In this document: one piece after another, positions 1-64,000 of the stretch
Position numbering within the stretch: position 1 is the stretch's first letter
Layout of the letters: each line of letters begins with the position of its first letter
Origin: Deltaproteobacteria bacterium
Lineage (GTDB): Bacteria; Desulfobacterota; Syntrophia; Syntrophales; UBA8958
Assembly (NCBI GenBank): GCA_029553375.1
Contig: JAKPCH010000069.1
Span: 2,972-66,971, forward strand
Reading direction: 5' to 3'
DNA length: 64,000 nucleotides
Made by a program: the position numbers and the translations under genes
The notes under the pieces: generated by a model
Database searches by the model: none
What the model saw: only the letters and a program-made list of their open reading frames with translations
Told to the model about the DNA's origin: nothing

Positions 1-590
1 ACGTTCTGGGTGAGACGGAGGATGGGGCCGGCGAAGATGTTCCGCATCCACCACACGAGGAACAACCCGACGGCCATGGTCAGGAGGGTGGCCATGGTGA
101 TCGTGAGGGCCAAGAGGCCGATACGCCTGTAGAAAGGTATAAGGGTCCCGCGGATCAAGAGATAGCCGACGGTCTCTTCCCTCACCCTCACGGGTTCCAC
201 CACCTCGGCGTAGCCCTCGAGCCAGTGGAAATCGCCCGCCCGTTCCTTCGAGACGCGGTCCGGTATCCCCTCGGTGGGACCGAAACGGGAAAAGACCCTG
301 CCGCTGCGGTCGTACAGGACGGCGGCCATGACGTTTTTGTCGGTCTTGAGGAGCGAGAGGGTTTCTCGGGCGTCCTGGGCCGATTCGAACGTCAGGGCGG
401 CCCGGGCGGAATAGCCGATCAGGGCGCTCTGGGCCTGGAGCTGGTGGAGATAGACGTCACGGAAGATGAAGAATTCGACCGTGAAGAGAAAGGTGGACAT
501 GAAACCCACCCCGAAGGTCAGAATAAGAAAGCCCAGGACGATGAGCTTCCGGCCGATGGGCTGGGACTTTATGCGCCTGACGAGGTTCAA
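1..590 (-). CDS. Membrane sensor protein, N-terminal part (CHASE8-like periplasmic region plus start of HAMP); output domain lies beyond window start
   Basis: Absent from the ORF track because it runs off the window. My reverse-complement translation from TTG at 590 gives LNLVRRIKSQPIGRKLIVLGFLILTFGVGFMSTFLF (TM1). About 150 aa of soluble sequence follow, then GLLALTITMATLLTMAVGLFLVWW (TM2) and MRNIFAGPILRLTQNV. The start is preceded by GGGGGTGAGG and lies 16 nt after the stop of the YfiR-like gene. Confidence 0.6.
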   Translation of the reverse strand, partial: MNLVRRIKSQPIGRKLIVLGFLILTFGVGFMSTFLFTVEFFIFRDVYLHQLQAQSALIGYSARAALTFESAQDARETLSLLKTDKNVMAAVLYDRSGRVFSRFGPTEGIPDRVSKERAGDFHWLEGYAEVVEPVRVREETVGYLLIRGTLIPFYRRIGLLALTITMATLLTMAVGLFLVWWMRNIFAGPILRLTQN

Positions 591-606
591 CGCCTCACCC
601 CCTTGC

Positions 607-1149
607 CTACCTTGCCACGATCTCCCCCAGTCTCAGGAGCTGGGAGCTGATGTTCACGCCCTCCCTCTTGGCGGCCTTATTGTTGATTTGAAAGCGGATC
701 TTTCGCTCCCTCACGACGAGGTTTATCATAACCCCTTTTTCGGCGAAACCCTCCGTGTCCCCCATGGTCAGCTTTCCCCTCACCAGGGGGGAATGGAGGA
801 TGTCCGTGATCTGCCAGGCCTCCGAGGGGGCGATGAAGAGGACGTGGCCGTCTCTGAGATCCTTGAGATTTCCTGACCGTACGATCTTGATCGTCCGACC
901 GCCGACGGTCTTTCCCCGCAAGACCTCCAGGTCTTCGCCGAAGGGGTCTCTCCCCAAAACGGCCAAGACCAGCTCGTTCCCCGGTCTCTTGTCCGGGGGC
1001 AGACTGACGAACTTCAAGATGTTGTAGATCACGGCGGCCTTGAGTCGATACTCGGGGACCCTTCTGTCCTCACCGCGGACCGCCGGGACCGACGCCAGGA
1101 TGAAGGCGATGACCAGCGATATCTTGAGAGACCTTCGGAAGTCGACCAT
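607..1149 (-). CDS. YfiR-like periplasmic protein (DUF4154 family)
   Basis: ORF 607..1320 trimmed to ATG 1149 (MVDFRRSLKISLVIAFILASVPAVRG looks like a signal peptide). DUF4154-type motifs are present: LKAAVIYNILKFVSLP, LAVLGRDPFG, HVLFIAPSE, FQINNKAAKREGVNISSQLLRL. The alternative start at 1167 cannot be excluded. Confidence 0.8.
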   Translation of the reverse strand: MVDFRRSLKISLVIAFILASVPAVRGEDRRVPEYRLKAAVIYNILKFVSLPPDKRPGNELVLAVLGRDPFGEDLEVLRGKTVGGRTIKIVRSGNLKDLRDGHVLFIAPSEAWQITDILHSPLVRGKLTMGDTEGFAEKGVMINLVVRERKIRFQINNKAAKREGVNISSQLLRLGEIVAR

Positions 1150-1166
1150 TGATTTACCCGCCCCCA

Positions 1167-3182
1167 TCAGTATCGCCACGTGAGCTTTAGTCTTAACGTG
1201 CGGCCGTCCTGGGCGATGGTTTCCTGGCGATGCTCCGCCGAGGCGGGGTCCTCGTATCGCCTGTTGAAGGCGTCGTAGAGGCTCAACGAGGCCTCGAGGC
1301 GCGGCGCCCAGTTGAGGCAAAGGAGGGTGAGATTGGTGACGAAATAGGCCGCCGCGTCCCGGTCGCGTCCGTTGAGACGACTGTCGACGTAGAGTTCTTC
1401 GAGGGAGAATTGTAAAGCGTCCCGGAAAAGGGGGAACTGAAGGTGGAACTTCACGAGGTGCCGGGGCGAGGCCACGACGGTCTTTTCGGACGTCTTGTCC
1501 TTAGATTCCTGGTAGGTGTAGGCCAGACGGGCGCGGAGGGTCTTTCCCCAACGCTTTTCGACCTCGGCGGAGGCGCCCGTCGTCTCTTGTTTCTCGACGT
1601 TCCTGAAGACGAGGAGACCGTCCCTTTCGTCTTCGATGAGGACGATCAGGTCGTCGATGGCGTTGTGGAACACCGAGGCCGCGACCCTGAGATGGTGAGG
1701 GAACGAGTGTTCCAGGACCGCCTCGTAGGTGCTTATCTTCTCCGCCTTGAGATCGGGACTGGCCTTGGTCGTCTTACCCCCGTCGTTGTAATACAGCTCG
1801 TAGACGTTCGGCGCCCGAAAGGCGGTTCCGTAGAGGATCTTCAAGGAGGTGTCCTTGAGGAAGGAATAGACGAGACCGAGGCGGGGGTTGAAGGTGTTGC
1901 CGAAGGTCCCGTAGCGATCGAAACGGGCCCCCAGAGAGAGGATCAGATCCCGGAAGGGCCTGATATTTCCCGACAGATAGGCGGCCCACTGGTAGGTCCT
2001 TCGGATATCGTCGAGGTTGCTCTGATAGGGATTGTCGTCCCAGTTGTACTGGTCCTGGCGGATGTAGCCGTTGTACTCCATGCCGGCCACCCACTCGTGC
2101 CTGTTCATGACCTTGCCCGTCAATTGGGCCTCGGCTCCCCACCATTCGCCCACGGAGAGATCGCGGTTCGTGTAGCCCGAAAACACGTAGTCCCCCTCGT
2201 AGCGGTAGTGATCGTACCAGAGGCGGGTGGTGAGATTCGCCGCACCCAGGTCGCGGGCGAAGCGCAGATCGACGTAACCACGCTCGTCGGCGCTCTTCGT
2301 GCCGGGTGCCCCGAAGACGGTGTCCCACGGCGCCGTGGGGATGTCTTTTTCCCGCCTCGCCATGGCCCCCTGGAGGTTGAAGGGGCCCCAGGCGGCGTTG
2401 ACGAAGATCTGGCCGCTGGCGTCGGCGTCGTTTCCCCGGACGACGCCGTGATTGTTCGCCTGGTTGTCGAACTCGGGGAAGTACAGTTCGTCCTTGCCGC
2501 GGCGGCGGTATTTGGAGGCCGAGACGACGATTTCCGACCCTTCGCCGATGGGTATCCCCGTTGTCAGGCGGCCCTTGAAGGTATCTTCGGTGCCCGCCTC
2601 CCCCGAGACCTCGAACCTGCCGACTTCCGTCGCCCTCTTGGTCTTGACGTTGATGACGCCGAGGAAGGCGTTCGTCCCGTAGAGGGAGGAACCGGGGCTG
2701 CGGATCACCTCTATGCGGTCGATGAGATCGACATCGACGGGGAAATCGGTGCCGATGCTGGCCTGGTCGTAAACGGCGTCGTTGATACGGTGGCCGTCCA
2801 CCATGAGGAGATAGCGGGTGTTGTAATCCCCCGGCCGTGAAAAGCCCCGGCCCCCCAGGTAGGAGTAGTTGCGGTCGTAACTGACGTAGAAGTCTCGCAC
2901 CCCCGCGAGGATATCCGCCAGGGTTCTGTATCCGAAGGCCCGGATGTCGGCGGAGGTGACGACGGACACGGAGGAGGGGGCCTCGAAGACGGGCTGCCGG
3001 AAGCGGGAGGCCGTCGTGACCGTTTCCACCTCCAGCCTGAGGAGTTCCTCGAGGGGCATCTTGGTAAGATCCCCCGCGGGGACTTTCTCCCCCTCGGCCA
3101 ACCCCGGGCAAGGCGCGAGGGTGAGGGAGAGGAAAAGCAACGCCGGAAAGATGATCCCCCGGTAACGGTCCTTCACAGTCAC
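1167..3182 (-). CDS. TonB-dependent outer-membrane receptor
   Basis: ORF 1167..3611 trimmed to GTG 3182, with GAAGGAGG 5 nt upstream. It has a signal peptide (IIFPALLFLSLTLAPCPGLAEG) and a plug domain (VTSADIRAFGYRTLADILAGVRD, IEVIRSPGSSLYGTNAFLGVINVKTK). A long beta-barrel follows, ending in the aromatic residue of LKLTWRY. Confidence 0.85.
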   Translation of the reverse strand: MTVKDRYRGIIFPALLFLSLTLAPCPGLAEGEKVPAGDLTKMPLEELLRLEVETVTTASRFRQPVFEAPSSVSVVTSADIRAFGYRTLADILAGVRDFYVSYDRNYSYLGGRGFSRPGDYNTRYLLMVDGHRINDAVYDQASIGTDFPVDVDLIDRIEVIRSPGSSLYGTNAFLGVINVKTKRATEVGRFEVSGEAGTEDTFKGRLTTGIPIGEGSEIVVSASKYRRRGKDELYFPEFDNQANNHGVVRGNDADASGQIFVNAAWGPFNLQGAMARREKDIPTAPWDTVFGAPGTKSADERGYVDLRFARDLGAANLTTRLWYDHYRYEGDYVFSGYTNRDLSVGEWWGAEAQLTGKVMNRHEWVAGMEYNGYIRQDQYNWDDNPYQSNLDDIRRTYQWAAYLSGNIRPFRDLILSLGARFDRYGTFGNTFNPRLGLVYSFLKDTSLKILYGTAFRAPNVYELYYNDGGKTTKASPDLKAEKISTYEAVLEHSFPHHLRVAASVFHNAIDDLIVLIEDERDGLLVFRNVEKQETTGASAEVEKRWGKTLRARLAYTYQESKDKTSEKTVVASPRHLVKFHLQFPLFRDALQFSLEELYVDSRLNGRDRDAAAYFVTNLTLLCLNWAPRLEASLSLYDAFNRRYEDPASAEHRQETIAQDGRTLRLKLTWRY

Positions 3183-3193
3183 CAACCCCTCCT

Positions 3194-4570
3194 TCAAAGG
3201 ACGTGGACGGCCTCGCCGCACAAAGCCGCCGCCGCCTCCCAGAAGGCCTCCGACAGGGTGGGGTGGGGATGGACGACCGACGCGGCTTCCCTCGCCGTCA
3301 ACTTGAGGGTCACGACCATCGAAGCGGCGGCGGCGAGTTCCGTGGCGTGGGGTCCCAGGATGTGAACACCCACGATCCGCCCCCCTTCCCCCTCGGCGAC
3401 GACCTTCACGAAACCTTCCGTCTCGTTCAAGATCAGGGCCTTGCCGTTGGCCCGCAGGGGAAAGCGGGCCGTCCGGACATGGCCGTGACGTTCCTTTGCC
3501 GCCTCTTCCGACAGGCCCACGGAGGCGATCTCCGGGTTTGTGTAGACGCAGAGGGGAACGGCCCTCCCCGTCATGGCCTCGTCGCCGCCCAGGGCGTTTG
3601 CGGCGGCGCACGCCCCCTGAGCCAGGCCGGCGTGGGCCAGCATGGGGGGGCCCGTAACGTCACCGGCGGCATAGACACCCCTGACGGGCGTCTCCATCCG
3701 TTCGTCCACGACGATGGCCCCGTCCCTCGTGGGCAAAAAGAGTCTTTCGATCCCCAGACCCTCGTGTGCCGGCCTGCGCCCCACGGCGATGAGGACCTTC
3801 TCGGCCGTGACGGCGACCTCCCCCTCCTTGTCCCTTTCGTAGCGGACAACGGGCCGACCGGCCCGCTCCCCGACCTCCTTCACCATCGCCCCCGTCACGA
3901 CCCTCATGCCGTCGCGGACGAGGCACCTCTGGAAGAGGGACGATAGATCGCTATCCAGTCCCGCCAGGAGGCTGGGCAGCCCCTCGATGATCGTCGTCTC
4001 CACGCCGAGACCGTGGAAGAACTGGGCGAACTCGACGCCGACGACGCCGCCGCCGATGACGATGACGCTTTGGGGGAGACGGTCCAGGGCCAGGGCCGCG
4101 TCGCTGTCCATGACGGCGCCCCCTATGGAGCCCGGGGTGGGAAGGCGGCCCGGGACGGACCCCGTCGCGATGACGATCCGCTCCCCACAGATGATTTCAC
4201 CCGTCTCGACGATTTCGACGGACCGCTCGTCCCGGAGGGTTGCCGTACCCCCGACGAGCTTGACGCCGCCGGCCTTGACGAGGGCCCCCAGACCCCTGGC
4301 GAGGCGTTTGACGACATCGTCCTTGCGCCTCATGACGGCCCCCAGATCGATCCCCTCGAAGGAGGCCTTGATCCCGAAGGTCCCGGCGCGTCTTATCTCC
4401 CTGACGGCCTCCGCCGTCCGGAGGAGACACTTGGTGGGTATGCAGCCCCTGTTCAGACAGGTCCCCCCCAGGGCGTCCTTTTCGATGAGGGTCACCTGGC
4501 CCCCCAGGCGGGCCGCCCGGAGGGCCGCCGCGTACCCCGCCACGCCCCCGCCGATGACGATGAGCTTCAT
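3194..4570 (-). CDS. lpdA: Dihydrolipoyl dehydrogenase (pyridine nucleotide-disulfide oxidoreductase, class I)
   Basis: ORF 3194..5395 trimmed to ATG 4570 (MKLIVIGGGVAGYAAA is the FAD GxGxxG). Also present are the redox-active disulfide GGTCLNRGCIPTK, a second Rossmann motif VIGGGVVGVEFA and the C-terminal HPHPTLSE. There is an ATGA overlap with the upstream gene's stop. Confidence 0.85.
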   Translation of the reverse strand: MKLIVIGGGVAGYAAALRAARLGGQVTLIEKDALGGTCLNRGCIPTKCLLRTAEAVREIRRAGTFGIKASFEGIDLGAVMRRKDDVVKRLARGLGALVKAGGVKLVGGTATLRDERSVEIVETGEIICGERIVIATGSVPGRLPTPGSIGGAVMDSDAALALDRLPQSVIVIGGGVVGVEFAQFFHGLGVETTIIEGLPSLLAGLDSDLSSLFQRCLVRDGMRVVTGAMVKEVGERAGRPVVRYERDKEGEVAVTAEKVLIAVGRRPAHEGLGIERLFLPTRDGAIVVDERMETPVRGVYAAGDVTGPPMLAHAGLAQGACAAANALGGDEAMTGRAVPLCVYTNPEIASVGLSEEAAKERHGHVRTARFPLRANGKALILNETEGFVKVVAEGEGGRIVGVHILGPHATELAAAASMVVTLKLTAREAASVVHPHPTLSEAFWEAAAALCGEAVHVL

Positions 4571-6714
4571 GACCAAAGACCCCAGCGACGGATGACGAAC
4601 AGGATCGCCAAGATCAAAAGGACCACGAAGAGCAGGATCTTGAGCCAGGGGATCTTCTTGTCCGCGAAGGGGTCCTCCAGGGAGGTCAGGGAGCCCTTGG
4701 GGAGGGAGGCGGTCTTGGTGAGGGAGGCCCCGAAGGTGACGTTGATCTTCACGCGGGAGTTGATGGCCCAGCCGCAGGCGTCGAGGATGGGGCCGAGGTT
4801 GCGCTGGCGCAGCTTGAGCCAGGCCATGACCATGGCCGGCCCGGAGATGAGGAGCACGACGGCGGCGAGGGCCAGGGGCATCTGCCACCAGCTGAGGCGG
4901 AAGAACCCCGTGACGACGGAGGTGACGGCCGTGCCGATGGCTCCGAAGGCGAGGCCGATGGCGGCGAAGACGCCGGCGAACTTGGCGATGTCGAAGGGAG
5001 GCGCGGCAGGGGGCTTGGCCGCCTCCATCTTCGGCGCCGCCTCGACCTTCTGGGCGGCCTGTTCCATGACGGCCCGGTCCCGGGCGGCCGCCCTCTTGGC
5101 GATCATTTCCTGGATCATCTTCGTCAGGCGCTTGTAGGGGCTCCAGAAGGCCTGCCGGATACTGATGGGGTGCTCGATGATCTTGACGATCGTCGCGTCC
5201 CAGTCCTTTCCCTCGCGGTCGTAGAAGACGCCGTTCCTCCCTACCATGAGGTAGTCGGAATCTCCGGCCGTGAAGGCGGCGGCGATGGTCATCCGCTCCT
5301 CTCCCCCCCGGCGCTTGCATTCGCAGTAGGCGAGGTAGATGCGGCTCAGGGCGGCCAGGGTGCCGTGGGCGGCCATGTCCTCGACCTTGACGCACAGTTC
5401 GCAGCCGCGGCCGTCGAGGTAGAGGGTCCCGGCCTGGAAGACGGCTTTTTTCTTGCGGGTGTAGAAGTCGCTGAAGGAGACGAAGTTGTTCAGGAGCGTC
5501 AGGAGGTCGCGGTGATAGCGGGCGAGGCGGTCCAAAAGGACGAGGGCGTCGAATTCCCCGGCCCGCTCTTGGTCCCTTGCGATGAGGGATGCGAGGTAAG
5601 ACCTGTTCTCCTCGACGGCGATCTGCTGCAGTCGCTCCTTGCCGAGGGGCTCGACGAGGGCGCCCCCCTTGCGGGAGAGCCAGTCGCGGTAGGGACCGAG
5701 CTTGTCCTTCAGAAGGCGCCAGTCTCCTTCCCCCAAGACCTTGGCGTCGCCGAGGAGGGGCCGGACCGCCTTCTGCCGGAAGTTCTCCATGGCATCGCGC
5801 CAGGCCGGGTTGAGGGAGGCGTCGAGGGGCAAAAGACCGTCGGGGTTTACGGCGGCCAGGGGCAGGGAGGCGGCCTCCGGGAGGGACACCGAGAGGTTCT
5901 TGTCGGCCAGGCTGAGGTATTCCTGTTCCTGCCCCTTGAGGATCTCCAGGGCCCGACTATCGAAGGCCGCCAGGCGACAGCGGGCGAAAAAGTCGTCGAT
6001 CTTCTCCTCCACCGCGGCAAGGGCGGCGGCCGCCGCGGCCGTGTCATCGCCCAGGGTCAGCAAGTCCGCGGCCTTCTCTTCCCCTTCCTGGAGCCAGGCG
6101 AGATAGGCGGCGGCCTCGGCGAAGAACAGTGCGAGCTTTTCCCCCGAGATGCCCGGTTTGCCGCTCCGGTCCGTCTCGCCGCCCACGGCGGAGATGATGT
6201 CCCCGACGACGGCCTTCATCTGAGGCCCGTCGCAGGCCTCTTCCGTAATGATCCCGTCGCCGTTGAATGGCTCTTGGGAGAGGACCGCCTCCGCTGCGGA
6301 CGTGTCGGCGACGCTGATGAAGGCCTCTCCCCCCCGGCCCCGGTTTTCGAGGATCCGCCGGGCGGCGTTCAAGATCAAGGCGCCCTCGGGGTGCTCCTCG
6401 TTGATGGCCGCCAGGGGAAGGGCGTCGTTGCCCTTGGTCAGCTCGTCGGGGTCCTTGAGGAGCTCGCAGGCCCACCGCACCGCCGCGAGGATTTCGGGAA
6501 CCCGTATGCGGCCGTCCCCGTCCGTATCGATGAGGGAGGCCGTCTTGGGATCGAACTCGATACCCGTCACGGGACAGCTGAGGGCCACCCAGAGCTTCTG
6601 GTCGAGGAGGGGCAGATGCAGCAGGTCCTCCCCCGAGGCGATCCTCACCTGGTCGAAGCCGCCCGCCCGGAAGAACTTCCAGCGGTGGCCGCTGTTCGTC
6701 TTCTCATTCTTCAT
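4567..6714 (-). CDS. Large EF-hand-containing, C-terminally membrane-anchored protein of unknown function
   Basis: 715-aa ORF. It carries a canonical 12-residue EF-hand loop, DTDGDGRIRVPE (aa 63-74, nt 6493-6528). About 560 aa are soluble, followed by an Ala/Pro-rich linker. Three C-terminal hydrophobic helices follow (FAGVFAAIGLAFGAIGTAVTSVV, MPLALAAVVLLISGPAMVMAW, WLKILLFVVLLILAILFVI). I recognise no characterised family. Confidence 0.75.
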   Translation of the reverse strand: MKNEKTNSGHRWKFFRAGGFDQVRIASGEDLLHLPLLDQKLWVALSCPVTGIEFDPKTASLIDTDGDGRIRVPEILAAVRWACELLKDPDELTKGNDALPLAAINEEHPEGALILNAARRILENRGRGGEAFISVADTSAAEAVLSQEPFNGDGIITEEACDGPQMKAVVGDIISAVGGETDRSGKPGISGEKLALFFAEAAAYLAWLQEGEEKAADLLTLGDDTAAAAAALAAVEEKIDDFFARCRLAAFDSRALEILKGQEQEYLSLADKNLSVSLPEAASLPLAAVNPDGLLPLDASLNPAWRDAMENFRQKAVRPLLGDAKVLGEGDWRLLKDKLGPYRDWLSRKGGALVEPLGKERLQQIAVEENRSYLASLIARDQERAGEFDALVLLDRLARYHRDLLTLLNNFVSFSDFYTRKKKAVFQAGTLYLDGRGCELCVKVEDMAAHGTLAALSRIYLAYCECKRRGGEERMTIAAAFTAGDSDYLMVGRNGVFYDREGKDWDATIVKIIEHPISIRQAFWSPYKRLTKMIQEMIAKRAAARDRAVMEQAAQKVEAAPKMEAAKPPAAPPFDIAKFAGVFAAIGLAFGAIGTAVTSVVTGFFRLSWWQMPLALAAVVLLISGPAMVMAWLKLRQRNLGPILDACGWAINSRVKINVTFGASLTKTASLPKGSLTSLEDPFADKKIPWLKILLFVVLLILAILFVIRRWGLWS

Positions 6715-7141
6715 CGTTTCGTCCCTCCTTCAACGTCGTCCTTTCCTTGATGTAGGCCAGGCCCTGGAAGAGGGCCACCTTCTCGCCGAGGTCGTCCCGG
6801 ACCTCCACATGGTACGTGGCGGTCCTGCGCCCCCGGGAGGTTTCGACGGCCTCGGCGAGGAGAACCGCGCCGCGCGACGCCGTGACGAAAGAAACGGAGG
6901 CGTTGAGGGCCACGGCGGTCCGGCCGTGGGAGTTCGCCGCCGCGGCGAAGGCGATGTCGGCCAGGGTGAAGATGGCGCCGCCGTGGATGATGCCCACGCC
7001 GTTGCGGTGCCTCTCCTCGACGACGAGGCGGGTCCTGGCCCGCCCCGGCCCGATCTCGAGGAGCTCGACGCCGACGAAACGGGCGAAAAGGTCCTTGCCG
7101 AGGAGTTCCCAGGCCCGGGGGAAATCGAGGGGCTTCTCCAT
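6704..7141 (-). CDS. PaaI/YdiI-type hotdog-fold acyl-CoA thioesterase
   Basis: ORF 6704..7498 trimmed to ATG 7141 (MEKPLDFPRAWELLG). The signature GIIHGGAIFTLADIAFAAAA is present. Its 3' end overlaps the next gene's start by 11 nt, and it begins 1 nt after the upstream stop. Confidence 0.8.
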   Translation of the reverse strand: MEKPLDFPRAWELLGKDLFARFVGVELLEIGPGRARTRLVVEERHRNGVGIIHGGAIFTLADIAFAAAANSHGRTAVALNASVSFVTASRGAVLLAEAVETSRGRRTATYHVEVRDDLGEKVALFQGLAYIKERTTLKEGRNDEE

Positions 7142-7142
7142 G

Positions 7143-7997
7143 TCAGTCCCCCGGCGCCGGGATGCCCGCCTCGCAGGGGACCCCGGTCTGGCAGAGACCG
7201 CAGCCGTAGCTGGCGAAACCATAACGCGCCTCCGCGTTGGGGGCCGCCGTCTCGAAGAGATACCGACGGCACTTTTCCTTGTCGTGACCGTCGTCCGTGA
7301 CGGCGCCGACGGGGCAGCGCGCGGCGCACTTCCGGCACTTCTCCCCGCTGTAAAACAGACAGTACTGGCGGCAGGAGGTGTAGGGGCGCGGCGTCGGCTC
7401 GACGGCGAGGGCGGCGACGACGGAGCCGCAGCGCATGGCCTTGCCCCGGCGGGTGATGAGGCCGTCACATAGGCCGAAGGTGCCCAGACCGGAGACATAG
7501 GCGGCGTGCCGTTCCGACCAGTTGGAGGCGAAACCGTATTTCTCGGCCTCCTGCCACGCCCAGAGAGGCGAGAGGGTCGGCGCGACGGCCATGATGCCCC
7601 GCGCGGCGAGGAGGGAGACGACGTGTCTCGCCAGGGCGTGATTACAGTCCTCGCCGAAGTTCCGCGCCCGGGACCAGCGTTCCGCGGGGAGATCCTTCTG
7701 CGCGGCGTTGTCCGACCGCGTGGCCGCCGTATGGGGCAGGACCCAGCTGATCACCGTAAGCCTCCCCGGGGCCAAGGCGACGCCGGGGAAGGTGAGGGAC
7801 ATGATCTCCTCAGGTGTCCAGTAGAAGGGCCCGATATCCTCCTTGAAAAAGGGGTACAGGGGGTCGTCGCCCCGGGAAAAGCCCACGAGGGGCTGATCCC
7901 AGGCCCTTTCGTTTTCTTCGTTCCGGAGGGAGTTTTCCGGGGAGGAGGCGATGAATTCCGTGATGATGTTCTCGAGCCACGACGCGTCGCTCCTCAT
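7143..7997 (-). CDS. 4Fe-4S protein related to epoxyqueuosine reductase (QueG) / reductive-dehalogenase-like family
   Basis: ORF 7143..8048 trimmed to ATG 7997 (MRSDASWLENI), with GGAGG upstream. The Cys clusters CRQYCLFYSGEKCRKCAARCP and YGCGLCQTGVPC fit a double-cluster ferredoxin domain. Family assignment is by motif only. Confidence 0.65.
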   Translation of the reverse strand: MRSDASWLENIITEFIASSPENSLRNEENERAWDQPLVGFSRGDDPLYPFFKEDIGPFYWTPEEIMSLTFPGVALAPGRLTVISWVLPHTAATRSDNAAQKDLPAERWSRARNFGEDCNHALARHVVSLLAARGIMAVAPTLSPLWAWQEAEKYGFASNWSERHAAYVSGLGTFGLCDGLITRRGKAMRCGSVVAALAVEPTPRPYTSCRQYCLFYSGEKCRKCAARCPVGAVTDDGHDKEKCRRYLFETAAPNAEARYGFASYGCGLCQTGVPCEAGIPAPGD

Positions 7998-7998
7998 C

Positions 7999-8892
7999 TC
8001 ACCGCCTCCGTTCGAAGAGGCCGTCTTCGTTGACGAAGACCTCGCCACGCCCCTGGAGCGCCTCGAGGTGCTTCTTCATGATGGCCCTCTCTCCGAACTC
8101 GAAGAAGGCCTTCGGTTCCCGCGCCTTGCCGTAGACGATCCCGGCCCGGACGATGTCTTCCAGGGAGTGCGGGGTTTTCAGGAACTCCAGGAGTTTTTCC
8201 TCCCGGGTGAAGATCACCCGGCGGTAGCGTTGCCAGTCCTCCGGTTCCGGGGGCGCGAAGACCCCCCGCTCGTGTCCCGTGAGAAAGACGCGGGCCTCCA
8301 TGGAGGCGAGTTTATCCAGACTCTCCAGGGTCTGGGAGATGGAGGAGTGCCGGTCGCCGTACCAGGGCCCGAAGGGGGTAAGGTCGTAGTCCCCCATGAA
8401 GACCACCCCCAGCTCGGGGAAGTGGAAGGCCAGGTGGCCCGGCGTGTGGCCGGGCGTGGGGATGATTTCCACCCCAAGACCGCCGGGGAGGAGAGAGGGG
8501 CCGGCCTGGAGGAAACCCGCCACGGGGCGGGGCCGGTAATGGAACGTCTCTACGATGGCCCGCCGCCAGTAGTCCCGGTGATCGCCCTCCAGGCCGTACC
8601 AGTCCAGCAGGACCTCGACGTCGGTGAAGGGCGGTTGATCCTCCGGGGCGATGAAGAGGGGCAAATCATCGAAGAGCTCGAGATAGGTGAAGTGGTCCTC
8701 GTGCCAGTGGCTGAGCCAGACGGCCTTCACCTCCTCGGTGTTCCGGATCTCCCGCAGACGTTCAAAATTGCTCGCCGGGTCGATGATTATCCCGGGCCCT
8801 TCAAGGAAGAGGCTGTGACAATATGGGTATTTGCCTCCCCTGTTTCCCGGGATGAACCAGACGGGGCCGAAATGCCTTTCCCCTTCGATCAT
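7999..8892 (-). CDS. MBL-fold metallo-hydrolase
   Basis: 297-aa ORF with the HxHxDH motif (SHWHEDH) and a later TPGHTPGH. It is the first gene of the minus-strand operon. Confidence 0.8.
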   Translation of the reverse strand: MIEGERHFGPVWFIPGNRGGKYPYCHSLFLEGPGIIIDPASNFERLREIRNTEEVKAVWLSHWHEDHFTYLELFDDLPLFIAPEDQPPFTDVEVLLDWYGLEGDHRDYWRRAIVETFHYRPRPVAGFLQAGPSLLPGGLGVEIIPTPGHTPGHLAFHFPELGVVFMGDYDLTPFGPWYGDRHSSISQTLESLDKLASMEARVFLTGHERGVFAPPEPEDWQRYRRVIFTREEKLLEFLKTPHSLEDIVRAGIVYGKAREPKAFFEFGERAIMKKHLEALQGRGEVFVNEDGLFERRR

Positions 8893-8962
8893 TGATAATG
8901 AGCCTCTGTTAATTGTGCATATATGAAGGGTAGGGACCTGTCAAGGTCATTGCGGTTCTTTC

Positions 8963-8992
8963 TTGACCATCAAGGGGCATATGACCTATAGT
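8963..8992 (+). promoter_or_regulatory. Sigma70-like promoter candidate for adk
   Basis: TTGACC (8963-8968), an 18-nt spacer and TATAGT (8987-8992), located 39 nt before the adk ATG. GGGAGG is present as RBS. Confidence 0.35.
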
Positions 8993-9030
8993 CGCCGGCC
9001 TGACGGAAAAGAACAAAAGGGAGGTTTTAT

Positions 9031-9684
9031 ATGAGAATCATTCTGTTGGGCGCCCCGGGGGCCGGCAAGGGGACGGTGGCGAAGTTGCTCAGCCAGATCG
9101 ACGGCTCTGTGCATATTTCGACGGGGGACATCCTGCGGGCGGCCATCAAGGAAGGCACCGAGCTGGGCATGAAGGCCAAGGCGTACATGGAGAGGGGGGA
9201 TCTCGTCCCCGATGAGCTCGTCATGCTCATGATGGAGGACCGGCTGCGCCGGCCCGATACCGACAAGGGTTTCATCCTCGACGGGTTCCCCCGGACGATA
9301 CCCCAGGCCGAGGCCCTGGAGGGGCTCTTGAAGCGTCTGGGCAAGGAACTCGATTTCGTGGCCAATCTCGAGGTGGAGAGGGAGGTCATCATCGACCGCC
9401 TGACGACGAGGCGGACGTGCTCCAACCCCGACTGTCAGGAGATCTACAACGTCAAGAGCAATCCCCCCCTACCGGACGGCACCTGTCGCAAGTGCGGCAG
9501 CCCCACGGTCCAGCGGGAGGACGAGACGGAAGAGGCCATCGCCAACCGCCTGGCGACCTACCAGGCCAAGACGGCGCCCCTCATCGATTACTATGCCCGA
9601 AAGGGCCTCCTGAAGAACTACAGGTCCGTAAGCAGCGCCGAGACCGTCGAGGCCGTCAAGAGGGATCTGACCCTCCGTCCGTGA
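9031..9684 (+). CDS. adk: Adenylate kinase (long form with Zn-finger lid)
   Basis: MRIILLGAPGAGKGT P-loop. The lid carries the cysteines CSNPDCQ...CRKCG. Confidence 0.95.
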   Translation: MRIILLGAPGAGKGTVAKLLSQIDGSVHISTGDILRAAIKEGTELGMKAKAYMERGDLVPDELVMLMMEDRLRRPDTDKGFILDGFPRTIPQAEALEGLLKRLGKELDFVANLEVEREVIIDRLTTRRTCSNPDCQEIYNVKSNPPLPDGTCRKCGSPTVQREDETEEAIANRLATYQAKTAPLIDYYARKGLLKNYRSVSSAETVEAVKRDLTLRP

Positions 9685-11642
9685 GGGTACCCGTGATCCC
9701 CTACGAGCGGGAGCTCAACGAGGAGCAGCTCTGTGTCGTCCTGGAGGGGGAGGGTCCCCTCCTGGTCCTGGCCGGCGCCGGCAGCGGCAAGACCCGGACC
9801 CTCATCTACCGGGTGGCGAGGCTCATCGAGACGGGTATACCTCCCTGGCGCATCGTCCTGGCCACCTTCACCAACAAGGCGGCCCGAGCCATGCTCACCC
9901 GGGTGGCGCAGCTCGTCCCCCACGAGGCGGGGAGCCTCTGGGGCGGTACCTTCCACCACCTCGGGCACCGCATCCTCAGGCGACACTGCCAGAGGCTGGG
10001 GTATGAGCAGAATTTCACCATCCTCGACGCGGAGGACGCGGTGTCCTTCGTCGGGGCCTGTATCTCCGAGGTGATCGCCCATAAACAGGCGCGGTTCCCC
10101 AAGAAGGACGTCCTTCTGGGGATCATGAGCCTGGCCGTGAATACCGGGACGCCCCTGGAAGAGGTGATCAACTCCCGGTATCCCTATTTCCTGACCTACC
10201 TGGACGACATCAGGGCCGTGGCGGAACTCTACGGACGCCGGAAGCGGGAACAGAACGTCATGGATTTCGACGATCTCCTCCTCAACTGGCGGCGCCTCTT
10301 TCTCGAGTGCCCCGACATCGGCGATGAGTACCGCCGGCGGTTCCTCCACATCCTCGTCGACGAGTACCAGGACACCAACGCCCTTCAGGGGGAGCTGACG
10401 GACCTTCTCGGCAAAGGTCATCGCAACCTCATGGTCGTGGGCGACGACGCCCAGAGCATCTATGCCTTTCGGGGGGCGAATTACGAAAACATCCTCAGCT
10501 TTCCCCGGCGATACCCCGATTGCCGGATCTTCCGTCTCGAGACCAATTACCGCAGCACCCCGGAGATCCTTCGCCTGGCCAATCTCAGCATCGAGAAAAA
10601 CGTGCGGCAATTCCCCAAGGTCCTGCGGCCCGTCCGGGCGCCGGGGCTGAAGCCGGTCCTCGTTTCCCTGCGCAACGCCGAGGATCAGGCCCAGTTCGCG
10701 GCGCAACTGATCGCGGAGAAGATCTCCTCCGGCATCGAGCCCAATCAGATCGCCGTCCTCTATCGAGCCCACTACCAGGCCCTGGAGGTCCAGCTGACCC
10801 TCAACCACCGCGGGGTGGCCTACGAGCTGCGATCCGGTTTGAGGTTCTTCGAACAGGCCCACGTCAAGGACATGGTGGCCTATCTGCGGATCCTGGACAA
10901 CGGCCGGGACGAGTTGTCCTGGAAGAGGGTCCTGTTGCAGTACGGAGGGGTGGGGCGGGTGACGGCGGAGAAAATCTGGCGTTATCTTTCCGAAGCGCCC
11001 GCGCCCCTGGGTTACTTTCTCGGCGACGAGATCCTCCGCGTGGTTCCGAGGGGGGCGAGGGGGGGTATATCGTCCTGCCGCCGCACCCTTGACGCCGCCC
11101 TGAGGGCCTCCCCGGAGGGCAGGCCGGCCGTGTTGATCGACGCCGTCCTCAAGGACGGTTACGAGACCTACCTGCAGGAGAATTACGCCGACGCCCTCTC
11201 CCGCCTCGACGACCTGGCCCAGCTGGCGGCCTTCGCCGATCGTTTCTCGTCCCTGACGGAGTTCCTCGGCGAGGTGGCCCTGCAGACGAGCCGCGCCGAG
11301 GTCGGGGAAGACGGGGAGACGGGAAGGGAAGGGAAGGTCGTCCTGAGCACCATCCACCAGGCAAAAGGCCTGGAGTGGCGGATCGTCGTGATCCTGTGGT
11401 GCGTCGACGGCATGTTGCCCCTGGCCCGCTCCCTCCAGGAACCGGCGGGGGAAGAGGAGGAGAGGCGCCTTTTCTACGTGGCCGTCACCCGGGCGAAGGA
11501 GGAGTTGTACCTCTGCCGGCCCGTCGTGTCCTACCGACGGGGCATCGGACACGAACAGACGCGCCTCTCCCGCTTCCTTGCGGAGGTTGCCCCCTCGCCC
11601 TATGACCGGGACGCCCCCTACGAGGTGTGGCGGGTCGAATAG
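9681..11642 (+). CDS. UvrD/Rep/PcrA-family ATP-dependent DNA helicase
   Basis: ORF 9417..11642 trimmed to GTG 9681, which forms a GTGA overlap with the adk stop; GTG 9693 is an alternative. Motifs present: AGAGSGKT, DEYQDTN, VVGDDAQSIYAFRGA, TIHQAKGLEW and YVAVTRAKE. Confidence 0.85.
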   Translation: MRVPVIPYERELNEEQLCVVLEGEGPLLVLAGAGSGKTRTLIYRVARLIETGIPPWRIVLATFTNKAARAMLTRVAQLVPHEAGSLWGGTFHHLGHRILRRHCQRLGYEQNFTILDAEDAVSFVGACISEVIAHKQARFPKKDVLLGIMSLAVNTGTPLEEVINSRYPYFLTYLDDIRAVAELYGRRKREQNVMDFDDLLLNWRRLFLECPDIGDEYRRRFLHILVDEYQDTNALQGELTDLLGKGHRNLMVVGDDAQSIYAFRGANYENILSFPRRYPDCRIFRLETNYRSTPEILRLANLSIEKNVRQFPKVLRPVRAPGLKPVLVSLRNAEDQAQFAAQLIAEKISSGIEPNQIAVLYRAHYQALEVQLTLNHRGVAYELRSGLRFFEQAHVKDMVAYLRILDNGRDELSWKRVLLQYGGVGRVTAEKIWRYLSEAPAPLGYFLGDEILRVVPRGARGGISSCRRTLDAALRASPEGRPAVLIDAVLKDGYETYLQENYADALSRLDDLAQLAAFADRFSSLTEFLGEVALQTSRAEVGEDGETGREGKVVLSTIHQAKGLEWRIVVILWCVDGMLPLARSLQEPAGEEEERRLFYVAVTRAKEELYLCRPVVSYRRGIGHEQTRLSRFLAEVAPSPYDRDAPYEVWRVE

Positions 11643-11652
11643 CAAAGAGACG

Positions 11653-13542
11653 TCAGATCCAGCGCTCCGACCTCTGCCTCTGTTCGTACTCCTCCCTCAA
11701 GGCGATCTGGGTCGCCTCGGCGATGTCCTCCACCCGTTTGACCCAGTCCTCGAATTTGATATCCACGCCGAAGATGCCCACCATCTCGTCCCGCTCGTCC
11801 ATGATGGGGGCCGAGACGGTGATACACAAGGCGCCCGTCATCTTGGAGATGTAGAAGTTCGTGACGTGGATCTTCCCCGTCTGGAGAGGCTTGATGAACC
11901 ACTCCCGGTCCGACTGGTCGGTGCCCACCCCGTAGTTCTCGTACTTGGCCCGGTCGGCGATGTTGGTGATGTTCCTCGTGATCTTCCGACCGTTCATGTC
12001 CACGACGTAGGCGAACTGGATGGAGGGGTTCTCCTCGATACACTGCTGCATGATGGGCTCCTGAAGCTCGGGCTTCATGGTCTTCATCACGGGGTGTTCG
12101 ATCACCTGCTTGACGACGGAGACGGCCGCCTCGGCGGCACGGTGCTTGATCTTGTCCAGGTCGGACATGAAGAGCTCGGGCAGGTACTTGCGGACCCGCC
12201 TTTCCATCTCTTCGTTGGAGATGCTCGTCACACGCCCCTGCTCGTACTGATCCATTATCCACTTGTGGATCTTCGAGATGCCGGGGTGGCGCTTGTCGAC
12301 GGCGTTTTCCCCCGTGAGGCCGAGGTGGGAGTTGATCCAGAAGGCGATGCCCGCCTTGCCCGACTTGTCCGTGATCATGGGGACGATGGGGCGCTTGAGG
12401 ATCTTGGTCGTGTCGAAGATGTTGTAGATCTCCTCGTTCTTGATCAGGCCGTCCACGTGGATGCCCGCCCTGGTCACGTTGAAATCGGCCCCGACGAAGG
12501 GGTAGTTGGCGGGGATCTTGTAACCGATCTCCTTCTCGAAGTACCTGGCGATGTCGGTGATCACCGTCGTGTCTATCCCGTCGTGGCTCCCCTTGAGGCC
12601 TATGTACTCCATGATCAGGCCCTCGAGGGGGGGGTTGCCCGTCCTCTCTCCGAGACCCAGGAGGGTACCGTTGGCGGCGGCGCAACCGTACAGCCAGGCC
12701 GTCGTGGCGTTGATCAGGGCCTTGTGGAAGTCGTTGTGACCGTGCCACTCGAGGAGATGACCGGGCACGCCCGCCTCCTCGATGAAGGCCCGCACGAGCT
12801 TGTCCACGCTCCGGGGCAGGGAGGCGCCGGGATAGGTGACGCCGTAGCCCATGGTGTCGCAGAGGCGTATCTTGACGTCTATCCCCGATGACTCGCGGAT
12901 TTTCATCAGTTCCAGGGCGAAGGGGATGCAGAAACCGTAGATGTCGGCCCTCGTGATGTCCTCGAAGTGGCAGCGCGGGACGATGCCGGCCTCGATGATG
13001 GCCCGGACGATATCCAGGTATTCCTCCATGGCCTGCCGCCGCGTCTTGTTCATCTTCAGGAAGATGTGGTAGTCAGACACGGACGTCAGGATCCCCGTCT
13101 CTTTGAGGCCCGCCTCCTTTACCAGGGGGATGTCCTCCCGGCTGGCCCTGATCCAGCCCGTGATCTCGGGATAGGTGAATCCCCTGGCCTGGCACTGGGC
13201 CACGGCCTCCCGGTCCTTATTGCTGTAGAGGAAGAACTCGGTCTGACGGATCACCCCCTCCTCGCCCCCCAGGTGGTGCATGAAGGTGTAGAGATCGACG
13301 ATCTGCTTCACCGTGTACGGGGGCCGGGCCTGCTGGCCGTCGCGGAAGGTCGTGTCGGTAATGAAGAAATCCTCCGCCGGGCTGATGGCGATGATACGGT
13401 GATCGAAGTCTATCCGGGAGACCTCGTCGTAGGGGAACACCTCCTTCTGCAGGTTGGGTTCCTCCACATCCTTGAGTTCATGACGCCAGAACTTGGTGTG
13501 TTCATGGTCCAAGACCCTTTTCGAGGGGTTCCATCTTGCCAT
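11653..13542 (-). CDS. HMGL-like (DRE-TIM) Claisen-condensing synthase of the homocitrate / Re-citrate / isopropylmalate synthase family, fused to a C-terminal Cache-like domain
   Basis: The ORF track start at 13563 is TTG; I prefer ATG 13542 (MARWNPSKR) with AAGGAG 9 nt upstream. N-terminal motifs are ITDTTFRDGQQA, CHFEDITRAD and EWHGHNDFH. The last roughly 150 aa (QFAYVVDMNGRKITRNI...SDREWFIKPLQTGKIHVTNFYISKMTGALCITVSAPIMDERDEMVGIFGVDIKF) match the Cache/PDC sensor pattern. No TM segment is present. Confidence 0.85.
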   Translation of the reverse strand: MARWNPSKRVLDHEHTKFWRHELKDVEEPNLQKEVFPYDEVSRIDFDHRIIAISPAEDFFITDTTFRDGQQARPPYTVKQIVDLYTFMHHLGGEEGVIRQTEFFLYSNKDREAVAQCQARGFTYPEITGWIRASREDIPLVKEAGLKETGILTSVSDYHIFLKMNKTRRQAMEEYLDIVRAIIEAGIVPRCHFEDITRADIYGFCIPFALELMKIRESSGIDVKIRLCDTMGYGVTYPGASLPRSVDKLVRAFIEEAGVPGHLLEWHGHNDFHKALINATTAWLYGCAAANGTLLGLGERTGNPPLEGLIMEYIGLKGSHDGIDTTVITDIARYFEKEIGYKIPANYPFVGADFNVTRAGIHVDGLIKNEEIYNIFDTTKILKRPIVPMITDKSGKAGIAFWINSHLGLTGENAVDKRHPGISKIHKWIMDQYEQGRVTSISNEEMERRVRKYLPELFMSDLDKIKHRAAEAAVSVVKQVIEHPVMKTMKPELQEPIMQQCIEENPSIQFAYVVDMNGRKITRNITNIADRAKYENYGVGTDQSDREWFIKPLQTGKIHVTNFYISKMTGALCITVSAPIMDERDEMVGIFGVDIKFEDWVKRVEDIAEATQIALREEYEQRQRSERWI

Positions 13543-13561
13543 TTCTGTCTGCTCCTTCTTC

Positions 13562-13599
13562 AAAAAAAGGGGGGCGCCCGGTTGCCCCAGGCGCCCCCC
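13562..13599 (-). terminator. Intrinsic terminator (10-bp GC stem plus T7) abutting the RBS of the synthase gene
   Basis: The minus strand reads GGGGGGCGCC-TGGGGCAACCG-GGCGCCCCCC TTTTTTT, followed immediately by GAAGAAGGAG and the ATG at 13542. Confidence 0.7.
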
Positions 13600-13752
13600 G
13601 AAAGATCTCGTCTTTCGGCTTCAGGTACTGGAGGTCGCCTGGATAGGCAAGAGGCGCTGGTTCAACGCCTTCTCCTGTCCATGTTCCGGGCGCCGTTCCG
13701 CGGGGTTCTCCGTCGGGATTATAAGAGGCAGTTCTACTCTCATACGGGACCC

Positions 13753-13781
13753 TAAATATCTTTATCTTAGTGCCTTGTCAA
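13753..13781 (-). promoter_or_regulatory. Sigma70-like promoter candidate for the synthase leader
   Basis: On the minus strand: TTGACA (13781-13776), a 17-nt spacer and TATTTA (13758-13753). It starts 16 nt after the aspS stop. Confidence 0.4.
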
Positions 13782-13796
13782 CAAGAATTCTTCCCT

Positions 13797-15557
13797 TCAG
13801 GTAACGATTTTCAGGGACAGCTCCAGGAGCTGTTCGACGGAAACCCGCGACGGCGCGTCGGTGAGGAGACAGGCGGCCTTCTGGGTCTTGGGGAAGGCGA
13901 TGACGTCCCGAATGGAATCGGCGCCCGTCATGAGCATGACCAGACGGTCGAAGCCGAAGGCGATGCCGCCGTGGGGAGGGGTGCCGTACTCCAGGGCGTC
14001 GAGGAGGAAGCCGAACTTCACCCTCGTCTCCTCCTGGGACAGGCCGAGGGCGTCGAAGATCCGGGCCTGCACCTTGCGGTCGTGGATCCGGATGCTGCCG
14101 CCGCCTATCTCCGAGCCGTTGAGGACGAGGTCGTAGGCCCGGGCCCGCACCCGTCCCGGATCGGTCTCGAGATAGGGCAAGTCTTCGTAATAGGGCGAGG
14201 TGAAGGGATGATGGGTGGAGACGAACCGTTTCTCCGTCTCGCTGTACTCGAAGAGGGGAAACTCGGTGATCCAGGTGAAGGCGAAGTCGTCCTTCCTGAT
14301 CAGGTCCAGCTTCCTGGCGACGTGGAGGCGCAGATTCCCCAGGGATTCGTGAACCACGGCGGGGATATCGGCGACGAAGACGATCAGGTCCCCCTCCCGG
14401 GCGGCTGTCTTCTCCTCCACCCCTTTCGTCTCCCCCTCGTTGAGGAATTTCGCGATGGGAGAGGTCCAGCCTTCCTTCTGGATCCGCGCCCAGGCCAGGC
14501 CCTTGGCCCCGTATTCGCTCACGTAATCCCGCAGGCCGTCGAGGTCCTTCCGGGACAGACGGCGGTCGTCCTCTATCCTCATGGCCTTGATGATCCCGCC
14601 CCCCTCGACGGTCTCGCGGAAGAGCTGGAAGGCCGTTTCCCGGAACAGGTCGGTTACGTCGACCATTTCCATCCCGAAACGGGTGTCGGGATTGTCCTTG
14701 CCGTACCGGGCGAGGGCCTCCCGGTAGGGGAGACGGGGAAAGGGCGTCTTCAGTTCGACGCCGAGGCACGCCGAGAAGAGATGGGCCATGTAACCTTCCA
14801 TGGTGCGGATGATGTCGTCCTCGTCGATGAAGGACATCTCGATATCCACCTGGGTGAACTCGGGCTGCCTGTCGGCCCGGAGGTCCTCGTCGCGGAAGCA
14901 CTTGACGATCTGGTAGTACCGGTCGAAACCGGCCACCATGAGGAGCTGCTTGAAGATCTGGGGTGACTGGGGCAGGGCGTAAAACGTCCCCGGGTTGATG
15001 CGGCTCGGCACCAGGTAGTCCCGGGCGCCCTCGGGGGTGCTCTTGGTCAGGAAGGGGGTCTCGACCTCGATGAAGCCCTCGCGATGGAAGTACTCCCTCG
15101 TGGCCGCCGCCGCCCGACTGCGGAGAAAGAGATTCCTCTGCAGCTCCGGCCTTCTCAGATCGAGATAGCGGTATCTGAGGCGGACGTTTTCCGCGACCTC
15201 CGTACCGCCCTCGATCATGAAGGGGGGCGTTTTGGCCTCGTTCAGGATCGCCAGCTCTTCCACCATCACCTCGAGGTCCCCCGTCTTCATGTTCGGGTTC
15301 TCCATCCCCTCGGGGCGTTTCCTCACCAGACCGCGGCAGGCCAGGACGTACTCGCTCCGGATCCGGTGGGCCTCCCGATGGGCCTCCGAACTGACCTCGG
15401 GGTTGAATACCACCTGGACCAGGCCGGTCCTGTCCCTCAGGTCCACGAAGATGACGCCGCCATGGTCGCGGCGCCGATGAACCCAGCCCATGAGGACCAC
15501 CTCTTTGCCCGCTTCCGCGAGGGAAACCTCTCCACAGTAATGAGTCCTTTTTCTCAC
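13797..15557 (-). CDS. aspS: Aspartate--tRNA ligase
   Basis: 586-aa ORF. It shows an OB-fold N-terminus ([23 protein letters not shown]) and class II motifs ([33 protein letters not shown]). Confidence 0.95.
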
Positions 15558-16819
15558 TTTGACCTCTCCGTATAAGTGGCGAAGATGAAATCATCCAGGG
15601 TCTTCAAATCGATCTGCCTCTGGTCTCCCCCCTCCATGTCCCGCCAGATGGCCCGGCCCTCGTCGAGTTCCCGGTCTCCCAGGATGACGGCAAAGGGACA
15701 GCCGAGTTTGTCCGCCCTCTTCAGCTGGGCCTTGAGGCCTTTGCCCGAGTAATCGGTCTCCGCCCAGACGCCCCTCAGGCGCAGGCGGTTACAGATCAGA
15801 TAGGCCGTCTCCTGGGCCCGTTCCCCCAGGGCGGCGAGGAAGACGAAGGGCTCCTCCCCGGCACCGTCGGGCGGCATGAGGGACAAGAGCCTCTCCATGC
15901 CGACGGCGAACCCGATCCCCGGCACGTCGGGACCGCCCAAGGTCCGGATGAGGCCGTCGTAGCGCCCCCCGCCCGCCACGGCGTTCTGGGCCCCCAGGAG
16001 GGTCGTGGTGACCTCGAAGGCCGTCTTCGTGTAGTAGTCAAGGCCCCGCACCATTTTGGGGTTCAGGCGGTGCCGCAGGGAGAAAAGCTCGAGATAACGG
16101 CAAAAATCGTCGAAATGGCGCTTACAGTCGGGGCAGAGGTAATCGGGGATGAGGGGCGCGTCGGCGACGATCTCTCCACAGCCGGGGACCTTGCAATCAA
16201 AGGTACGCAGGGGGTTCGTATCGAGACGGCGGCGGCAGTCCGGGCAGAGGTCGCCCTCCCTCCCCTTGAGATGAGCCACGACGGCCGCCCGGAAGGAGGG
16301 GCGGCACCGGGGGCAGCCGAGGGAATTGACCTCGATCTCGTAGTCCTCGATCCGGACCTCCCTCAGAAAATGGGCCAGCATGAGGATGAGCTCGGCATCG
16401 ACCCGGGGGTCGTCGAGACCGAGGATCTCGACGTCTATCTGGTGGAACTGGCGGAAACGGCCCTTCTGGGGCCGCTCACGCCGGAACATGGGGCCGATGG
16501 TGTAGAGCTTGGCGACGGGGTCGGCGGCGTAGAGGTGATGTTCGATGTAGGCCCTCATGATCGAGGCCGTGGCCTCGGGGCGGAGGGTCAGGTACTCGTC
16601 CCCCCGGTCCAGGAAGGTGTACATCTCCTTCTCCACGATGTCCGTGGCCTCGCCGATTCCCCGCCGGAAGAGCTCCGTCCGCTCCAGGAGGGGGACGCGG
16701 ATCTCCCGGAAACCGAAGGATGAAAACACGCGCCGCGCCCTTTCTTCGACTTGCCGCCACCTCGGTGTCTCATCCGGCAGGATGTCTTTGAAGCCCTTGA
16801 CCGCCCCTATCGCCTCCAT
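15554..16819 (-). CDS. hisS: Histidine--tRNA ligase
   Basis: 421-aa ORF with motifs [25 protein letters not shown] and GGGRYDGL. Its 3' end overlaps the aspS start by 4 nt. Confidence 0.95.
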
Positions 16820-16888
16820 GACCGTTCCCCTCTTAAAATGGGCGCATTCCTTAGCATATCGGGTTCACGATGGCAACAGAAAGATCCG

Positions 16889-19318
16889 TCAAGGGCGAAA
16901 GGTGGAGACCGACGGTCTCTCCCTACCCAGCGAGACGGTTATGGCCCCGTCGCGGTCCGTCCGGTAGATCTTGACGCCCCTTTCGCTTAGCCGCTCCAGG
17001 GTCTCTCGGTGGGGGAGGCCGAAGAGGTTTTCCTTCCCCGCGCTGATCAGGGCGACGGCAGGTTTGACTTGATCCAGCAATCTCTCCGAGGTGGCATAAC
17101 GACTTCCGTGATGGCTGACGACGAGGACGTCGGCGCGCAGATCCGGGTTTTGAAGGCAGATCTGTTCTTCCACGCCTCGGGAGATGTCGCCGGGAATCAG
17201 GATGCCCTTGCCCCTCCACGAAAGATGGAGAACGAGGCTTTTGTCGTTGTCGTCTTCCATGTCTCGAGGCGGGGGGTTGAGGACGCGCACGGCCATGCCG
17301 TCGAAGAAAAAGGGCGGCGTATCCGTGTTCAAGCGCCGCGGGACAAGGGCCTTCCTTGTCGTGGCGTCAAGAAAACGAACGAAGGCCTCGGCATCGGAGA
17401 CCGCCCCGTTGGTCCAGACCTCCCGGACCTCGAAGTTCTCGATGATATAGGGGAGGCCGCCGACGTGGTCGGGATGGGGATGGGAGAGGGCGACGGCCCC
17501 GAGGGACCGGACACGCTCATGACGGAGGTAGGGGGAGAGGACATAGCGCCCCACGTCGAAACGATCGTCATAGAATCCGCCGCCGTCGACGAGGAGGGCC
17601 TCCCCCGTGGGTCCCCGGACGAGGACCGCCGTCCCCTGGCCCACGTCGACGGCCGTCACCGTGACGGCCCCCGGGTCTGAGAAGCGGATGTAGAGGGAAT
17701 GGACCGCGAGGGTACAGAATGTCAAAACGGCCAGGCCGACATGGATATAAAAGTTGAAGGAGGCCCTCTTGCCCTTGGCGTCCATGACCATGGCCGCCGC
17801 GTACAGAAAGAGGTACAGAACGGCCACCTCCCACAGGCGGGGTGTGGAGACCCACAGGGATCCGTAGGGGAGGGAAGAGAAGAAGGTGACGAGCTCCACG
17901 GACCTTTCCACGAGCCATCCCGCCGGGAGGAGAAAGAGGGAGGCGATGGTCTCGGAAAGGGGGGCGGTGAAGAGGACGCCCATACCCAAGGGGATGGCGA
18001 GGATACCGAGGAGGGGGACGACCAGGAGATTGGAGAAGAGGGTGACGACGGCGATGCGATTGAAGGAGAAGACGATGATGGGCATGGTACCGACGGCGGC
18101 GGCAAGGGTAACGGCCACGAACTCTCTAAACATCCCCGCCAGCCTGACCCAGAAGGGTGTCAGGCAGGATGCCGGGACCGGCGGGAGGATCTTCAAGAGG
18201 CGGGGGGTGAAGAACAGAATGGACCACACGGCGGCGAAGGACAGCTGGAAGGAGAGATCCCACAGGGCGTGGGGGGAGACGAGGAGGATCGCCAGGGCCG
18301 CCCCGGCCAGGGTGTTGTACAGGTCCCTCATCTTGCCTGCCGTGACGGCCATGATGAACAGTACCATCATGATCGCCGCCCGGACCACGGACACACCGGC
18401 CCCGGCTACGGCCGTGTAGATGATCACGGGGATCACGGCGACGACGAGGGCCGCCTTTCTCCCGTCGAAGAGCAGGAGGAGGCGGGGGAAGAGTCTCAGG
18501 ACGAGACGGACGACGAGGACGGAAAAGAGGGCGACCATGCCGATATTGAAACCGGAGATGGCGATGATATGGGAGGTGCCCGTCGTGTTGAAACGATCCA
18601 TTATCTCCCGCGGGATCTCCCTGGCATCTCCCAGGAGGGAGGCCTGAAGGATCTCGGCCGCGGGGGAGGGGAGGACGTGGCGAATCAGGCCTTTGATCTT
18701 ACGGCGGTATTCTTCCAGCGCCTGTCGGAGGGGATGGCCGGCACCGGAGCGTATGACGACCAGATCGGCCTCCCTCTCTGTGGAGCCCCGGGCCAGGATC
18801 CCGCGATACCGCAGGAAGGAGACGTAATCGAACCCCCCGGGGTTTTGGAAGTTCCGGGGTTTCCTGAGCCGGCTTTGGAGACGGACCACGTCACCGTAAC
18901 GGACGGAGACGGACCGCGGCGCCGAGACGAGGACCTCACCGCGGACGGGGAGGGATCTTTCTCCCTCCAAGACACGGAAGACGGCCACCCTGAGTTCGAC
19001 CCGCTGATTGCCGTAAAGGGGGGTCTCGTCGATGAGACCTTCGACGGTCATCCTGTCCCCCGTCAAGTGGCGGCTGATGTGATCGGGTGGGGGCTCCTTG
19101 TGCAGATAGGTGTTCATGTCCAGAACCCCCGTCCAGAAAAAGATGACATTTATCAGGAACAGGGCCCCGAGGTGCCTTTCCTGCCTGATCGTGGGGAGGA
19201 GTAAGATCATGGCGACGGCCATGACGAAAAGGGGGACCTCGTCGGGGATCTGAAGGTAAGCGGCACAGACGATCCCGCCCGATAGGGACAGGAGGGGCCA
19301 TGTCAAGGGTCTTTTCAT
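16889..19318 (-). CDS. comEC: ComEC/Rec2 DNA internalisation channel protein with C-terminal MBL domain
   Basis: 809-aa polytopic membrane protein. The competence-domain motif TGTSHIIAISGFNIG is present. The C-terminal metallo-beta-lactamase motif is ALSHPHPDHVGG. Confidence 0.9.
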   Translation of the reverse strand: MKRPLTWPLLSLSGGIVCAAYLQIPDEVPLFVMAVAMILLLPTIRQERHLGALFLINVIFFWTGVLDMNTYLHKEPPPDHISRHLTGDRMTVEGLIDETPLYGNQRVELRVAVFRVLEGERSLPVRGEVLVSAPRSVSVRYGDVVRLQSRLRKPRNFQNPGGFDYVSFLRYRGILARGSTEREADLVVIRSGAGHPLRQALEEYRRKIKGLIRHVLPSPAAEILQASLLGDAREIPREIMDRFNTTGTSHIIAISGFNIGMVALFSVLVVRLVLRLFPRLLLLFDGRKAALVVAVIPVIIYTAVAGAGVSVVRAAIMMVLFIMAVTAGKMRDLYNTLAGAALAILLVSPHALWDLSFQLSFAAVWSILFFTPRLLKILPPVPASCLTPFWVRLAGMFREFVAVTLAAAVGTMPIIVFSFNRIAVVTLFSNLLVVPLLGILAIPLGMGVLFTAPLSETIASLFLLPAGWLVERSVELVTFFSSLPYGSLWVSTPRLWEVAVLYLFLYAAAMVMDAKGKRASFNFYIHVGLAVLTFCTLAVHSLYIRFSDPGAVTVTAVDVGQGTAVLVRGPTGEALLVDGGGFYDDRFDVGRYVLSPYLRHERVRSLGAVALSHPHPDHVGGLPYIIENFEVREVWTNGAVSDAEAFVRFLDATTRKALVPRRLNTDTPPFFFDGMAVRVLNPPPRDMEDDNDKSLVLHLSWRGKGILIPGDISRGVEEQICLQNPDLRADVLVVSHHGSRYATSERLLDQVKPAVALISAGKENLFGLPHRETLERLSERGVKIYRTDRDGAITVSLGRERPSVSTFRP

Positions 19319-19333
19319 GGGCGGGATATATAG

Positions 19334-19359
19334 GTTTTCCTTGCATAGAAAAGGAAAAC
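19334..19359. repeat. 9-bp perfect inverted repeat in the comEC / acyl-CoA-ligase divergent region
   Basis: GTTTTCCTT (19334-19342), an 8-nt spacer and AAGGAAAAC (19351-19359). It is AT-rich relative to its surroundings and lies about 75 nt upstream of the ligase start. Confidence 0.5.
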
Positions 19360-19434
19360 GGGTAATAAGTCAAGCTCCCTGGACCCAGGGGCCTTGCGGT
19401 TCCCACAATACCCATGAAAGGGGAGGACGAGGAG

Positions 19435-21153
19435 ATGTACGAGAAGAAGCCGTGGCTGAAATTCTATGGCGATATTCCCGAGACGATCGACTATCCCCGG
19501 GTGACGATGTACGAGGCCCTGATGAGGACCGTCGCCCGGCGACCCGACGCGGTGGCCTATGACTTCATGGGTTACGAGGCCACTTACGCCCAGTTCGCCC
19601 GGCAGATCGATCAATGCGCCGCCGCCCTGGCCTCCCTCGGCATGAAAAAGGGGGATCGCATCACCATCTCCATGCCGACCTCACCCCAGGGGATCATCTG
19701 CTTCTACGCCGCCAACAAGCTCGGCGCCGTGTCGAGCATGATCCATCCCCTCTCCACGCCCAAGGAGATCGCCTTCTACCTCAACTTGAGCAAGAGCCGC
19801 TTCGCCCTCACCCTCGACGCCTTTTACGGAAAATTCCGCGAGGCCCGGGAGGGCACGCCCCTTGAAACCCTCATCCTGGCGCGCATCGGTGATTATCTCC
19901 CCTTTGTCAAGAGGATCGCCTTCAACCTGACAAAAGGCCGCAAGATACCCCCCGTCCCTGTCGATCCCATGGTCCGCCTGTGGCACGACCTCATGTCCCG
20001 CTCCCATAACCCGGTCCAGGCCGCCCCCATGGACGTCGACGAAATGGCGGTGATCCTCTACAGCGGGGGCACCACGGGGACGCCCAAGGGGATCATGCTG
20101 TCGAACTACAACTTCATCAGCGAGGGCATGCAGGTATCGGCCTTCGGCAACCTGACGGAAAACGCCTCCATCCTGGCCATCCTCCCCATCTTTCACGGTT
20201 TCGGCTTGGGGGTGTGCATAAACGCCGCCTTCATGGGGGGCGGCAAGAGCATCCTCGTCCCCCAGTTCACCCCGGAGATCGTGGCGAAACTCATCAGGAA
20301 AAAGAGACCGACCTTTGTGGTCGGGGTGCCCACCCTCTTCGAGGCCCTCTGCAGAAACGAGGATTTCCGGAAGGCGGACCTGAGCTGCCTGAAGGGTACC
20401 TTCAGCGGCGCGGACACGCTGCCGCGATCGGTGAAGGAACGATTCGAGGAGATCGTGGCCCGCCGGGGAGGGAACGTCAAGCTCTTGGAGGGTTACGGTC
20501 TCACGGAAGCGGTGACGGCCATCATGGCGACGCCCCTCCATGAGTACCGCGAGGGCAGTATCGGCATCCCCTTCCCCGACATGATGGCGAAGGTCGTCAC
20601 TATCGGTACGACCCAGGAGGCGCCCGTGGGGGAGGAGGGGGAACTCTGCGTCAGCGGGCCGGCGGTGATGCTGGGATACCTCGACCAGCCCGAGGAGACG
20701 GCCCAGACCCTCAGAACCCATGAGGACGGCCGTCTCTGGCTCCACACGGGGGATGTGGCCTCCATGGACGAGGACGGTTTCTTTTATTTCAAGCTGAGAT
20801 TGAAAAGGATGATCAAGTCCTCGGGGATGAACGTCTATCCCGCCCAGGTGGAGGAGGTCCTGTACCGCCATCCCGATGTCCTTAAGGCCTGTGTCATCGG
20901 CGTCCCCGACGAGGCCCAAGTCCAGCGGGTCAAGGCCTTCGTCGTCTTGAAGGACCCGGCGAAGGCCTCGCCGGAGATGGAGCGGGAGCTCATCGAATAC
21001 TGCCGCGGGCACCTCATCAAGTGGAGCTGTCCGCGGGAGGTGGAGTTCCGTGAAAGCCTGCCTTTGACCTTGGTGGGCAAGGTGGCGTTCAACGTCTTGG
21101 AGCAGGAGGAGATCGCCCGGCTCCGAGCCGAGGGCAAATACACGGGAGAATGA
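19435..21153 (+). CDS. AMP-forming acyl-CoA synthetase/ligase
   Basis: The ORF starts at 19414, but the second ATG at 19435 has GGGGAGGA 8 nt upstream. Motifs: LYSGGTTGTPKG (AMP-binding), GYGLTE, TGDVASMDEDGFF. Confidence 0.85.
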   Translation: MYEKKPWLKFYGDIPETIDYPRVTMYEALMRTVARRPDAVAYDFMGYEATYAQFARQIDQCAAALASLGMKKGDRITISMPTSPQGIICFYAANKLGAVSSMIHPLSTPKEIAFYLNLSKSRFALTLDAFYGKFREAREGTPLETLILARIGDYLPFVKRIAFNLTKGRKIPPVPVDPMVRLWHDLMSRSHNPVQAAPMDVDEMAVILYSGGTTGTPKGIMLSNYNFISEGMQVSAFGNLTENASILAILPIFHGFGLGVCINAAFMGGGKSILVPQFTPEIVAKLIRKKRPTFVVGVPTLFEALCRNEDFRKADLSCLKGTFSGADTLPRSVKERFEEIVARRGGNVKLLEGYGLTEAVTAIMATPLHEYREGSIGIPFPDMMAKVVTIGTTQEAPVGEEGELCVSGPAVMLGYLDQPEETAQTLRTHEDGRLWLHTGDVASMDEDGFFYFKLRLKRMIKSSGMNVYPAQVEEVLYRHPDVLKACVIGVPDEAQVQRVKAFVVLKDPAKASPEMERELIEYCRGHLIKWSCPREVEFRESLPLTLVGKVAFNVLEQEEIARLRAEGKYTGE

Positions 21154-21156
21154 AGG

Positions 21157-22275
21157 ATGAAGTTTGACAGGCTCAAGGAGATCGTCGAAGACCCCTGGGG
21201 CACCCTGGGGGAAATGAAGGAGAGGGGCAAAAAGGTCGTCGGTTACGCCTGCTCCTATGTCCCCGAGGAACTGATCATCGCGGCGGGGGCCCATCCCGCG
21301 CGCCTCACGGGGACGAGGGAAGGCATACGTCTCGCCGACGGTCATCTCCAATCCTACTGCTGTTCCCTCGTGAGGGGGATACTGGAGGACGGCCTTTCGG
21401 GCCGCGGCGCCGTTCTCGACGGAGTCGTCTTTCCCCACACCTGCGATTCGATCCAGCGTCTCTCCGATATCTGGCGGCTCAACGTGAAGGGGGGGTTTCA
21501 CCTGGATCTCGTCCTGCCCGTGAAACTCGACACCGACAGCGCCCGGGATTACCTCGTGGATGTCCTGAAGAGGTTTCTCTCGGACCTGGAGAGGGCCCTC
21601 GGCGTCGAGGTGTCGGAGGCGGATTTGAGGGCCTCGTGCCTCTTGACGAACGAGATCCGCCGTCTCTTGCACGAACTGTATATGATCCGGTGGAGACGTC
21701 CGGAGCTCCTTGCGGGCGCCGATCTCCATTTGCTGAACCGGGCCGTCGGGATCGCCGACCGAAACCTGATCGTCGAGACCTTGAGGGAGGCCGTGGCTGA
21801 CCTCGGCGCTGACGGCGCCCGGGAGACGACCAAAGGGAACAAGAACATCCTCCTGGCCGGGGGGATGTGCAGCACCCCCGACATATTCAACCTCGTCGCG
21901 GAAGCGGGCGGCAGGGTCGTCTGGGACGACTTCTGTAACGGCGGGCGGATGTTCCTGGAACCCCTGCGCCTCGACGGTGATCCCATTGCGGCCGTCGCGG
22001 ACCGCTTTCTGAGCCGCGTCGTCTGTCCCTGCAAGCACCGCGGTCTCACCGACCGGGCGAACCACCTGAAGGCCTTGGCCACAGAAAGGGGGGCCGGGGC
22101 CGTCGTGTTCGTCCATCTGAAATACTGCGACCCCCACGCCTTCGACTTCCCCTATCTCAAGGCCGAACTGGAGAAGACGGGCATCCCGTCCCTGCTTCTG
22201 GAGGTTGAGGACCCCCTGCCCCCGGGGGCGCAGATCAGGACGCGCCTCGAGGCCTTTTTGGAGATGCTGGATTGA
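21157..22275 (+). CDS. 2-hydroxyacyl-CoA dehydratase family, beta (HgdB/BcrB-BadE-like) subunit
   Basis: 372 aa with N-terminus KKVVGYACSYVPEELIIAAG, typical of the HgdB/FldC/LcdB family. Conserved Cys residues are present (HTCDS, VVCPCKH). It begins 3 nt after the ligase stop. Confidence 0.8.
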   Translation: MKFDRLKEIVEDPWGTLGEMKERGKKVVGYACSYVPEELIIAAGAHPARLTGTREGIRLADGHLQSYCCSLVRGILEDGLSGRGAVLDGVVFPHTCDSIQRLSDIWRLNVKGGFHLDLVLPVKLDTDSARDYLVDVLKRFLSDLERALGVEVSEADLRASCLLTNEIRRLLHELYMIRWRRPELLAGADLHLLNRAVGIADRNLIVETLREAVADLGADGARETTKGNKNILLAGGMCSTPDIFNLVAEAGGRVVWDDFCNGGRMFLEPLRLDGDPIAAVADRFLSRVVCPCKHRGLTDRANHLKALATERGAGAVVFVHLKYCDPHAFDFPYLKAELEKTGIPSLLLEVEDPLPPGAQIRTRLEAFLEMLD

Positions 22276-22285
22276 GGAGAAAAGC

Positions 22286-23524
22286 ATGAACGCTCGTACG
22301 GACGAAAAAGAGAGAAAAAAGATCAAGGCCGTCAAAAAAATGAAGGAGATCATGACCTTCTACTACATAGACGCCAAGACGGCGTCCGAGACGGGTAAGA
22401 AGGTGGCATGGATCACCAGCGGGGGACCGGTGGAACCCCTGATCGCCATGGACGTCATCCCCGTCTATCCCGAAAATCACGGGGCCATGATCGGGGCGGC
22501 CAAGATGGGGGTGGAGCTGTGTGAAAAGGCGGAGGCCATGGGGTACTCAGGAGATCTCTGCTCCTACGCCCGTTCCGATATCGCCTGCGCCACCGTCAAC
22601 GGCGGGCCCATCGGGGGCCTCCCCCGACCGGACATGCTCGTGTGCTGTAACAACATCTGCGGCACCGTCCTCAAGTGGTACGAGATCCAGGCGCGGTATT
22701 TCAACTGCCCCCTCTTCATCCTCGACACCCCTTTCTGTCACACCTCCTTTTCCGCCGAGGCCAAGAGATACGTCAGGCGTCAGATCGATGAATACATCAC
22801 CTTCCTCGAAGATGTTTGCAAGAAACCCTTCGACCGCGATCGTATGGCCGAGGTGGGGCGCCTCTCCATCGAGGGTCAGAGGCTGTGGCAGGCCGTCCTG
22901 GACACGACGATCAACCGGCCGGCCCCGATGACGGCCTTCGACGCCTTCTTCCATCTGGCCCTCATCGTCACCCTCCGGGGGACGCAGCAGGCCGTCGACT
23001 ACTACCGCCTTCTCCTCGACGAGATGAACGAACGGGTAAGGGAAGGCGTCGGGGCCGTCGATGAGGAAAAATACCGCCTCCTCTGGGACAACCTGCCCAT
23101 CTGGTACCGCACGAAATGGCTCTCGGACAAGTTCGCCGCCCACGGGGCCTGTCTGGTGGCCGACACCTACACCTCCGCCTGGTGCAGCTCCCTCAAATAC
23201 ATGAACGAGGACGACTTCTTGGAATCCATGGCCGAGGGTTACACGAGGATCTACCTGAACATCGGCGTGGACGAAATGGCCCGCACGGTTATCGCCATGA
23301 TCGACAAGTACGGCGCCGACGGCCTGGTCATGCATTCCAACCGGAGCTGCAAGCCCTATTCCCTGGGACAGTACGATATCAGAAGCATCGTGGAGAGGGA
23401 GAGGGGCGTCCCGACCCTCATCATCGAGGCCGATATGTGCGACGAGCGCAACTTCGCCGAGGCCCAGATCGAGGGCAGGATCGATGCCTTCATGGAGATG
23501 ATGGCGGCGAAGGGGTCGGCGTGA
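22286..23524 (+). CDS. 2-hydroxyacyl-CoA dehydratase family, alpha (HgdA-like) subunit
   Basis: ORF 22205..23524 trimmed to ATG 22286, with GAGGAG upstream. Motifs: KVAWITSGGPVEPLIAMDVIPVYPENH, DLCSYARSD and CNNICGT, which are HgdA/FldB-like. Confidence 0.8.
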   Translation: MNARTDEKERKKIKAVKKMKEIMTFYYIDAKTASETGKKVAWITSGGPVEPLIAMDVIPVYPENHGAMIGAAKMGVELCEKAEAMGYSGDLCSYARSDIACATVNGGPIGGLPRPDMLVCCNNICGTVLKWYEIQARYFNCPLFILDTPFCHTSFSAEAKRYVRRQIDEYITFLEDVCKKPFDRDRMAEVGRLSIEGQRLWQAVLDTTINRPAPMTAFDAFFHLALIVTLRGTQQAVDYYRLLLDEMNERVREGVGAVDEEKYRLLWDNLPIWYRTKWLSDKFAAHGACLVADTYTSAWCSSLKYMNEDDFLESMAEGYTRIYLNIGVDEMARTVIAMIDKYGADGLVMHSNRSCKPYSLGQYDIRSIVERERGVPTLIIEADMCDERNFAEAQIEGRIDAFMEMMAAKGSA

Positions 23525-24288
23525 TCACGGCGGGCGTCGATATCGGCTCCATCACCGCCAAGGCGGCGGTGCTGAAGGAGGGGGAGGTCCTCGCCGTCAG
23601 CGTCGGCTTCACGGGCTACAATGCCGCCCAGGCCGGAATGAAGGTCCTGGCGGAGGCCTTGGCTGAGGCGGGCGTGGCCATGGAAGGGGTGGACGCCGTC
23701 GCGGCGACGGGCTACGGCCGCCGGAGCCTGCCCGTGGCCGGCACGATTGTCACGGAGATCACGTGCCATGCCGCGGGCGTCCATCTTCTTCACCCCCGGA
23801 TCCGCACCCTCGTGGACATCGGGGGCCAGGACAGCAAGGCCATCCTCATGGGCGACGACGGGAAGGTGAAGAACTTCGTCATGAACGACAAGTGCGCCGC
23901 CGGGACGGGACGCTTCCTTGAGGTCATGGCCCGGGCCCTCGAGGTGGATCTCGACAGCTTCGGCGAATTGTCGCAGCGCGCCGAGAGGGCGGCCCGCATC
24001 AGCAACCTCTGTACCGTCTTCGCCGAATCCGAGGTCATTTCCCTCATCGCCGCCGGCGAGGAGCGGGAGAACATCATCGCCGGGATCCACGAGGCCATAG
24101 GCAGCAGGGTCTTTGCCATGATTAACCGTCTCGGCTACAAAGAGCCGATCATGATGACGGGCGGCGTGGCCAAGAACAAAGGTGTCGTCGCGGCCCTGGA
24201 GAGGCAGTTGGGTTGCCCCATCGAGATCTCGCCCTACGCCCAGTGCATGGGCGCCATCGGGGCCGCCGTCGTCGCCAGGGAAAAGTGA
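23521..24288 (+). CDS. ATPase activator (archerase) of 2-hydroxyacyl-CoA dehydratase, BcrAD/BadFG/HgdC family
   Basis: ORF 23116..24288 trimmed to GTG 23521 (GTGA overlap). It has an ASKHA N-terminus GVDIGSITAKAAV and DIGGQDSK. The bridging-cluster cysteines lie in NDKCAAGTGRFLE and NLCTVFAESEV. Confidence 0.85.
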   Translation: MITAGVDIGSITAKAAVLKEGEVLAVSVGFTGYNAAQAGMKVLAEALAEAGVAMEGVDAVAATGYGRRSLPVAGTIVTEITCHAAGVHLLHPRIRTLVDIGGQDSKAILMGDDGKVKNFVMNDKCAAGTGRFLEVMARALEVDLDSFGELSQRAERAARISNLCTVFAESEVISLIAAGEERENIIAGIHEAIGSRVFAMINRLGYKEPIMMTGGVAKNKGVVAALERQLGCPIEISPYAQCMGAIGAAVVAREK

Positions 24289-25973
24289 CGTCCCTATACA
24301 CGGAAGAGACGACCTACAGGCGATTCCGCGCCATCGCCATCTTCCGCATCGCCATCGCCGGTCTCCTGATGGGGGTAATGGTCTCCCTACATCTCGGAGG
24401 CGGCGCCCGATACCTCGACATCGTCCTGCCCCATTTTTACGCCGTCCTTGTCCTTGGCCTCCTGTTGTCTTTCTTCTTTCTCTATCTCCTGGGACGGACC
24501 GGCGGGACGAGGGTTCACCTTTACCTCCAGGCCCTCAGCGACATCATCCTCATTACCGCCCTCGTGTACGTGACAGGAGGTATCCGCAGCAATTACGCCG
24601 TCTTCTATCCCCTGGTCATCATCTATGCCGTCATCATCCAGGGGCGGGAGGGCGGTGTCCTCGCCGCCTCGGGGGCCGCCATCGCCTACGGCCTCCTCGT
24701 CGATCTGGAATACTACCGCCTCATACCTTCGCCGGGCGTCTATTACTTCATGGACTATCCCTTCAGCGCCCCTTACGTGTTCCTACGCATCAGCGTCCAT
24801 ATCCTCTCTTTCTACCTTATCGCCTTCCTCGCGGCCTTCATCACGGAGCGGGAGACGAAGACGCGGGAGATGCTCAGGGAAAAGGAGTCGGCCTTCAACC
24901 GCCTTGATCGACTCTACCGGAGCATCGTGGAGTCCGTGGAGGCGGGCATCCTGACCATTGATCACCAGGGGAGGATAAAGAGCCTCAACAGGGGAGGGGA
25001 GAACATCACCGGTTTCACGGCCAGGGAAGTGGAAGATATGCCCCTTTCCGCCTTGTTTCCCGACCTCGGCGAGGCCCCGTCGCCCATCGGCCGCACGGGC
25101 CGCAGGGATATCGCTTTCCGAAGCAGGGACGGGGAACGTAAGATCCTCGGTCTCTCCATGTCACCCCTCTTCGACGAAAGGGGAGAGAGGATAGGAACGA
25201 TCGTCATCTTTCAGGACCTGACGAAGGTGAGAAAGATGGAGGAGACCATAGAGAGGAACCGCCGCCTGGCCTTGCTGGGAGAGATGGCCGCCACCCTGGC
25301 CCACGAGCTGAGAAACCCCCTGGCCTCCATCAGCAGCTCCATCCAGCTGTTGAAGAAGGACCTGACCTTGAGCGAGATGGACGCCCGTCTCATGGGCATC
25401 ATCCTCAGGGGGAAGGACCAGATCGAGGGTTTTATAAAAGATTTCCTGCAGCTTAGCCGAATTTCACCCATGCTGAAGGAGAAGGTATTCCCCCGGGAGG
25501 TCCTGGAGGAGGTCATAGAGGCCGTCCGGGCCACGGAGGACTGGCGGGAATCCATCACCTTCGGCCTCGACGTGGAAGACGAAGGGCCATTCTGGCTATC
25601 CCGCTCCGATGTGAGACAGATCCTCTGGAACCTGATCCTGAACGCCGTGCAGGCGATGCCGAGGGGAGGGAGGGTCGGCGTTACCATAGGCCGCGTAAAA
25701 CGGGAAGAGGCGGATGTCCTCTTGATCCGCGTCGCCGATGAGGGCGAAGGGTCGGGAGGCAGGGATCTGGACATGTTCCTGGAACCCTTCTATACTACCA
25801 AAGATGGTGGGACCGGCTTGGGATTGGCGATCGTCAACCGCATCGTGAGCGCCTACGACGGTCGCATGGACCTGGCCGATCTAAGTCCCCGGGGGCTCGC
25901 CGTGACCGTGGAGCTGCCCCTGTCTGCATCCCAGGACGGAAGGACCGATGGCGAAGATACTGGTGGTCGATGA
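24285..25973 (+). CDS. PilS-like polytopic sensor histidine kinase (multi-TM N-terminus, PAS, HisKA, HATPase)
   Basis: ORF 24213..25973 trimmed to GTG 24285 (GTGA overlap with the activator stop). Five to six hydrophobic helices are followed by a PAS domain ([22 protein letters not shown]). The H-box is [12 protein letters not shown], the N-box is LILNAVQAM, and the G-boxes are VADEGEG and GGTGLGLAI. Confidence 0.8.
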
Positions 25974-27309
25974 CGATCAGGGCATGAGGGAGGTCCTCGA
26001 GATCATGCTCGAGCGGGACGGTTACGAGGTCGGCAGCGTCTCCAACCCCGAACGGGCCCTCAGACGCCTGCGGCGGGAGAGGTACGACCTCATCATCACG
26101 GACCTGCGCATGCCGGGAATGGACGGCATCCAGTTTCTGAGGCAGGTCAAGGAACTCGACCCGGACCAGACGGTGATCCTGCTGACGGCCTTCGCCTCTC
26201 CGGATACGGCCCTCGCCGCCATGAAGGAGGGGGCCTACGACTACATAGAAAAGAACTTCGACGTAGAAGAGCTCAAAAACACCATCCGTCAGGCCCTGGA
26301 GAAAAAGGGGATCAAGAGGGAGGAGACCTTCGCCTGGGACGGCGGCGAGGTAGTTCATTTCGGGGGGATGATCAGCAAAAGCAGGAAGATGATCTCCGTC
26401 TTCCAGACGATCATGAAGGTCGCCGAGACGACCACCAACGTCCTGATCCTCGGGGAAAGCGGGACGGGCAAGGAGCTGGTGGCCCGGGCGATCCACGAAA
26501 AGAGCAAGAGAAGCAAGATGCCTTTCGTCGTCATCAACTGCGGCGGCGTCCCCGAGAATCTCCTCGAATCGGAATTTTTCGGTTATACGAAGGGGGCCTT
26601 CACCGGTGCCTTCAACGACCGGGCCGGTCTCTTTGAAATCGCCGATGGTGGTACGATATTCCTGGATGAAATCGGAGAATTATCCCCTTTTCTTCAAGTA
26701 AAGCTTTTAAGGGTTGTCCAGGACAAGACCTTCCGTCGCATCGGGGGGTCGGAGGACATAAAGGTGGATGTGCGGATCATCTCCGCCACCAACCAGGACC
26801 TCCGGAGGAGGGTGCAGGAGGGGACGTTTCGCGAAGATCTATACTTCCGCCTCAACGTCATCCCCATCCATCTGCCCCCCCTGCGGGAGCGTCGGGAAGA
26901 CATCCCCGTTCTGACTTCTTATTTCATCGAGAGGTACTGCCGCGCCTTCGGGAAGGAACCAAAGACCCTCTCGGCTTACACCATGGATCTTTTGATGAGG
27001 TACGACTTCCCGGGAAACGTCAGGGAATTGGAAAACATCGTCGAGAGGGGGGTGGCCTTGGAGGAGACCAACATCATCCTCCCGGAAAACCTCAGCGTGG
27101 CACCCCCGTCAGGGACGATCCTCGACGGCGTCCCCGAGGGAGGCCTCGACCTCAACGCGGAGCTGGCACGCTACGAGCGGGTACTGATCGAGGACGCCCT
27201 GGGAAAAACGGGGGGATCCCGGGCAAAGGCGGCGAAAATGCTCGGCATTTCGGCGGACTCCCTCTACTATCGCATGGAGAAACTCGGTATCACGCAAAAA
27301 ATGTCTTGA
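25948..27309 (+). CDS. Sigma54-dependent response regulator (NtrC/PilR family)
   Basis: Receiver domain ([21 protein letters not shown]), AAA+ Walker A GESGTGKE, the sigma54-contact motif KGAFTGA and a C-terminal Fis-type HTH ([17 protein letters not shown]). It overlaps the kinase 3' end by 26 nt. Confidence 0.9.
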
Positions 27310-27332
27310 CTTGCCTTACCGTTTCGTATAGG
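27306..27332 (+). promoter_or_regulatory. Weak sigma70-like promoter candidate for the transporter leader
   Basis: TTGACT (27306-27311), a 15-nt spacer and TATAGG (27327-27332). The spacer is suboptimal and the element overlaps the regulator's stop codon. Confidence 0.3.
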
Positions 27333-27375
27333 GAGACCTACCGTAAGGCAGATCTCTCGAGTTGAGAGGGGAAGG

Positions 27376-27444
27376 ATGATTATCCGTTCGCAAAGGTTTT
27401 ACTTCTTTAGCTTTAGGGGCGGGGTCTGCCTTATGGGCTCGTGA
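27376..27444 (+). CDS. Candidate Phe/Tyr-rich leader peptide (22 codons)
   Basis: ATG 27376 is preceded by GAGAGGGG at 4-nt spacing. Translation gives MIIRSQRFYFFSFRGGVCLMGS plus a stop. Codons 8-13 are TTT TAC TTC TTT AGC TTT. It is too short to appear in the ORF track and I read it manually. Confidence 0.4.
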   Translation: MIIRSQRFYFFSFRGGVCLMGS

Positions 27445-27463
27445 ACCTAACAAGGGGTAACGG

Positions 27464-27501
27464 GCCGTGGGCGGACCCAAAGTCCTCCCACGGCTTTTTT
27501 T
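27464..27501 (+). terminator. Intrinsic terminator 1 in the transporter leader
   Basis: An 8-bp stem pairs GCCGTGGG (27464-27471) with CCCACGGC (27487-27494). An inner GGAC/GTCC pairing is possible. A run of 7 T follows (27495-27501). Confidence 0.6.
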
Positions 27502-27508
27502 ATGTCCA

Positions 27509-27538
27509 GGCCGTGGAGAAGATCCCGGCCTTTTTTTT
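27509..27538 (+). terminator. Intrinsic terminator 2 in the transporter leader
   Basis: GGCCG(T)GG (27509-27516) pairs with CCCGGCC (27524-27530), giving 7 bp with one bulge. A run of 8 T follows (27531-27538), and then AGGAGG begins immediately. Confidence 0.5.
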
Positions 27539-27552
27539 AGGAGGGAGAAAAA

Positions 27553-28764
27553 ATGATGAGAAAAATTGGGATCATCGTAGTGGTTTTGGCCGTATGCCTC
27601 TGGGCAATGGCACCCGATGCCGGGGCCGCGGCAAAGCCCATCAAGGTGGGGGCCGCCATCAACACGACCGGACCCGCCTCGACCTGGGGTCAGTACCACG
27701 CGAAGGGACAGCAGGATTATTTCCGCTACGTCAACGAGGTGAAGGGGGGCGTCGGGGGACGCAAGATCGAGATGATCCTCGTGGACACGGCCTACAAGGT
27801 GCCCGAGGCGGTGGCGGCGGTGAGGAAATTCGCCGTCCAGGATAAGGTGGACATGATCGCCACCTGGGGTGCCGGTGAGGGTCTGGCCGCCAAGCCGATT
27901 ATCCAGCAATACCGAATTCCGACGATAAACTACTCCACGAGCTGGGAGATCCTGGAGAAGCCCATCAATTACATGTATCTCCCCTTCGGCAGTTATAAGA
28001 TGGACTGTATGGCCATTCTCGACTACATCAAGGCCGTTCACCGCGGCAGGGAAAAGCCGAAGGTAGGCCTCCTGACCTTCAACAACGCCTATGGTCGTTC
28101 AATTCACAAACCGAGCATGGAATACGCCCGCAAAATAGGGGTGGACATCGTCGCCGTCGAGGAATTCCCCCCTAAATCCGTCGACTTGACGACGGAGCTC
28201 CTGCGGCTGCAAAAGAGCGGGGCGGAATACGTCTTCATGCAGATGCTGCCTTCGGCCATCATCACCACCTTCAAGAGCGCCGACCGGATCAACTATCACC
28301 CCGTGTTCCTGGGCACCTGGACATCTACGGACCCCGATTTCTTCAAGCTGGGGCGCGGCCTCATCAAAGACCGCCTGGTGATGCAATTCCCCGGCGGCCT
28401 GCCGTCGGACAACACACCGGGGGTCAAGATCCTGACGGAACTGTGGCGACGCTACAAGACCGTCGATCGTTTCGACGCCTCCTACTGGGAGGGTGTGGTG
28501 ATCGCCATGATCATGGAGCGGGCCTTCGTCAGGGCTCATGAAAAGTACGGCACCGTCGACAGGGAGACCATCAACAAGGCCCTGGAGGGATTCCGCAACG
28601 AAAGTTTCGGCGGTCTCTTCCCGGACGTGACCTACACCCCCACGAACCACTCGGCGTCCTTCAAGGCCCGGATCGTTCAGGTTCATGAGAACGGGTCCTA
28701 TACCCCCCTCACCGCCTTCTTCACGCCGGGGAAGGAGAAGATCCGTTTCGTGAAGGCCCGATGA
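27553..28764 (+). CDS. ABC transporter periplasmic substrate-binding protein, LivK/LivJ (type I PBP) family
   Basis: 403 aa with signal peptide MMRKIGIIVVVLAVCLWAMAPDAGA. IKVGAAINTTGPAS and VDTAYKVPEAVAAVRKF are typical of Leu/Ile/Val/aromatic-acid binding proteins. Confidence 0.9.
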   Translation: MMRKIGIIVVVLAVCLWAMAPDAGAAAKPIKVGAAINTTGPASTWGQYHAKGQQDYFRYVNEVKGGVGGRKIEMILVDTAYKVPEAVAAVRKFAVQDKVDMIATWGAGEGLAAKPIIQQYRIPTINYSTSWEILEKPINYMYLPFGSYKMDCMAILDYIKAVHRGREKPKVGLLTFNNAYGRSIHKPSMEYARKIGVDIVAVEEFPPKSVDLTTELLRLQKSGAEYVFMQMLPSAIITTFKSADRINYHPVFLGTWTSTDPDFFKLGRGLIKDRLVMQFPGGLPSDNTPGVKILTELWRRYKTVDRFDASYWEGVVIAMIMERAFVRAHEKYGTVDRETINKALEGFRNESFGGLFPDVTYTPTNHSASFKARIVQVHENGSYTPLTAFFTPGKEKIRFVKAR

Positions 28765-29573
28765 AGTCGTTCCGCGGCGAACCGTCCATCTTCCGCGACC
28801 GGGACCACCGGGAAAGGCAGGCTGAACTTACCGTCACTGATGTCTCCCTGTCTTTCGGGGGCGTCAAGGCCCTCCAGGACGTGAGTCTCCAGGTAAATAC
28901 GGGGGAGATCCTCGCCGTCATTGGACCCAACGGTGCCGGCAAGACGAGCCTCATGAACTGTATCACCGGTTTCTACCGCCCCCAGAGAGGCAGTATCGTC
29001 TTCAACGGCCGCGACATCACCCGCCTGAAGCCCCATGAGCTCGTCAAGGTCGGCATCGGCCGGACCTTTCAAAACATCGAGTTGTTCCCCGGCATGACCG
29101 TCTTGTCGAACATGCTCCTGGCGCGCCATGTTCACTGCCGCTACCCCTTTCTCGGGGCGGTTTTGTTCCTGCCCCGCGTCCGCAGGGAGGAGGTTCGCCA
29201 CCGCCGGGTCCTGGAGGAGATCATCGACTTCTTGGAACTGCAGGCGATCAGGAAGAAGACCGTGGCCTCCTTGCCCTACGGACTGATGAAGCGGGTGGAG
29301 CTCGGCCGGGCCATGGCCCTGGAACCGCGCCTGTTGGTCCTGGACGAGCCCTTCGCCGGCATGACCCTGGAGGAGAAGGAGGACATGGTTCGTTTCATCA
29401 GGGAGCTGAACGAGGCCTGGGGGCAGACCATGATCCTGGTGGAACACGACATGTCCATCGTCATGAGCATCTCCACCCGGGTGGTGGTCCTGAATTTCGG
29501 CCAGAAATTGGCCGAGGGGGTCCCCGAGGACATCATCAACGACCCGGAGGTCATCCGTGCCTACCTGGGATAA
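28761..29573 (+). CDS. ABC transporter ATP-binding protein, LivG type
   Basis: Walker A GPNGAGKTS, signature LPYGLMKRVELGRA and Walker B LLVLDEPFAGM. There is an ATGA overlap with the SBP stop. Confidence 0.9.
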   Translation: MKSFRGEPSIFRDRDHRERQAELTVTDVSLSFGGVKALQDVSLQVNTGEILAVIGPNGAGKTSLMNCITGFYRPQRGSIVFNGRDITRLKPHELVKVGIGRTFQNIELFPGMTVLSNMLLARHVHCRYPFLGAVLFLPRVRREEVRHRRVLEEIIDFLELQAIRKKTVASLPYGLMKRVELGRAMALEPRLLVLDEPFAGMTLEEKEDMVRFIRELNEAWGQTMILVEHDMSIVMSISTRVVVLNFGQKLAEGVPEDIINDPEVIRAYLG

Positions 29574-31491
29574 CCCGTTGTCGACGATACCGCAGGTTCT
29601 CGTCAAACAGGCCGAGGTGCTGGGAGACGGGGTCTGCGCCATCCGGGAGAAGGCCTACGGCATCTGGCAGACCTATTCATGGGCCGACTATCTCCGCTAC
29701 GTGCGTAAAACGTCCCTGGGTCTGTTCGAGATCGGATTGAGGAGGGGCGAGATCCTCGCCATGATCACGGACAACAACCCCGAGTGGCTCTTTTCCGAGA
29801 TCGGCGCCCAGGCCTTGGGGTGTCCCACCATCAATCTCTTCACCTCTTCCATCCCCGAGGAGTTACGATTCGCCCTCAACAGGATCGGGGCCGCCGTCGT
29901 CATCGCCCAGGACCAGGAACAGGTGGACAAGCTCCTCGAGATCCGGGAGAAGATCCCCCACGTCCGTGCCGTCGTGGCCCTGGACCCCACGGGGATGAGG
30001 GGATACTGGGACGATCCCTGGATCATGCCCTTCCGGCGCCTCCTCGACCTGGGCGAGGCGAAGGAGAGGGAAAACCCCGACCTCTTCATGGAGATGGTGA
30101 AAAGGGGAAAGGGGGGCGACACGGCCGTCATGATCCAGACCTCGGGCACGACGGGGGTGTCCAAACAGGCCATGTTGACCCACGGCGGGATCCTCGCCAT
30201 GGGACGGAAGTGGAAAGAGCTCCTGGCCATCAAGCCGGGTGAAAACTGGCTCTCCATGTCCCCCCCGGCGTGGATCGTGGACCAGATGTGGGGGATGGGC
30301 GTGGCCGTCGTGACGGGCATGACCATGAACTTCCCGGAGACACCCGAGACGATTCTGGAGGATTTCCGCGAGATCGGACCCTCCATCGTCATCACCTCCT
30401 CTCGGTTCTGGGAGGACATGGCCTCCCGTATCCGCGTCCGCATCGCCGACGCGGGTTTCGTCAAAAAGACCTTGTTCCGGTGGGGAGAGAGCGTGGGGCG
30501 GAAGGTGATGGGGAAGCGCTTCGCCGGACAAGAGGTGTCCCTTGCCCTGGAGTTGCTCCACAAGGCGGCGGACAGGATCGTTTACCGGCCCCTCTTGGAT
30601 CGCGTGGGGTGCTCGGGTCTCCGGGCGGCCCTCACGGGCGGGCATCCCATCAGTCCCGACGTGATTCTCTTCTTCCGCGCCGTCGGTCTCAACCTCAAGC
30701 AGTGTTACGGCCTGACGGAGGGGGGAGGCATCTTCCAGGTCCAACCGGATGACGAGGTGAAGCTGGAGACCGTCGGCAGGTCCCTGCCGGGGGTGCAGGT
30801 TCGCCTGTCGGAAGAGCAGGAGGTCCTGGTGAAGAGCGAGACCCTCTTTGTCGGCTACTGGCGAGACTACACCGCCACGGAGGCCGCCTTCACCGCCGAC
30901 GGCTGGCTCAAGACGGGAGACGCCGGCTATATCGACGACGACGGTCACCTCATCATCATCGGCCGGAAAGAGGACATCATCAGGGACAAGAAGGGGAACG
31001 CCTTTTCGCCCGATTTCATCGAGACGCGTCTGAAGTTCAGCCCCTTCATCAAGGAGGCCGTGGTCTTCGGAGAGGGAAGACCGTACATCACCGCCCTGAT
31101 CAACATCGACATGGAAAACGTCGGCAGCTGGGCGGAGGAACGCCTGATACCTTACACCACCTACACGGACCTCTCCCAGCAGAGCGCGGTGGAGGAGTTG
31201 ATCCTGTCGGAGGTGCGGACGGTCAACAAACAGCTGCCGCCGGTGATGCGGGTGAGGAAGTTCATCCTCCTGTACAAGCTCCTCGACGCCGACGACGAGG
31301 AATTGACCAGAACGGGAAAGGTAAGGCGCCGCTTTGTCTACGGCGTGTACATCAAGCTCATCGAGGCCATGTACCGCAATCTCAAGGAATTGGACGTGAC
31401 GGGGAAGATCCGGTACCGCGACGGCAGGGTGGGTGAGATCAGCACCCGCGTCAAGGTCATCGAGGTCCCCCAGGACGACGCGACCGCCTAA
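29557..31491 (+). CDS. AMP-forming acyl-CoA synthetase embedded in the ABC transporter operon
   Basis: 644 aa with motifs IQTSGTTGVSKQAMLTHG, CYGLTEGG and TGDAGYIDDDGHL. The GTG start at 29557 overlaps the livG-type 3' end by 17 nt. Confidence 0.85.
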   Translation: MPTWDNPLSTIPQVLVKQAEVLGDGVCAIREKAYGIWQTYSWADYLRYVRKTSLGLFEIGLRRGEILAMITDNNPEWLFSEIGAQALGCPTINLFTSSIPEELRFALNRIGAAVVIAQDQEQVDKLLEIREKIPHVRAVVALDPTGMRGYWDDPWIMPFRRLLDLGEAKERENPDLFMEMVKRGKGGDTAVMIQTSGTTGVSKQAMLTHGGILAMGRKWKELLAIKPGENWLSMSPPAWIVDQMWGMGVAVVTGMTMNFPETPETILEDFREIGPSIVITSSRFWEDMASRIRVRIADAGFVKKTLFRWGESVGRKVMGKRFAGQEVSLALELLHKAADRIVYRPLLDRVGCSGLRAALTGGHPISPDVILFFRAVGLNLKQCYGLTEGGGIFQVQPDDEVKLETVGRSLPGVQVRLSEEQEVLVKSETLFVGYWRDYTATEAAFTADGWLKTGDAGYIDDDGHLIIIGRKEDIIRDKKGNAFSPDFIETRLKFSPFIKEAVVFGEGRPYITALINIDMENVGSWAEERLIPYTTYTDLSQQSAVEELILSEVRTVNKQLPPVMRVRKFILLYKLLDADDEELTRTGKVRRRFVYGVYIKLIEAMYRNLKELDVTGKIRYRDGRVGEISTRVKVIEVPQDDATA

Positions 31492-31521
31492 AGCGATTCA
31501 GTATTTTAACGAGGAAAGAGA

Positions 31522-32400
31522 ATGGACTTCTTCCTGCAACTGCTCGTGAACGGCCTCAGTATCGGTTTCCTCTACGGCCTTTCGGCCATGGGGTTCGTCA
31601 TGATCTTCAAATCCTCGAGCGTGTTGAACTTCGCCCACGGGGAGCTCATCGCCTTCGGCGCCTATCTCTTTTTGGTCCTCTGCTCATGGGCCCAGCTGTC
31701 ATTGCCCCTGTCCTTCCTTCTCACCCTGGCGGGTTGTTTCCTCCTGGGCTTCGCCGTGGAGAGGGTCTTCCTGCGCCCCCTCATCGGTGAGCCCCTCATC
31801 TTCGTCATCATGCTCACCGTGGGCCTCGCGGCCATGTTCAAGGGATCGATCCTCTTGGTCTTCGGCGGCAATCTCCATACCTATCCCGATTTCCTCCCTC
31901 CCTGGCTCGGTTTGACGTGGGGGAGCGTCTCCCTCCAGCCCGTGTACACCGTCACCCTCATCATCGGCACGGCCTTTTTGATCCTCTTCGGACTCTTTTT
32001 CAAGTTCTCCTCCCAGGGCATCTACATGAGGTCCGTGGCGGACAACCAGCGGGCCGCCCTTTCCCTGGGCGTGCACGTCAAGAGGGTCTTCGCCCTCTCG
32101 TGGGCCATAGCGGCCCTCGTGGCGGGCATGAGCGGCATCGTCCTCGGGATCATCAACGGCGTGAACGTCCATGATCTCAGCGGCATCGGTCTGAAGGTGT
32201 TTCCCGTCGTCATCCTCGGTGGTCTCGACAGTATCGGCGGTGCCATAATCGGGGGCATCATCATCGGTGTCCTCGAGGCGCTGACGGGGGGTTACATCTC
32301 CCCGTCTCTCAAGGACGTCATCCCATACATCGTCCTTGTCTTCATCCTCATGGTGAAGCCCTACGGCCTCTTCGGTCAGGTGGAGATTGAGAGGGTGTAA
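31522..32400 (+). CDS. Branched-chain/hydrophobic-substrate ABC permease, LivH type
   Basis: 292 aa, polytopic. It starts MDFFLQLLVNGLSIGFLYGLSAMGFVMIF and contains NFAHGE, both typical of LivH. Confidence 0.9.
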   Translation: MDFFLQLLVNGLSIGFLYGLSAMGFVMIFKSSSVLNFAHGELIAFGAYLFLVLCSWAQLSLPLSFLLTLAGCFLLGFAVERVFLRPLIGEPLIFVIMLTVGLAAMFKGSILLVFGGNLHTYPDFLPPWLGLTWGSVSLQPVYTVTLIIGTAFLILFGLFFKFSSQGIYMRSVADNQRAALSLGVHVKRVFALSWAIAALVAGMSGIVLGIINGVNVHDLSGIGLKVFPVVILGGLDSIGGAIIGGIIIGVLEALTGGYISPSLKDVIPYIVLVFILMVKPYGLFGQVEIERV

Positions 32401-33471
32401 ATGAAGAAACTGAGATTCCACCCCTGCGGCAACTTTCGGGAAAGGTACGAGCAGGAACTGACGGTCTTCGAGACCGACTTCGGCCGTCTCTGGACGACTT
32501 TGGGAATTGTGGCCCTCTTCGCCCTCGTGCCCTTCGTCGCCTCGCCCTACACCCTTTACGTGATAAACACCATCGGCATCGTGGCCATCGCCGCCGTCGG
32601 GCTCAACATCCTCATCGGCTACACCGGCCAGATCTCCCTCGGCCACGGCGCCTTCTTCGGCGTCGGGGCCTACGGGGCCGCCGTCCTGGCCACGCGCTGG
32701 GATTGGCCCCTCGCGGCCGCCGTTCCCGCGGCGGGCCTGATCACCGCCCTGGTGGGCATGGTCTTCGGCCTGCCGTCCAGCCGCCTCAAGGGCCTCTACC
32801 TGACCATCGCCACCCTGGCGGGGCAATTCATCATCGAATACGTCCTCGTCCACTGGGACACGGTGACCATGGGGACCATGGGCATCACCCTCCCGCCCCC
32901 TTCCCTGTGGGGATGGGAGATCAGGGGGGACGTGGGTTTCTTCTATCTGATCTTTCCCGTCTTCATCCTCATGCTCTGGATGGCCGTGAACCTGATGCGC
33001 ACGAAATACGGCCGGGCCTTCGTCGCCATCAGGGACAACGACCGGGCCGCGGAGGGGATGGGTATCGCCATCTTCCCTTACAAGCTCCTCTCCTTCGCCA
33101 TCAGCTCCTTCTACGCCGGGGTGGCCGGCGCCCTCTTCGCCTATTACACCGTCAGCATCACCACGGAACCCTTCAATCTCGCCCTGTCCGTGGAATATAT
33201 CGCCATGGTCATCATCGGGGGCATGGGCAACATGGCGGGGGCCGTGTTCGGGGCCGTCTTCATAACGGTCTTGAACGAGATCCTGAGGTGGGGCACCGAC
33301 ATGATGATGAATATGGGGATCTTCGGATCCATGGGCTTGAACATGGCACCCCTGAGAGAGTTCGTTTTCGGTCTCGCCATCGTTATTTTCATCATCTTCG
33401 AGCCCCGGGGCCTGGCGGAGGTGTGGCGTATCTGGCGCTCGAGTTTCCGCCTGTGGCCCTTCTCCTATTAG
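32401..33471 (+). CDS. ABC permease, LivM type
   Basis: 356 aa with LNILIGYTGQISLGHGAFFGVGAY, typical of LivM. It starts immediately after the livH-type stop. Confidence 0.9.
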   Translation: MKKLRFHPCGNFRERYEQELTVFETDFGRLWTTLGIVALFALVPFVASPYTLYVINTIGIVAIAAVGLNILIGYTGQISLGHGAFFGVGAYGAAVLATRWDWPLAAAVPAAGLITALVGMVFGLPSSRLKGLYLTIATLAGQFIIEYVLVHWDTVTMGTMGITLPPPSLWGWEIRGDVGFFYLIFPVFILMLWMAVNLMRTKYGRAFVAIRDNDRAAEGMGIAIFPYKLLSFAISSFYAGVAGALFAYYTVSITTEPFNLALSVEYIAMVIIGGMGNMAGAVFGAVFITVLNEILRWGTDMMMNMGIFGSMGLNMAPLREFVFGLAIVIFIIFEPRGLAEVWRIWRSSFRLWPFSY

Positions 33472-34272
33472 GTGCGCGATATGTTATTGACGATCAACAA
33501 TATTTCCGTCGTCTACTCCGACGTGATCCAGGTCCTCAAGGGGGTGTCCCTGAGGGTGGAAGAGGGGCAAATCGTCTCCCTCCTGGGGGGGAACGGCGCC
33601 GGCAAGACGACGACCCTCAAGGCCGTCTCGGGTCTGTTGAAACCGGAAAACGGGCGGGTCACGGACGGCGAGATCATCTTCGCCGGCTCCCCCATCCACA
33701 ATCTCAGCCCGGAAGAGATCACCAGGAAGGGCATCATCCAGGTCCTGGAGGGCCGCCAGCCCTTCAAGTACCTGACGGTCGAGGAGAATCTCCGGGTGGG
33801 GACGGCCATCCGTTTCGGGAAACCCTACCAGGAAGATCTTAAGCTGGTTTATTCCTACTTCCCCGCCCTCCTCAACCGCCGGAAGATGAAGGCCGGTTAC
33901 TGCAGCGGCGGGGAACTGCAGATGCTCGTCATGGGCCGCGCCCTCATGGCCCACCCGCGTTTGCTCCTCCTCGACGAACCTTCGTTGGGCCTGGCCCCCC
34001 TGGTGGTCCGCGAGATCTTCGGGATCATCAAGAGGATCAACGAGGAGCAGGGGACGACGATCGTCCTGGTGGAGCAGAACGCCAACATGGCCCTTCAGAT
34101 CGCCCATTACGGCTACGTCATGGAGAACGGCAAGATCGTCATGGAGGGACCGGCGGAAGAGCTGAGAGAGAATCCCGATATCAAGGAATTCTATCTCGGC
34201 GTTTCCGCCGCAGGGGCCCTGAAGAGTTACCGGGACGTGAAGTCCTACCGGCGGAGAAAACGCTGGCTGTAA
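33472..34272 (+). CDS. ABC transporter ATP-binding protein, LivF type
   Basis: Walker A GGNGAGKTT, signature CSGGELQML and Walker B LLLLDEPSLGL. The start is either GTG 33472 or ATG 33481. Confidence 0.9.
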   Translation: MRDMLLTINNISVVYSDVIQVLKGVSLRVEEGQIVSLLGGNGAGKTTTLKAVSGLLKPENGRVTDGEIIFAGSPIHNLSPEEITRKGIIQVLEGRQPFKYLTVEENLRVGTAIRFGKPYQEDLKLVYSYFPALLNRRKMKAGYCSGGELQMLVMGRALMAHPRLLLLDEPSLGLAPLVVREIFGIIKRINEEQGTTIVLVEQNANMALQIAHYGYVMENGKIVMEGPAEELRENPDIKEFYLGVSAAGALKSYRDVKSYRRRKRWL

Positions 34273-34494
34273 ACGGCGGGGCATCCGATTTTGCCGGATT
34301 TCACATGATCCGTACACGGTGATCTTCGGGCTTCAGCTCTCGGACCGCCGCCCCGCTTATCCTTCATAAATTTGAAAGGGCAGCCGGTTACGGCTGCGGG
34401 TAATAGACCGGAACCTGAAAATAGGCCCCATAGTCGACGCCCGGAAAGGGTCCCAGGACCTCAAGGCGCCGGAGCAATCCCTTCTGTCCCTTTC

Positions 34495-34544
34495 TTTCGT
34501 TTCTCGTCCCATCCCCCCGGCGGCGGGGTGGACGAGAGACGAAA
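34495..34544. other. Long imperfect GC-rich hairpin in the livF/recJ convergent spacer (possible bidirectional terminator)
   Basis: A 14-bp stem pairs 34495-34508 with 34531-34544, with one G.U pair. An inner CCCC/GGGG pairing is also possible. There is no U-tract on either strand. Confidence 0.3.
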
Positions 34545-34600
34545 CACACGGACCTGGATGGGAAGAAAAAGTATGTCTAGACGGGGGATAGGGGGAGGAG

Positions 34601-36346
34601 CTAGCCGATCGCGTCCCGCAGGGCGAGGTCCCTGACCTTCAACTGGATCTCCGAGGCGCCGTTCCAGTTATTGATCTGGGGGGTGAAGGCGATGTCGGAG
34701 GTGGCGCTCCGGACGTAGGAAACAAACTGGCCGCGGCTGAACCAGATGGAATTGCAGGTGACGCCGTCGCCGACCACCCGCATCCGCAGGTGATTGTTCC
34801 CCACGACGCTGCTTGACGTGATGCTGACGTTTCGGGCGCACAGGACCGGTTCCTGGTTTCGGCTCCCGAAGGGGGCCAGGAGGGAGAGCTGGGAGAGGAG
34901 ATCGTAGTTGACTTCCCGCAAATCGCAGTAGGTGTCGATGATGGTCTGGGAGACCATGGCATCCATGTCGATATCCGCCTCGATGACCTCCTCGAGCTGC
35001 TTGGCGAATTCCCTGATGTCCTCCTCCCTGATCGATATGCCCGCGGCGAATTGATGACCGCCATAAGAGAGGAGGAAGGAATCGCACTTTCTCAAACCTT
35101 CGTAGATATTGAAGGTCGCAATTGACCTCCCCGAACCCTTTCCGATGCCGTCCCTCAGGCTGATGAGGATGGCGGGACGACAGAAACGATCCACGAGGCG
35201 GGAGGCCACGATACCGATAACCCCGGGGTGCCAGTCCCGGGAGGCGAAAACGAGGGATCTCGTCTTGGCGGCGTCCATGTCGGATCCGATCTTTTCCAGG
35301 ATCTCCTGGAGGATGGACCTCTCGATGGTCTGGCGTTTACGGTTGTATGCGTCCAGACGCCGGGCCAGATCCAGGGCCTCTTCCCGGTCATCCGTCAACA
35401 GGAGCTCCACGGCCTCCCGGGGTGAACCGACCCTCCCGGCGGCGTTGATGCGGGGGATGAGGCAGAAGGAGGCCTTAGACGAGTCGATGACCTGGCTGTG
35501 TATCCCGCTTATCTCCTTGAGGGCGGAAAGACCGACCCGCCGATCCTCCGTGATGAGATCGAGGCCGATCTTGGCGAAAATACGGTTTTCGCCGATGAGG
35601 GGAGAGATGTCCCCGATGGTCCCCAGGGCCACCAGGTCCAGGTATTCCCTGAGGTTGGGGTAGGGGTAGCGGGACCAGAAACCTTCCCGGCGCAGGCGTT
35701 CCCGGAGGGCGATGATAAAGTTGAAGGCGATGCCCACGCCCGCCAGATAACGGAAGGGGTAACGGCAATCGGGCCGGTTGGGGTTGATGACCGCCGCAGC
35801 CTCGGGGATGGTATCGGGCACCTCGTGATGGTCGAGGATGATGACATCCATCCCCTGCGACCGGGCGTAGGCGACCAGTTCGGCATCGGAGATGCCGCAG
35901 TCGACGGTGACGATGAGGGATACCCCTTCCTCCCTCAGGCGGTCGATGGCGGGACGGTTGAGACCGTATCCCTCGGCGCAGCGGTCGGGGATGTAGTAAT
36001 CGCACCTGTCCGTCAGAGGTCTCAGAAACCGGAGCAGAACAACGACGGCCGTGATCCCGTCGGCGTCATAGTCCCCGTAGATGGTGATCCTCTCCTTGTT
36101 GATGACGGCCTTGATCAGACGGGCCACCCCCTTGTCCATGTCTTTCATGAGAAAGGGGTTGTGGAGGTTTTTCAATGAAGGGTGGAGAAACTGTTTGGCC
36201 TCGTCGACGTTGGTAATGCCGCGCCCGCCCAAGATCCGGGAGACAACGGGCAACAGGCCCAGTTCCCGGCTCAGTTCATCTTCTATGGTACCGTTGCGAC
36301 TGGGGAAATGCCATCGCGTAACGGGCAGGCACAACTGCTCCATCAT
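34601..36346 (-). CDS. recJ: Single-stranded-DNA-specific exonuclease RecJ
   Basis: 581 aa with DHH-family motifs YGDYDADGITA, TVDCGI and ILDHHE, plus the DHHA1 motif GGHQFAAG. Confidence 0.9.
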   Translation of the reverse strand: MMEQLCLPVTRWHFPSRNGTIEDELSRELGLLPVVSRILGGRGITNVDEAKQFLHPSLKNLHNPFLMKDMDKGVARLIKAVINKERITIYGDYDADGITAVVVLLRFLRPLTDRCDYYIPDRCAEGYGLNRPAIDRLREEGVSLIVTVDCGISDAELVAYARSQGMDVIILDHHEVPDTIPEAAAVINPNRPDCRYPFRYLAGVGIAFNFIIALRERLRREGFWSRYPYPNLREYLDLVALGTIGDISPLIGENRIFAKIGLDLITEDRRVGLSALKEISGIHSQVIDSSKASFCLIPRINAAGRVGSPREAVELLLTDDREEALDLARRLDAYNRKRQTIERSILQEILEKIGSDMDAAKTRSLVFASRDWHPGVIGIVASRLVDRFCRPAILISLRDGIGKGSGRSIATFNIYEGLRKCDSFLLSYGGHQFAAGISIREEDIREFAKQLEEVIEADIDMDAMVSQTIIDTYCDLREVNYDLLSQLSLLAPFGSRNQEPVLCARNVSITSSSVVGNNHLRMRVVGDGVTCNSIWFSRGQFVSYVRSATSDIAFTPQINNWNGASEIQLKVRDLALRDAIG

Positions 36347-36517
36347 GGTTATAAGACTGAGACCTCTTGTTTGTCGGCTCTCCGATCTTATTCATAAGGA
36401 AGGCAAAGTCAAGGGGAATTCTGCCGCCGCCGGCTGGAACCCGGAGGTCGATCCGAGTTGCGCCTTGATTTTTTGACTCTCTTGGGGATAGTAAGGGGAC
36501 AGGAAGGAGGAGCGTCT

Positions 36518-36934
36518 ATGGGAAAAACACCGAAAGTAACTGTATATGGGATCGTTCTTGTTCTTCCCCTCCTGATGGCCATGAGTTCCCTCACGGGGTC
36601 CTCCCCGGACACGATCCCCAAACCGGCCAAATCCTTCAAGGCCGTTTTCATCGATCAGATGGATGTGACCACGGAGGTTCGGGACGTGACCATCGAGGGG
36701 GGCGTGTTCGTGGAGGGCAAGGTGGGGGAGGGTACCGTCACCGTCGCCTTCGACAAAATGAGCGAGATGACGCCCCTGATGAGAGACGGCAGATTGTGGG
36801 GTAATATCAAGCTGAGGGACGGCAACACGGTGGAGATCGTCCTCAACAAGACCCATCGCGCCTACGGCCGGACGCCTTACGGGACCTTCCAGATCCGCCT
36901 TTCCGATGTCAAGAAGATGAAATTGCTCCATTAG
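36518..36934 (+). CDS. Small secreted/membrane-anchored hypothetical protein
   Basis: ORF 36458..36934 trimmed to ATG 36518, with GGAAGGAGG 7 nt upstream. The N-terminal hydrophobic segment is VTVYGIVLVLPLLMAMSSL. No family recognised. Confidence 0.55.
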   Translation: MGKTPKVTVYGIVLVLPLLMAMSSLTGSSPDTIPKPAKSFKAVFIDQMDVTTEVRDVTIEGGVFVEGKVGEGTVTVAFDKMSEMTPLMRDGRLWGNIKLRDGNTVEIVLNKTHRAYGRTPYGTFQIRLSDVKKMKLLH

Positions 36935-36957
36935 TTACAAGAGGCGGGACCCTTCCC

Positions 36958-37755
36958 ATGCTGATGCTGACCCACACATGGATACTCAAGGCCTTCCTCG
37001 GCCCCGAGCGGCCCCTGGAAGACCACCTCGATCTCGTCGCCTACAATATCTGCCCCGATTTTCTGCCCATCTCCCAGAGCTTCAACTCGTCCATGACCCA
37101 CGGCGTCTCCCGCTTCCGCGCCATCCCCCGGCAATACCGGAAGGCGGCCTTCATCGTCTTTCACCTCATGGTGGACGACCTCTCCCATCACGGCCGGATC
37201 GAGAAGGCCCCCGTCACGGATTTCAATCCCGAGTCGGAGGGGTACAGCTACCTCAAGGGCAGGTCCCTCGTGGAACCCCTCATGGATCTATACAGCGCCC
37301 ACGGTCAGTCCCTGGATTATCCCCGGGCCGTTTACCGTTCCCACATGGTCATCGAGATGACCTTCGACCTCTCCCTCTACCAGGCCCTGAAAGAAGAGAG
37401 CGAGAGGCTGGTCCTTATCATGTGCCGTTCCCTCCAGGAGATGTCGGGGGCGGCGCTGGAAGAATTCGGGGAGACGGTGGGTTGGTTTTACGGCGTGGAA
37501 CCCGAGGCGGTGAGAGAGGCCGTGCTCCTCTGTGCCGAAAGGTACACCCTGGACCGCATCAACCGTTTCATGAGCCTGCCGGGTCGCATCACCCTCTTCG
37601 CCGACAAGTTCGGCCTCGAGTCGTCACGAACGACGGCCTATGACGGCTTAAGGGGCATTATGTTGCGGGGGATGGATCTGGTGAAGGACTACGGGGATTT
37701 TCTCGACCCGACCCTCCGCGAGATACGGAGGGCCGGTTTTGCTCCGACCTTTTGA
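36958..37755 (+). CDS. Hypothetical protein (265 aa), no recognised family
   Basis: Clean ORF with protein-like composition, starting 24 nt after the preceding gene. His-rich segments are present (MTHGVS, FHLMVDDLSHHG), but I cannot assign a fold. Confidence 0.6.
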   Translation: MLMLTHTWILKAFLGPERPLEDHLDLVAYNICPDFLPISQSFNSSMTHGVSRFRAIPRQYRKAAFIVFHLMVDDLSHHGRIEKAPVTDFNPESEGYSYLKGRSLVEPLMDLYSAHGQSLDYPRAVYRSHMVIEMTFDLSLYQALKEESERLVLIMCRSLQEMSGAALEEFGETVGWFYGVEPEAVREAVLLCAERYTLDRINRFMSLPGRITLFADKFGLESSRTTAYDGLRGIMLRGMDLVKDYGDFLDPTLREIRRAGFAPTF

Positions 37756-37756
37756 C

Positions 37757-37954
37757 CTAAACGGCCTTCTTTACCATCCCGGACCGCAGACAGCGTGTAC
37801 AGACCTTGATCCTCTTGACGGCGCCCGTCTTCTCGTTGATGGAACGCACCCGTTGCAGATTGGGGTACCAGACCCTTTTGGTCTTGTTGTTGGCGTGGCT
37901 CACGTTGTGACCCACCACCGGTTTCTTGCCGCATATCTCGCATACCCTTGACAT
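37757..37954 (-). CDS. rpmB: 50S ribosomal protein L28
   Basis: [34 protein letters not shown] is the canonical L28 N-terminus. Confidence 0.95.
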
Positions 37955-38036
37955 CTTCTCTTCGCCTCCTTGAGAATGGTGGCCTTGCTACATCATGCCC
38001 GCCGTGATTGCAAGCTTTTTTTCTGCGCGGGGGGCT

Positions 38037-39347
38037 TCAGTTCTTCATGGAAAGGGGTTGGCCCGTCGCCTCGATCACCCGCATCCAGATGTTGCCCTGG
38101 GGATCCACCGGTTTGCCCGAGGTGACGAGGCGCAGAGGGAGGTGGACGTACTCGCCCTTGAAGAGCCCCACAAGCATCCCCGTCTTGCCGGCCATGCCCG
38201 CGTGGACGGCATATTGACCCAGGGCGCCGCAATATATGCTGTCGCTCGCCGTGGCCGGGACACTGCGTATCATGTAGCTGGGGTCGACGTACTTCAGATT
38301 GATCTCGATGCCGACGCGGCGGAAATAGTTCTCGATGGCGTCCCGGAGGTAGAGGCCGATGTCCATCAGTTTCAGGTTGCCCGAGGCGTCCGTCTCGATG
38401 ACCTCGTCACGGCGGTGGAAGAATTCCTGGCCCGCCCCCTCGGCCACGAGGATCACACAGTGCTGCCTTTCCCGGAGTCGCTTTTCCAAGGCCCTCAGGA
38501 AACCATTCTCCCCCTCCAGGTCGAAGGGCACCTCGGGGATGAGGACGAAATTGGCGTCGTTCTGGGCCAAGGCGGCGTGAACGGCGATATGGCCCGATTG
38601 GCGACCCATGAGCTTGACCAGCCCGATCCCCATGGGCGCCCCCTTGGCCTCGACATGGGCGCACTGAAGGGCCTTGACGGCCTCGGAGATGGCCGTGTCG
38701 AAACCGAAGGTTTTATCAACGAGGTTCAGGTCGTTGTCGATGGTCTTGGGGATGCCGATGACGCTGATGTTGAGTTTCCTCGCCGTGATCTCCTCCGTGA
38801 TGGCCTCGGCGGCCCGCATGGTCCCGTCGCCGCCTATACAGAAGAAGATATCGATATTCATCCGTTTCAGGACGTCCACCATCTCCTTGACGTCCTGCCT
38901 GCCCCGGGAACTGGAGAGAACGCTCCCGCCCACGGTGTGTATATCCTTCACCAATTCCGGGGTCAGTTCCACGACCTCATGGCGGTACTTGGGTATGAGC
39001 CCCCTAAACCCGTAGCGGATGCCGACGATGTTGGTCACGCCGTAGCGGTGATAAAGCTCCATCACGATGGCCCTGATCACGTCGTTGATCCCCGGGCAGA
39101 GACCTCCGCAGGTGACGATGGCGGCCTTGGTCTTGTACGGGTCGAAGAAGATCATCCGCCGCGGCCCCGCCAGCTCTATGGACAGGGGACGGCCGTCGGC
39201 GCCGCAGACATCGTCGAAATGCTTGACATCGTTGTTGAAGAGGATCCGTTCGCTGTCGGAAACGAAGGAGCTGACCGTGACGGGGGAGGGGATCGTCGGT
39301 TCCCCGAGACTCAGGATCCTCAAATCGTCGGCCTCGAGGTCCATCAT
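38037..39347 (-). CDS. pfkA: ATP-dependent 6-phosphofructokinase (long, group III-like)
   Basis: ORF 38037..39527 trimmed to ATG 39347. Motifs: TCGGLCPGINDVIR, CIGGDGT (GGDG rather than GGDD argues for ATP over PPi), PKTIDND and LMGR. Confidence 0.9.
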   Translation of the reverse strand: MMDLEADDLRILSLGEPTIPSPVTVSSFVSDSERILFNNDVKHFDDVCGADGRPLSIELAGPRRMIFFDPYKTKAAIVTCGGLCPGINDVIRAIVMELYHRYGVTNIVGIRYGFRGLIPKYRHEVVELTPELVKDIHTVGGSVLSSSRGRQDVKEMVDVLKRMNIDIFFCIGGDGTMRAAEAITEEITARKLNISVIGIPKTIDNDLNLVDKTFGFDTAISEAVKALQCAHVEAKGAPMGIGLVKLMGRQSGHIAVHAALAQNDANFVLIPEVPFDLEGENGFLRALEKRLRERQHCVILVAEGAGQEFFHRRDEVIETDASGNLKLMDIGLYLRDAIENYFRRVGIEINLKYVDPSYMIRSVPATASDSIYCGALGQYAVHAGMAGKTGMLVGLFKGEYVHLPLRLVTSGKPVDPQGNIWMRVIEATGQPLSMKN

Positions 39348-39348
39348 T

Positions 39349-40014
39349 TCACCTCTCTTCCAAGGGAGGGTTGAAAAGGACGACGGGCTTAGGCTGTTCG
39401 ACACCACGGATACGGACCTGTCTCCCCCGCACCTCGATGCGCCCCTCGGCGAACCACTGTATGGCCTGGGGGTAGATCTTGTGTTCCTCCCTGAGTATCC
39501 GCGCGGCGAGGGTGTCCTCCGTGTCATCGGGCAGGATGGGCACCACGGCCTGGATGATGACGGGTCCCGTGTCCACGCCCTCGTCGGCGAAATGGACCGT
39601 GCACCCCGAGAACTTGGCCCCGTATTCCACGGCCTTTTTCTGAACGTGCAGGCCCGGGAAGGCGGGCAGAAGGGCGGGGTGGATGTTCATGATCCTCATG
39701 GGGTAGGCCTTCAGGAAAAAGGGACTCAGAAGTCTCATGAAACCCGCCATGACCACCAGTTCCACCCCCTTGCCCTTGAGGACCTCCACCATGGCCCGAT
39801 CGCACGATTCCCGATCGGGGTGATCCTCCTGCCTGATGACCACCGCCTCGATGCCGTGGTTGCGGCACCTCGTGAGGGCGTAGGCCTCGGGGTTGTTGCT
39901 GATGACGATCCTGATCCGGGCGTCGAGGCGGCCCTTCTCGATATTGTCGATGATGGATTGAAGGTTGGAACCGCTGCCCGAGACCAGGACCCCGATGTCG
40001 ATCTTCGCTGTCAT
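39349..40014 (-). CDS. purN: Phosphoribosylglycinamide formyltransferase
   Basis: [17 protein letters not shown] is present, and [12 protein letters not shown] carries the catalytic His and Asp region. Confidence 0.9.
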
Positions 40015-40017
40015 GAT

Positions 40018-41070
40018 TCACACGAACTTGACGACCGGCTCCCCGGTCTCCCTCTTGACGATCGAACCGATGCAGAAGGCCCTCTCGCCCATCTTCTCGA
40101 GCCTCGCCACCACCTCTTGGGCCTCCTCCTTCGGGACGACGGCCATCATGCCGACGCCCATGTTGAAAACCCTCATCATTTCCCCCTCATCGACGGGACC
40201 GAGGCGGCGGATCAGGTCGAAAATGGGGGGCACGGGCCAGCTTCCCTTTTCTATCAAGGCCTGGCACGGTTCCGGGACGATCCGGGGGATGTTGTCCAGA
40301 AACCCCCCGCCGGTGATGTGCACGATGCCTTTCACGTTGAAATTCTTGAGGATATTGAGCATGGAACGGACGTAGATCCGTGTCGGGGTCAAAAGGGCCT
40401 CGCCCAGGGTCGTCCCGAGATCTTCCATATAATCGGACACGGTGAAACCCCCGATCTCGAAAAAGACCTTGCGGGCCAGGGAAAAACCGTTGCTGTGGAG
40501 GCCGCTGGAGGCGAGACCCACGATCCGGTCGCCGACGCGGATCTCGGAACCGTCCACGAGGCGGTGATAGTCGACGACGCCCACGCAAAAACCGGCGAGG
40601 TCGTATTCCTCATCGTCGTAAAAACCGGGCATCTCCGCCAATTCCCCCCCCAGGAGGGCGCATCCCGCCTCCTGACACCCTTTGACGATCCCTTCTATGA
40701 GTTGGATGCTCGTTTCCAGACCGATCCTGCCCGTCGCTATGTAATCGAGGAAGAAAAGGGGTTCCGCCCCCTGGACCACCACGTCGTTGACGTTCATCGC
40801 CACCAGATCGATTCCCACCGTGTCGTGACGATTCATCATGCGGGCGATCATGAGCTTGGTCCCCACGCCGTCCGTCGAGGCCACCAGAACGGGGGCGGGC
40901 GTTTTCTTGAGATCGAGGTGAAACAGGCCTCCGAAACCGCCGATGGTCCCCATGACCTCCTTGCGGGCCGTCAATTTCACGAGGGGTTTTATCTTCTCCA
41001 CGAAGAGGTTGGCCCGGTCGATATCGACGCCCGCTAGCCGGTAAGTCGTCTTTTCCAAGGATCCCCCCAT
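40018..41070 (-). CDS. purM: Phosphoribosylformylglycinamidine cyclo-ligase (AIR synthetase)
   Basis: ORF 40018..41130 trimmed to ATG 41070 (MGGSLEKTTYRLAGVDID). Motifs: GGFGGLF, STDGVGTK and HITGGG. Confidence 0.9.
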   Translation of the reverse strand: MGGSLEKTTYRLAGVDIDRANLFVEKIKPLVKLTARKEVMGTIGGFGGLFHLDLKKTPAPVLVASTDGVGTKLMIARMMNRHDTVGIDLVAMNVNDVVVQGAEPLFFLDYIATGRIGLETSIQLIEGIVKGCQEAGCALLGGELAEMPGFYDDEEYDLAGFCVGVVDYHRLVDGSEIRVGDRIVGLASSGLHSNGFSLARKVFFEIGGFTVSDYMEDLGTTLGEALLTPTRIYVRSMLNILKNFNVKGIVHITGGGFLDNIPRIVPEPCQALIEKGSWPVPPIFDLIRRLGPVDEGEMMRVFNMGVGMMAVVPKEEAQEVVARLEKMGERAFCIGSIVKRETGEPVVKFV

Positions 41071-41092
41071 TTTTATGCCGTGTGATGAGGAA

Positions 41093-41121
41093 TTTTTAGA
41101 AGAAACTCCTCGAAAAGTCAA
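41093..41121 (-). promoter_or_regulatory. Sigma70-like promoter candidate for purM-purN-pfkA
   Basis: On the minus strand: TTGACT (41121-41116), a 17-nt spacer and TAAAAA (41098-41093), in an AT-rich stretch. The -10 element lies 23 nt before the preferred purM ATG. Confidence 0.45.
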
Positions 41122-41166
41122 ATATGACATTGTCAGCGCCTTTTTTTTCTGTTAACCCAGGACGGG

Positions 41167-43605
41167 ATGCAGAAAATAGACGATATCATAAATAAATTGG
41201 AGAAACCCCTCCTCTTTTCTTCCAAGGAGAATTTTCGTTTCCTCAAAGCCGTCTCCCATCTCGAACCGGCCTTAGGGGCCCTCGTTAACGGCCTCGGTGA
41301 GGCCCTGGGGGAAAAAGGTGCTCCCGCCCTCGAGGCCGCAGAGATTCTGGCCGATCTGAGAAAGACCGTCAGCAGCCTGGACGGTCTCGGACTGGAGGAG
41401 AAAAAGGTGAGGATACAGAAGGCCCTTTCCCTTCTTTCCTCCCTCCGGGGGGCCTTGCGGGGGGCGAACATCTCCGCCGACGGGTCGGCGGCCGCCAGGG
41501 CTCGCTTGGAGAGGCTCAAGGTCCCGGCCCAGTTCGTTAAGGGCATAGGGCCCAGGATCGCCGGCATCCTCGCCCGTCAGGGCATCCATACTGTGGAGGA
41601 CCTCCTCTATTTCCTGCCTCGAACCTACGAAGACCGAAGAAAAATAAGCCCGATCGCCCGGACGGAAGGGGGGCGGCGGGAGACGGTGATGGGGGAGGTC
41701 GTCCGCTCGGGTTTGCAGCGTTACGGTATTCGCCGCTGTTTCGAGGCGGTGGTCCGCGATGCCTCCGGATATCTTAAGGCCGTCTGGTTCCAGGGCAACC
41801 CCCTCTACCTCGCCAAGTCCTTGAAGGAAGGGTCCCGCGTGATCCTGACGGGTGAGGTCCGCTACCATCTCGGCCGGCCGGGTATGGTGCACCCCGATTT
41901 CGAGACCGTGGACGAAAGGGAGGAGGACGCCTCCCTCCACTTCCAGCGGATCGTCCCCATCTACACGGAGGCGGGAGGCCTTCACCAGAAAAACCTGCGG
42001 CGGATCATGCACCGCGCGGTGGAGGACTACGCCCCCCTTATCCCCGACGCGTTACCGCCGTCATTGACGAAAAAAAGGGGCCTTGCGCCCCTCGTCGAAA
42101 GCGTCAGGTCATGCCACTTCCCAGGTCCCGAAGAGGACCCCATGACCCTTATGGCCCGTAAGTCCAAGTGGCACCGTCGGCTCTGCTACGAAGAGTTCTT
42201 CTATTTCAGCCTGGGCCTGGCCCTCAAGAGGAGCCGCAACCGCCTCGAGGAGGGCATAGTCTTTCCCACAGACGGCCCCCTGCGCCGGGCCTTTCTCGAC
42301 ATCCTCCCCTTCACCCTCACGGCGGCCCAGAGACGGGTCATCGGGGAAATCGACAGGGACATGGCCAGCCCCTTCCCGATGAACCGTCTCCTCCAGGGCG
42401 ACGTGGGGAGCGGCAAGACCATCGTCGCCATGGCGGCGGCGGTGGCGGCCTGCGACGGGGGTTACCAGGCGGCCTTTATGGCCCCCACGGAGATCCTGGC
42501 CCAGCAACACTACCGCAACCTCCTGGCCTGGTCCGAGGCCCTGTCCATCCCCATCGCCCTCCTCACGGGCAGCGTCAAGGGCCGGCAGAGAAAGGCCGTC
42601 CTTACAGGCATCGAGGGGGGGGAGATCCTCATCACCGTCGGCACCCACGCCCTGATCCAGGAGGATGTCCGCTTCCGACGCCTCGGCCTGGCGGTCATAG
42701 ACGAGCAACACCGTTTCGGGGTCCTCCAGCGCGCCTCCCTCCGCGCCAAGGGTTACTCTCCCGACATCCTCGTCATGACGGCGACGCCTATCCCCCGCAC
42801 CATGGCCCTGACGGTCTACGGGGATCTGGACCTCTCCGTGATCGACGAGATGCCCCCCGGCAAGAAGCCCGTCAAGACCATGGTCTTCTTCGAGGCCCAG
42901 AGGGGAAAGGTCTATGACATCATCGCCTCGGAACTGGCCAAGGGACACCAAGCCTTCATCGTCTATCCCCTCGTGGAGGAGTCGGAGATCCTCGATCTCA
43001 AAGACGCCACCCGCATGGCCGAGCATCTCGCCCGCGACGTCTTCCCCCGGGCCAGAGTCGGCCTCGTCCACGGGCGGATGAAGAGCCGCCAAAAGGAAGA
43101 GGCCATGGCGGCCTTTCGGGAAGGGAACCTGGACATCCTCGTGGCGACGACGGTGATCGAGGTGGGCATCGACATCCCCCGGGCGTCTCTCATGGTGATC
43201 GAACACGCGGAACGTTTCGGCCTCTCCCAGCTGCACCAGCTCCGGGGCAGGGTAGGGCGGGGGGAGATCTCCTCCACCTGCGTCCTCCTCGCCCACGGGA
43301 AGGCCACCCCGGAGGCGCGCCGCCGCCTTCGGGTCATGGCGGAGACGAACGACGGCTTCCGTATCGCCGAGGAGGACCTGGCCATCCGGGGGCCGGGGGA
43401 GTTCATGGGGACCAAACAGTGGGGGATGCCCGATTTCCGTGTCGCCGACTTGATCAGGGACGCCGCGGTCTTCCACGCGGCCCGGGAGGACGCCTTCGCC
43501 CTGGCCCGGGAGGACCCGGGACTGGACAAGGCACAGCATCGGGCCTTGCGGGAGATACTCCTCCATCGGTGGTCGGGCCGCCTGGCCCTGGCGAAGGTGG
43601 GTTAA
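41167..43605 (+). CDS. recG: ATP-dependent DNA helicase RecG (with roughly 130-aa N-terminal extension)
   Basis: 812 aa with motifs GDVGSGKT, DEQHRFG, TATPIPRT and QLRGRVGRG. The wedge-domain region lies upstream of these. N-terminal extensions are known in some RecG proteins. Confidence 0.9.
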   Translation: MQKIDDIINKLEKPLLFSSKENFRFLKAVSHLEPALGALVNGLGEALGEKGAPALEAAEILADLRKTVSSLDGLGLEEKKVRIQKALSLLSSLRGALRGANISADGSAAARARLERLKVPAQFVKGIGPRIAGILARQGIHTVEDLLYFLPRTYEDRRKISPIARTEGGRRETVMGEVVRSGLQRYGIRRCFEAVVRDASGYLKAVWFQGNPLYLAKSLKEGSRVILTGEVRYHLGRPGMVHPDFETVDEREEDASLHFQRIVPIYTEAGGLHQKNLRRIMHRAVEDYAPLIPDALPPSLTKKRGLAPLVESVRSCHFPGPEEDPMTLMARKSKWHRRLCYEEFFYFSLGLALKRSRNRLEEGIVFPTDGPLRRAFLDILPFTLTAAQRRVIGEIDRDMASPFPMNRLLQGDVGSGKTIVAMAAAVAACDGGYQAAFMAPTEILAQQHYRNLLAWSEALSIPIALLTGSVKGRQRKAVLTGIEGGEILITVGTHALIQEDVRFRRLGLAVIDEQHRFGVLQRASLRAKGYSPDILVMTATPIPRTMALTVYGDLDLSVIDEMPPGKKPVKTMVFFEAQRGKVYDIIASELAKGHQAFIVYPLVEESEILDLKDATRMAEHLARDVFPRARVGLVHGRMKSRQKEEAMAAFREGNLDILVATTVIEVGIDIPRASLMVIEHAERFGLSQLHQLRGRVGRGEISSTCVLLAHGKATPEARRRLRVMAETNDGFRIAEEDLAIRGPGEFMGTKQWGMPDFRVADLIRDAAVFHAAREDAFALAREDPGLDKAQHRALREILLHRWSGRLALAKVG

Positions 43606-43686
43606 CGGGCGGTTTTTGCTTTGACAAAGGGGATCTTCTGTTATAGACGGACTCGGCGTCCCTGAGTGGATGAGGCGAGGTGGCTT

Positions 43687-44997
43687 ATGAGGACCATAGG
43701 ACTGGGCTTGATCGGTTTCGGAACGGTGGGGACGGGGGTGGTGCGCCTCCTGAAGGAATACGGTACCCTCATCGAGAAACGCCTCGGCGCCCCCCTGGTC
43801 TTGAAGAGGATCGCCGATGCGGACACGAAGAGAAAAAGACCCGTACGGGTCCCGCCGGGGATTCTGACGTCCGACGTCTCGGCGATCATGAACGACCCGG
43901 ACATCGATATCGTCATCGAACTGGTGGGCGGTTACGAACCGGCCCGTTCCTTCATCCTCGAGGCCATCGGCCGGGGCAAGCACGTGGTGACGGCCAACAA
44001 GGCCCTCCTGGCCACCTACGGGGACGAGATCTTCCGGGCGGCCCAAGAGTCGCGGGTAGATGTCGGTTTCGAGGCGAGCGTCGGTGGGACCATCCCCATC
44101 ATCAAGACCCTCAAGGAGGCCTTGGTGGCCAACGAGATAAACTCGATCATGGCCATCATGAACGGGACGTGCAACTACATCCTGACGAAGATGACCGACG
44201 AGGGCAAGCCCTTCGAAACGGTCCTGAAGGAGGCCCAGCGTCTCGGTTTCGCCGAGGCGGACCCGACCTTCGACATCGAGGGGATCGACACGGCCCACAA
44301 GCTGGCCATCACCCTCTCCCTCGCCTACGGGAAAAGGGTGCGGATCGACGACGTCTACCGGGAGGGGATCGCCGGCATCAGCCAACAGGACATCGAGTTT
44401 GCCGGGGAGTTCGGCTACCGGATCAAGCTCCTGGCCCTGGCCTTCAAGAGGGGCGACAGGGTGGAGGCACGCATCCACCCCACCATGATCCCCCGCGATC
44501 ACCTCCTGGCCAACGTCGATAGCAACTTCAACGCCTTCCACATTACGGGCAGCGCCTCGGGGCCTGTCTTCCTCTACGGTCAGGGGGCGGGATCCATACC
44601 CACGGCCAGCGCCGTAGTGAGCGACATCGTGGACATCGCCAGGGAGATCCTGAAGGGCGTCACGGGGAGGGTGCCGTACCGCTCCCTGGGGGAGGACGAA
44701 CTCGGTGACATCGATCTCGTTCCCTTCGAAGACGTCGAGACCAATTACTATTTCCGCTTCATGGCCGCGGACCGGGCGGGCGTCCTCTCCAAGATCTCCG
44801 GGATCCTGGGGGACAAGAACATCAGTATCGCCGCCGTCATCCAGAAGGGGAGGAAAAAGATGGGGGCCGTACCCGTCGTCATGACGACCCACAAGGCCAA
44901 GGAGAGGGCCGTCCGGGAGGCCTTGACGGAGATCGACCGTCTGGATGTGGTCCAGGCCAAGACGATCCTTATCCGCATCGAAGACGAGAGGCTTTAG
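43687..44997 (+). CDS. hom: Homoserine dehydrogenase (with C-terminal ACT domain)
   Basis: The ORF starts at GTG 43666; I prefer ATG 43687 (MRTIGLGLIGFGTVGTG is the NAD-binding fingerprint). ANKALLA is present. The ACT-like C-terminus begins YYFRFMAADRAGVLSKISGILG. Confidence 0.9.
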   Translation: MRTIGLGLIGFGTVGTGVVRLLKEYGTLIEKRLGAPLVLKRIADADTKRKRPVRVPPGILTSDVSAIMNDPDIDIVIELVGGYEPARSFILEAIGRGKHVVTANKALLATYGDEIFRAAQESRVDVGFEASVGGTIPIIKTLKEALVANEINSIMAIMNGTCNYILTKMTDEGKPFETVLKEAQRLGFAEADPTFDIEGIDTAHKLAITLSLAYGKRVRIDDVYREGIAGISQQDIEFAGEFGYRIKLLALAFKRGDRVEARIHPTMIPRDHLLANVDSNFNAFHITGSASGPVFLYGQGAGSIPTASAVVSDIVDIAREILKGVTGRVPYRSLGEDELGDIDLVPFEDVETNYYFRFMAADRAGVLSKISGILGDKNISIAAVIQKGRKKMGAVPVVMTTHKAKERAVREALTEIDRLDVVQAKTILIRIEDERL

Positions 44998-45000
44998 GCC

Positions 45001-46224
45001 ATGAAATACATCATCCTTCTTGGAGACGGCATGGCGGATTACCCCCTCGAGGCCCTCGGGGGGCGGACCCCCCTCGAGGCGGCGCGGACACCCAACATGG
45101 ATCGTATCGCCGCCGAGGGGACCGTCGGCCTCGTCGACACCATCCCGGCGGGTTTCAAGCCGGGGAGCGACGTGGCCAACCTGACCGTCCTCGGGTACGA
45201 TCCCGCCTCATGTTACACCGGTCGGGGTCCCCTCGAGGCGGCCAACATGGGGGTGAGCCTGGGGCCCGGGGACGTGGCCTTCCGTTGCAACCTCGTCACC
45301 TTGGGCGACGGTGAGGACCCGGTCATGGAAGACTTCACGGCCGGCCACATCACCACCGGCGAGGCCCGTCTCATCGTGGAGGATCTCCAGAAGGCCATGG
45401 GTAACGAAGTTTATCAGTTCTACCCCGGCGTGAGCTACCGCCATCTCTTCGTGTGGCGGGACGGTCGCGAAGGCATGGAGGCCACGCCGCCCCACGATAT
45501 CACCGGTCGCCCCACCAAGGCCTATCTGCCCCGGGGGGACGGGGCGGGCTTCATCCTCCGGGTGATGGAGGAGGCGAAGGGTCACCTGAGGGCTCACCCC
45601 GTGAATCTGGCCCGCCTGGAGAAAGGCAAAAGGCCCGCCAACGCCATCTGGTTGTGGGGGCAGGGAAGGGCGCCGAGGATGAAGACCATCGAAGAGCGGT
45701 TCGGCCTCAAGGGGGCCGTGATCTCCGCCGTCGATCTCCTCAACGGCATCGGCGTCTACGCCGGTCTAAGCCCTATCCGCGTCCCCGGCGCCACGGGGTA
45801 CATCGACACGAACTATGTCGGCAAGGCCGAAGGGGCCTTGGCCGCCCTCAAGGAGGTGGATCTCGTCTTCGTCCACGTGGAGGCCCCGGACGAGATGGGC
45901 CACGAGGGGAACCTGGAAGGCAAGATCAAGGCCATCGAGGACTTCGACGAGAAGGTGGTGGGGACCGTCCTCGGGGCCCTGCCCACCCTGGGTCCCGCCC
46001 GTCTGATGGTCCTCAGCGACCATCCCACGCCCATCAGCGTCCGTACCCACACAGGTGAGGCGAGCCCCTTTGCCGTTTTTTCCACCGTTGCCGGGGAGAA
46101 CATGGCCCAGGGCCTCACTTACGGCGAAAAGGCCGGCCGGGAATCGGGCATCGTCGTCTCCCCGGGGTGGCGTCTCATGGAGCTCTTCGTGGGCGACTGG
46201 AAGAACGGGATCCGATCCCTTTAG
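45001..46224 (+). CDS. Cofactor-independent phosphoglycerate mutase-like protein (archaeal ApgM / alkaline-phosphatase superfamily); possible alternative homoserine kinase
   Basis: 407 aa with MKYIILLGDGMADYP, TPNMDRIA, the metal-site motif VHVEAPDEMGHEG and LSDHPTP. It starts 3 nt after the hom stop. Confidence 0.85.
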   Translation: MKYIILLGDGMADYPLEALGGRTPLEAARTPNMDRIAAEGTVGLVDTIPAGFKPGSDVANLTVLGYDPASCYTGRGPLEAANMGVSLGPGDVAFRCNLVTLGDGEDPVMEDFTAGHITTGEARLIVEDLQKAMGNEVYQFYPGVSYRHLFVWRDGREGMEATPPHDITGRPTKAYLPRGDGAGFILRVMEEAKGHLRAHPVNLARLEKGKRPANAIWLWGQGRAPRMKTIEERFGLKGAVISAVDLLNGIGVYAGLSPIRVPGATGYIDTNYVGKAEGALAALKEVDLVFVHVEAPDEMGHEGNLEGKIKAIEDFDEKVVGTVLGALPTLGPARLMVLSDHPTPISVRTHTGEASPFAVFSTVAGENMAQGLTYGEKAGRESGIVVSPGWRLMELFVGDWKNGIRSL

Positions 46225-46239
46225 AGAGGTTTCGTCTCC

Positions 46240-46917
46240 ATGGCCAAAATACCCAAACAGGAACTGAAAGAGCCGGACAAACTGCAGGTCCTCTTCCTCA
46301 AGACCCTCGACTTCGTTAAGGAGCGACGCCGAGAGTTCATCATCGGCGCCACGGCCTTCCTCGTCGTCGTCATCGCCGTGACGGCCTGGTTTTTCTATCG
46401 GCACTACGAGGAAGGGCAGGCCACGGCCCTGTACAACGGGGCGGTCGGCAAGCTGATGAGGGCCCGTGTCATGGGTCAGGAAACGAAGGCCCACATCGGC
46501 GCCTTCGAGGAGGTCGTCAAGAAACACCCGGGCACCCATGCCGCCGCCCTGGCCCGCTACCGCCTCGGCAACCTCTACCTCGAGGCGGGGGAGACCGACA
46601 AGGCCATGGCCGCTTACAGGTCCTATCTCCAGTCTTCCGCGGGGGACGACGAGATCACCTTCCTCGTCCATACGGGTCTGGTCTATTGCCTGGAGATGAA
46701 GAAGGACTACAAGGCGGCCCTCGAGGAACAGGAAAAGGCCCTCCGCCTCCGGGCGGGCAAGGCCTTCGAGGGGATCGGCTTTAGCAACATGGGCCGCCTC
46801 CACGAGCTGATGAAAGACCGGCCAAAGGCCCTGGAATACTACCGCAAGGCCCTCGAGAGGGTCGTCGACCCCAACATGAAGGAATTCCTCCAGCGAAAGA
46901 TAGCGAGCCTCGCCTGA
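46240..46917 (+). CDS. Membrane-anchored TPR-repeat protein (YfgM-like architecture)
   Basis: A single N-terminal TM helix (FIIGATAFLVVVIAVTAWFFY) is followed by TPR-like repeats (ARYRLGNLYLEAGETDKAMAAYRSYL, MGRLHELMKDRPKALEYYRKAL). Confidence 0.7.
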   Translation: MAKIPKQELKEPDKLQVLFLKTLDFVKERRREFIIGATAFLVVVIAVTAWFFYRHYEEGQATALYNGAVGKLMRARVMGQETKAHIGAFEEVVKKHPGTHAAALARYRLGNLYLEAGETDKAMAAYRSYLQSSAGDDEITFLVHTGLVYCLEMKKDYKAALEEQEKALRLRAGKAFEGIGFSNMGRLHELMKDRPKALEYYRKALERVVDPNMKEFLQRKIASLA

Positions 46918-46948
46918 GGGGGAAAGGAAAAAGCAAGGAGAGTCAGGA

Positions 46949-48745
46949 GTGGATAGATCCCTTCTTTCCGGCAATGAAGCCGTGGCCCGGGGGGCCTACG
47001 AGGCGGGTGCCCGTTTCGGGGCCGGTTACCCCGGCACACCCAGCACGGAGATCCTCGAGGAGTTTTCCCGCTACCCCGGCGTCTATGCCGAGTGGTCGCC
47101 CAACGAAAAGGTCGCCTTGGAGGTGGGTATCGGCGCCGCCCTGGCGGGCGCCCGCGTCCTGGTGACGATGAAACACGTGGGGGTAAACGTCGCCGCCGAT
47201 CCCCTCTTCACGGTGAGCTACACGGGGACCAACGGGGCCCTGGTCATCGTCACCGCCGACGACCCCTCCCTCCACAGTTCCCAGAACGAGCAGGACAACC
47301 GCCACTACGCCCGGTCCGCCAAGATCCCCATGCTCGAGCCGTCCGACAGCGCCGAGGCCAAGGCCTTCGTCAAGGCGGCCTTCGAGATCAGCGAGCGTTT
47401 CGACACCCCCGTCTTCCTGCGGATGACGACGAGGGTCTCCCATTCCAAGTCCGTCGTCACCCTCAACGAGCCCGTCCCCCCGCCGGAGGCGGAGGTGAAG
47501 GCCCCCGACCCCCGTAAGTACGTCATGGTCCCCGCCATGGCCCGCCTGCGCCGCCTCGAGGTGGAGCGGAGGATGGGGGAGCTGAGGGCCTTCTCCGAGA
47601 CCTTTCCCGAGAATCGCATGGAGATCAACGACACGGATGTGGGCATTATCACGGCGGGCATGCCTTACAATTACACCAAGGATGTCTTCCCCGACTATTC
47701 GTACCTGAAGCTCGGCATGGTCTATCCCCTGCCGGCAGGTCTGATCAGGGAATTCGCCCGGCGGGTGAAGAAGCTCTACGTGGTGGAGGAGCTCGACCCC
47801 TTCCTGGAGGAACAGATCCGGGCCCTGGGGATCGAGGTCACGGGGAAGGAGCTCTTCCCCTTCACCAACGAGTTCGACCCCGGTATCATCGCCCTCGCCC
47901 TGACGGGCCGGGACGCGGAAACCATCGCGCCGCCCGCCGTCGCCATCCCCCCCCGACCGCCCAACCTCTGCCCAGGTTGTCCCCACCGCGGTCTCTTCTA
48001 CGTCCTGGGGAGGATGAAGGTCTTCGTCACGGGTGACATAGGCTGTTACACCCTCTCCTTCATGAAGCCCCTCTCCGGTCTCCACTCCTGCATCTGCATG
48101 GGGGCGAGCATCGGCATGGCCCACGGGATGAGCAAGGCCGCGGGCGAGAAGGGCAGGGGGAAGGTGGTGGGCGTCATCGGTGACTCCACCTTCGTCCACT
48201 CCGGCATCACCCCCCTGTTGGACATGGCCTACAACAAGGGGGAGGCCGTCATCGTCATCTGCGACAACCGGACGACGGCCATGACGGGCATGCAGGAGCA
48301 CCCCGCCACCGGCTTCACCCTCCAGGGCGAAAAGACCAAGGAGCTCGACCTGGCCGCCCTGGCCCGCACCCTCGGTATCGACAGCGTCCGGACAATCGAT
48401 CCCTACGACATCAAGAACACCCGAGAGGTTTTGAGGGAGGAACTGGCCAGGCCCGGTTCGTCCGTCGTCATCTCCCGCCGCGCCTGCGTCCTCTTCAAAC
48501 GCCGCCCCCGGGAGGTCCTCAAGCCCCTGCGGGTGGACGTGAACAAGTGCACGGGTTGCAGGAACTGCCTCGCCCTGGGCTGCCCTCCCATCTCCTGGCG
48601 GAGCTTCCAGGACCTGCCGCCGGAGGAGGTGGTCCGGAACACGAAGAAACAGGACGGGAATGCCTATATCGACCCTGAGTTGTGCACGGGTTGCACCCTG
48701 TGCCGACAGGTATGCAAGGCGGGCGCCATCGTGGAGGTGGATTAG
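46949..48745 (+). CDS. iorA: Indolepyruvate:ferredoxin oxidoreductase, alpha subunit
   Basis: 598 aa. LSGNEAVARGAYEAG and GYPGTPSTEI form the N-terminus. A TPP-binding region (GDSTFVHSG) is present. The C-terminal 2x[4Fe-4S] motifs are CTGCRNC and CTGCTLCRQVC. Confidence 0.9.
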   Translation: MDRSLLSGNEAVARGAYEAGARFGAGYPGTPSTEILEEFSRYPGVYAEWSPNEKVALEVGIGAALAGARVLVTMKHVGVNVAADPLFTVSYTGTNGALVIVTADDPSLHSSQNEQDNRHYARSAKIPMLEPSDSAEAKAFVKAAFEISERFDTPVFLRMTTRVSHSKSVVTLNEPVPPPEAEVKAPDPRKYVMVPAMARLRRLEVERRMGELRAFSETFPENRMEINDTDVGIITAGMPYNYTKDVFPDYSYLKLGMVYPLPAGLIREFARRVKKLYVVEELDPFLEEQIRALGIEVTGKELFPFTNEFDPGIIALALTGRDAETIAPPAVAIPPRPPNLCPGCPHRGLFYVLGRMKVFVTGDIGCYTLSFMKPLSGLHSCICMGASIGMAHGMSKAAGEKGRGKVVGVIGDSTFVHSGITPLLDMAYNKGEAVIVICDNRTTAMTGMQEHPATGFTLQGEKTKELDLAALARTLGIDSVRTIDPYDIKNTREVLREELARPGSSVVISRRACVLFKRRPREVLKPLRVDVNKCTGCRNCLALGCPPISWRSFQDLPPEEVVRNTKKQDGNAYIDPELCTGCTLCRQVCKAGAIVEVD

Positions 48746-48748
48746 GAA

Positions 48749-49363
48749 ATGGCCGAAAGGAAGAAGAAAAATAGCGGTCAGGAACTTCAACAACCCGTCA
48801 GGGGGATCCTCATGGCGGGCGTCGGCGGCCAGGGTATCCTGAGGGCCAGCGATATCCTGTCCCACGCCTTCATGGCCTCGGGTCTCGACGTCAAGAAGAG
48901 CGAGGTCCACGGCATGGCCCAGCGGGGCGGGTGCGTCACCAGCCATGTCCGCTACGGGGCGAAGGTCTATTCCCCCATCGACCGCCGGGGCAATGTGGAT
49001 ATCCTCCTGGCCTTCGAACGCCTCGAGGCCCTGCGGTACCTCGACTATCTGAAGAGGGACGCGAAGGTGGTCATCAACGACCTGGCCCTGAACCCGCCGG
49101 CCGTCAACCTGGGGGAGATGGCCTATCCGAAGGACATCCTTTCCTTCTTCACCGCCACCTTCCCGGAGGTGAAGATCGTCAAGGCCTTCGAACTCGCCCG
49201 CCAGGCGGGCAATGCCCGGGCGGAGAACACCGTCCTGTTGGGGACCCTCTCCCGATGGCTCGACATCGAGATCCCCGTCTGGGAGCGGGTCATCAAGGAG
49301 GCCTTCCCCCCCCAGGCCGCCGAGGTGAACCTCCGGGCCTTCCACCTGGGCCGGGAGGCCTGA
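48749..49363 (+). CDS. iorB: Indolepyruvate:ferredoxin oxidoreductase, beta subunit
   Basis: 204 aa with ILMAGVGGQGILRASDIL and EVHGMAQRGG, typical of the IorB/gamma-type subunit. It starts 3 nt after iorA. Confidence 0.9.
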   Translation: MAERKKKNSGQELQQPVRGILMAGVGGQGILRASDILSHAFMASGLDVKKSEVHGMAQRGGCVTSHVRYGAKVYSPIDRRGNVDILLAFERLEALRYLDYLKRDAKVVINDLALNPPAVNLGEMAYPKDILSFFTATFPEVKIVKAFELARQAGNARAENTVLLGTLSRWLDIEIPVWERVIKEAFPPQAAEVNLRAFHLGREA

Positions 49364-49431
49364 GACCCCTTCATCAATCTCTATTGAACCGTAACTATAG
49401 GTTATTTAAGAGAATTCCTTTATCTGAAGTC

Positions 49432-49459
49432 TTGACAACGGGTGATTGATGGGTAAGTT
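49432..49459 (+). promoter_or_regulatory. Sigma70-like promoter candidate for the J-domain gene
   Basis: TTGACA (49432-49437), a 16-nt spacer and TAAGTT (49454-49459), in an AT-rich intergenic stretch. Confidence 0.35.
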
Positions 49460-49499
49460 ACCTTCCGAGGAAGACCTTTGGAGGTGCTGAAAGAAAATC

Positions 49500-50450
49500 A
49501 TGACAGATGATTACTATAAATTACTCGGTGTCGACAAGAAGGCCTCGGCGGAGGATATCAAGAAGGCCTACCGGAAACTGGCCTTGAAGTGGCATCCCGA
49601 CCGCAACCCGGACAACAAGGCCCAGGCGGAGGAGATGTTCAAGAAGATCAGCGAGGCCTACGCCGTCCTGAGCGATCCCGAGAAGCGGGAGCAGTATGAC
49701 CGCTTCGGCTCGACGGACCAGTTCCGCCGGGCCTACACCCAGGAAGAGATCTTCCGCAACTTCGATCTCAACGAACTCCTGAAGAGTTTCGGCTTCTCCT
49801 TCGGCGGTCGGGGGGGCTCCCGGGTCTTTACCATGGGGGGCAAGACCAGGGGTGGGCAGCAGTATTCCTTCGATCCCTTCGCCGATCTCTTCGGCGGCCC
49901 CGAAGGGGCCTACGGTCCCGCGCCCCGGCCCGGCCACGACCTCCACTACAACCTCTCCATAACCCTGGAGGAGTCCGTCTTCGGGGCGGAGAAGAAGATC
50001 GCCCTCCAGAAGGAGGACCGGGTGGACGAGATCAGCGTCAAGATCCCGCCCGGCATCAGCTCCGGGAAGAAGCTGCGCCTCTCGGGCAAGGGGGCCCCGG
50101 GCATCGACGGCGGTCCTCCTGGGGACCTCTATCTCAACATCAACATCGTCCCCCATCCCATCTTCGCCCGGGACGGGAACGACATCTATGTGGAGAAGAC
50201 CATCACCTTCAGTCAGGCCGCCCTGGGGACCGTCATCGACGTGCCCACCATCGACGGTTCCGTGAAGAGGATCAAGGTCCCCCCGGGGACCCAGAACGGG
50301 ACGAAGATCAGGATGAAGGGCTACGGCGTCCCCGCCTTGAAGGGCCAGCTCAAAGGGGACCAGTACGTCCGGATCAACGTGGAGGTCCCCCGGCGCCTCA
50401 CGGAGCGTCAGGCGAAGCTCATCCGCCAGCTCCAAGAGGAAGGCCTCTGA
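49500..50450 (+). CDS. cbpA: DnaJ-class co-chaperone lacking the Zn-finger (CbpA-like)
   Basis: J domain with DYYKLLGV and HPDRNP. A G/F-rich linker follows, then the two C-terminal beta domains. There is no CxxCxGxG repeat. Confidence 0.8.
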
Positions 50451-50490
50451 GGCCCCTCAATAATTGTCGCATAAGATATGTTATGTAAAC

Positions 50491-51225
50491 TTATTGACGG
50501 AGGACCACGTCTCCCCAGACCCCCAGGGTCTCTCCGATGACAATCACGGCCCCCGTCACGCCCTTTATCCCCTGAGCCAGCCCCAGGGCCCCCCTGACAT
50601 CCCGGGGTGATTGGACGACGTTGCCCACGGCCGAGGCGGCGGCGTCCGCCAGGGCCGCCGACGGCGATAGGATGCAGACGGCGTCGGCCTTCCCGAAGCT
50701 GACGGACGGCCCGACGGTGGCCGAGGATGTGCAGACCCCGAGGGGCATCCGATCGGGTTCGATGTCGATGGCCACCCTGCCGCTCAGGGGGGATTTACCG
50801 GCGAAGATCCCCACCGTGACGCCGCGGCGGCAGTCGATATAGATATCTCCCCCGTTCTCCACGATGACCTCCTCCGCCTCCATACGGAGGTCCCGGCCGA
50901 CAAACTCGGCCACGGCCCCCGCCACGGACGCCATGGGCCCGACACCGGCGGCGGCGGCCGCCTTCATCATCACCCTTGCGATCTCCGGCGCCAGGGGGTC
51001 GAAGGGCACAGGGGTAAAGGAGGTCAGGAAATCTCTGTGAAGGGCGATATAGGATTCCAGGTGCCGCCGGTGGAAGAGGATCGCGTCGAGGGCCCTCTGC
51101 CTCAGGTCCCGGGAGGCGGCGACGAAGAGGTCCGTTTCTTTGACCCGGGTCTCGAAGGTGAAGAGGCCCTCGGGGGCCGTCAGGCGCCGGTAGGTCCGCT
51201 CTTTGTAGTCAGCGCTGAGGTCCAT
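50491..51225 (-). CDS. UPF0280 family protein (ApbE-like fold)
   Basis: ORF 50491..51360 trimmed to ATG 51225 (MDLSADYKERTY). GPMASVAGAVAEFVG and VENGGDIY are present. Its start overlaps the dnaE 3' end by 17 nt. Confidence 0.65.
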   Translation of the reverse strand: MDLSADYKERTYRRLTAPEGLFTFETRVKETDLFVAASRDLRQRALDAILFHRRHLESYIALHRDFLTSFTPVPFDPLAPEIARVMMKAAAAAGVGPMASVAGAVAEFVGRDLRMEAEEVIVENGGDIYIDCRRGVTVGIFAGKSPLSGRVAIDIEPDRMPLGVCTSSATVGPSVSFGKADAVCILSPSAALADAAASAVGNVVQSPRDVRGALGLAQGIKGVTGAVIVIGETLGVWGDVVLRQ

Positions 51226-54200
51226 CGAGACGGGCCGTGAGACGTCCGAAGCGCCCCGCCGCGAGGTGCCTCTCCACGACATCGTGAGGGAAGCGGACAT
51301 CGGCGCCGAGGTGGATGATGGTCTCGGTTGTCCCGTTGAGGAGATGGATGTAACCTTCAAGTAGTCCTTCGGAAGAGTCGGATAATTCCTTAATATAATT
51401 TAGCAATTCATCGGTGACATCCCCTGATTCGAGGTAGAAGCGGACGGCCCCGTGGGTCCCGTTTCTCACGTAGGCGGCGAGGAGCTGCACCTCATTGGCC
51501 TTGACCCGCACCTTCCTCCTCACGCTCTTCTCAATGTCGACGTCCTCGGAGACCTCGACGGTGCCCTTCACCACCAGGGGTTCCTCGCCGTGGAGGAGGT
51601 CGTAGTACCGTCGGTAGATCTCGGGCAAGAAGATCATCTCCACGGATCCATGGAGGTCCTCAAGGGCCACGTGGGCCATCGTCTCCTTCTTCTTCGTGGT
51701 CTTCTCCAGGATCTCGCCGACGACGCCGGCGATCACCAGGGTCTCCTTGTCCGCCATCAGTTCCCCCACCCGGGAGGTGTCGGTCGTCGTGATGAAGGGC
51801 AGGACGTCCAGCCAACGCTGCAGGGGATGGCTGGTGATGTAGAATCTGATGGTTTCCTTCTCGAAGGACAAAAGTTCCCCGTGCTCCCACTCCGTCAGGG
51901 GGGGGATGTCACCGGCGCCGTTGACGCCCCCCTCAATGCCCCCGAGATCGTCGAAGATGGAGGCCTGGAGACTCATCCTCTCCGCCCGCCGTCGGGGCGA
52001 GGAGTCGAGGAACTTCTCGTAGACCGCCATGAGGGAGCGGCGCGTGTAGCCCAGGGAGTCGAAGGCCCCGCACTTGATGAGACTCTCCAGGACCCGCTTG
52101 TTAACCTTGCGGAGATCGACACGGCGGCAGAAGTCCTCGAAACTCTTGAACGGCCCCCCTTCCCTTCTCACGGCGATGATCTGTTCCACCGCCCCTTCCC
52201 CCACGTTTTTCACGGCGGCCAGACCGAAGCGGATCGCCCCCCCGCTCACGGAAAAGTCGCTTTGGGACAGGTTGATGTCCGGCGGCAGGACCTTGATGCC
52301 CATGTCCCGGCAGGAGCTGATGTGGCGGATGAACTTGTCGCGGTTGTCCTTTTCGCTCGTCAGGAGGGCCGCCATGAATTCCACGGGGTAATGGGCCTTC
52401 AGGTAGGCCGTCTGATAGGAGATCATGGCGTAGGCCGTGCTGTGGGACTTGTTGAAACCATATTCGGCGAAGGTCTCCATCTGTTCCCAGATCTTGAGGG
52501 CCGTCGCCTCGGGGACGCGTTTCTTCCTCGCCCCCGCCAGGAACTTCGGTTTCTCCCGCTCCATCTCCTCCGTCTTCTTCTTGCTCATCACCTTCCGGAG
52601 GGTGTCCGCCTCGGCCATGGAGTAGTCGCCGACGAGGCCGGCGATCTGCATGACCTGTTCCTGGTACAGGATGACGCCATAAGTCTCCTTCAGGATCTCC
52701 TCCAGCTCCGGGATCTCGTAGTGGATCGGCGTCTTGCCCGCCTTGCGGGCGATGAAGTCGGGGACCATCTTCATGGGGCCGGGCCGGTAGAGGGCGATGA
52801 GGGCGATGAGGTCCCCGATGCAGTCGGGCTTCATGCCCACGAGGATATCCTTCATCCCCGAGCTCTCGAGCTGGAAGACCCCGTCCGTCTCCCCCCGCTG
52901 GAGGAGCTCGTAGGTCTTCTTGTCGTCCAGGGGGAGGGTGTCCATGTCGATGTTGATCCCCCGTTCCTCACGCAGGAACCTGAGGGTCTTGTTGATGACC
53001 GTCAGGGTCTTGAGGCCGAGGAAGTCGAATTTCGTCAGACCCACCGTCTGGAGGTCGTTCATGGAGAACTGGGTCACGACGTCGCCCTTGGGGCTCTTGC
53101 ACAGGGGGACCCTCTCGACGAGGGGGACGTCGGAGATGACGACGCCCGCCGCGTGGGTGGAGGAGTGACGGTTGAGACCTTCCAGGGCCCGTGAGTAACC
53201 GATGAGTTTGGCGATCTTCTCGTTCTTCGCCGCCTCTTCCCGCAGGCGCGGTTCCGCCTCCAGGGCCTCGTCGATCTTGATGTCGAGCTTGTTGGGCACC
53301 AGCTTGGCGATGGCGTCCACCTCGTTGTACGGCAGTCCCATGGCCCGCCCCACGTCCCTGATGACGGCCCGGGCCTGCATCTTACCGAAGGTGATGATCT
53401 GGGCCACACGATCCGTTCCGTATTTGTCGGTGACGTAACGGATCACCTCCTCCCGCCCTTCCTGGCAGAAGTCGATGTCGATATCGGGCATGCTGACCCG
53501 ATCCGGGTTGAGGAAGCGCTCGAAGAAGAGGCCGTATCTGATGGGGTCGATATTCGTGATCCCCGTGGCGTAGGCGACGATGCTCCCCGCCGCCGATCCC
53601 CTCCCGGGTCCGACGGGTATCCCCCTGCCCTTGGCGTAGTTGACGAAATCGGCGACGATGAGGAAGTACCCCGAGAACCCCATCTCCTTGATGATCCTCA
53701 ACTCCTCCTCGAGCCTCTTCTCGTAGCGCTCCCTCACCTTCGGCCCCCGGGCCGCCTCGATGGCGGGCAGGAGGCGCGCCAGCCCCTCCCGGGCCTTTGT
53801 CTCCAGCTCCTCGTCGAGGGTCTTGCCGTTTTCCAACCGGAAGTGGGGGAGGTAGTAATGGCCGAATTCCATGGTGAGGTTGCACCGCTCGGCGATGTGA
53901 ACGGTGTTCCTCAGGGCCTCGGGGCAGTAGGAGAAGCGCTCCTCCATCTCCTGGGGGGAGCGGAGGTAGAACTGGTCCGTCGTGAAACGCATCCGGTCGC
54001 CGTCGTTGACGGTCTTGCCCGTCTGGATGCACAGGAGGATCTCGTGGGCCTCGGCGTCGCCGGGGCCGAGATAGTGGCAGTCGTTGGTCGCGACTAGGGG
54101 GATGCCCGTGCGGCGGCTGATCTCGATGAGGGCCTCGTTGACCGTCTTCTGGTCGGGGAGGTCGTTTTCCATGATCTCGAGGAAGAAGTTGTCCGCCCCG

Positions 54201-54705
54201 AAGATCTCGCGGTAGGAAAGGGCGCAGGCCAAGGCGGCCTCTTTTTCACCCTTGAGGATCAGGTCGGGGATCTCGCCGTGGAGGCAGGCGCTCATGCCGA
54301 TGAGGCCCCCGGCGCATTGGCCGAGGATCTCCCGGTCTACCCGGGGCCGGTAGTAGAAGCCTTCCAGGAAACCGACCGTCGTGAGACGCATGAGGTTCCT
54401 GTAACCCTCCTGGTTCCTGGCGAGGACGACGAGGTGGCGCGCCGCCTCGCCGATGGCCGCGCCGTTCCTCTCCGTCCGCTTCCCCGGGGCGACGTAGAGC
54501 TCGCAACCGATGATGGGTTTGATACCCGCCTTGAGGGCCTGCTGGTAAAAGTCCACGGCCCCGTAGATGTTCCCGTGGTCCGTGACGGCCAGGGCGGGCA
54601 TCCGGTACTGCTTCGCCTTCTTGAAGAGGTCCTGGAGGCGGATCATGCCGTCCAGGAGGCTGTACTGGGTGTGGAGGTGGAGATGGACGAAGTCGGCGTG
54701 CTTCA

Positions 54706-54706
<1 letters not shown>
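51209..54706 (-). CDS. dnaE: DNA polymerase III alpha subunit
   Basis: 1165 aa. The PHP domain begins FVHLHLHTQYSLLDG. Polymerase core motifs include PDIDIDF, and an OB-fold C-terminus is present. Confidence 0.95.
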
Positions 54707-56642
<1,936 letters not shown>

Positions 56643-56646
56643 ATCG

Positions 56647-57096
56647 TTAGAAATTCCTCTTGCTGTCCAGGAGGATCGTGACGGGGCCGTCGTTCATCAC
56701 CTCGATGGTCATCATCGCCTGGAACTCCCCCGCGGCGACGCCGCGGACCCTCTCGGCGGCCCTGGCGATGAAATACTCATAGAGACCCTTGGCGACCCCG
56801 GGTTCCTCCGCCTGGTAGAATGAGGGGCGGCGCCCCTTGCGGCAGTCCCCCAGGAGGGTGAACTGGGAGATGACCATCATCTCCCCACCCGTGTCGACGA
56901 GGGAGAGGTTCATCTTGCCCGCCTCGTCCTCGAAGATCCGGAGGTTGACGATCTTGTCGAGGAGGTAGTCCGCCTCCGCCTCGGAGTCTCCCCTCTCGAC
57001 GCCGAGAAAGACGACGACGCCCCTTCCCGTCTCCGAGACGAGACGCCCGGCCACCTCGACCTTTGCCCTGTGGATCCTCTGTACGACGGCCCTCAT
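56647..57096 (-). CDS. dtd: D-aminoacyl-tRNA deacylase
   Basis: ORF 56647..57141 trimmed to ATG 57096 (MRAVVQRI). SQFTLLGD and GRRPSF are typical Dtd motifs. Confidence 0.9.
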   Translation of the reverse strand: MRAVVQRIHRAKVEVAGRLVSETGRGVVVFLGVERGDSEAEADYLLDKIVNLRIFEDEAGKMNLSLVDTGGEMMVISQFTLLGDCRKGRRPSFYQAEEPGVAKGLYEYFIARAAERVRGVAAGEFQAMMTIEVMNDGPVTILLDSKRNF

Positions 57097-57164
57097 AAGG
57101 CCCGAACCCTCCCCGTTCAGGAGGCGGCATGCTACCAACAAACGCCGGGCCGTTCAAGTCTTTT

Positions 57165-58145
57165 CTATTGGGCCTCCAGGCTTAAAAGCTCCGTCAGGGA
57201 CACGGAGAGGATCTCCGTGGGGACCCGCTCCCTTGTCCCCTCCGGTAGGTCCATGTCCATGACCCGGCAGAAGTAACGCGCCACGAAGACCTCCCCTCCC
57301 GGTCCCGGCGTCTTGAGGCCGTAGGGGAGGCGATCCCTCAGATGTCTCGGCAGGCGGCCGATGACACCCCGAGTGGCGAGGATCCGCCCGTCCTTGCCGC
57401 AGGCGGCGATCCCTTCGGCCCGCGTGAGGGTCTCCCCCGGGGCGAGGGTCGGCATCGCCCCGGGGACGGCGGGCCTTCGGCACCACTCCTCCCCCGCCTC
57501 GACACCCATATTCAGGGCCAGGGTCAGGCCCCAGGCCTTACGGGTCCGCCAAAACCCGTCCAGATCCTTCATCCTTTCCTTTATTTCCAAGGCACAATTA
57601 ATTGTTCTTTCAATATAATTTCCCCTCTGCGCCTCCGTGAACAGGGCCGCCGCCCCGGTGGTGGTCAGGTAGAGACAGGTACCTTCGTGGCGGGCGAAGG
57701 ACCCCGCGAGGATTCCCTCCAGATCGTGCGTGAGGGCGATGATCTCCTCCGCCGGGAGGGCCGCGCGGACCCGTTCCCCCTCCTGGAGGCGTGCCGCCAG
57801 GACACAGACGGGTATCGGACCCTCCGGCGAGCATCCCTTCTCGGTGCCCAGCTCCCCTACCGTCTTTTCCCGCCTGACTGCAGGGGTCGGCACGGTACTC
57901 GCCAGGTGGGCGGCGATCTCCTCCATCGTCAGACCCGCCCCTTTGAGGGCCTTGATCTCTCCGAGGCGGTCCAAGACCCAGGCGGGGAAATACCCCACCT
58001 TCGTCGCCCTGATTTTCTCCCCCGGCGCCGGGCGCCCCACCCGGGGCGGGGGGAGGAAACCCCTCTTGATGTAATTGTTGAGGGTGGCGCGGGACAGGCC
58101 CGTTTGCCTTAAAATCTCGACGCTGCTGATCTCCCCTTCGACCAC
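57165..58145 (-). CDS. MerR-type HTH regulator fused to a degenerate class III nucleotidyl-cyclase-like domain
   Basis: GTG start at 58145. The N-terminus ISSVEILRQTGLSRATLNNYIKRGFL...GYFPAWVLDRLGEIKALKGAGLTMEEIAAHL looks like a MerR HTH. The C-terminal roughly 220 aa follow the cyclase-homology-domain pattern. The two metal-binding Asp positions read VCVLAARLQEG and YLTTTGAAALF, so neither has Asp. Confidence 0.7.
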   Translation of the reverse strand: MVEGEISSVEILRQTGLSRATLNNYIKRGFLPPPRVGRPAPGEKIRATKVGYFPAWVLDRLGEIKALKGAGLTMEEIAAHLASTVPTPAVRREKTVGELGTEKGCSPEGPIPVCVLAARLQEGERVRAALPAEEIIALTHDLEGILAGSFARHEGTCLYLTTTGAAALFTEAQRGNYIERTINCALEIKERMKDLDGFWRTRKAWGLTLALNMGVEAGEEWCRRPAVPGAMPTLAPGETLTRAEGIAACGKDGRILATRGVIGRLPRHLRDRLPYGLKTPGPGGEVFVARYFCRVMDMDLPEGTRERVPTEILSVSLTELLSLEAQ

Positions 58146-58174
58146 ATTTCACCCCCGTCTCTTTCTGGGGAGGG

Positions 58175-58264
58175 AGGATAACTTTTTATACTGTATATGT
58201 CAATGGTCTTTATACTGTCTACATTTTTTTAGATTACAAGTTGTTATACAGTATAAGCTAAAGT
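58175..58264. promoter_or_regulatory. Divergent promoter region with three copies of a TATACNGT(ATA) dyad
   Basis: TATACTGTATA at 58187-58197, half-site TATACTGT at 58211-58218 and TATACAGTATA at 58245-58255. Minus-strand promoter: TTGACA (58203-58198), 17 nt, TATCCT (58180-58175), with dyad 1 filling the spacer. Plus-strand promoter: TTACAA (58234-58239), 19 nt, TAAAGT (58259-58264), with dyad 3 in the spacer. Confidence 0.5.
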
Positions 58265-58312
58265 ATCGTTTGATGACTTAACAAAAGGCGCCGGATCTGG
58301 TATCGCCCCTTC

Positions 58313-59677
58313 ATGACCCGTCGTTGTCTCCTCGTCAATCCCTGGATCCACGATTTCGCGGCCTACGATTACTGGCTGAAGCCCCTGGGACTCCTCCAGC
58401 TGGGGGGGATCCTCAGGGCCCTGGGGGTGGAGGTGACACTCGTCGATTGTCTCAACCCCCGGCCCCAGGCGGGTCTTAAGGACCCCTTCGTCAAGGTCCC
58501 CCCCAGGAGGTGGGGGGGACACGGGAAGTTCCCGAGGACACCCGTGGCCGCCCCCTCACCTCTTAGGGGTCTCGGCCGCCCCTATGCCCGTTACGGGATC
58601 AGCCCCCTCTTCTTTCGTGAGCTCTTGCGGCGGGTACCGAGACCCGATGCCGTTTTCGTCACCTCTTCCATGACCTACTGGTACCCGGGGGTCCGGGAGG
58701 CCATCAGTGAGATCCGGGCCCATTTCGGCGGCGTCCCCGTCGTCCTCGGCGGCGTCTACGCGACCCTCTGCCCTGTCCACGCCCGTACCTGCGGTGCCGA
58801 TCTCGTCCTGCCGGGACCGGTGGAGGACCACCTGGACCTCCTGCTGGGAGAGGTCCTCGATTTACAAGTTTGCCTCCCCTTCGACCCCGCCGATCTCGAC
58901 GCCCTCCCCTACCCCGCCTGGGATCTTTTGGGGTATCCCGACCAGCTCCCCCTCCTCACCTCCCGGGGCTGTCCCTACGGCTGCACCTACTGCGCCTCGC
59001 GGCACCTCTATCCCTTCTTTCGGAGGAGAAATCCGGCGGGGGTCTTAAAAGAGATCCGCCACTGGGCCGAGAGACTCAAGGTCCGTCACTTCTCCGTCTA
59101 CGACGACGCCTTTCTCGTCGCCCCCGAGACGACGGCCCTCCCCCTCCTGGAAGAGATCAAAAACCTCCCCGATGGGCTTTTCTTCCATTGCCCCAACGGC
59201 CTCCATCTCCGTGAGATAACGCCGCAGATCGCCCGGGCCCTCCGGGAGGCGAACTTTGCGACCCTGCGCCTCGGTTTCGAGACGGCCGACCGCCGCCGCC
59301 AGAGAGACACGGGGGGCAAGGCCTCTTCCGAGGACCTCGCCCGGGCCGTGGCCTATCTCAGGGAAGCGGGTTACGACGGTAATGAGATCGGTGTTTACTG
59401 CCTCTGCGGTCTCCCGGGACAATCGGCGGCGGAGGTGAGGGAAACGATTGATCTCGTCCGTTCCCTGGGAGCGAGGCCCATCGTGGCCGAATACTCTCCC
59501 ATCCCCGGGACGACCCTCTGGGAAGAGGCCCTCGCCGCCTCGCCCTATCCCCTGGCCGAGGAACCCCTCTTCCAGAACAACACCCTCCTCCCCTGCCGCG
59601 GTCCGGACCTCACGGACGAAACCTACGCCGAACTCAAGAGACGGGCCCGTCAATCCCGTCATCCCGTCGGGGCGTAG
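58313..59677 (+). CDS. B12-binding-domain radical SAM protein
   Basis: 454 aa. The N-terminus resembles a cobalamin-binding domain (LLVNPW...LGLLQLGGILRALG). The radical SAM cluster motif is SRGCPYGCTYCAS. Confidence 0.85.
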   Translation: MTRRCLLVNPWIHDFAAYDYWLKPLGLLQLGGILRALGVEVTLVDCLNPRPQAGLKDPFVKVPPRRWGGHGKFPRTPVAAPSPLRGLGRPYARYGISPLFFRELLRRVPRPDAVFVTSSMTYWYPGVREAISEIRAHFGGVPVVLGGVYATLCPVHARTCGADLVLPGPVEDHLDLLLGEVLDLQVCLPFDPADLDALPYPAWDLLGYPDQLPLLTSRGCPYGCTYCASRHLYPFFRRRNPAGVLKEIRHWAERLKVRHFSVYDDAFLVAPETTALPLLEEIKNLPDGLFFHCPNGLHLREITPQIARALREANFATLRLGFETADRRRQRDTGGKASSEDLARAVAYLREAGYDGNEIGVYCLCGLPGQSAAEVRETIDLVRSLGARPIVAEYSPIPGTTLWEEALAASPYPLAEEPLFQNNTLLPCRGPDLTDETYAELKRRARQSRHPVGA

Positions 59678-59764
59678 GCGCGTCAAGCCGGATCGGTGCC
59701 TTTATAGGTATACCTGACAAAACGATGTCCCGGACGGTCTTATGCCTGAGGCGACCGAGGGGGG

Positions 59765-59784
59765 TATGCCGGAGCTCCGGCATA
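59765..59784. repeat. Perfect 20-nt palindrome
   Basis: TATGCCGGAGCTCCGGCATA, 88 nt downstream of the radical SAM stop. No U-tract follows. Confidence 0.6.
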
Positions 59785-60096
59785 GGTAAAGCATTTGATA
59801 TCATTGAGAATTCAGCGATCGACAAAAAATTTTACCCCTCGAAATTTTCTCCTCTTCCTGCCGGCAGGTTGGAAAATACCTTCAGGTTTACCTGTTATTG
59901 AATCGCCGGAACGGCGTTTCCGGCCTCCAAGAAACCACGAGCCGCCGCTGGCCCAGGGGCGGAGGAAAGAGACAAAAGGACGGACCACGTGGCGAACGTC
60001 CACAAAATTTGATAACGACCTCGGGCGTGCCCCCGGGCGGTCGCCTGTCGGACGGTGATTTCTCGAGGGGTGAAACCGCGTGCGGGAGGTTGAAAA

Positions 60097-60492
60097 ATGA
60101 GATTCAGGTTGCGTCTTGTCCCGGCGATATTCCTGTTTTTGATCCGCACCCTGGAGACCTTGAGGGACAAGGGGTTTTTCCCCGCCGCGGGCCTGCGTGT
60201 CACGGGGATGTACCAGACTACGAGGCGGCCAAACGATACGTGGCCGAAAAAGGCATCCCTTGGTTTACCTTTCACCCCGTCACGGCCCCTGTCGACGAAA
60301 AATCCCTCTTCCGCCCCCATGCCTGGAGTTCCGAATTCGCCGAGATAGTAAAAAACTCCGACGGGATCATCTTCTTCGGCGGTCCCGATCTCCTGCCGCC
60401 CTATACGGGTCGAAAACGAATCTCTTGACCGTTATCGAAGACCCCTATCGACATTTTTTTGAATCCTCGGCGATCTTTCACCTCCTGGGGGG
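60097..60492 (+). pseudogene. Frameshifted, truncated class I glutamine-amidotransferase-like (peptidase C26/PuuD-like) gene remnant
   Basis: GGGAGG precedes ATG 60097, which opens a signal-like MRFRLRLVPAIFLFLI in frame 1. Protein-like sequence then continues in frame 0 (DVPDYEAAKRYVAEKGIPWFTFHPV...SDGIIFFGGPDLLPP) and in frame 2 (LYGSKTNLLTVIEDPYRHFFESSAIFHLLGG). The frame switches are near the GGGG run at 60204-60207 and the CCC run near 60400. The catalytic half is absent. Confidence 0.4.
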
Positions 60493-60858
60493 CTGCCGGG
60501 ACGGCGGACAAGGGTGGCCAGGAAAAGATGCCGCCGAGACAGGCCACATCTCCCAGCCCCGCCAAGGCCCCTTTACCTTGAAGACACCATGCGAACAGAC
60601 GCACGAATCCCGCCCACTCCAACCCCGGCAAGGACCACAGGACCTCTGCGAGGAAGAGCAAGGCCAACAACGCGACGACGAGGACAAGGCCCAAGGCCCG
60701 GGCCGCCGGGGAAGAAAAATGCCCCATCGTTGTCGGCAGCGATGACACCATGACTATCACCCCCTTTTCCCCTCGGAATTGCAAGGGTCGGGCCACCGAT
60801 GTTCATGGCGTATTTAATAAGGATAGAGAGGGGGTTGGGCCAGAGGGCACCGGGAAAG

Positions 60859-60906
60859 GGATAAAAAATATCCGAGCGATCGAGACCGGATGTCTATTTT
60901 TTATCC
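60859..60906. repeat. 12-bp perfect AT-rich inverted repeat enclosing a nested 5-bp repeat
   Basis: GGATAAAAAATA (60859-60870) and TATTTTTTATCC (60895-60906). The interior contains ATCCG...CGGAT and a CGATCG palindrome. It lies 67 nt downstream of the nitronate-monooxygenase-like gene on the minus strand. Confidence 0.6.
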
Positions 60907-60972
60907 ATCCATGTCCCGCGGAAAGGATCATCCCTGAGGCGGCGCCTATGACAGGAGGGGCCGCCGTCATCG

Positions 60973-62010
60973 TCAGGCGAGCTTCCCGGCCAGGTCTTCC
61001 TGGACCAGCCTCGCCTCGGCGACGATCCGCTCCATGACCTCCTTTACCGTCGGCACGTCGCGGATCAGCCCCATGGACTGGCCGACGGGCAGGACCCCCG
61101 TCTCCGTGTCGCCCCTCTCCGTCGCCATCCGGATCTTTTTGAAGGCGTTGGCCAGATAGGCCATCCGGACGGCCGTCTGGGCCCCCGAGGCCAGAATGGC
61201 AAAAAAGACTTTGAAAAATGGCAGGTTGAGTTGTCTGGTGATCTCCCGGGAGTTGAAGAAGGCCGCCGGTATGTCGAGGCCGCGCCTGATGGCCCGCTCG
61301 GCCGCCTCCGTCTTCATGACCCGACACCATATCCCGTCGAAACGGCGGGAAAAAATCGTGTCCGTCACGTCCTTCTCCAGGGAGAGCCGCTTGTAGTTCT
61401 CGTGGAGGGGGCTTTCCCGGGTGGTCATGAAACGGGTACCCATGGCCACCCCGTCCGCCCCCAGGGCGAGGGCCGCCGCCAGGCCACGGCCGTCGGCGAT
61501 ACCGCCGGCGGCGATCACGGGGATCGAAAGGATATCCCGAAGGCTGGGGATAAGGACCATGGTCGTCACGGCATCGCCGTGTCCCGCCGCCTCGTTGCCC
61601 GTGGCGATGACGGCGTCGCAACCGTAATCCTGGGCCCTTCGGGCGTGGCGGGCGTTGACGACCGTGGCGATGACCTTGCCGCCGTACTCGTGGGCCCTCT
61701 TGACGATCCAGTCCCCCTTCCCCAGGGCGAAGTTGATGACGGGGACCCGCTCCTGGAGGAGGACCTCGGCGTTCTCCCGCGCCCCGGGGAACATGAGGGC
61801 GCAGTTGGCCCCGAAGGGCTTGTCCGTCAAGGCCCGCACCTCCCTCACGGCCGCCCTGGTCTCCTGTACGCTCAGGGGACCCGTGGCCAGGATCCCCAAC
61901 CCCCCCGCCTCGGAGACGGCCGCCACCATCCTGGGCACGCTGATCCAGCTCATCCCCGAGCAGATGATGGGATACTCGATACCGAAGATTTCCGTGATCC
62001 TTGTCTTCAT
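60973..62010 (-). CDS. NAD(P)H-dependent flavin oxidoreductase, nitronate monooxygenase (NPD) / FabK-like family
   Basis: 345 aa with motifs IEYPIICSGMSWIS, GGLGILA, GNEAGGH-like GNEAAGHG and AAGGIADGRG. Confidence 0.85.
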   Translation of the reverse strand: MKTRITEIFGIEYPIICSGMSWISVPRMVAAVSEAGGLGILATGPLSVQETRAAVREVRALTDKPFGANCALMFPGARENAEVLLQERVPVINFALGKGDWIVKRAHEYGGKVIATVVNARHARRAQDYGCDAVIATGNEAAGHGDAVTTMVLIPSLRDILSIPVIAAGGIADGRGLAAALALGADGVAMGTRFMTTRESPLHENYKRLSLEKDVTDTIFSRRFDGIWCRVMKTEAAERAIRRGLDIPAAFFNSREITRQLNLPFFKVFFAILASGAQTAVRMAYLANAFKKIRMATERGDTETGVLPVGQSMGLIRDVPTVKEVMERIVAEARLVQEDLAGKLA

Positions 62011-62032
62011 CTCTCTCCCCGCTGCCTTTTCG

Positions 62033-63208
62033 TCAGAAACACCCGCGGCCGCCGGCGGCCGCCTCCAGGTCCCTGAGGACCTCGAGCTTCTTGATCACCC
62101 CCGCCAGGACGCGGGCCGCCTTGTCCATCTCCTCCCCCGTGTTCCCCCAGCCGACACTGAGGCGGATCGTCCCCATAGCGTCTCGGGAGGGTATCCCGAG
62201 GGCCGCCAGGACATGGGAGATCTCCGTCCGGCCCGACGTGCACGCCGACCCCGCCGAGACGGCGATCCCCTCTTGATCGAGGGCGGAGACGATCTCCTGG
62301 GCCTTGAGACCGCCGAAGGACAGGCTCAGGACGTGGGGGAGACCCCCGACGGGATCGCCGTTGACGGAGACACCCGCGTATTCCTCGCGGACCCGTCTCA
62401 GGAGGTGATCCCGCAGGGCCCTCAGCTCCCCTGAGCGCTGCGCCAGCTCTTGCCGCGCCAGGTCACAGGCCCGCCCGAAGCCGACGATGGCCGCCACGTT
62501 CTCCGTCCCGCCACGGACCCCACCCTCCTGGTGACCGCCCGTGATGAGGGGTGAGATCTCCACCCCCCGGCGTATATAGAGGGCCCCCACGCCCTTCGGG
62601 CCGTTGATCTTGTGGGCCGAGAGGGACAGGAGGTCCACGTTGAGGGCGCCGACGTCGACGACGACCTTGCCGGCCGTCTGCACGGCGTCGGTGTGGAAGA
62701 GGATCCCCCGCCCCCGGAGGACCGCCCCGATCTCCGCCACGGGCTGGACCGTCCCGATCTCGTTGTTGCCGTGCATGACGCTGACCAGGACGGTGTCATC
62801 CCTCAGGGCCGCGACGACACTGGCGGCGGAGACGGAACCACGGGCGTCCACGGGGAGATAGGTAACGGCCAGACCGGTCTTCTCGAGGCCCCTTAGGGTA
62901 TTGAGAACGGCGTGGTGCTCGATGGCGGTGGTCACGACATGTCCCCCCCTCGAGCCCCGGGCGGCGACGGTGCCGCGGATCGCCAGGTTGTCCGCCTCCG
63001 TTCCGCCGCTCGTGAAGACGATCTCGTCCGGGGCGGCGCCGATGAGGGCGGCTACCTTTTCCCGCGCCGCCTCGACGGCCTCCCGGGCGGCACGTCCCCA
63101 GGCGTGGGCGCTCGAGGGGTTTCCGAAGCGATCCCGGAGGTAGGGGACCATGGCCTCCCAGACCTCAGGACGCAGGGGCGTGGTGGCGCAGTGGTCCAGA
63201 TAGATCAT
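62033..63208 (-). CDS. Cysteine desulfurase, NifS/IscS class
   Basis: ORF 62033..63274 trimmed to ATG 63208 (MIYLDHCATTP). The PLP-lysine motif is SAHKINGPKG and the catalytic Cys loop is SAGSACTSG. There is an ATGA overlap with the upstream stop. Confidence 0.9.
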   Translation of the reverse strand: MIYLDHCATTPLRPEVWEAMVPYLRDRFGNPSSAHAWGRAAREAVEAAREKVAALIGAAPDEIVFTSGGTEADNLAIRGTVAARGSRGGHVVTTAIEHHAVLNTLRGLEKTGLAVTYLPVDARGSVSAASVVAALRDDTVLVSVMHGNNEIGTVQPVAEIGAVLRGRGILFHTDAVQTAGKVVVDVGALNVDLLSLSAHKINGPKGVGALYIRRGVEISPLITGGHQEGGVRGGTENVAAIVGFGRACDLARQELAQRSGELRALRDHLLRRVREEYAGVSVNGDPVGGLPHVLSLSFGGLKAQEIVSALDQEGIAVSAGSACTSGRTEISHVLAALGIPSRDAMGTIRLSVGWGNTGEEMDKAARVLAGVIKKLEVLRDLEAAAGGRGCF

Positions 63209-64000
63209 CCCTCTCCCAGGGCCAGACGGCAGAGGTCGGTGATCATGTAGGTCTTGAGGCCCGCCTCCTGACACCTCCCGCCGATGGCGTCAAGACACAT
63301 GGGGCAGAGGAAGACCATGGCCTCGGCCCCCGCCGCCGCGGCGTCGCGGACGTTCTCCTCCTGGTAGGCGGGGAATTTGTCACCCCGCCGGGCGAGTCCC
63401 TTCAGGTCCTGACCGCAGCACAGGGCGTTTTCCCCGTCGTAGGTCCTCTTGACCCTCGTCACCCCCAGGAGGCGGAAGATCTCGTCGAGGAAGGGTTCTT
63501 TCCATGGCGTGAGGCGGGAGGCACAGGGCCGCTGGTAAGCGACGGCCATGTCCAGGGGCCGGATCCGGTCCCTCAACTCCCCCAGGCGGTCCCTCAGGTG
63601 TTCGAAGATGTGGACGGGCCGGAAGGGGAGCTCGACGCCGTACTGGGGCGCGATCCCCGCCATGAGGGCGTAGCAGTCGTCGTGGAGAAAAACGATCTCG
63701 TCCCGGCCCAGGGAGGCGTAGCGCTCCACGAGGGGGCCAAGCCCCTCCCGCATGGGCCTTTCGTCCCCGAGATGGGGGAAGATGACGTTACAGAAGAAGT
63801 GTCTACCCTTGACGACCGTCATCCCCTCGAAGAGGGCACCGCCGATCTTGCGGGGCAGATTGCCCTCGATGGTGCACAGGGACAGGACCGGGCCATCGAT
63901 AGGGGGGGCCTGGAAGGCGTCCCGGGGGGTGAAGCGTTCCAAAAGGAGGGAGACGATCTTAGGGGGAACGAAATCCCCCCGTCTCTGGAGGTGGGCGAGG
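63205..64000 (-). CDS. CCG-domain (HdrB/GlpC/LldE-like) Fe-S protein, 5' end outside window
   Basis: The ORF track starts it at TTG 63942, but the frame stays open to the window edge (my translation upstream reads LAHLQRRGDFVPPKIVSLL). Cys-rich motifs ALCCGQD and FLCPMCLD are present. Confidence 0.7.
   Translation of the reverse strand, partial: LAHLQRRGDFVPPKIVSLLLERFTPRDAFQAPPIDGPVLSLCTIEGNLPRKIGGALFEGMTVVKGRHFFCNVIFPHLGDERPMREGLGPLVERYASLGRDEIVFLHDDCYALMAGIAPQYGVELPFRPVHIFEHLRDRLGELRDRIRPLDMAVAYQRPCASRLTPWKEPFLDEIFRLLGVTRVKRTYDGENALCCGQDLKGLARRGDKFPAYQEENVRDAAAAGAEAMVFLCPMCLDAIGGRCQEAGLKTYMITDLCRLALGEG

Follow-up and report, generated by a model that had tools for sequence, protein, structure and literature searches.

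In Escherichia coli, the gene for dihydrolipoyl dehydrogenase (Lpd) belongs to the aceEF-lpd operon, and its product serves the glycine cleavage system (GCS) in trans. Comparative genomics has also given rise to the concept of mixed operons, which join functionally unrelated genes and arise through rearrangement or when intervening DNA is deleted. We analysed a 64,000-nucleotide stretch of DNA (the window) from a Syntrophales genome of 2.4 Mb, in which a tight string of five genes ends in lpd. As in the E. coli GCS, a single Lpd is encoded, and gcvT, gcvH and gcvP are located elsewhere without an L-protein gene of their own; unlike in E. coli, the window lpd is not with E1 and E2 genes, which are missing from the genome, and it trails an unrelated membrane-protein gene. 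As in mixed operons, the gene order is kept in a narrow clade only and the members have different ancestral neighbourhoods, while the genome is compact (2.4 Mb versus 2.7-4.1 Mb in the neighbouring genus), as fits such operons. In contrast to a typical mixed operon, the string is unusually long and tight, and its last two genes are kept as a pair in three lineages. A literature search returned nothing specific on these protein families in Syntrophales.

Five genes are tightly packed and probably co-transcribed

The gene model was built from an open reading frame listing, translation and a gene caller trained on the codon usage of this genome. The features discussed here are as follows.

8893..9030, no strand: adk/MBL divergent intergenic region, 138 nt; adk starts at 9031 (plus strand)
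8892-7999, minus strand: metallo-beta-lactamase (MBL)-fold hydrolase, 297 aa, first gene of the string
7997-7143, minus strand: QueG-like Fe-S protein, 284 aa
7141-6704, minus strand: PaaI-type thioesterase, 145 aa
6714-4567, minus strand: 715-aa membrane protein with an EF-hand-type loop
4570-3194, minus strand: Lpd, 458 aa
3182 (or 3176) to 1167, minus strand: TonB receptor, first gene of a receptor/DUF4154/CHASE8 module
607..1149, minus strand: YfiR/HmsC-like DUF4154 protein (PF13689, E=2.3e-38), second gene of the module
1..590, minus strand: N-terminal part of a CHASE8 sensor protein (PF17152, E=7e-15), third gene of the module, running off the window

Both the listing and the gene caller reproduced the five co-directional genes of the initial annotation, with spacings from the MBL gene down to the receptor of +1, +1, -11, -4 (an ATGA overlap) and +11 nt. 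The family labels given there to all five products also hold, including the RdhA/QueG fold (by Foldseek) and a conserved EF-hand-type loop. Three genes (QueG-like, 715-aa and receptor) have a Shine-Dalgarno-like GGAGG motif ahead of them; at the Lpd start we noted the ATGA overlap alone and no GGAGG-type motif. Genome-wide, 46% of same-strand neighbours lie ≤20 nt apart according to our gene caller, and tight runs of eight genes occur only three times in the 2.4 Mb, one of them being the run that begins with the string and continues through the receptor gene, where every gap is ≤17 nt. The packing of the string exceeds chance. Its base composition is ordinary: by GC and GC3, the five genes rank from the 40th to the 87th percentile of the genome's genes, and a foreign origin of the block by horizontal transfer is not indicated. 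A defence system was also considered and set aside, as none of the five proteins had a PADLOC match.

With all genes on one strand and neither promoters nor terminators able to fit into the gaps, the sequence suggests that the five genes are probably carried on one transcript from a promoter in the adk/MBL divergent region. The adk promoter in this region (TTGACC-N18-TATAGT at 8963-8992, plus strand) is invariant in eight genomes. On the minus strand, a candidate operon promoter pairs a perfect -35 element (TTGACA, 8944-8939) with a weak, AT-rich -10 element after it, and the TTGACA 5' of the MBL gene recurs in most relatives. Transcription would most likely start at this conserved MBL promoter and, judging from a spacing too tight for terminators, would read through the downstream genes. 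It is very improbable that the string is instead split by promoters within upstream coding regions that drive some genes separately, such as those for the 715-aa protein or the TonB receptor. Relatives do have separate upstream regions for the QueG-like gene, 715-aa gene and receptor module, and the GGAGG motifs before the 715-aa and receptor genes are strong; however, gaps of ≤11 nt leave no space for intergenic promoters or terminators, and no minus-strand sigma-70-like site emerged from a consensus scan of positions 900-9600.

The operon had also been read as continuing into the TonB receptor. The 11-nt gap was confirmed, but the receptor, which has both Plug and barrel domains (PF07715, PF00593), heads a separate module whose genes stay together in other Syntrophales families. 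A search of this family's 17 other genomes did not recover the module, which is also missing at this position from the contig of the closest relative (L033). The module forms a unit of its own and occurs at this position in this genome alone. At gathering thresholds, Rfam returned no RNA family anywhere in the window and hence no cobalamin riboswitch before the receptor.

The MBL hydrolase and the thioesterase have separate native contexts

The first protein of the string is a clear MBL-fold member (PF00753, E=6.6e-18, 65.8 bits versus a cut-off of 22.7) with the metal motif HxHxDH present as SHWHEDHF, and its nearest solved relative is 2zo4. Its NCBIfam matches are weakly glyoxalase-II-like and far below cut-off; for the hydroxyacylglutathione hydrolase GloB (TIGR03413) the score is 41.6 bits versus an equivalog cut-off of 200.8. 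Orthologues occur in all 17 family genomes, and in at least 11 Syntrophales genomes the gene divergently adjoins adk, within a conserved Re-citrate synthase/UvrD/adk and MBL order in which a convergent gene follows MBL. The MBL gene is native to its position beside adk, and the product, an MBL-fold zinc hydrolase encoded beside adk throughout, would do its own separate job.

The thioesterase likewise scores above the cut-offs of its general families (PF03061, E=8.6e-14, 52.1 bits versus 20.6; TIGR00369, 70.8 bits versus 36.6). It shares hotdog fold and length with the PaaI hydroxyphenylacetyl-CoA thioesterase (TIGR02286) and TIGR00369 proteins, but unlike PaaI it scores below the equivalog cut-off (105.5 versus 118.9 bits) and has no paa genes alongside. 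Its orthologues in relatives (51-62% identity) stand in unrelated contexts; in another family, one is overlapped by 4 nt by a different MBL-fold gene. The protein would act as a PaaI-type acyl-CoA thioesterase, again as a separate job.

The QueG-like protein is a short member of the QueG/RdhA/CblC superfamily

By sequence, the second protein of the string has weak Fer4_16 and QueG family matches (E~3e-3 for QueG); against TIGR00276 it scores 20.2 bits versus a cut-off of 200, over model positions 129-244 only. It carries eight invariant cysteines in two [4Fe-4S] motifs, and its predicted structure (pLDDT 93.8) retrieved QueG, NpRdhA and PceA as the top 44 Foldseek matches at probability 1.0 (TM about 0.5), followed by CblC. 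The model thus places it in the QueG/RdhA/CblC structural superfamily, with the core fold and the ferredoxin-like two-[4Fe-4S] domain seen in QueG (PDB 5d08, 5t8y, 5d6s), NpRdhA (4ras/6zy0) and PceA (4ur0). Cobalamin binding is suggested by the fold, and the protein would be a reductase of the cobalamin/2x[4Fe-4S] type. It is shorter than QueG and RdhA proteins (284 aa versus 370-440 aa or more): QueG chains of 370-437 residues contain a C-terminal domain, whereas the window protein stops directly after the second cluster motif. Its more than 7800 homologues are automatically named epoxyqueuosine reductase. An identity as true QueG was nevertheless rejected, given the score far below cut-off, the missing C-terminal domain and the presence of QueH and QueA in the genome; because QueH is present, the QueG-like protein would be dispensable for queuosine.

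Orthologues were found in 37 of the 60 other Syntrophales species genomes that formed our comparison set, always on contigs other than that of the 715-aa gene and never with PaaI beside them. In these relatives the gene stands alone or behind an opposite-strand DUF362 gene, and a DUF362-Fer4 gene on the opposite strand separates MBL from the QueG-like gene that follows in 6 of 12 genomes from the neighbouring genus. The DUF362 gene of the present genome lies on another contig, and its relocation would explain the junction between the MBL and QueG-like genes.

The 715-aa protein belongs to a large and otherwise stand-alone family

The 715-aa protein matches no Pfam or NCBIfam family, although 2811 clusters at 50% identity match it at E≤1e-3, spread over Thermodesulfobacteriota, Bacteroidota and other phyla. 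It is membrane-anchored and lacks an N-terminal signal peptide. Residues 63-74 form a canonical 12-residue EF-hand-type loop, DxDxDGxIxxxE (DTDGDGRIRVPE), of which D63 and D67 occur in every one of 37 diverse homologues, and D65 and R71 in at least 90% of them; the EF-hand itself had no Pfam match, and fold searches gave weak hits such as CIB1 at E=1.3. In the AlphaFold2 model (pLDDT 86.6), a helical hairpin spans residues ~576-636 and a last helix residues 690-714. Searching with this model returned nothing at E≤0.001 in the PDB with Foldseek and single-helix or hairpin matches only (Z≤6.2) with VIA-align wide, while an Atlas search with the protein returned unnamed clusters only.

Homologues occur in 15 of the 60 Syntrophales genomes, none of them adjoining an Lpd, QueG-like or MBL orthologue. 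A genome contig scan seeded with the protein yielded Bacteroidales loci only, which served as a distant synteny control: 45 of the 46 loci lack all four partners, no neighbouring family appears in more than five, and in the remaining locus an Lpd-like gene lies about 270 nt downstream. On three other metagenomic contigs the gene is likewise alone. These distributions point to an EF-hand-loop membrane protein that would have a separate job.

Lpd probably serves glycine cleavage in trans

The last protein of the string is a well-preserved Lpd (TIGR01350, 491.4 bits versus a cut-off of 408.8), in which the CxxxxC disulfide, FAD and NAD GxGxxG and C-terminal His-Glu motifs are all intact (GGTCLNRGCIPTK, VIGGGVAGY, VIGGGVVGVE and HPHPTLSE), the disulfide motif being CLNRGC. 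It is the sole tBLASTn match, and the only Lpd, in the genome. The initial annotation had called it an orphan, and indeed neither the window nor its contig holds a gene for a lipoyl partner. Elsewhere in the genome, however, a gcvT-gcvH-gcvPA-(DUF7309)-gcvPB operon, complete but for its own lpd, is present (contig C74), and a second GcvH, encoded on C74 as well and with an LplA-like ligase, brings the number of gcvH genes to two. Since this operon lacks its own lpd, no E2 was found genome-wide and the window Lpd is the only one encoded, it most simply would be the glycine-cleavage L-protein acting in trans; it may also serve the second GcvH-like lipoyl carrier. Several relatives carry gcvP with no Lpd detected at E≤1e-60, so the need for the window Lpd in glycine cleavage is one that we infer.

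Other members of the same family, unlike the window genome, use a different Lpd paralogue (35% identical to that of the window) encoded within a gcvT-H-PA-PB-lipA-lpd operon, whereas orthologues of the window Lpd in other Syntrophales (45-54% identity) lie within E1alpha/E1beta/E2/E3 operons. If the trans assignment is right, the locus illustrates, within one family, how the L-protein role shifts between Lpd paralogues. In a phylogenetic tree, the window Lpd sits on a long branch in a clade (support 100/98) with the Lpds of the closest relative and of a third Syntrophales contig (L106). Independent recruitment in the window genome and the closest relative, whose Lpds are 54% identical, was dismissed on the basis of this well-supported clade, the two being orthologues on long branches. 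The long-branch clade could reflect a changed role rather than the mere loss of E2 partners.

Recent local assembly accounts best for the string

The initial annotation took the tight packing to imply a shared function in a pathway that it did not recognise, and proposed neighbourhood conservation as a check. Synteny is not wholly absent: one contig, that of the closest relative, repeats the complete five-gene block with tight spacing, and it alone does so; the third Syntrophales contig keeps only the 715-aa/Lpd pair. At this junction the ATGA overlap of the window is replaced by a 3-nt gap in the closest relative, and on the third contig Lpd starts just after the last codons of the 715-aa homologue. 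Among the 60 Syntrophales genomes and the 46 Bacteroidales loci, we did not find these genes side by side in multiple independent lineages; the five are dispersed. As the orthologues are scattered outside one small clade, in separate ancestral contexts, tight packing is not supported here as a sign of shared function or of a pathway. We therefore consider it somewhat probable that this is a real and probably co-transcribed string, assembled recently by local rearrangement in one small Syntrophales sub-lineage, and not a conserved pathway. Each junction would trace to a different ancestral context.

As a counterpoint to recent assembly, we note that the closest relative retains the full block on its contig although the proteins have diverged considerably (identities of 65% for UvrD, 68% for MBL and 72% for the 715-aa protein), that the 715-aa/Lpd adjacency extends to the third contig and that the run in the window is among the three tightest of its genome.

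Two functional readings were weighed against assembly by rearrangement. The 715-aa protein and Lpd could form a working pair, for instance as a membrane-anchored and Ca-responsive scaffold together with the disulfide reductase that it positions or regulates, with the other genes as passengers. We regard this as unlikely, although the two genes are adjacent in all three lineages with this Lpd clade, the clade's long branches stand apart from the Lpds that act as E3 of a complex, and a single Bacteroidales locus echoes the arrangement. The three lineages are related, so that one ancestral event may account for all of them; long branches are also expected once the E2 partner is lost; and the 715-aa family otherwise has no recurrent partner among the 15 relatives, in 45 of the 46 Bacteroidales loci or on three further contigs. 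Slightly more doubtful is the specific proposal that the 715-aa protein and the fast-evolving Lpd make up a membrane-tethered, possibly Ca-responsive disulfide-reductase unit or, in a stronger form, that the whole string is a clade-specific pathway combining this unit with two thioester-type hydrolases and a B12/Fe-S reductase.

A single undescribed pathway uniting all five products, in which, for example, a B12/Fe-S reductase, a membrane disulfide reductase and two thioester-type hydrolases would handle thioesters, epoxides or disulfides, seems to us decidedly improbable. Such a pathway would suit the tight coupling, the retention of the block in the closest relative, the thioester-hydrolase character of both the MBL protein (weakly glyoxalase-II-like) and PaaI, and the overlap between a different MBL-fold gene and a PaaI orthologue in another family. 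Against it, outside the clade of the window genome and its closest relative no pair is adjacent except 715-aa/Lpd; all five genes have widespread orthologues living apart; removal of an opposite-strand gene accounts for the MBL/QueG-like junction; and an obvious partner of Lpd is encoded on another contig.

Under recent assembly by rearrangement, the locus counsels caution in two respects: translational coupling and 1-nt gaps are here no mark of a pathway, and a plain partner for an Lpd that lacks one in view is encoded at another site in the genome. As a by-product, the string brings to light members of two very large uncharacterised families, the short QueG/RdhA-fold enzyme and the ~700-aa EF-hand-loop membrane protein.

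A tightly packed gene string behind a native MBL gene

Translation of the listed open reading frames and a codon-usage gene caller trained on G000, the source genome of the window (2.4 Mb, Syntrophales-type), gave the same minus-strand genes, reproducing the five co-directional, tightly spaced genes described initially and the receptor 11 nt further on.

Minus-strand genes of the string (open reading frame listing/translation and gene caller)
8892-7999, minus strand, MBL hydrolase
7997-7143, minus strand, QueG-like Fe-S protein
7141-6704, minus strand, PaaI-like thioesterase
6714-4567, minus strand, 715-aa membrane protein
4570-3194, minus strand, dihydrolipoyl dehydrogenase (Lpd)
3182 to 1167, minus strand, TonB receptor
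1149-607, minus strand, DUF4154 protein
From 590 downward, minus strand, CHASE8 sensor

From MBL to CHASE8, the spacings are +1, +1, -11, -4, +11, +17 and +16 nt. The QueG-like, 715-aa and TonB receptor genes each have a GGAGG-type ribosome site in front; Lpd starts at an ATGA overlap without such a site. According to the codon-usage caller, 46% of same-strand neighbours in G000 lie ≤20 nt apart, and the string is one of three runs of eight genes at this spacing in the entire genome. As such runs are rare, the tight string is not a chance pattern. It is very probably a single transcription unit.

MBL and the divergent adk are separated by 138 nt. Aligning this region with those of seven other genomes from several families (loci L033, L083, L085, L089, L090, L091 and L094) revealed an adk promoter, TTGACC-N18-TATAGT (window 8963-8992, plus strand), that is invariant in all eight, and a TTGACA upstream of MBL in most. 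The Re-citrate synthase/UvrD/adk-MBL backbone is kept in at least 11 genomes and, together with the promoters, indicates that MBL is native to this site; the string is probably driven from the MBL promoter. Each of the 17 other family genomes has an MBL orthologue, and in relatives the gene 3' of MBL is convergent. The protein matches PF00753 with an intact HxHxDH motif and scores far under the cut-offs of glyoxalase-II-type models. In the neighbouring genus, the TATAGT of the MBL promoter ends only ~6-9 nt 5' of the ATG, so that MBL mRNAs there may be leaderless.

The string is a clade-specific composite

The initial annotation had taken tight packing to imply a shared function. This is not supported by synteny, as the five genes lie apart in 60 other Syntrophales species genomes, although the complete block, with adk in front, recurs on one metagenomic contig, L033. 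This contig comes from the closest known relative (Re-citrate synthase 91%, UvrD 65%, MBL 68%, QueG-like 74%, PaaI 72% and 715-aa protein 72% identical). Downstream of its block lies a PCMT methyltransferase gene in place of the receptor seen in G000. On a further contig, L106 (Syntrophales MAG), Lpd stands between the end of a 715-aa homologue, of which the final 55 residues are present, and PCMT downstream. The string is genuine but is a composite specific to this clade: its PaaI, 715-aa and Lpd genes would have come to lie behind the QueG-like gene before G000 and L033 diverged, and receptor/DUF4154/CHASE8 was probably attached downstream of Lpd solely in the lineage of G000. Retention of the 715-aa/Lpd pair in three related lineages may reflect common descent alone or something more.

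The receptor/DUF4154/CHASE8 triad (window 1-3182) is a conserved, separate module in other Syntrophales families (53%, 42% and 38% identical, respectively, in G032). A search of the other 17 genomes in the G000 family did not find it, so it looks like a lineage-specific acquisition.

Lpd probably serves glycine cleavage in trans

Lpd, the most puzzling member, has an ordinary explanation. It clearly belongs to TIGR01350, carries all the motifs and is the only Lpd-class gene in G000. Its description as an orphan holds for the window's contig, where no lipoyl partner was found, but not for the genome: contig C74 carries gcvT-gcvH-gcvPA-(DUF7309/DUF6930)-gcvPB (~47.9-55.5 kb; L073:6901-14503) and a second GcvH (~3.3-5.6 kb; L074:3308-5600). 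The latter directly adjoins an LplA/LipB-type ligase and a class I/II aminotransferase, and may have a role outside glycine cleavage. No E2 was found in G000. A 106-aa ORF accompanies the DUF7309/DUF6930 protein between gcvPA and gcvPB, and a 604-aa KamA-family radical SAM protein follows the operon.

In the relatives G001, G002 and G005, an Lpd match lies immediately downstream of gcvP, 35-36% identical to the window's Lpd. The order gcvPB-lipA-lpd was confirmed in G001 and G002, where the Lpd passes the TIGR01350 cut-off; this closing lipA-lpd pair is missing from the G000 operon. Elsewhere in Syntrophales, genes orthologous to the window's Lpd (45-54% identical) provide the E3 of E1alpha/E1beta/E2/E3 operons. 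On the simplest reading of these gene contents, E1/E2 and the gcv-linked lpd were lost from G000, and the single retained Lpd would serve glycine cleavage in trans. Since some relatives carry gcvP with no Lpd at E ≤ 1e-60, the dependence of G000 glycine cleavage on this Lpd is one that we infer.

The Lpds of G000, L033 and L106 form one clade (support 100/98) with long branches, and no database protein was >55% identical to the window's Lpd. Both observations fit relaxed or altered constraint after E2 loss, without proving it.

The remaining members have separate histories

The 284-aa Fe-S protein has weak sequence similarity to QueG. Its confident model (pLDDT 93.8) best matches the structures of QueG, NpRdhA and PceA, with CblC next; eight cysteines are invariant across 22 homologues, and, compared with QueG, the C-terminal part is absent. 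Many sources label this large, uncharacterised family "epoxyqueuosine reductase", a doubtful name here, as G000 encodes QueA and a strong QueH. Orthologues occur in 37 of the 60 Syntrophales genomes, never on the same contig as the 715-aa gene and with no PaaI beside them. In 6 of 12 neighbouring-genus genomes, MBL is followed by an opposite-strand DUF362-Fer4 gene and then by a QueG-like gene that has a separate, divergent upstream region; the G000 DUF362 orthologue is on a different contig, which explains the 1-nt MBL/QueG-like junction. On a Syntrophales-like metagenomic contig (L107:4468-6888), a monocistronic QueG-like gene lies divergently to one for a MiaB/RimO-type radical SAM methylthiotransferase.

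The thioesterase, a hotdog protein, scores slightly below the PaaI equivalog cut-off, and its orthologues in other Syntrophales (51-62% identity) have differing neighbours. In G023 (L167:3157-4454), an MBL-fold gene with no BLAST match to the window's MBL follows a NUDIX gene and has a 4-nt overlap with a PaaI orthologue (51% identical); a second, convergent MBL-fold gene lies directly downstream.

The 715-aa protein matched no Pfam or NCBIfam family and, despite a confident model, no solved structure. Its uncharacterised family is very large (2811 clusters at 50% identity; Atlas rows from Pseudomonadota, Bacteroidota, Verrucomicrobiota and Thermodesulfobacteriota), and its DxDxDGxIxxxE loop is conserved. 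In 15 of the 60 Syntrophales genomes the gene has its own upstream intergenic region and never adjoins an Lpd, QueG-like or MBL orthologue. Among 46 Bacteroidales loci, none had PaaI, QueG-like or MBL relatives beside the homologue and one had an Lpd-like gene downstream; no neighbouring family recurred in more than 5 of 45. That single case (L131:10367-10885, Bacteroidaceae MAG) lies ~270 nt downstream on the same strand, 37% identical over 173 aa and cut by the contig end. Unrelated genes flank the homologue on three more contigs from other sources, a fourth being too short to show neighbours. In another Syntrophales family, the homologue is directly preceded in two genomes by a small, unrelated MBL-fold gene. 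In G030 (L029:8112-12054), the homologue is split into ORFs of 340 and 352 aa. The first part contains a single TAG, a 549-aa opposite-strand gene lies between the halves, and the homologue is probably an insertion-disrupted gene.

Follow-up and report, generated by a model that had tools for sequence, protein, structure and literature searches.

On the minus strand of the 64,000-nucleotide stretch of Deltaproteobacteria DNA analysed here (the window) lies a gene for what is, by sequence comparison, almost certainly a Re-face citrate synthase, whose C-terminal tail is predicted to be a cytoplasmic single PDC/Cache module. The enzyme and its architecture are largely known, being those of a characterised protein; the point of interest is the Cache tail as a candidate regulatory module. 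Conservation of its predicted pocket suggests that the tail probably binds a small molecule, and we put at about even the chance that it confers allosteric feedback by an amino acid, probably one of the glutamate family.

The open reading frame runs from ATG 13542 to TGA 11653 and specifies 629 residues, 72.1 kDa (Table 1). An alternative in-frame TTG upstream, at 13563, would lengthen the product to 636 residues; the ATG is favoured because GGAG stands before it at 13552-13555 and close homologues are 629 aa long. The genes on this strand follow the order hisS, aspS, synthase, with a UvrD-family helicase gene convergent to them. Upstream of the terminator-like hairpin (13599-13562) is a promoter-like element, TTGACA-17-TATTTA, at 13781-13753; the ~150 nt (146 nt) between the two, just upstream of the synthase ribosome-binding site, fold better than shuffled sequences (z -3.1, terminator left out). 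A conserved riboswitch or attenuator is not supported here, despite the z value: the interval matches no Rfam family at threshold and finds no homologue in 200 genomes of the order except chance-level matches of 22-44 nt, and the content of this slot varies, relatives having in it a gene for a LysM protein, its remnant, or almost nothing. At about a third of related loci the slot holds a gene for a ~160-aa LysM-motif protein followed by a similar hairpin, and at one (L083) the remnant of such a gene; the upstream intergenic region of Syntrophus aciditrophicus is ~105 nt long without a terminator, as against ~255 nt with one here. The likeliest reading of the interval is that a small transcription unit once stood there and left this remnant, the synthase being expressed by read-through or from an unrecognised promoter, and the hairpin is peripheral to the main finding.

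Table 1. Features of the synthase gene and its upstream region (window positions).
Feature	Position	Strand	Basis
Re-citrate synthase gene (probable), catalytic DRE-TIM part plus C-terminal PDC/Cache tail	11653..13542	-	ORF; 504/629 identity to Q2LTE1
DRE-TIM barrel, residues 61-333, Pfam HMGL-like; R67-D68 and metal-binding H267-x-H269	12544..13362	-	Pfam, conservation, fold
Post-barrel helical subdomains, residues 336-458; present too in the clostridial-type orthologues that lack the tail and end nearby	12169..12537	-	model, alignment
C-terminal tail, residues 459-629: long N-terminal helices, single PDC module, C-terminal helix	11656..12168	-	models, fold search
PDC/Cache core, residues 497-599	11746..12054	-	Pfam PF22673 above cut-off
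Predicted pocket R546, W548, F549, Y564, S566, T569, D594	11761..11907	-	profile alignment to PctA/Tlp3/KinD, conservation
Shine-Dalgarno-like AAGGAG, ending 9 nt before the synthase ATG	13552..13557	-	sequence
Intrinsic-terminator-like hairpin (13 pairs, 12 G-C) plus T7, abutting the synthase ribosome-binding site	13562..13599	-	sequence
Synthase leader with promoter-like element and terminator-like hairpin	13543-13796	-	sequence

The original prediction, made from the DNA alone, had seen in this frame an HMGL-family synthase with the motifs DTTFRDGQQ and HGHNDFH. Both are present, at residues 63-71 and 267-273, together with a Pfam HMGL-like match (residues 61-333, E 2e-29), and R67, D68, H267 and H269 are unchanged in 89 homologues. 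The full-length AlphaFold model (pLDDT 87) has a barrel folded like those of homocitrate, isopropylmalate and citramalate synthases; no close relative with a solved structure was found in the PDB, where the best matches are ~25% identical. The protein aligns over all 629 residues, without gaps and with 504 identities (80%), to a sequence (ABC77353 / UniRef100_Q2LTE1; our P0192) whose exact look-up returns 'Citrate (Re)-synthase, Syntrophus aciditrophicus SB'. The architecture of Q2LTE1 differs in nothing: the length is the same, the tail is 74% identical and the pocket residues are the same. In both organisms the gene is flanked by aspS and a convergent uvrD, and the order hisS-aspS-synthase is common to both. 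In the tree, the synthase and Q2LTE1 sit together in one starred Syntrophales clade.

The S. aciditrophicus enzyme is a known, isolated Re-citrate synthase, of a kind whose genes are often misannotated (PMC12016533). The curated LeuA, NifV, HCS and CimA models all score our protein far below their cut-offs (best 137 vs 485 bits). The purified S. aciditrophicus enzyme reportedly used only acetyl-CoA and oxaloacetate, and is said to be a homotetramer of ~73 kDa tagged subunits; the mass calculated for Q2LTE1, 71.8 kDa, is, with a Strep-tag added, compatible with that figure, and by this agreement the enzyme that was purified very probably carried the tail. The link of the family to Re-citrate synthases drawn at the outset stands; the substrate, which had been treated as an open question, appears largely settled as oxaloacetate plus acetyl-CoA, given 80% identity to Q2LTE1 and the same length. 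Re-citrate synthases of the clostridial type (Clostridium kluyveri type; Li et al. 2007, as cited in PMC12016533) belong to the same catalytic clade but end near residue 455-460, without the Cache tail. The comparison was with sequences from unnamed Clostridia: one of 464 aa has 53% identity across residues 19-452, and one clade member bears the JGI label citrate (Re)-synthase.

The genome context agrees. No match to Si-citrate synthase (PF00285) was found in the organism's own genome, which is 100% complete and, to go by the named genomes closest to it, Syntrophales-like, and a gene for a 668-aa aconitase-family protein adjoins an isocitrate-dehydrogenase-like gene. Among 301 genomes of the phylum, the synthase occurs alone in 122 and Si-citrate synthase alone in 121, while 37 carry the two together and 21 lack both, where independence would give 83 with both and 67 with neither; kin genomes are not independent and kinship inflates any test, so that these counts serve as description only. 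The Re and Si types largely replace each other across the phylum, in the pattern expected of two alternatives. The five HMGL-like matches in the organism's genome are the synthase, one CimA-family protein above cut-off (768 vs 450), two HMG-CoA-lyase-like proteins and one carboxylase subunit; a canonical LeuA is not among the five. The genome also has leuB/leuC-like genes (G000, C51:1165-4024 and C56:71420-73252), and isopropylmalate synthase activity may be a second function of the CimA-family protein, or an assembly gap may conceal leuA.

The C-terminal stretch that had been quoted as Cache-like is present in the translation, and its assignment held up in profile and fold searches. Residues 497-599 match MCP-like_PDC_1 (PF22673; E 3e-13, 50.5 bits vs a cut-off of 27). 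A match to dCache_1 (502-598, E 2e-8) covers only positions 62-153 of that 240-position profile and stays under cut-off because the protein has a single module where the profile spans two; in each of the 80 homologous tails examined, both PF22673 and PF02743 find a match (E<=0.001). The AlphaFold model of the tail (pLDDT 91, pTM 0.86) contains one PDC module, and the top rows of a fold search with it are Cache/PDC sensors throughout, Foldseek agreeing: WalK (Z 16.4, rmsd 2.6, 134 aligned), KinD (Z 16.2, rmsd 3.5, 146 aligned), Tlp3 (Z 14.8) and CitA (Z 14.5-14.7). The module follows the two post-barrel subdomains, the position that the feedback domain has in LeuA and CimA, and in the model a long helix, 461-481, connects it to them. 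A complex prediction with two copies of the tail scored 0.01, a value with no bearing on assembly either way. The cytoplasmic location first proposed is borne out: no transmembrane helix was found, the best 19-residue Kyte-Doolittle window (1.26) lying on a β-strand of the PDC core, nor a signal peptide, the N-terminus being charged and without a hydrophobic core as judged by inspection of the sequence.

The original prediction overlooked that the fusion is not special to this gene: it is the normal architecture of Q2LTE1 and of nearly all orthologues listed in the phylum. Both domains are present in each of the best 120 homologues. Because one collection of homologous loci over-represents tailed forms, prevalence was estimated by searching with the catalytic part: 148 of the 150 phylum matches listed lie in frames of at least 599 aa, open-frame length being a proxy for the tail that was verified in five long and two short cases. 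The two short members were confirmed as tail-less, and no detached tail gene lies close to either. Genomes labelled Nitrospirota, Lentisphaerota, Spirochaetota, Omnitrophota, Elusimicrobiota, Armatimonadota and others likewise encode tailed forms; in a record that bears the label Nanoarchaeota archaeon (P0317), the tailed homologue has a worn tail and degenerate pocket. Judged by these comparisons, the fusion is old and widespread. That orthologues at 53-67% identity do without the tail suggests that it is accessory to catalysis and probably dispensable for it. The tree, built by a quick method with near-duplicates and broken frames excluded and long branches flagged, requires five tail changes, at least two of them forced; it has the tail lost at least twice within the tailed group and is compatible with a single gain or several. 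The short tail-like proteins that a search brought up look, for the most part, like pieces of the same enzyme from short contigs, and the Atlas lists some 150-180-aa PDC-like clusters without names.

Other family members are built differently. Two divergent ones (P0360, L139:4001-5824; and P0400) end in an ACT-like domain instead of the Cache tail, a weak Pfam match with TM 0.72-0.77 to ACT models. Another, 60% identical and seen on one contig only (P0316, L140:1533-3332), has an N-terminal response-regulator receiver domain and a histidine kinase gene directly upstream, making control of that enzyme by phosphorylation possible. Because distant members bear an ACT-like tail or an N-terminal receiver instead, the pattern suggests that regulatory modules have been added to the Re-citrate synthase family more than once. 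One Syntrophales family has, in addition, a second, tail-less paralogue of 462-464 aa, 36-39% identical (L115:3091-4482, L116:2767-4152, L117:1224-2609), which forms a long separate branch and passes no curated model.

The sensors PctA, Tlp3 and KinD align with a profile built from 80 tails (E 6e-11 to 2e-8), and the pocket was predicted from this alignment to solved structures: R546, W548, F549, Y564 and D594 are the equivalents of PctA R126, W128, Y129, Y144 and D173, and PctA Y121 becomes T541. In the dCache_1AA motif, defined on double-Cache extracellular sensors, R and W grip the ligand's carboxylate and Y and D its amino group; in PctA, D173A abolishes amino-acid binding and R126A lowers it 61-fold (PMC8915833). 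Part of the motif (W, Y, D) is common to amine binders (10.1101/2023.04.06.535858). The tail keeps four of the five motif residues (R546, W548, Y564, D594) at the canonical spacing (pattern in PMC11237719), with 14 residues between F549 and Y564 and 29 between Y564 and D594, and R-x-W-[YFW]-x13-17-[YFW]-x27-34-D is matched by this protein and by 81 of 89 homologues. The first aromatic is the one missing, here (T541) and in 80 of the 89: our protein has Thr at this position and many others have Glu, whereas the Desulfovibrionaceae branch, to which all nine homologues with the complete five-residue motif belong, has Tyr or Phe. Over 38 sequences of <70% identity, W548, F549, S566 and D594 are conserved at 100%, R546 at 89%, Y564 at 84% and Q509, T569 and T575 at >= 94%, with a PDC-core mean of 58%; on this alignment the predicted pocket residues are as conserved as the catalytic ones. 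The tail thus resembles the dCache_1AA sensors PctA, Tlp3 and Mlp37 (PMC8915833) in the fold of its ligand module and the spacing of R, W, Y and D, but differs in being a single, cytoplasmic module without flanking transmembrane helices, fused to a metabolic enzyme, and in having Thr for the first Tyr. With one module and that Tyr missing, it falls outside the formal definition of dCache_1AA, even if its mode of action may be similar.

It could be argued that such conservation is structural, and that the tail binds no ligand but serves assembly or stability, for example of the tetramer, or binds a protein. R-x-W-[YF] and a terminal G-x-D are indeed common features of the Cache fold, the S. aciditrophicus enzyme is reportedly tetrameric, and the repeated loss of the tail would fit; yet Q509, R546, S566, T569, T575 and D594 are 89-100% conserved across several phyla while the whole domain falls to 26-55% identity in distant homologues, and the tail-less relatives evidently assemble without it. 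We consider this explanation unlikely, if the most serious of those opposed to amino-acid sensing.

Also unlikely, and to be given slightly less credence, is that the tail of the same enzyme senses a carboxylate or oxo-acid (pyruvate, 2-oxoglutarate, oxaloacetate or citrate) and tunes citrate synthesis to carbon supply, in the manner of KinD and CitA. KinD of Bacillus subtilis (pyruvate-bound, 4jgp) is the tail's top match both in Foldseek and in pairwise sequence comparison; R546 aligns with the KinD arginine that is mutated in structures 4jgq/4jgr (R131A), and the Y-x-S-x-x-T-G loop (Y564, S566, T569) is common to KinD and absent from PctA. The lack of the first motif tyrosine, and the Z values of the citrate-sensing CitA proteins, point the same way. 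KinD, however, is an extracellular double Cache with no equivalent of W548, and it has Ala where D594 is invariant in the tails; because this acidic residue is invariant, a cationic amino group in the ligand is favoured, and the nine homologues with the complete amino-acid motif likewise speak against a simple carboxylate. From its sequence the pocket appears to be a hybrid, leaning to a ligand that bears an amino group.

Far less probable is that the catalytic part uses another oxo-acid, alone or besides the citrate reaction, as an isopropylmalate, homocitrate or citramalate synthase, the tail sensing the matching amino acid. The superfamily is the same, and leuB/leuC-like genes lack a separate canonical LeuA among the five HMGL-like matches; against this stand the low scores of the curated models, the 80% identity to the characterised Re-citrate synthase in the same clade, the separate CimA-family protein that passes its own model, and a distribution complementary to that of Si-citrate synthase. 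That the C-terminal region is a LeuA-type regulatory domain (the outcome that would have overturned the original prediction), or the product of an assembly error or frameshift, has the position of the domain for it and nothing else and can be discounted: the HMM search gave no LeuA_dimer match, structure prediction and fold search gave a Cache/PDC fold only, and the single uninterrupted frame recurs in 120 or more protein clusters and in numerous finished genomes.

Feedback by an amino acid would work as follows. The DRE-TIM barrel, with a divalent metal, would condense acetyl-CoA and oxaloacetate to citrate, which would pass by way of isocitrate and 2-oxoglutarate to glutamate; where Si-citrate synthase is lacking, the synthase would be the first committed step. 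The tail would bind an α-amino acid, its carboxylate on R546/W548 and its amino group on Y564/S566/D594, and helix 461-481 together with the post-barrel subdomains would relay the signal that slows the enzyme. We infer the effector from pathway logic: in such anaerobes the 2-oxoglutarate that goes into Glu, Gln, Pro and Arg comes by way of Re-citrate synthase (PMC12016533), so that the natural candidate would be glutamate or one of its relatives (Gln, Pro, Arg). The arrangement would then parallel LeuA and CimA in having a C-terminal sensor of the end product, although the regulatory fold of LeuA is unrelated to the tail. Both of those are DRE-TIM synthases of this design, LeuA being subject to feedback by leucine. 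Of the Cache domains themselves, found in a survey with signalling output domains, 78% are extracellular, YkuI_C and Diacid_rec being intracellular (PMC4822843); YkuI_C, which 14 of the 80 tails match weakly, is thus a precedent for an intracellular Cache family, but YkuI is a signalling (EAL) protein and not an enzyme of central metabolism. A literature search that took in few subscription journals turned up no report of in-cis regulation of a metabolic enzyme by a Cache domain, and no paper on control of Re-citrate synthase or on its Cache tail (SYN_02536 and DVU0398 included).

In public records the family widely goes under the wrong name of histone-lysine N-methyltransferase, triose-phosphate isomerase or 2-isopropylmalate synthase, so that citrate synthesis escapes notice when metabolism is reconstructed; the first two names are applied systematically, and the NCBI records of the characterised S. 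aciditrophicus enzyme are affected. If the tail is a feedback sensor, Cache domains would be seen to act as in-cis allosteric modules of metabolism. The wider proposal, which we advance tentatively and at somewhat less than even confidence, is that a central biosynthetic enzyme took over a chemoreceptor-type amino-acid-binding Cache module as its allosteric feedback domain, through which glutamate or a relative may control the entry to glutamate synthesis across Desulfobacterota and scattered anaerobic phyla, gut Desulfovibrio and Bilophila among them. Such a sensor would account for the way in which sulfate reducers and syntrophs limit the carbon that they commit to glutamate.

Follow-up and report, generated by a model that had tools for sequence, protein, structure and literature searches.

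How expression of a Liv-type ABC uptake operon is governed is the question raised by positions 27306-27552 of the window, the whole 64,000-nt stretch of DNA analyzed here. The initial annotation had read this region as a phenylalanine-type leader-peptide attenuator of textbook layout in a deltaproteobacterium-like genome. It had known of no description of such control over an uptake system, and had named leader folding and comparison of related upstream regions as checks. The present analysis leads to the view that the region very probably is a ribosome-mediated (leader-peptide) transcription attenuator, which senses charged tRNA-Phe and controls the uptake operon. The attenuation layout was borne out in its sequence-level predictions on the ORF, its codons, the terminator/antiterminator pairing, the mutually exclusive folds and the swapping of codon runs. 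The relatives of this locus all came from Syntrophales metagenome assemblies (Syntrophus, Smithella), in keeping with the genome type proposed earlier. The features of the region and of the operon are collected in Table 1.

Table 1. Positions of the attenuator parts and of the genes downstream, in window coordinates
Feature	Position	Strand	Basis or remark
TTGACT, -35 hexamer of the sigma-70-type leader promoter	27306-27311	+	overlaps regulator stop codon 27307-27309; conserved in relatives
-10 region TATAGGGA	27327-27334	+	contains TATAGG 27327-27332 and TAGGGA 27329-27334
Segment 1 (CCGTAAGGCAGATC)	27341-27354	+	complementary to segment 2; in the DNA, inverted repeat with 27312-27322, of which it is the 3' arm
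Leader ribosome-binding site GAGAGGGGAAGG	27364-27375	+	read from sequence; similar motif before leader ATG in most relatives
Leader ORF, 22 codons, peptide MIIRSQRFYFFSFRGGVCLMGS, stop TGA 27442-27444	27376-27444	+	sequence and relatives' ORFs
Regulatory run Phe-Tyr-Phe-Phe-Ser-Phe (TTT TAC TTC TTT AGC TTT), codons 8-13	27397-27414	+	
Segment 2, core GGGTCTGCC 27422-27430	27422-27437	+	pairs with segment 1 or 3
Inner hairpin GGCUCGU / ACGGGCC, within the antiterminator loop	27436-27466	+	5' arm ends in first base of leader stop codon
Terminator 1, stem 27464-27476 / 27482-27494, then T7 27495-27501	27464-27501	+	inverted repeat and folding
Segment 3 (GGGCGGACCC)	27469-27478	+	segment 2 partner in antiterminator and inner 5' half of terminator 1
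Segment 4 (CCCACGGC)	27487-27494	+	3' side of the terminator 1 stem; complementary also to the 5' side of the terminator 2 stem
Terminator 2, stem 27509-27516 / 27523-27530 (segments 5 and 6), then T8 27531-27538	27509-27538	+	folding and family
Ribosome-binding site AGGAGGG (27539-27545) and ATG 27553 of the substrate-binding-protein gene	27539-27555	+	read from sequence
Regulated operon, whole	27553-34272	+	Pfam and NCBIfam matches
Liv-type binding protein	27553-28764	+	Pfam/NCBIfam
LivG-like ATPase	28761-29573	+	Pfam/NCBIfam
AMP-binding acyl-CoA ligase, 644 aa	29557-31491	+	Pfam/NCBIfam
Two permeases	31522-32400, 32401-33471	+	Pfam/NCBIfam
LivF-like ATPase	33472-34272	+	Pfam/NCBIfam

Transcription of the leader appears to depend on a promoter of its own. 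A (C)TTGAC(A/T) motif follows an A/T-rich stretch at 72 of 72 related loci, lying 92-132 nt upstream of segment 2 with four exceptions at 39-214 nt, and the -10 of these relatives has the form TAnAnn, typically 17-18 nt past the -35 (e.g., TAGAGA, TAGAAG, TATAAG). The element first proposed, TTGACT-N15-TATAGG, does occur with both hexamers and the 15-nt spacer where they had been placed, but its -10 fits better 2 nt downstream. Because relatives favor the longer spacing, the window -10 is better read as TAGGGA with a 17-nt spacer, and the transcription start would fall at approximately 27340-27343. A generic promoter scan did not call this promoter, a failure that we attribute to the unusual -10. 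Taking the best-scoring sigma-70 match at each locus was likewise uninformative, and it was anchoring on TTGAC that exposed the conserved promoter. A sigma-54-dependent promoter under control of the adjacent NtrC-type regulator was considered and rejected: no -24/-12 element (TGGCAC-N5-TTGCW) was matched at up to two mismatches in 27306-27552, and the conserved sigma-70-type -35/-10 pair is present instead.

Downstream of this promoter, the 22-codon mini-ORF has the start and stop originally assigned to it, with GAGAGGGG placed 4 nt before the ATG, and its codon run forms the AT-rich island noted earlier (22% GC vs 62.7% for the whole window). Related leader ORFs, found at essentially all orthologous loci, are about 17-31 codons long and contain 4-9 Phe codons; conservation extends to their start codon, ribosome-binding site and in-frame stop, which is TGA, TAA or TAG at or just past segment 2. 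Among 62 relatives, T occupied the first two positions in 82-100% of sequences at four of five aligned Phe codons, one Phe-codon first position being T in just 68%, and the third position varied almost only between T and C. This pattern of almost exclusively synonymous substitution suggests that the Phe run is kept by selection as codons. The leader in the window is the weakest of its family, with four Phe and one Tyr within six codons, while six to eight Phe are typical. The ratio of TTT to TTC is 234:40 in the leaders and 22:141 in the window's neighboring genes; this preference, opposite to genome codon usage, fits slow wobble decoding and also selection for U-rich RNA.

The RNA that follows the codon run can fold in alternative ways. 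The core of segment 2 is complementary, with one G.U pair, to GGCGGACCC (27470-27478), as had been proposed for an antiterminator, and the segment 2 motif GGTCTGCC is nearly invariant in the family. In the resulting 2:3 helix, 94% of cells were paired among relatives, against 34-41% in shifted-register controls for this helix and the 4:5 helix (see below) combined, and one position alternates between GC (60 sequences), AU (6) and GU (7). The helix belonged to the minimum-energy fold of the transcript ending after segment 3 at all 76 of 76 loci. The inner hairpin was likewise present in the minimum-energy fold of 27415-27481, with arm pairs matched by eye in relatives (GCTCAT/ATGAGC, GCTCGT/ACGAGC, GCCCGA/TCGGGC). 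In all leader classes, the stop codon lies 0-12 nt past the segment 2 core, consistent with masking of segment 2 by a ribosome that has reached it. A distance of 25 nt separates the first Phe codon in the window from segment 2 downstream, which would leave segment 2 free during a stall.

Segment 1, overlooked in the initial annotation, is also present. Its duplex with segment 2 was calculated at -17.8 kcal/mol (z = -4.0), and a GGCAG-type segment 1 occurs in most relatives, where it immediately precedes the Phe codons. The window copy sits upstream of the leader ribosome-binding site, and because of this it would be left unmasked by a ribosome stalled at the Phe codons. This position is not explained by the standard model, as a re-formed 1:2 duplex would cause termination during the stall. 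The repetition of TGCCTTAC words was also considered as a possible set of regulator binding sites, since 32 matches occur in the window, a number that was also reached in 2 of 100 shuffles. This reading was dropped because the three copies near the leader correspond better to segment 2, segment 1 and an upstream inverted-repeat arm.

Both hairpins of the earlier reading have the form expected of intrinsic terminators. Terminator 1 has 13-nt arms with one mismatch, a 5-nt loop and a predicted energy of -25.9 kcal/mol before its T7, and terminator 2 (-15.3 kcal/mol) ends in a T8 that directly abuts the AGGAGGG of the binding-protein gene, as claimed. Since just 14 nt separate this second T-tract from the ATG, the further claim that no promoter fits after the terminators also holds. 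A simple terminator scan returned 0 sites, which we ascribe to the mismatch that interrupts each stem close to its loop. Among relatives, 96.5% of cells in terminator 1 were paired, with compensatory changes at 5 of 11 pairs, and 85% in terminator 2, with both-side changes at 6 of 8 pairs, while shifted-register controls for terminator pairing gave 31-51%. The second terminator was detected at 54 of 76 loci.

Folding of the leader yielded mutually exclusive terminator and antiterminator structures in the window as well as across the family. The full leader in the window folds into 1:2, terminator 1 and terminator 2 (-89.3 kcal/mol), whereas without segment 1 the minimum-energy structure consists of 2:3 and 4:5 and contains neither terminator. 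Terminator 1 was part of the minimum-energy fold of the full leader at 67 of 76 loci, and leader folding in the window gave z = -3.8 relative to shuffled sequences. Terminator 2 may have its own anti-structure, in which the 3' side of the terminator 1 stem takes part: the 4:5 hairpin in the window, formed by 27488-27494 with 27510-27516, has a calculated energy of -15.1 kcal/mol, and 90.5% of cells in this helix were paired among relatives. Covariation there is slight, with both-side changes at 2 of 7 pairs, and the 4:5 helix might simply follow from the partial duplication of terminator 1 in terminator 2.

These features suggest the following mechanism. RNA polymerase would start near 27340 at the conserved sigma-70-type promoter, and a ribosome would translate the leader ORF. 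With ample Phe-tRNA, the ribosome would proceed to the stop codon and occupy segment 2, leaving segments 3 and 4 to pair as terminator 1, so that polymerase would halt at T7; any read-through would then meet terminator 2 at T8. If the leader were not translated at all, segment 1 would pair with segment 2 and both terminators would be expected to form. When Phe-tRNA is scarce, the ribosome would instead stall in the Phe-Tyr-Phe-Phe-Ser-Phe run and leave segment 2 free to pair with newly made segment 3. This antiterminator would leave segment 4 unpaired and able to pair with segment 5, the 5' arm of terminator 2. With 2:3 and 4:5 both formed, neither terminator could form, and polymerase would therefore enter the operon. 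On these grounds, the operon is most likely switched on when phenylalanine is short, by a ribosome-sensing leader.

What the operon would then import is less sharply indicated. Among solved structures, the binding protein comes closest to a generic branched-chain amino acid binding protein, and a search of solved structures for the ligand specificity of the binding protein and the ligase returned generic relatives only. The substrate could be phenylalanine itself or an aryl acid destined for conversion to phenylalanine after activation by the CoA ligase of the operon.

Comparison of the upstream regions of related loci showed that both the aromatic-codon mini-ORF and the terminators are conserved. 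A covariance model built from the relatives gave the window copy a score of 78.8 bits (E = 6e-16) and found the element, in one copy each, upstream of the binding-protein gene at 78 of 78 related Syntrophales loci with upstream DNA; searches with the model found no second copy within the 64-kb window and no extra copies in the flanks of the related loci. A scan of metagenomes by DNA pattern, in which the downstream gene was ignored, recovered 108 loci and disclosed a link between codon identity and the gene downstream. The mean codon content of leaders before 70 orthologous binding-protein genes is 6.5 Phe, 0.5 Tyr and 0 Trp. In 12 leaders that precede a distant binding-protein family the means are 4.8 Tyr and 0.6 Phe, and one leader before a LivH-type permease encodes Trp-Trp-Trp. 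Mixed Phe/Tyr/Trp runs precede genes for ADH synthase (6), DAHP synthase (2) and AroD (1), all of them identified above curated NCBIfam cut-offs. Segment 2 encodes ..VC.., ..RSA.. or ..GLP.., depending on leader class, so that all three frames are used; it is therefore conserved as RNA, and the codon run alone follows the target gene. It seems that specificity is set by the codon run, and the element in the window most likely belongs to a family of aromatic amino-acid switches in Syntrophus/Smithella-like anaerobes.

Several other explanations for the region have to be weighed against attenuation. The hairpins lie downstream of the sigma-54 regulator gene on the same strand, and the leader ORF is in frame with the regulator stop codon, so one might suppose that they simply terminate the regulator transcript, that the mini-ORF arose by chance and that the transporter is expressed from an unrecognized promoter or by leaky read-through. 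This is scarcely credible, since the regulator is found upstream at only ~24 of 80 related loci while the element is present wherever upstream DNA was available, a conserved promoter lies between the regulator stop and the leader, the ORF carries a coding signature, and a promoter cannot fit past the second T-tract. Another possibility is that the U-rich tract acts as RNA, for instance as a UTP-sensitive pause site resembling that of E. coli pyrBI, an Hfq-binding site or an unstructured spacer. Third codon positions are 85% T in the leaders although the genome favors TTC by 141 to 22, and the tract is 22% GC within a 63% GC window, both of which agree with such a role. C substitutions, however, are confined to codon position 3, with none at the first two positions, the scaffold persists in sister elements that have TAY or TGG runs in place of the U tract, and the target genes are related to aromatic amino acids and not to pyrimidines; this explanation is thus extremely improbable.

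The design of alternative terminators and antiterminators is shared with riboswitches and with protein-binding leaders, and conservation is much stronger in the RNA scaffold of segments 2 to 4 than in the peptide, as would be expected if a leader of the TRAP, PyrR or T-box kind sensed its ligand directly and the ORF were incidental. Such a device is nevertheless highly unlikely here: the region had no Rfam match, the leader start, ribosome-binding site and in-frame stop are conserved, Phe codons are substituted almost only synonymously, and the codon run alone varies with the target gene, in amino-acid terms (Phe, Tyr, Trp or mixed). Outside the ORF, the conserved RNA consists of two alternative helices, and a ligand pocket is not evident. 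Low, if not quite so low, is the probability that the terminated leader transcript works chiefly in trans as a small regulatory RNA, or that the leader peptide is itself functional, with cis control being secondary. Attenuator RNAs, once liberated, can act in trans, as reported for Sinorhizobium rnTrpL (PMC6614838), which sets a precedent, and there were weak, sub-threshold matches to two-hairpin small RNAs such as SorX. These matches do not rise above chance (E = 0.36, 17 bits vs a gathering score of 46.6), the element always lies directly upstream of, and co-oriented with, an aromatic-related gene, and beyond the codon run, the reading of segment 2 in three frames means that the peptide sequence is not conserved as such. 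Cis-acting attenuation remains the preferred reading, and the released leader may have an additional role in trans beside it.

The attenuator may be set beside systems already known. Like the E. coli pheA (pheL) and pheST (pheM) leaders and Rfam Phe_leader, it has a short ORF with a Phe run followed by mutually exclusive antiterminator and terminator hairpins, and the presumed signal, as in pheL and pheM, is charged tRNA-Phe. It differs from these in its host clade (Syntrophales), in having no Rfam sequence or structure match, in its target, an ABC uptake operon that includes an acyl-CoA ligase gene in place of a biosynthetic enzyme or tRNA synthetase, in having two tandem terminators, and in TTT being the favored Phe codon. 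An Rfam cmscan of 26800-28000 at E up to 10 detected no leader family (Phe_leader, Trp, His, Leu or Thr) and no T-box; its matches were chance-level microRNA and small-RNA hits, all under gathering scores. The arrangement of 1:2, 2:3 antiterminator and 3:4 terminator with U tract recalls the E. coli trp attenuator (trpL), and in most family members segment 1 adjoins the regulatory codons and the leader stop lies at or past segment 2, as in trpL. The window copy departs from trpL in that its segment 1 is upstream of the leader ribosome-binding site, not beneath the stalled ribosome, and in the addition of two segments, which form the second terminator (5:6) and possibly the 4:5 anti-structure. 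T-box leaders of Firmicutes and Actinobacteria resemble the Syntrophales element in reusing a modular scaffold over the operons of one regulon, with transporters and biosynthetic genes among the targets of both, by exchange of a specifier codon in the one and of a codon run in the other. However, T-boxes bind uncharged tRNA directly and without translation, whereas the proposed sensor in the window is a translating ribosome.

Leader-peptide attenuators, the same class of element, have been predicted in Proteobacteria, Actinobacteria and Firmicutes by comparative genomics, the same kind of evidence as used here, for example in PMC1262725, which concerns Actinobacteria, and in PMC2965389; the latter names neither Syntrophus nor Deltaproteobacteria, and neither paper was retrieved by a literature search on Syntrophus. 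Searches of the literature collection on Syntrophus and Deltaproteobacteria found no earlier description of this element. A published aromatic set with Phe, Tyr, Trp and mixed variants on one scaffold was not found either, although work by Lopatovskaya et al. (2010; Mol Biol 44:128) might overlap. The mechanism itself is textbook, and it is the family, the transporter targets and the possible two-terminator relay that appear to be undescribed.

Classical leader-peptide attenuation would thereby be extended to the Syntrophales, and from biosynthetic genes to uptake systems. The Syntrophales are slow-growing syntrophic anaerobes, in which tight coupling of transcription and translation is not a given. 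A broader proposal, advanced tentatively and with some doubt, is that Syntrophales possess a modular "aromatic attenuator" system, in which one RNA scaffold stands before at least seven gene families and takes its specificity only from a swapped codon run (Phe, Tyr, Trp or mixed) in any of three frames. Many copies would carry a six-segment relay (1:2 / 3:4 / 5:6 vs 2:3 / 4:5), by which one stall disarms two successive terminators. Should it exist, such a relay would offer a simple means of cutting basal read-through while keeping inducibility, and the shared scaffold with swappable codon runs constitutes a natural modular design that may be tested and reused as a sensor. The codon runs are built-in labels that predict which paralogous Liv-type ABC transporters and acyl-CoA ligases serve Phe, Tyr or Trp supply, a prediction beyond the reach of sequence similarity. 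If the proposal is true, the runs would assign physiological roles to uncharacterized transporters and ligases of these kinds, and operons with Phe runs would serve phenylalanine supply, possibly via uptake of aryl acids and their CoA-activation for reductive phenylalanine synthesis.

All elements listed in the initial annotation, a promoter element, a 22-codon mini-ORF and two hairpins with T-tracts, lie within the 243 nt that, as read from the sequence, separate the regulator stop codon from the binding-protein ATG, and the complementarity claimed between GGGTCTGCC and GGCGGACCC, one G.U pair included, was borne out. The leader ATG is preceded at 4 nt by GAGAGGGG, and leader codons 8-13 (TTT TAC TTC TTT AGC TTT) form a run with a GC content of 22% vs 62.7% for the window. 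A generic terminator scan returned 0 sites, which is attributed to the internal mismatch that each stem carries close to its loop.

Features of the attenuator region and the operon that follows it
Feature	Position	Description
Histidine kinase and NtrC-type regulator genes	24213-27309	directly 5' of leader; kinase with PilS-like six-helix membrane domain and PAS
NtrC-type sigma-54 response regulator gene	25948-27309	upstream neighbour
TTGACT	27306-27311	promoter -35
Inverted repeat TGCCTTACCGT / ACCGTAAGGCA	27312-27322 / 27340-27350	11 nt, 91% complementary, arms 17 nt apart; downstream arm is segment 1
TATAGG	27327-27332	-10 of the initial annotation, 15 nt from TTGACT
TAGGGA	27329-27334	better reading of the -10, 17-nt spacer
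Segment 1	27341-27354	
Leader ORF	27376-27444	22 codons, MIIRSQRFYFFSFRGGVCLMGS
Segment 2	27422-27437	contains GGGTCTGCC (27422-27430)
Inner hairpin	27436-27466	GGCUCGU / ACGGGCC
Terminator 1	27464-27476 / 27482-27494	13-nt arms, one mismatch, 5-nt loop, then T7
Segment 3	27469-27478	contains GGCGGACCC (27470-27478)
Segment 4	27487-27494	
Terminator 2	27509-27530	followed by T8
AGGAGGG	27539-27545	directly adjoins T8
Regulated operon	27553-34272	binding protein, LivG-like ATPase, 644-aa AMP-binding acyl-CoA ligase, two permeases, LivF-like ATPase
Ligase gene	29557-31491	between first ATPase and permease genes; 17-nt overlap with ATPase gene

A search of a one-genome-per-species collection with the binding protein returned 80 loci, all from Syntrophales (Syntrophus, Smithella and unnamed relatives; protein identity 70-79%), and the 200 nt ahead of the gene are strikingly similar in nearly all of them. 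A covariance model spanning segment 2 through terminator 1 hit each of the 78 loci with upstream DNA once and only once, on the coding strand and directly 5' of the binding-protein gene; the 64-kb window likewise gave one hit (78.8 bits, E = 6e-16). Because the sigma-54 regulator lies upstream in only ~24 of the 80 loci, the element is part of the transporter operon and not of the regulator gene. The kinase and regulator pair is syntenic in ~24/80 loci. Two paralogous binding-protein operons ~9 kb apart on one contig (L045 and L051, CAWEPT010000009.1) each have their own Phe-type attenuator.

The promoter is likewise a family feature. In all 72 loci with enough upstream sequence, (C)TTGAC(A/T) follows an A/T-rich stretch, 92-132 nt 5' of segment 2 in all but four loci (outliers 39-214 nt), and a TAnAnn hexamer typically lies 17-18 nt beyond it. 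The TTGACT proposed in the initial annotation conforms to this pattern, but TATAGG is less apt as its -10; TAGGGA appears the better reading, and transcription would start at ~27340-27343. No sigma-54 -24/-12 element was found ahead of the transporter operon. The inverted repeat that brackets the -10 region could be a repressor operator; it could also provide a "segment 0" that sequesters segment 1 when transcripts read through from the regulator gene. In Smithella-type loci, too, the -10 is framed by an inverted repeat (GCATAT-N7-ATATGC).

The leader carries a coding signature. Leader ORFs of the relatives span ~17-31 codons, 4-9 of them Phe, most with a ribosome-binding-site-like motif ahead of the ATG, and end at an in-frame stop that varies among TGA, TAA and TAG; the window's leader ranks lowest in the family for Phe content. 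Typical peptides end in FFxFFSFFxxVC(L/P)xxS, the Smithella type reads ..AVFFYFFSF.., and a third type ends in ..SSSFFFFFG with the stop codon immediately 5' of segment 2. Among 62 alignable leaders with five aligned Phe codons, positions 1 and 2 are T in 82-100% for four of the codons, the first position of one codon is T in 68%, and the third position shows almost only T/C alternation, the signature of a translated mini-ORF under selection at the amino-acid level. TTT outnumbers TTC by 234:40 in the leaders, vs 141 TTC and 22 TTT in the window's eight neighbouring genes. This excess fits a slowly decoded codon that sharpens the sensor; selection for U-richness, which would also produce such a ratio, is a minor rival.

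The RNA parts are conserved and covary. In a MAFFT alignment of 73 sequences, 96.5% of cells are paired in terminator 1, 85% in terminator 2 and 94% in the antiterminator formed by segments 2 and 3 (2:3), with both-sided compensatory changes at 5/11, 6/8 and 2/11 pairs; one 2:3 position alternates between GC (60 sequences), AU (6) and GU (7). With the register shifted as a control, 31-51% of cells were paired in the terminators and 34-41% in the two anti-structures, the second being a helix between the 3' arm of terminator 1 and the 5' arm of terminator 2 (4:5; 90.5% paired). This 4:5 helix shows little covariation (both-sided changes at 2/7 pairs) and could have arisen merely because terminator 2 partly duplicates terminator 1. 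In its 5' arm, terminator 2 tracks a change in terminator 1 at two loci (L027 and L061), at the cost of one of its own pairs. A second terminator was detected in 54 of 76 loci. Within the antiterminator loop, the inner hairpin, whose 5' arm ends on the first base of the leader stop codon, may stabilise the antiterminator; its arms change in step among relatives, as judged by eye (GCTCAT/ATGAGC, GCCCGA/TCGGGC).

The alternative folds are mutually exclusive. From ~27340, the window leader folds as 1:2 plus both terminators (-89.3 kcal/mol), and RNA from which segment 1 is removed (27415-27538) adopts 2:3 and 4:5 and forms neither terminator. Transcripts ending just past segment 3 adopt the antiterminator fold in 76/76 loci, and full-leader folds include terminator 1 in 67/76. 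In most leaders a GGCAG-type segment 1, complementary to segment 2, lies just 5' of the Phe codons; in the window copy alone it lies 5' of the leader ribosome-binding site and therefore would not be masked by a stalled ribosome.

The codon run is linked to the downstream gene. A metagenome scan with a DNA pattern of segments 2, 3 and 4 only, in which neither the codon run nor the downstream gene could play a part, yielded 108 loci.

Leader classes by downstream gene (mean numbers of aromatic codons within each leader's final 22 codons)
Downstream gene	Loci	Phe	Tyr	Trp	Segment 2 reading
Window binding-protein orthologues	70	6.5	0.5	0	..VC.. (69/70)
Distant Liv-type binding protein (24-29% identity)	12	0.6	4.8	0	..RSA..
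ADH synthase	6	2.8	5.7	0.5	..GLP..
DAHP synthase	2	4.0	2.5	1.5	..VC..
Type I dehydroquinate dehydratase (AroD)	1	2	4	2	..VC..
LivH-type permease	1	0	1	3	..VC..
514-aa acyl-CoA ligase	4	4.8	0.5	0	..VC.. (3), ..GLP.. (1)

Save for three truncated or fragmentary ORFs, the 70 orthologues share 69-95% identity with the window's binding protein, and the aromatic enzyme identities exceed curated NCBIfam cut-offs. Across leader classes, translation passes through the invariant segment 2 (GGTCTGCC) in three frames; its conservation is therefore at the RNA level, and at the peptide level the codon run alone matters. The link is hard to explain except by ribosome-mediated sensing of aromatic aminoacyl-tRNAs.

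The second Liv-type family is always preceded by a leader with a Tyr run (typically YYGYGY), on the same scaffold in a different frame (L084, L090, L104, L107, L108, L112, L118, L137, L154, L162, L163 and L181), which predicts a tyrosine-related transporter. One scaffold copy only, located on a short contig (L141:3164-3670), has a Trp-Trp-Trp leader ahead of the permease, which suggests a tryptophan-related one. ADH synthase, the archaeal-type enzyme for the first step of aromatic biosynthesis, stands behind the scaffold with mixed Tyr/Phe/Trp codons on metagenome contigs (L152:1113-5844, L145, L157, L170 and L179). At L152 it is followed by ORFs of 330, 271 and 421 aa; size and N-terminal sequence suggest shikimate dehydrogenase and EPSP synthase for the latter two, and the first, judged only by its position beside ADH synthase, may be a type II dehydroquinate synthase. 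On the same grounds of size and N-terminus, the ORF past DAHP synthase at L089 looks like chorismate mutase/prephenate dehydratase.

In line with the ribosome-mediated attenuation that had been proposed, the element shares the sequence-testable defining features of trpL- and pheL-type attenuators. With ample Phe-tRNA, the ribosome would cover segment 2 up to the stop codon, 3:4 would form and transcription would terminate at the T7 tract; a polymerase escaping terminator 1 would meet 5:6 and the T8 tract. With scarce Phe-tRNA, a ribosome stalled at 27397-27414 would let segment 2 pair with 3, leaving segment 4 free for 5 in a putative relay of little covariation, and polymerase would enter the operon. 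If the leader were not translated, 1:2 would pair and both terminators would form. The ribosome footprints and the response to Phe are thus predictions of this model.

Among solved structures, the nearest relative of the binding protein is a generic branched-chain amino acid binding protein. The Phe leader implies a role for the operon in Phe supply. One candidate substrate is Phe itself; the E. coli LIV-I system transports Phe too. Another is an aryl acid that would be activated with CoA and then undergo reductive carboxylation to phenylpyruvate, a route of some anaerobes. The embedded ligase is FadD11-like, with a score under the curated cut-off, and Phe-type leaders also precede a stand-alone acyl-CoA ligase, which is compatible with the aryl-acid idea.

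No Rfam family, curated leader families included, matched the region, and full-text literature searches, leaving aside one potentially overlapping study (Lopatovskaya et al., 2010), found neither such an element in Syntrophus or Deltaproteobacteria nor an aromatic attenuator set on one scaffold. The element represents, in effect, a new family of leader-peptide attenuators, unusual in targeting uptake and ligase genes, in its tandem terminators with a possible relay, and in the modular swapping of codons over one scaffold.
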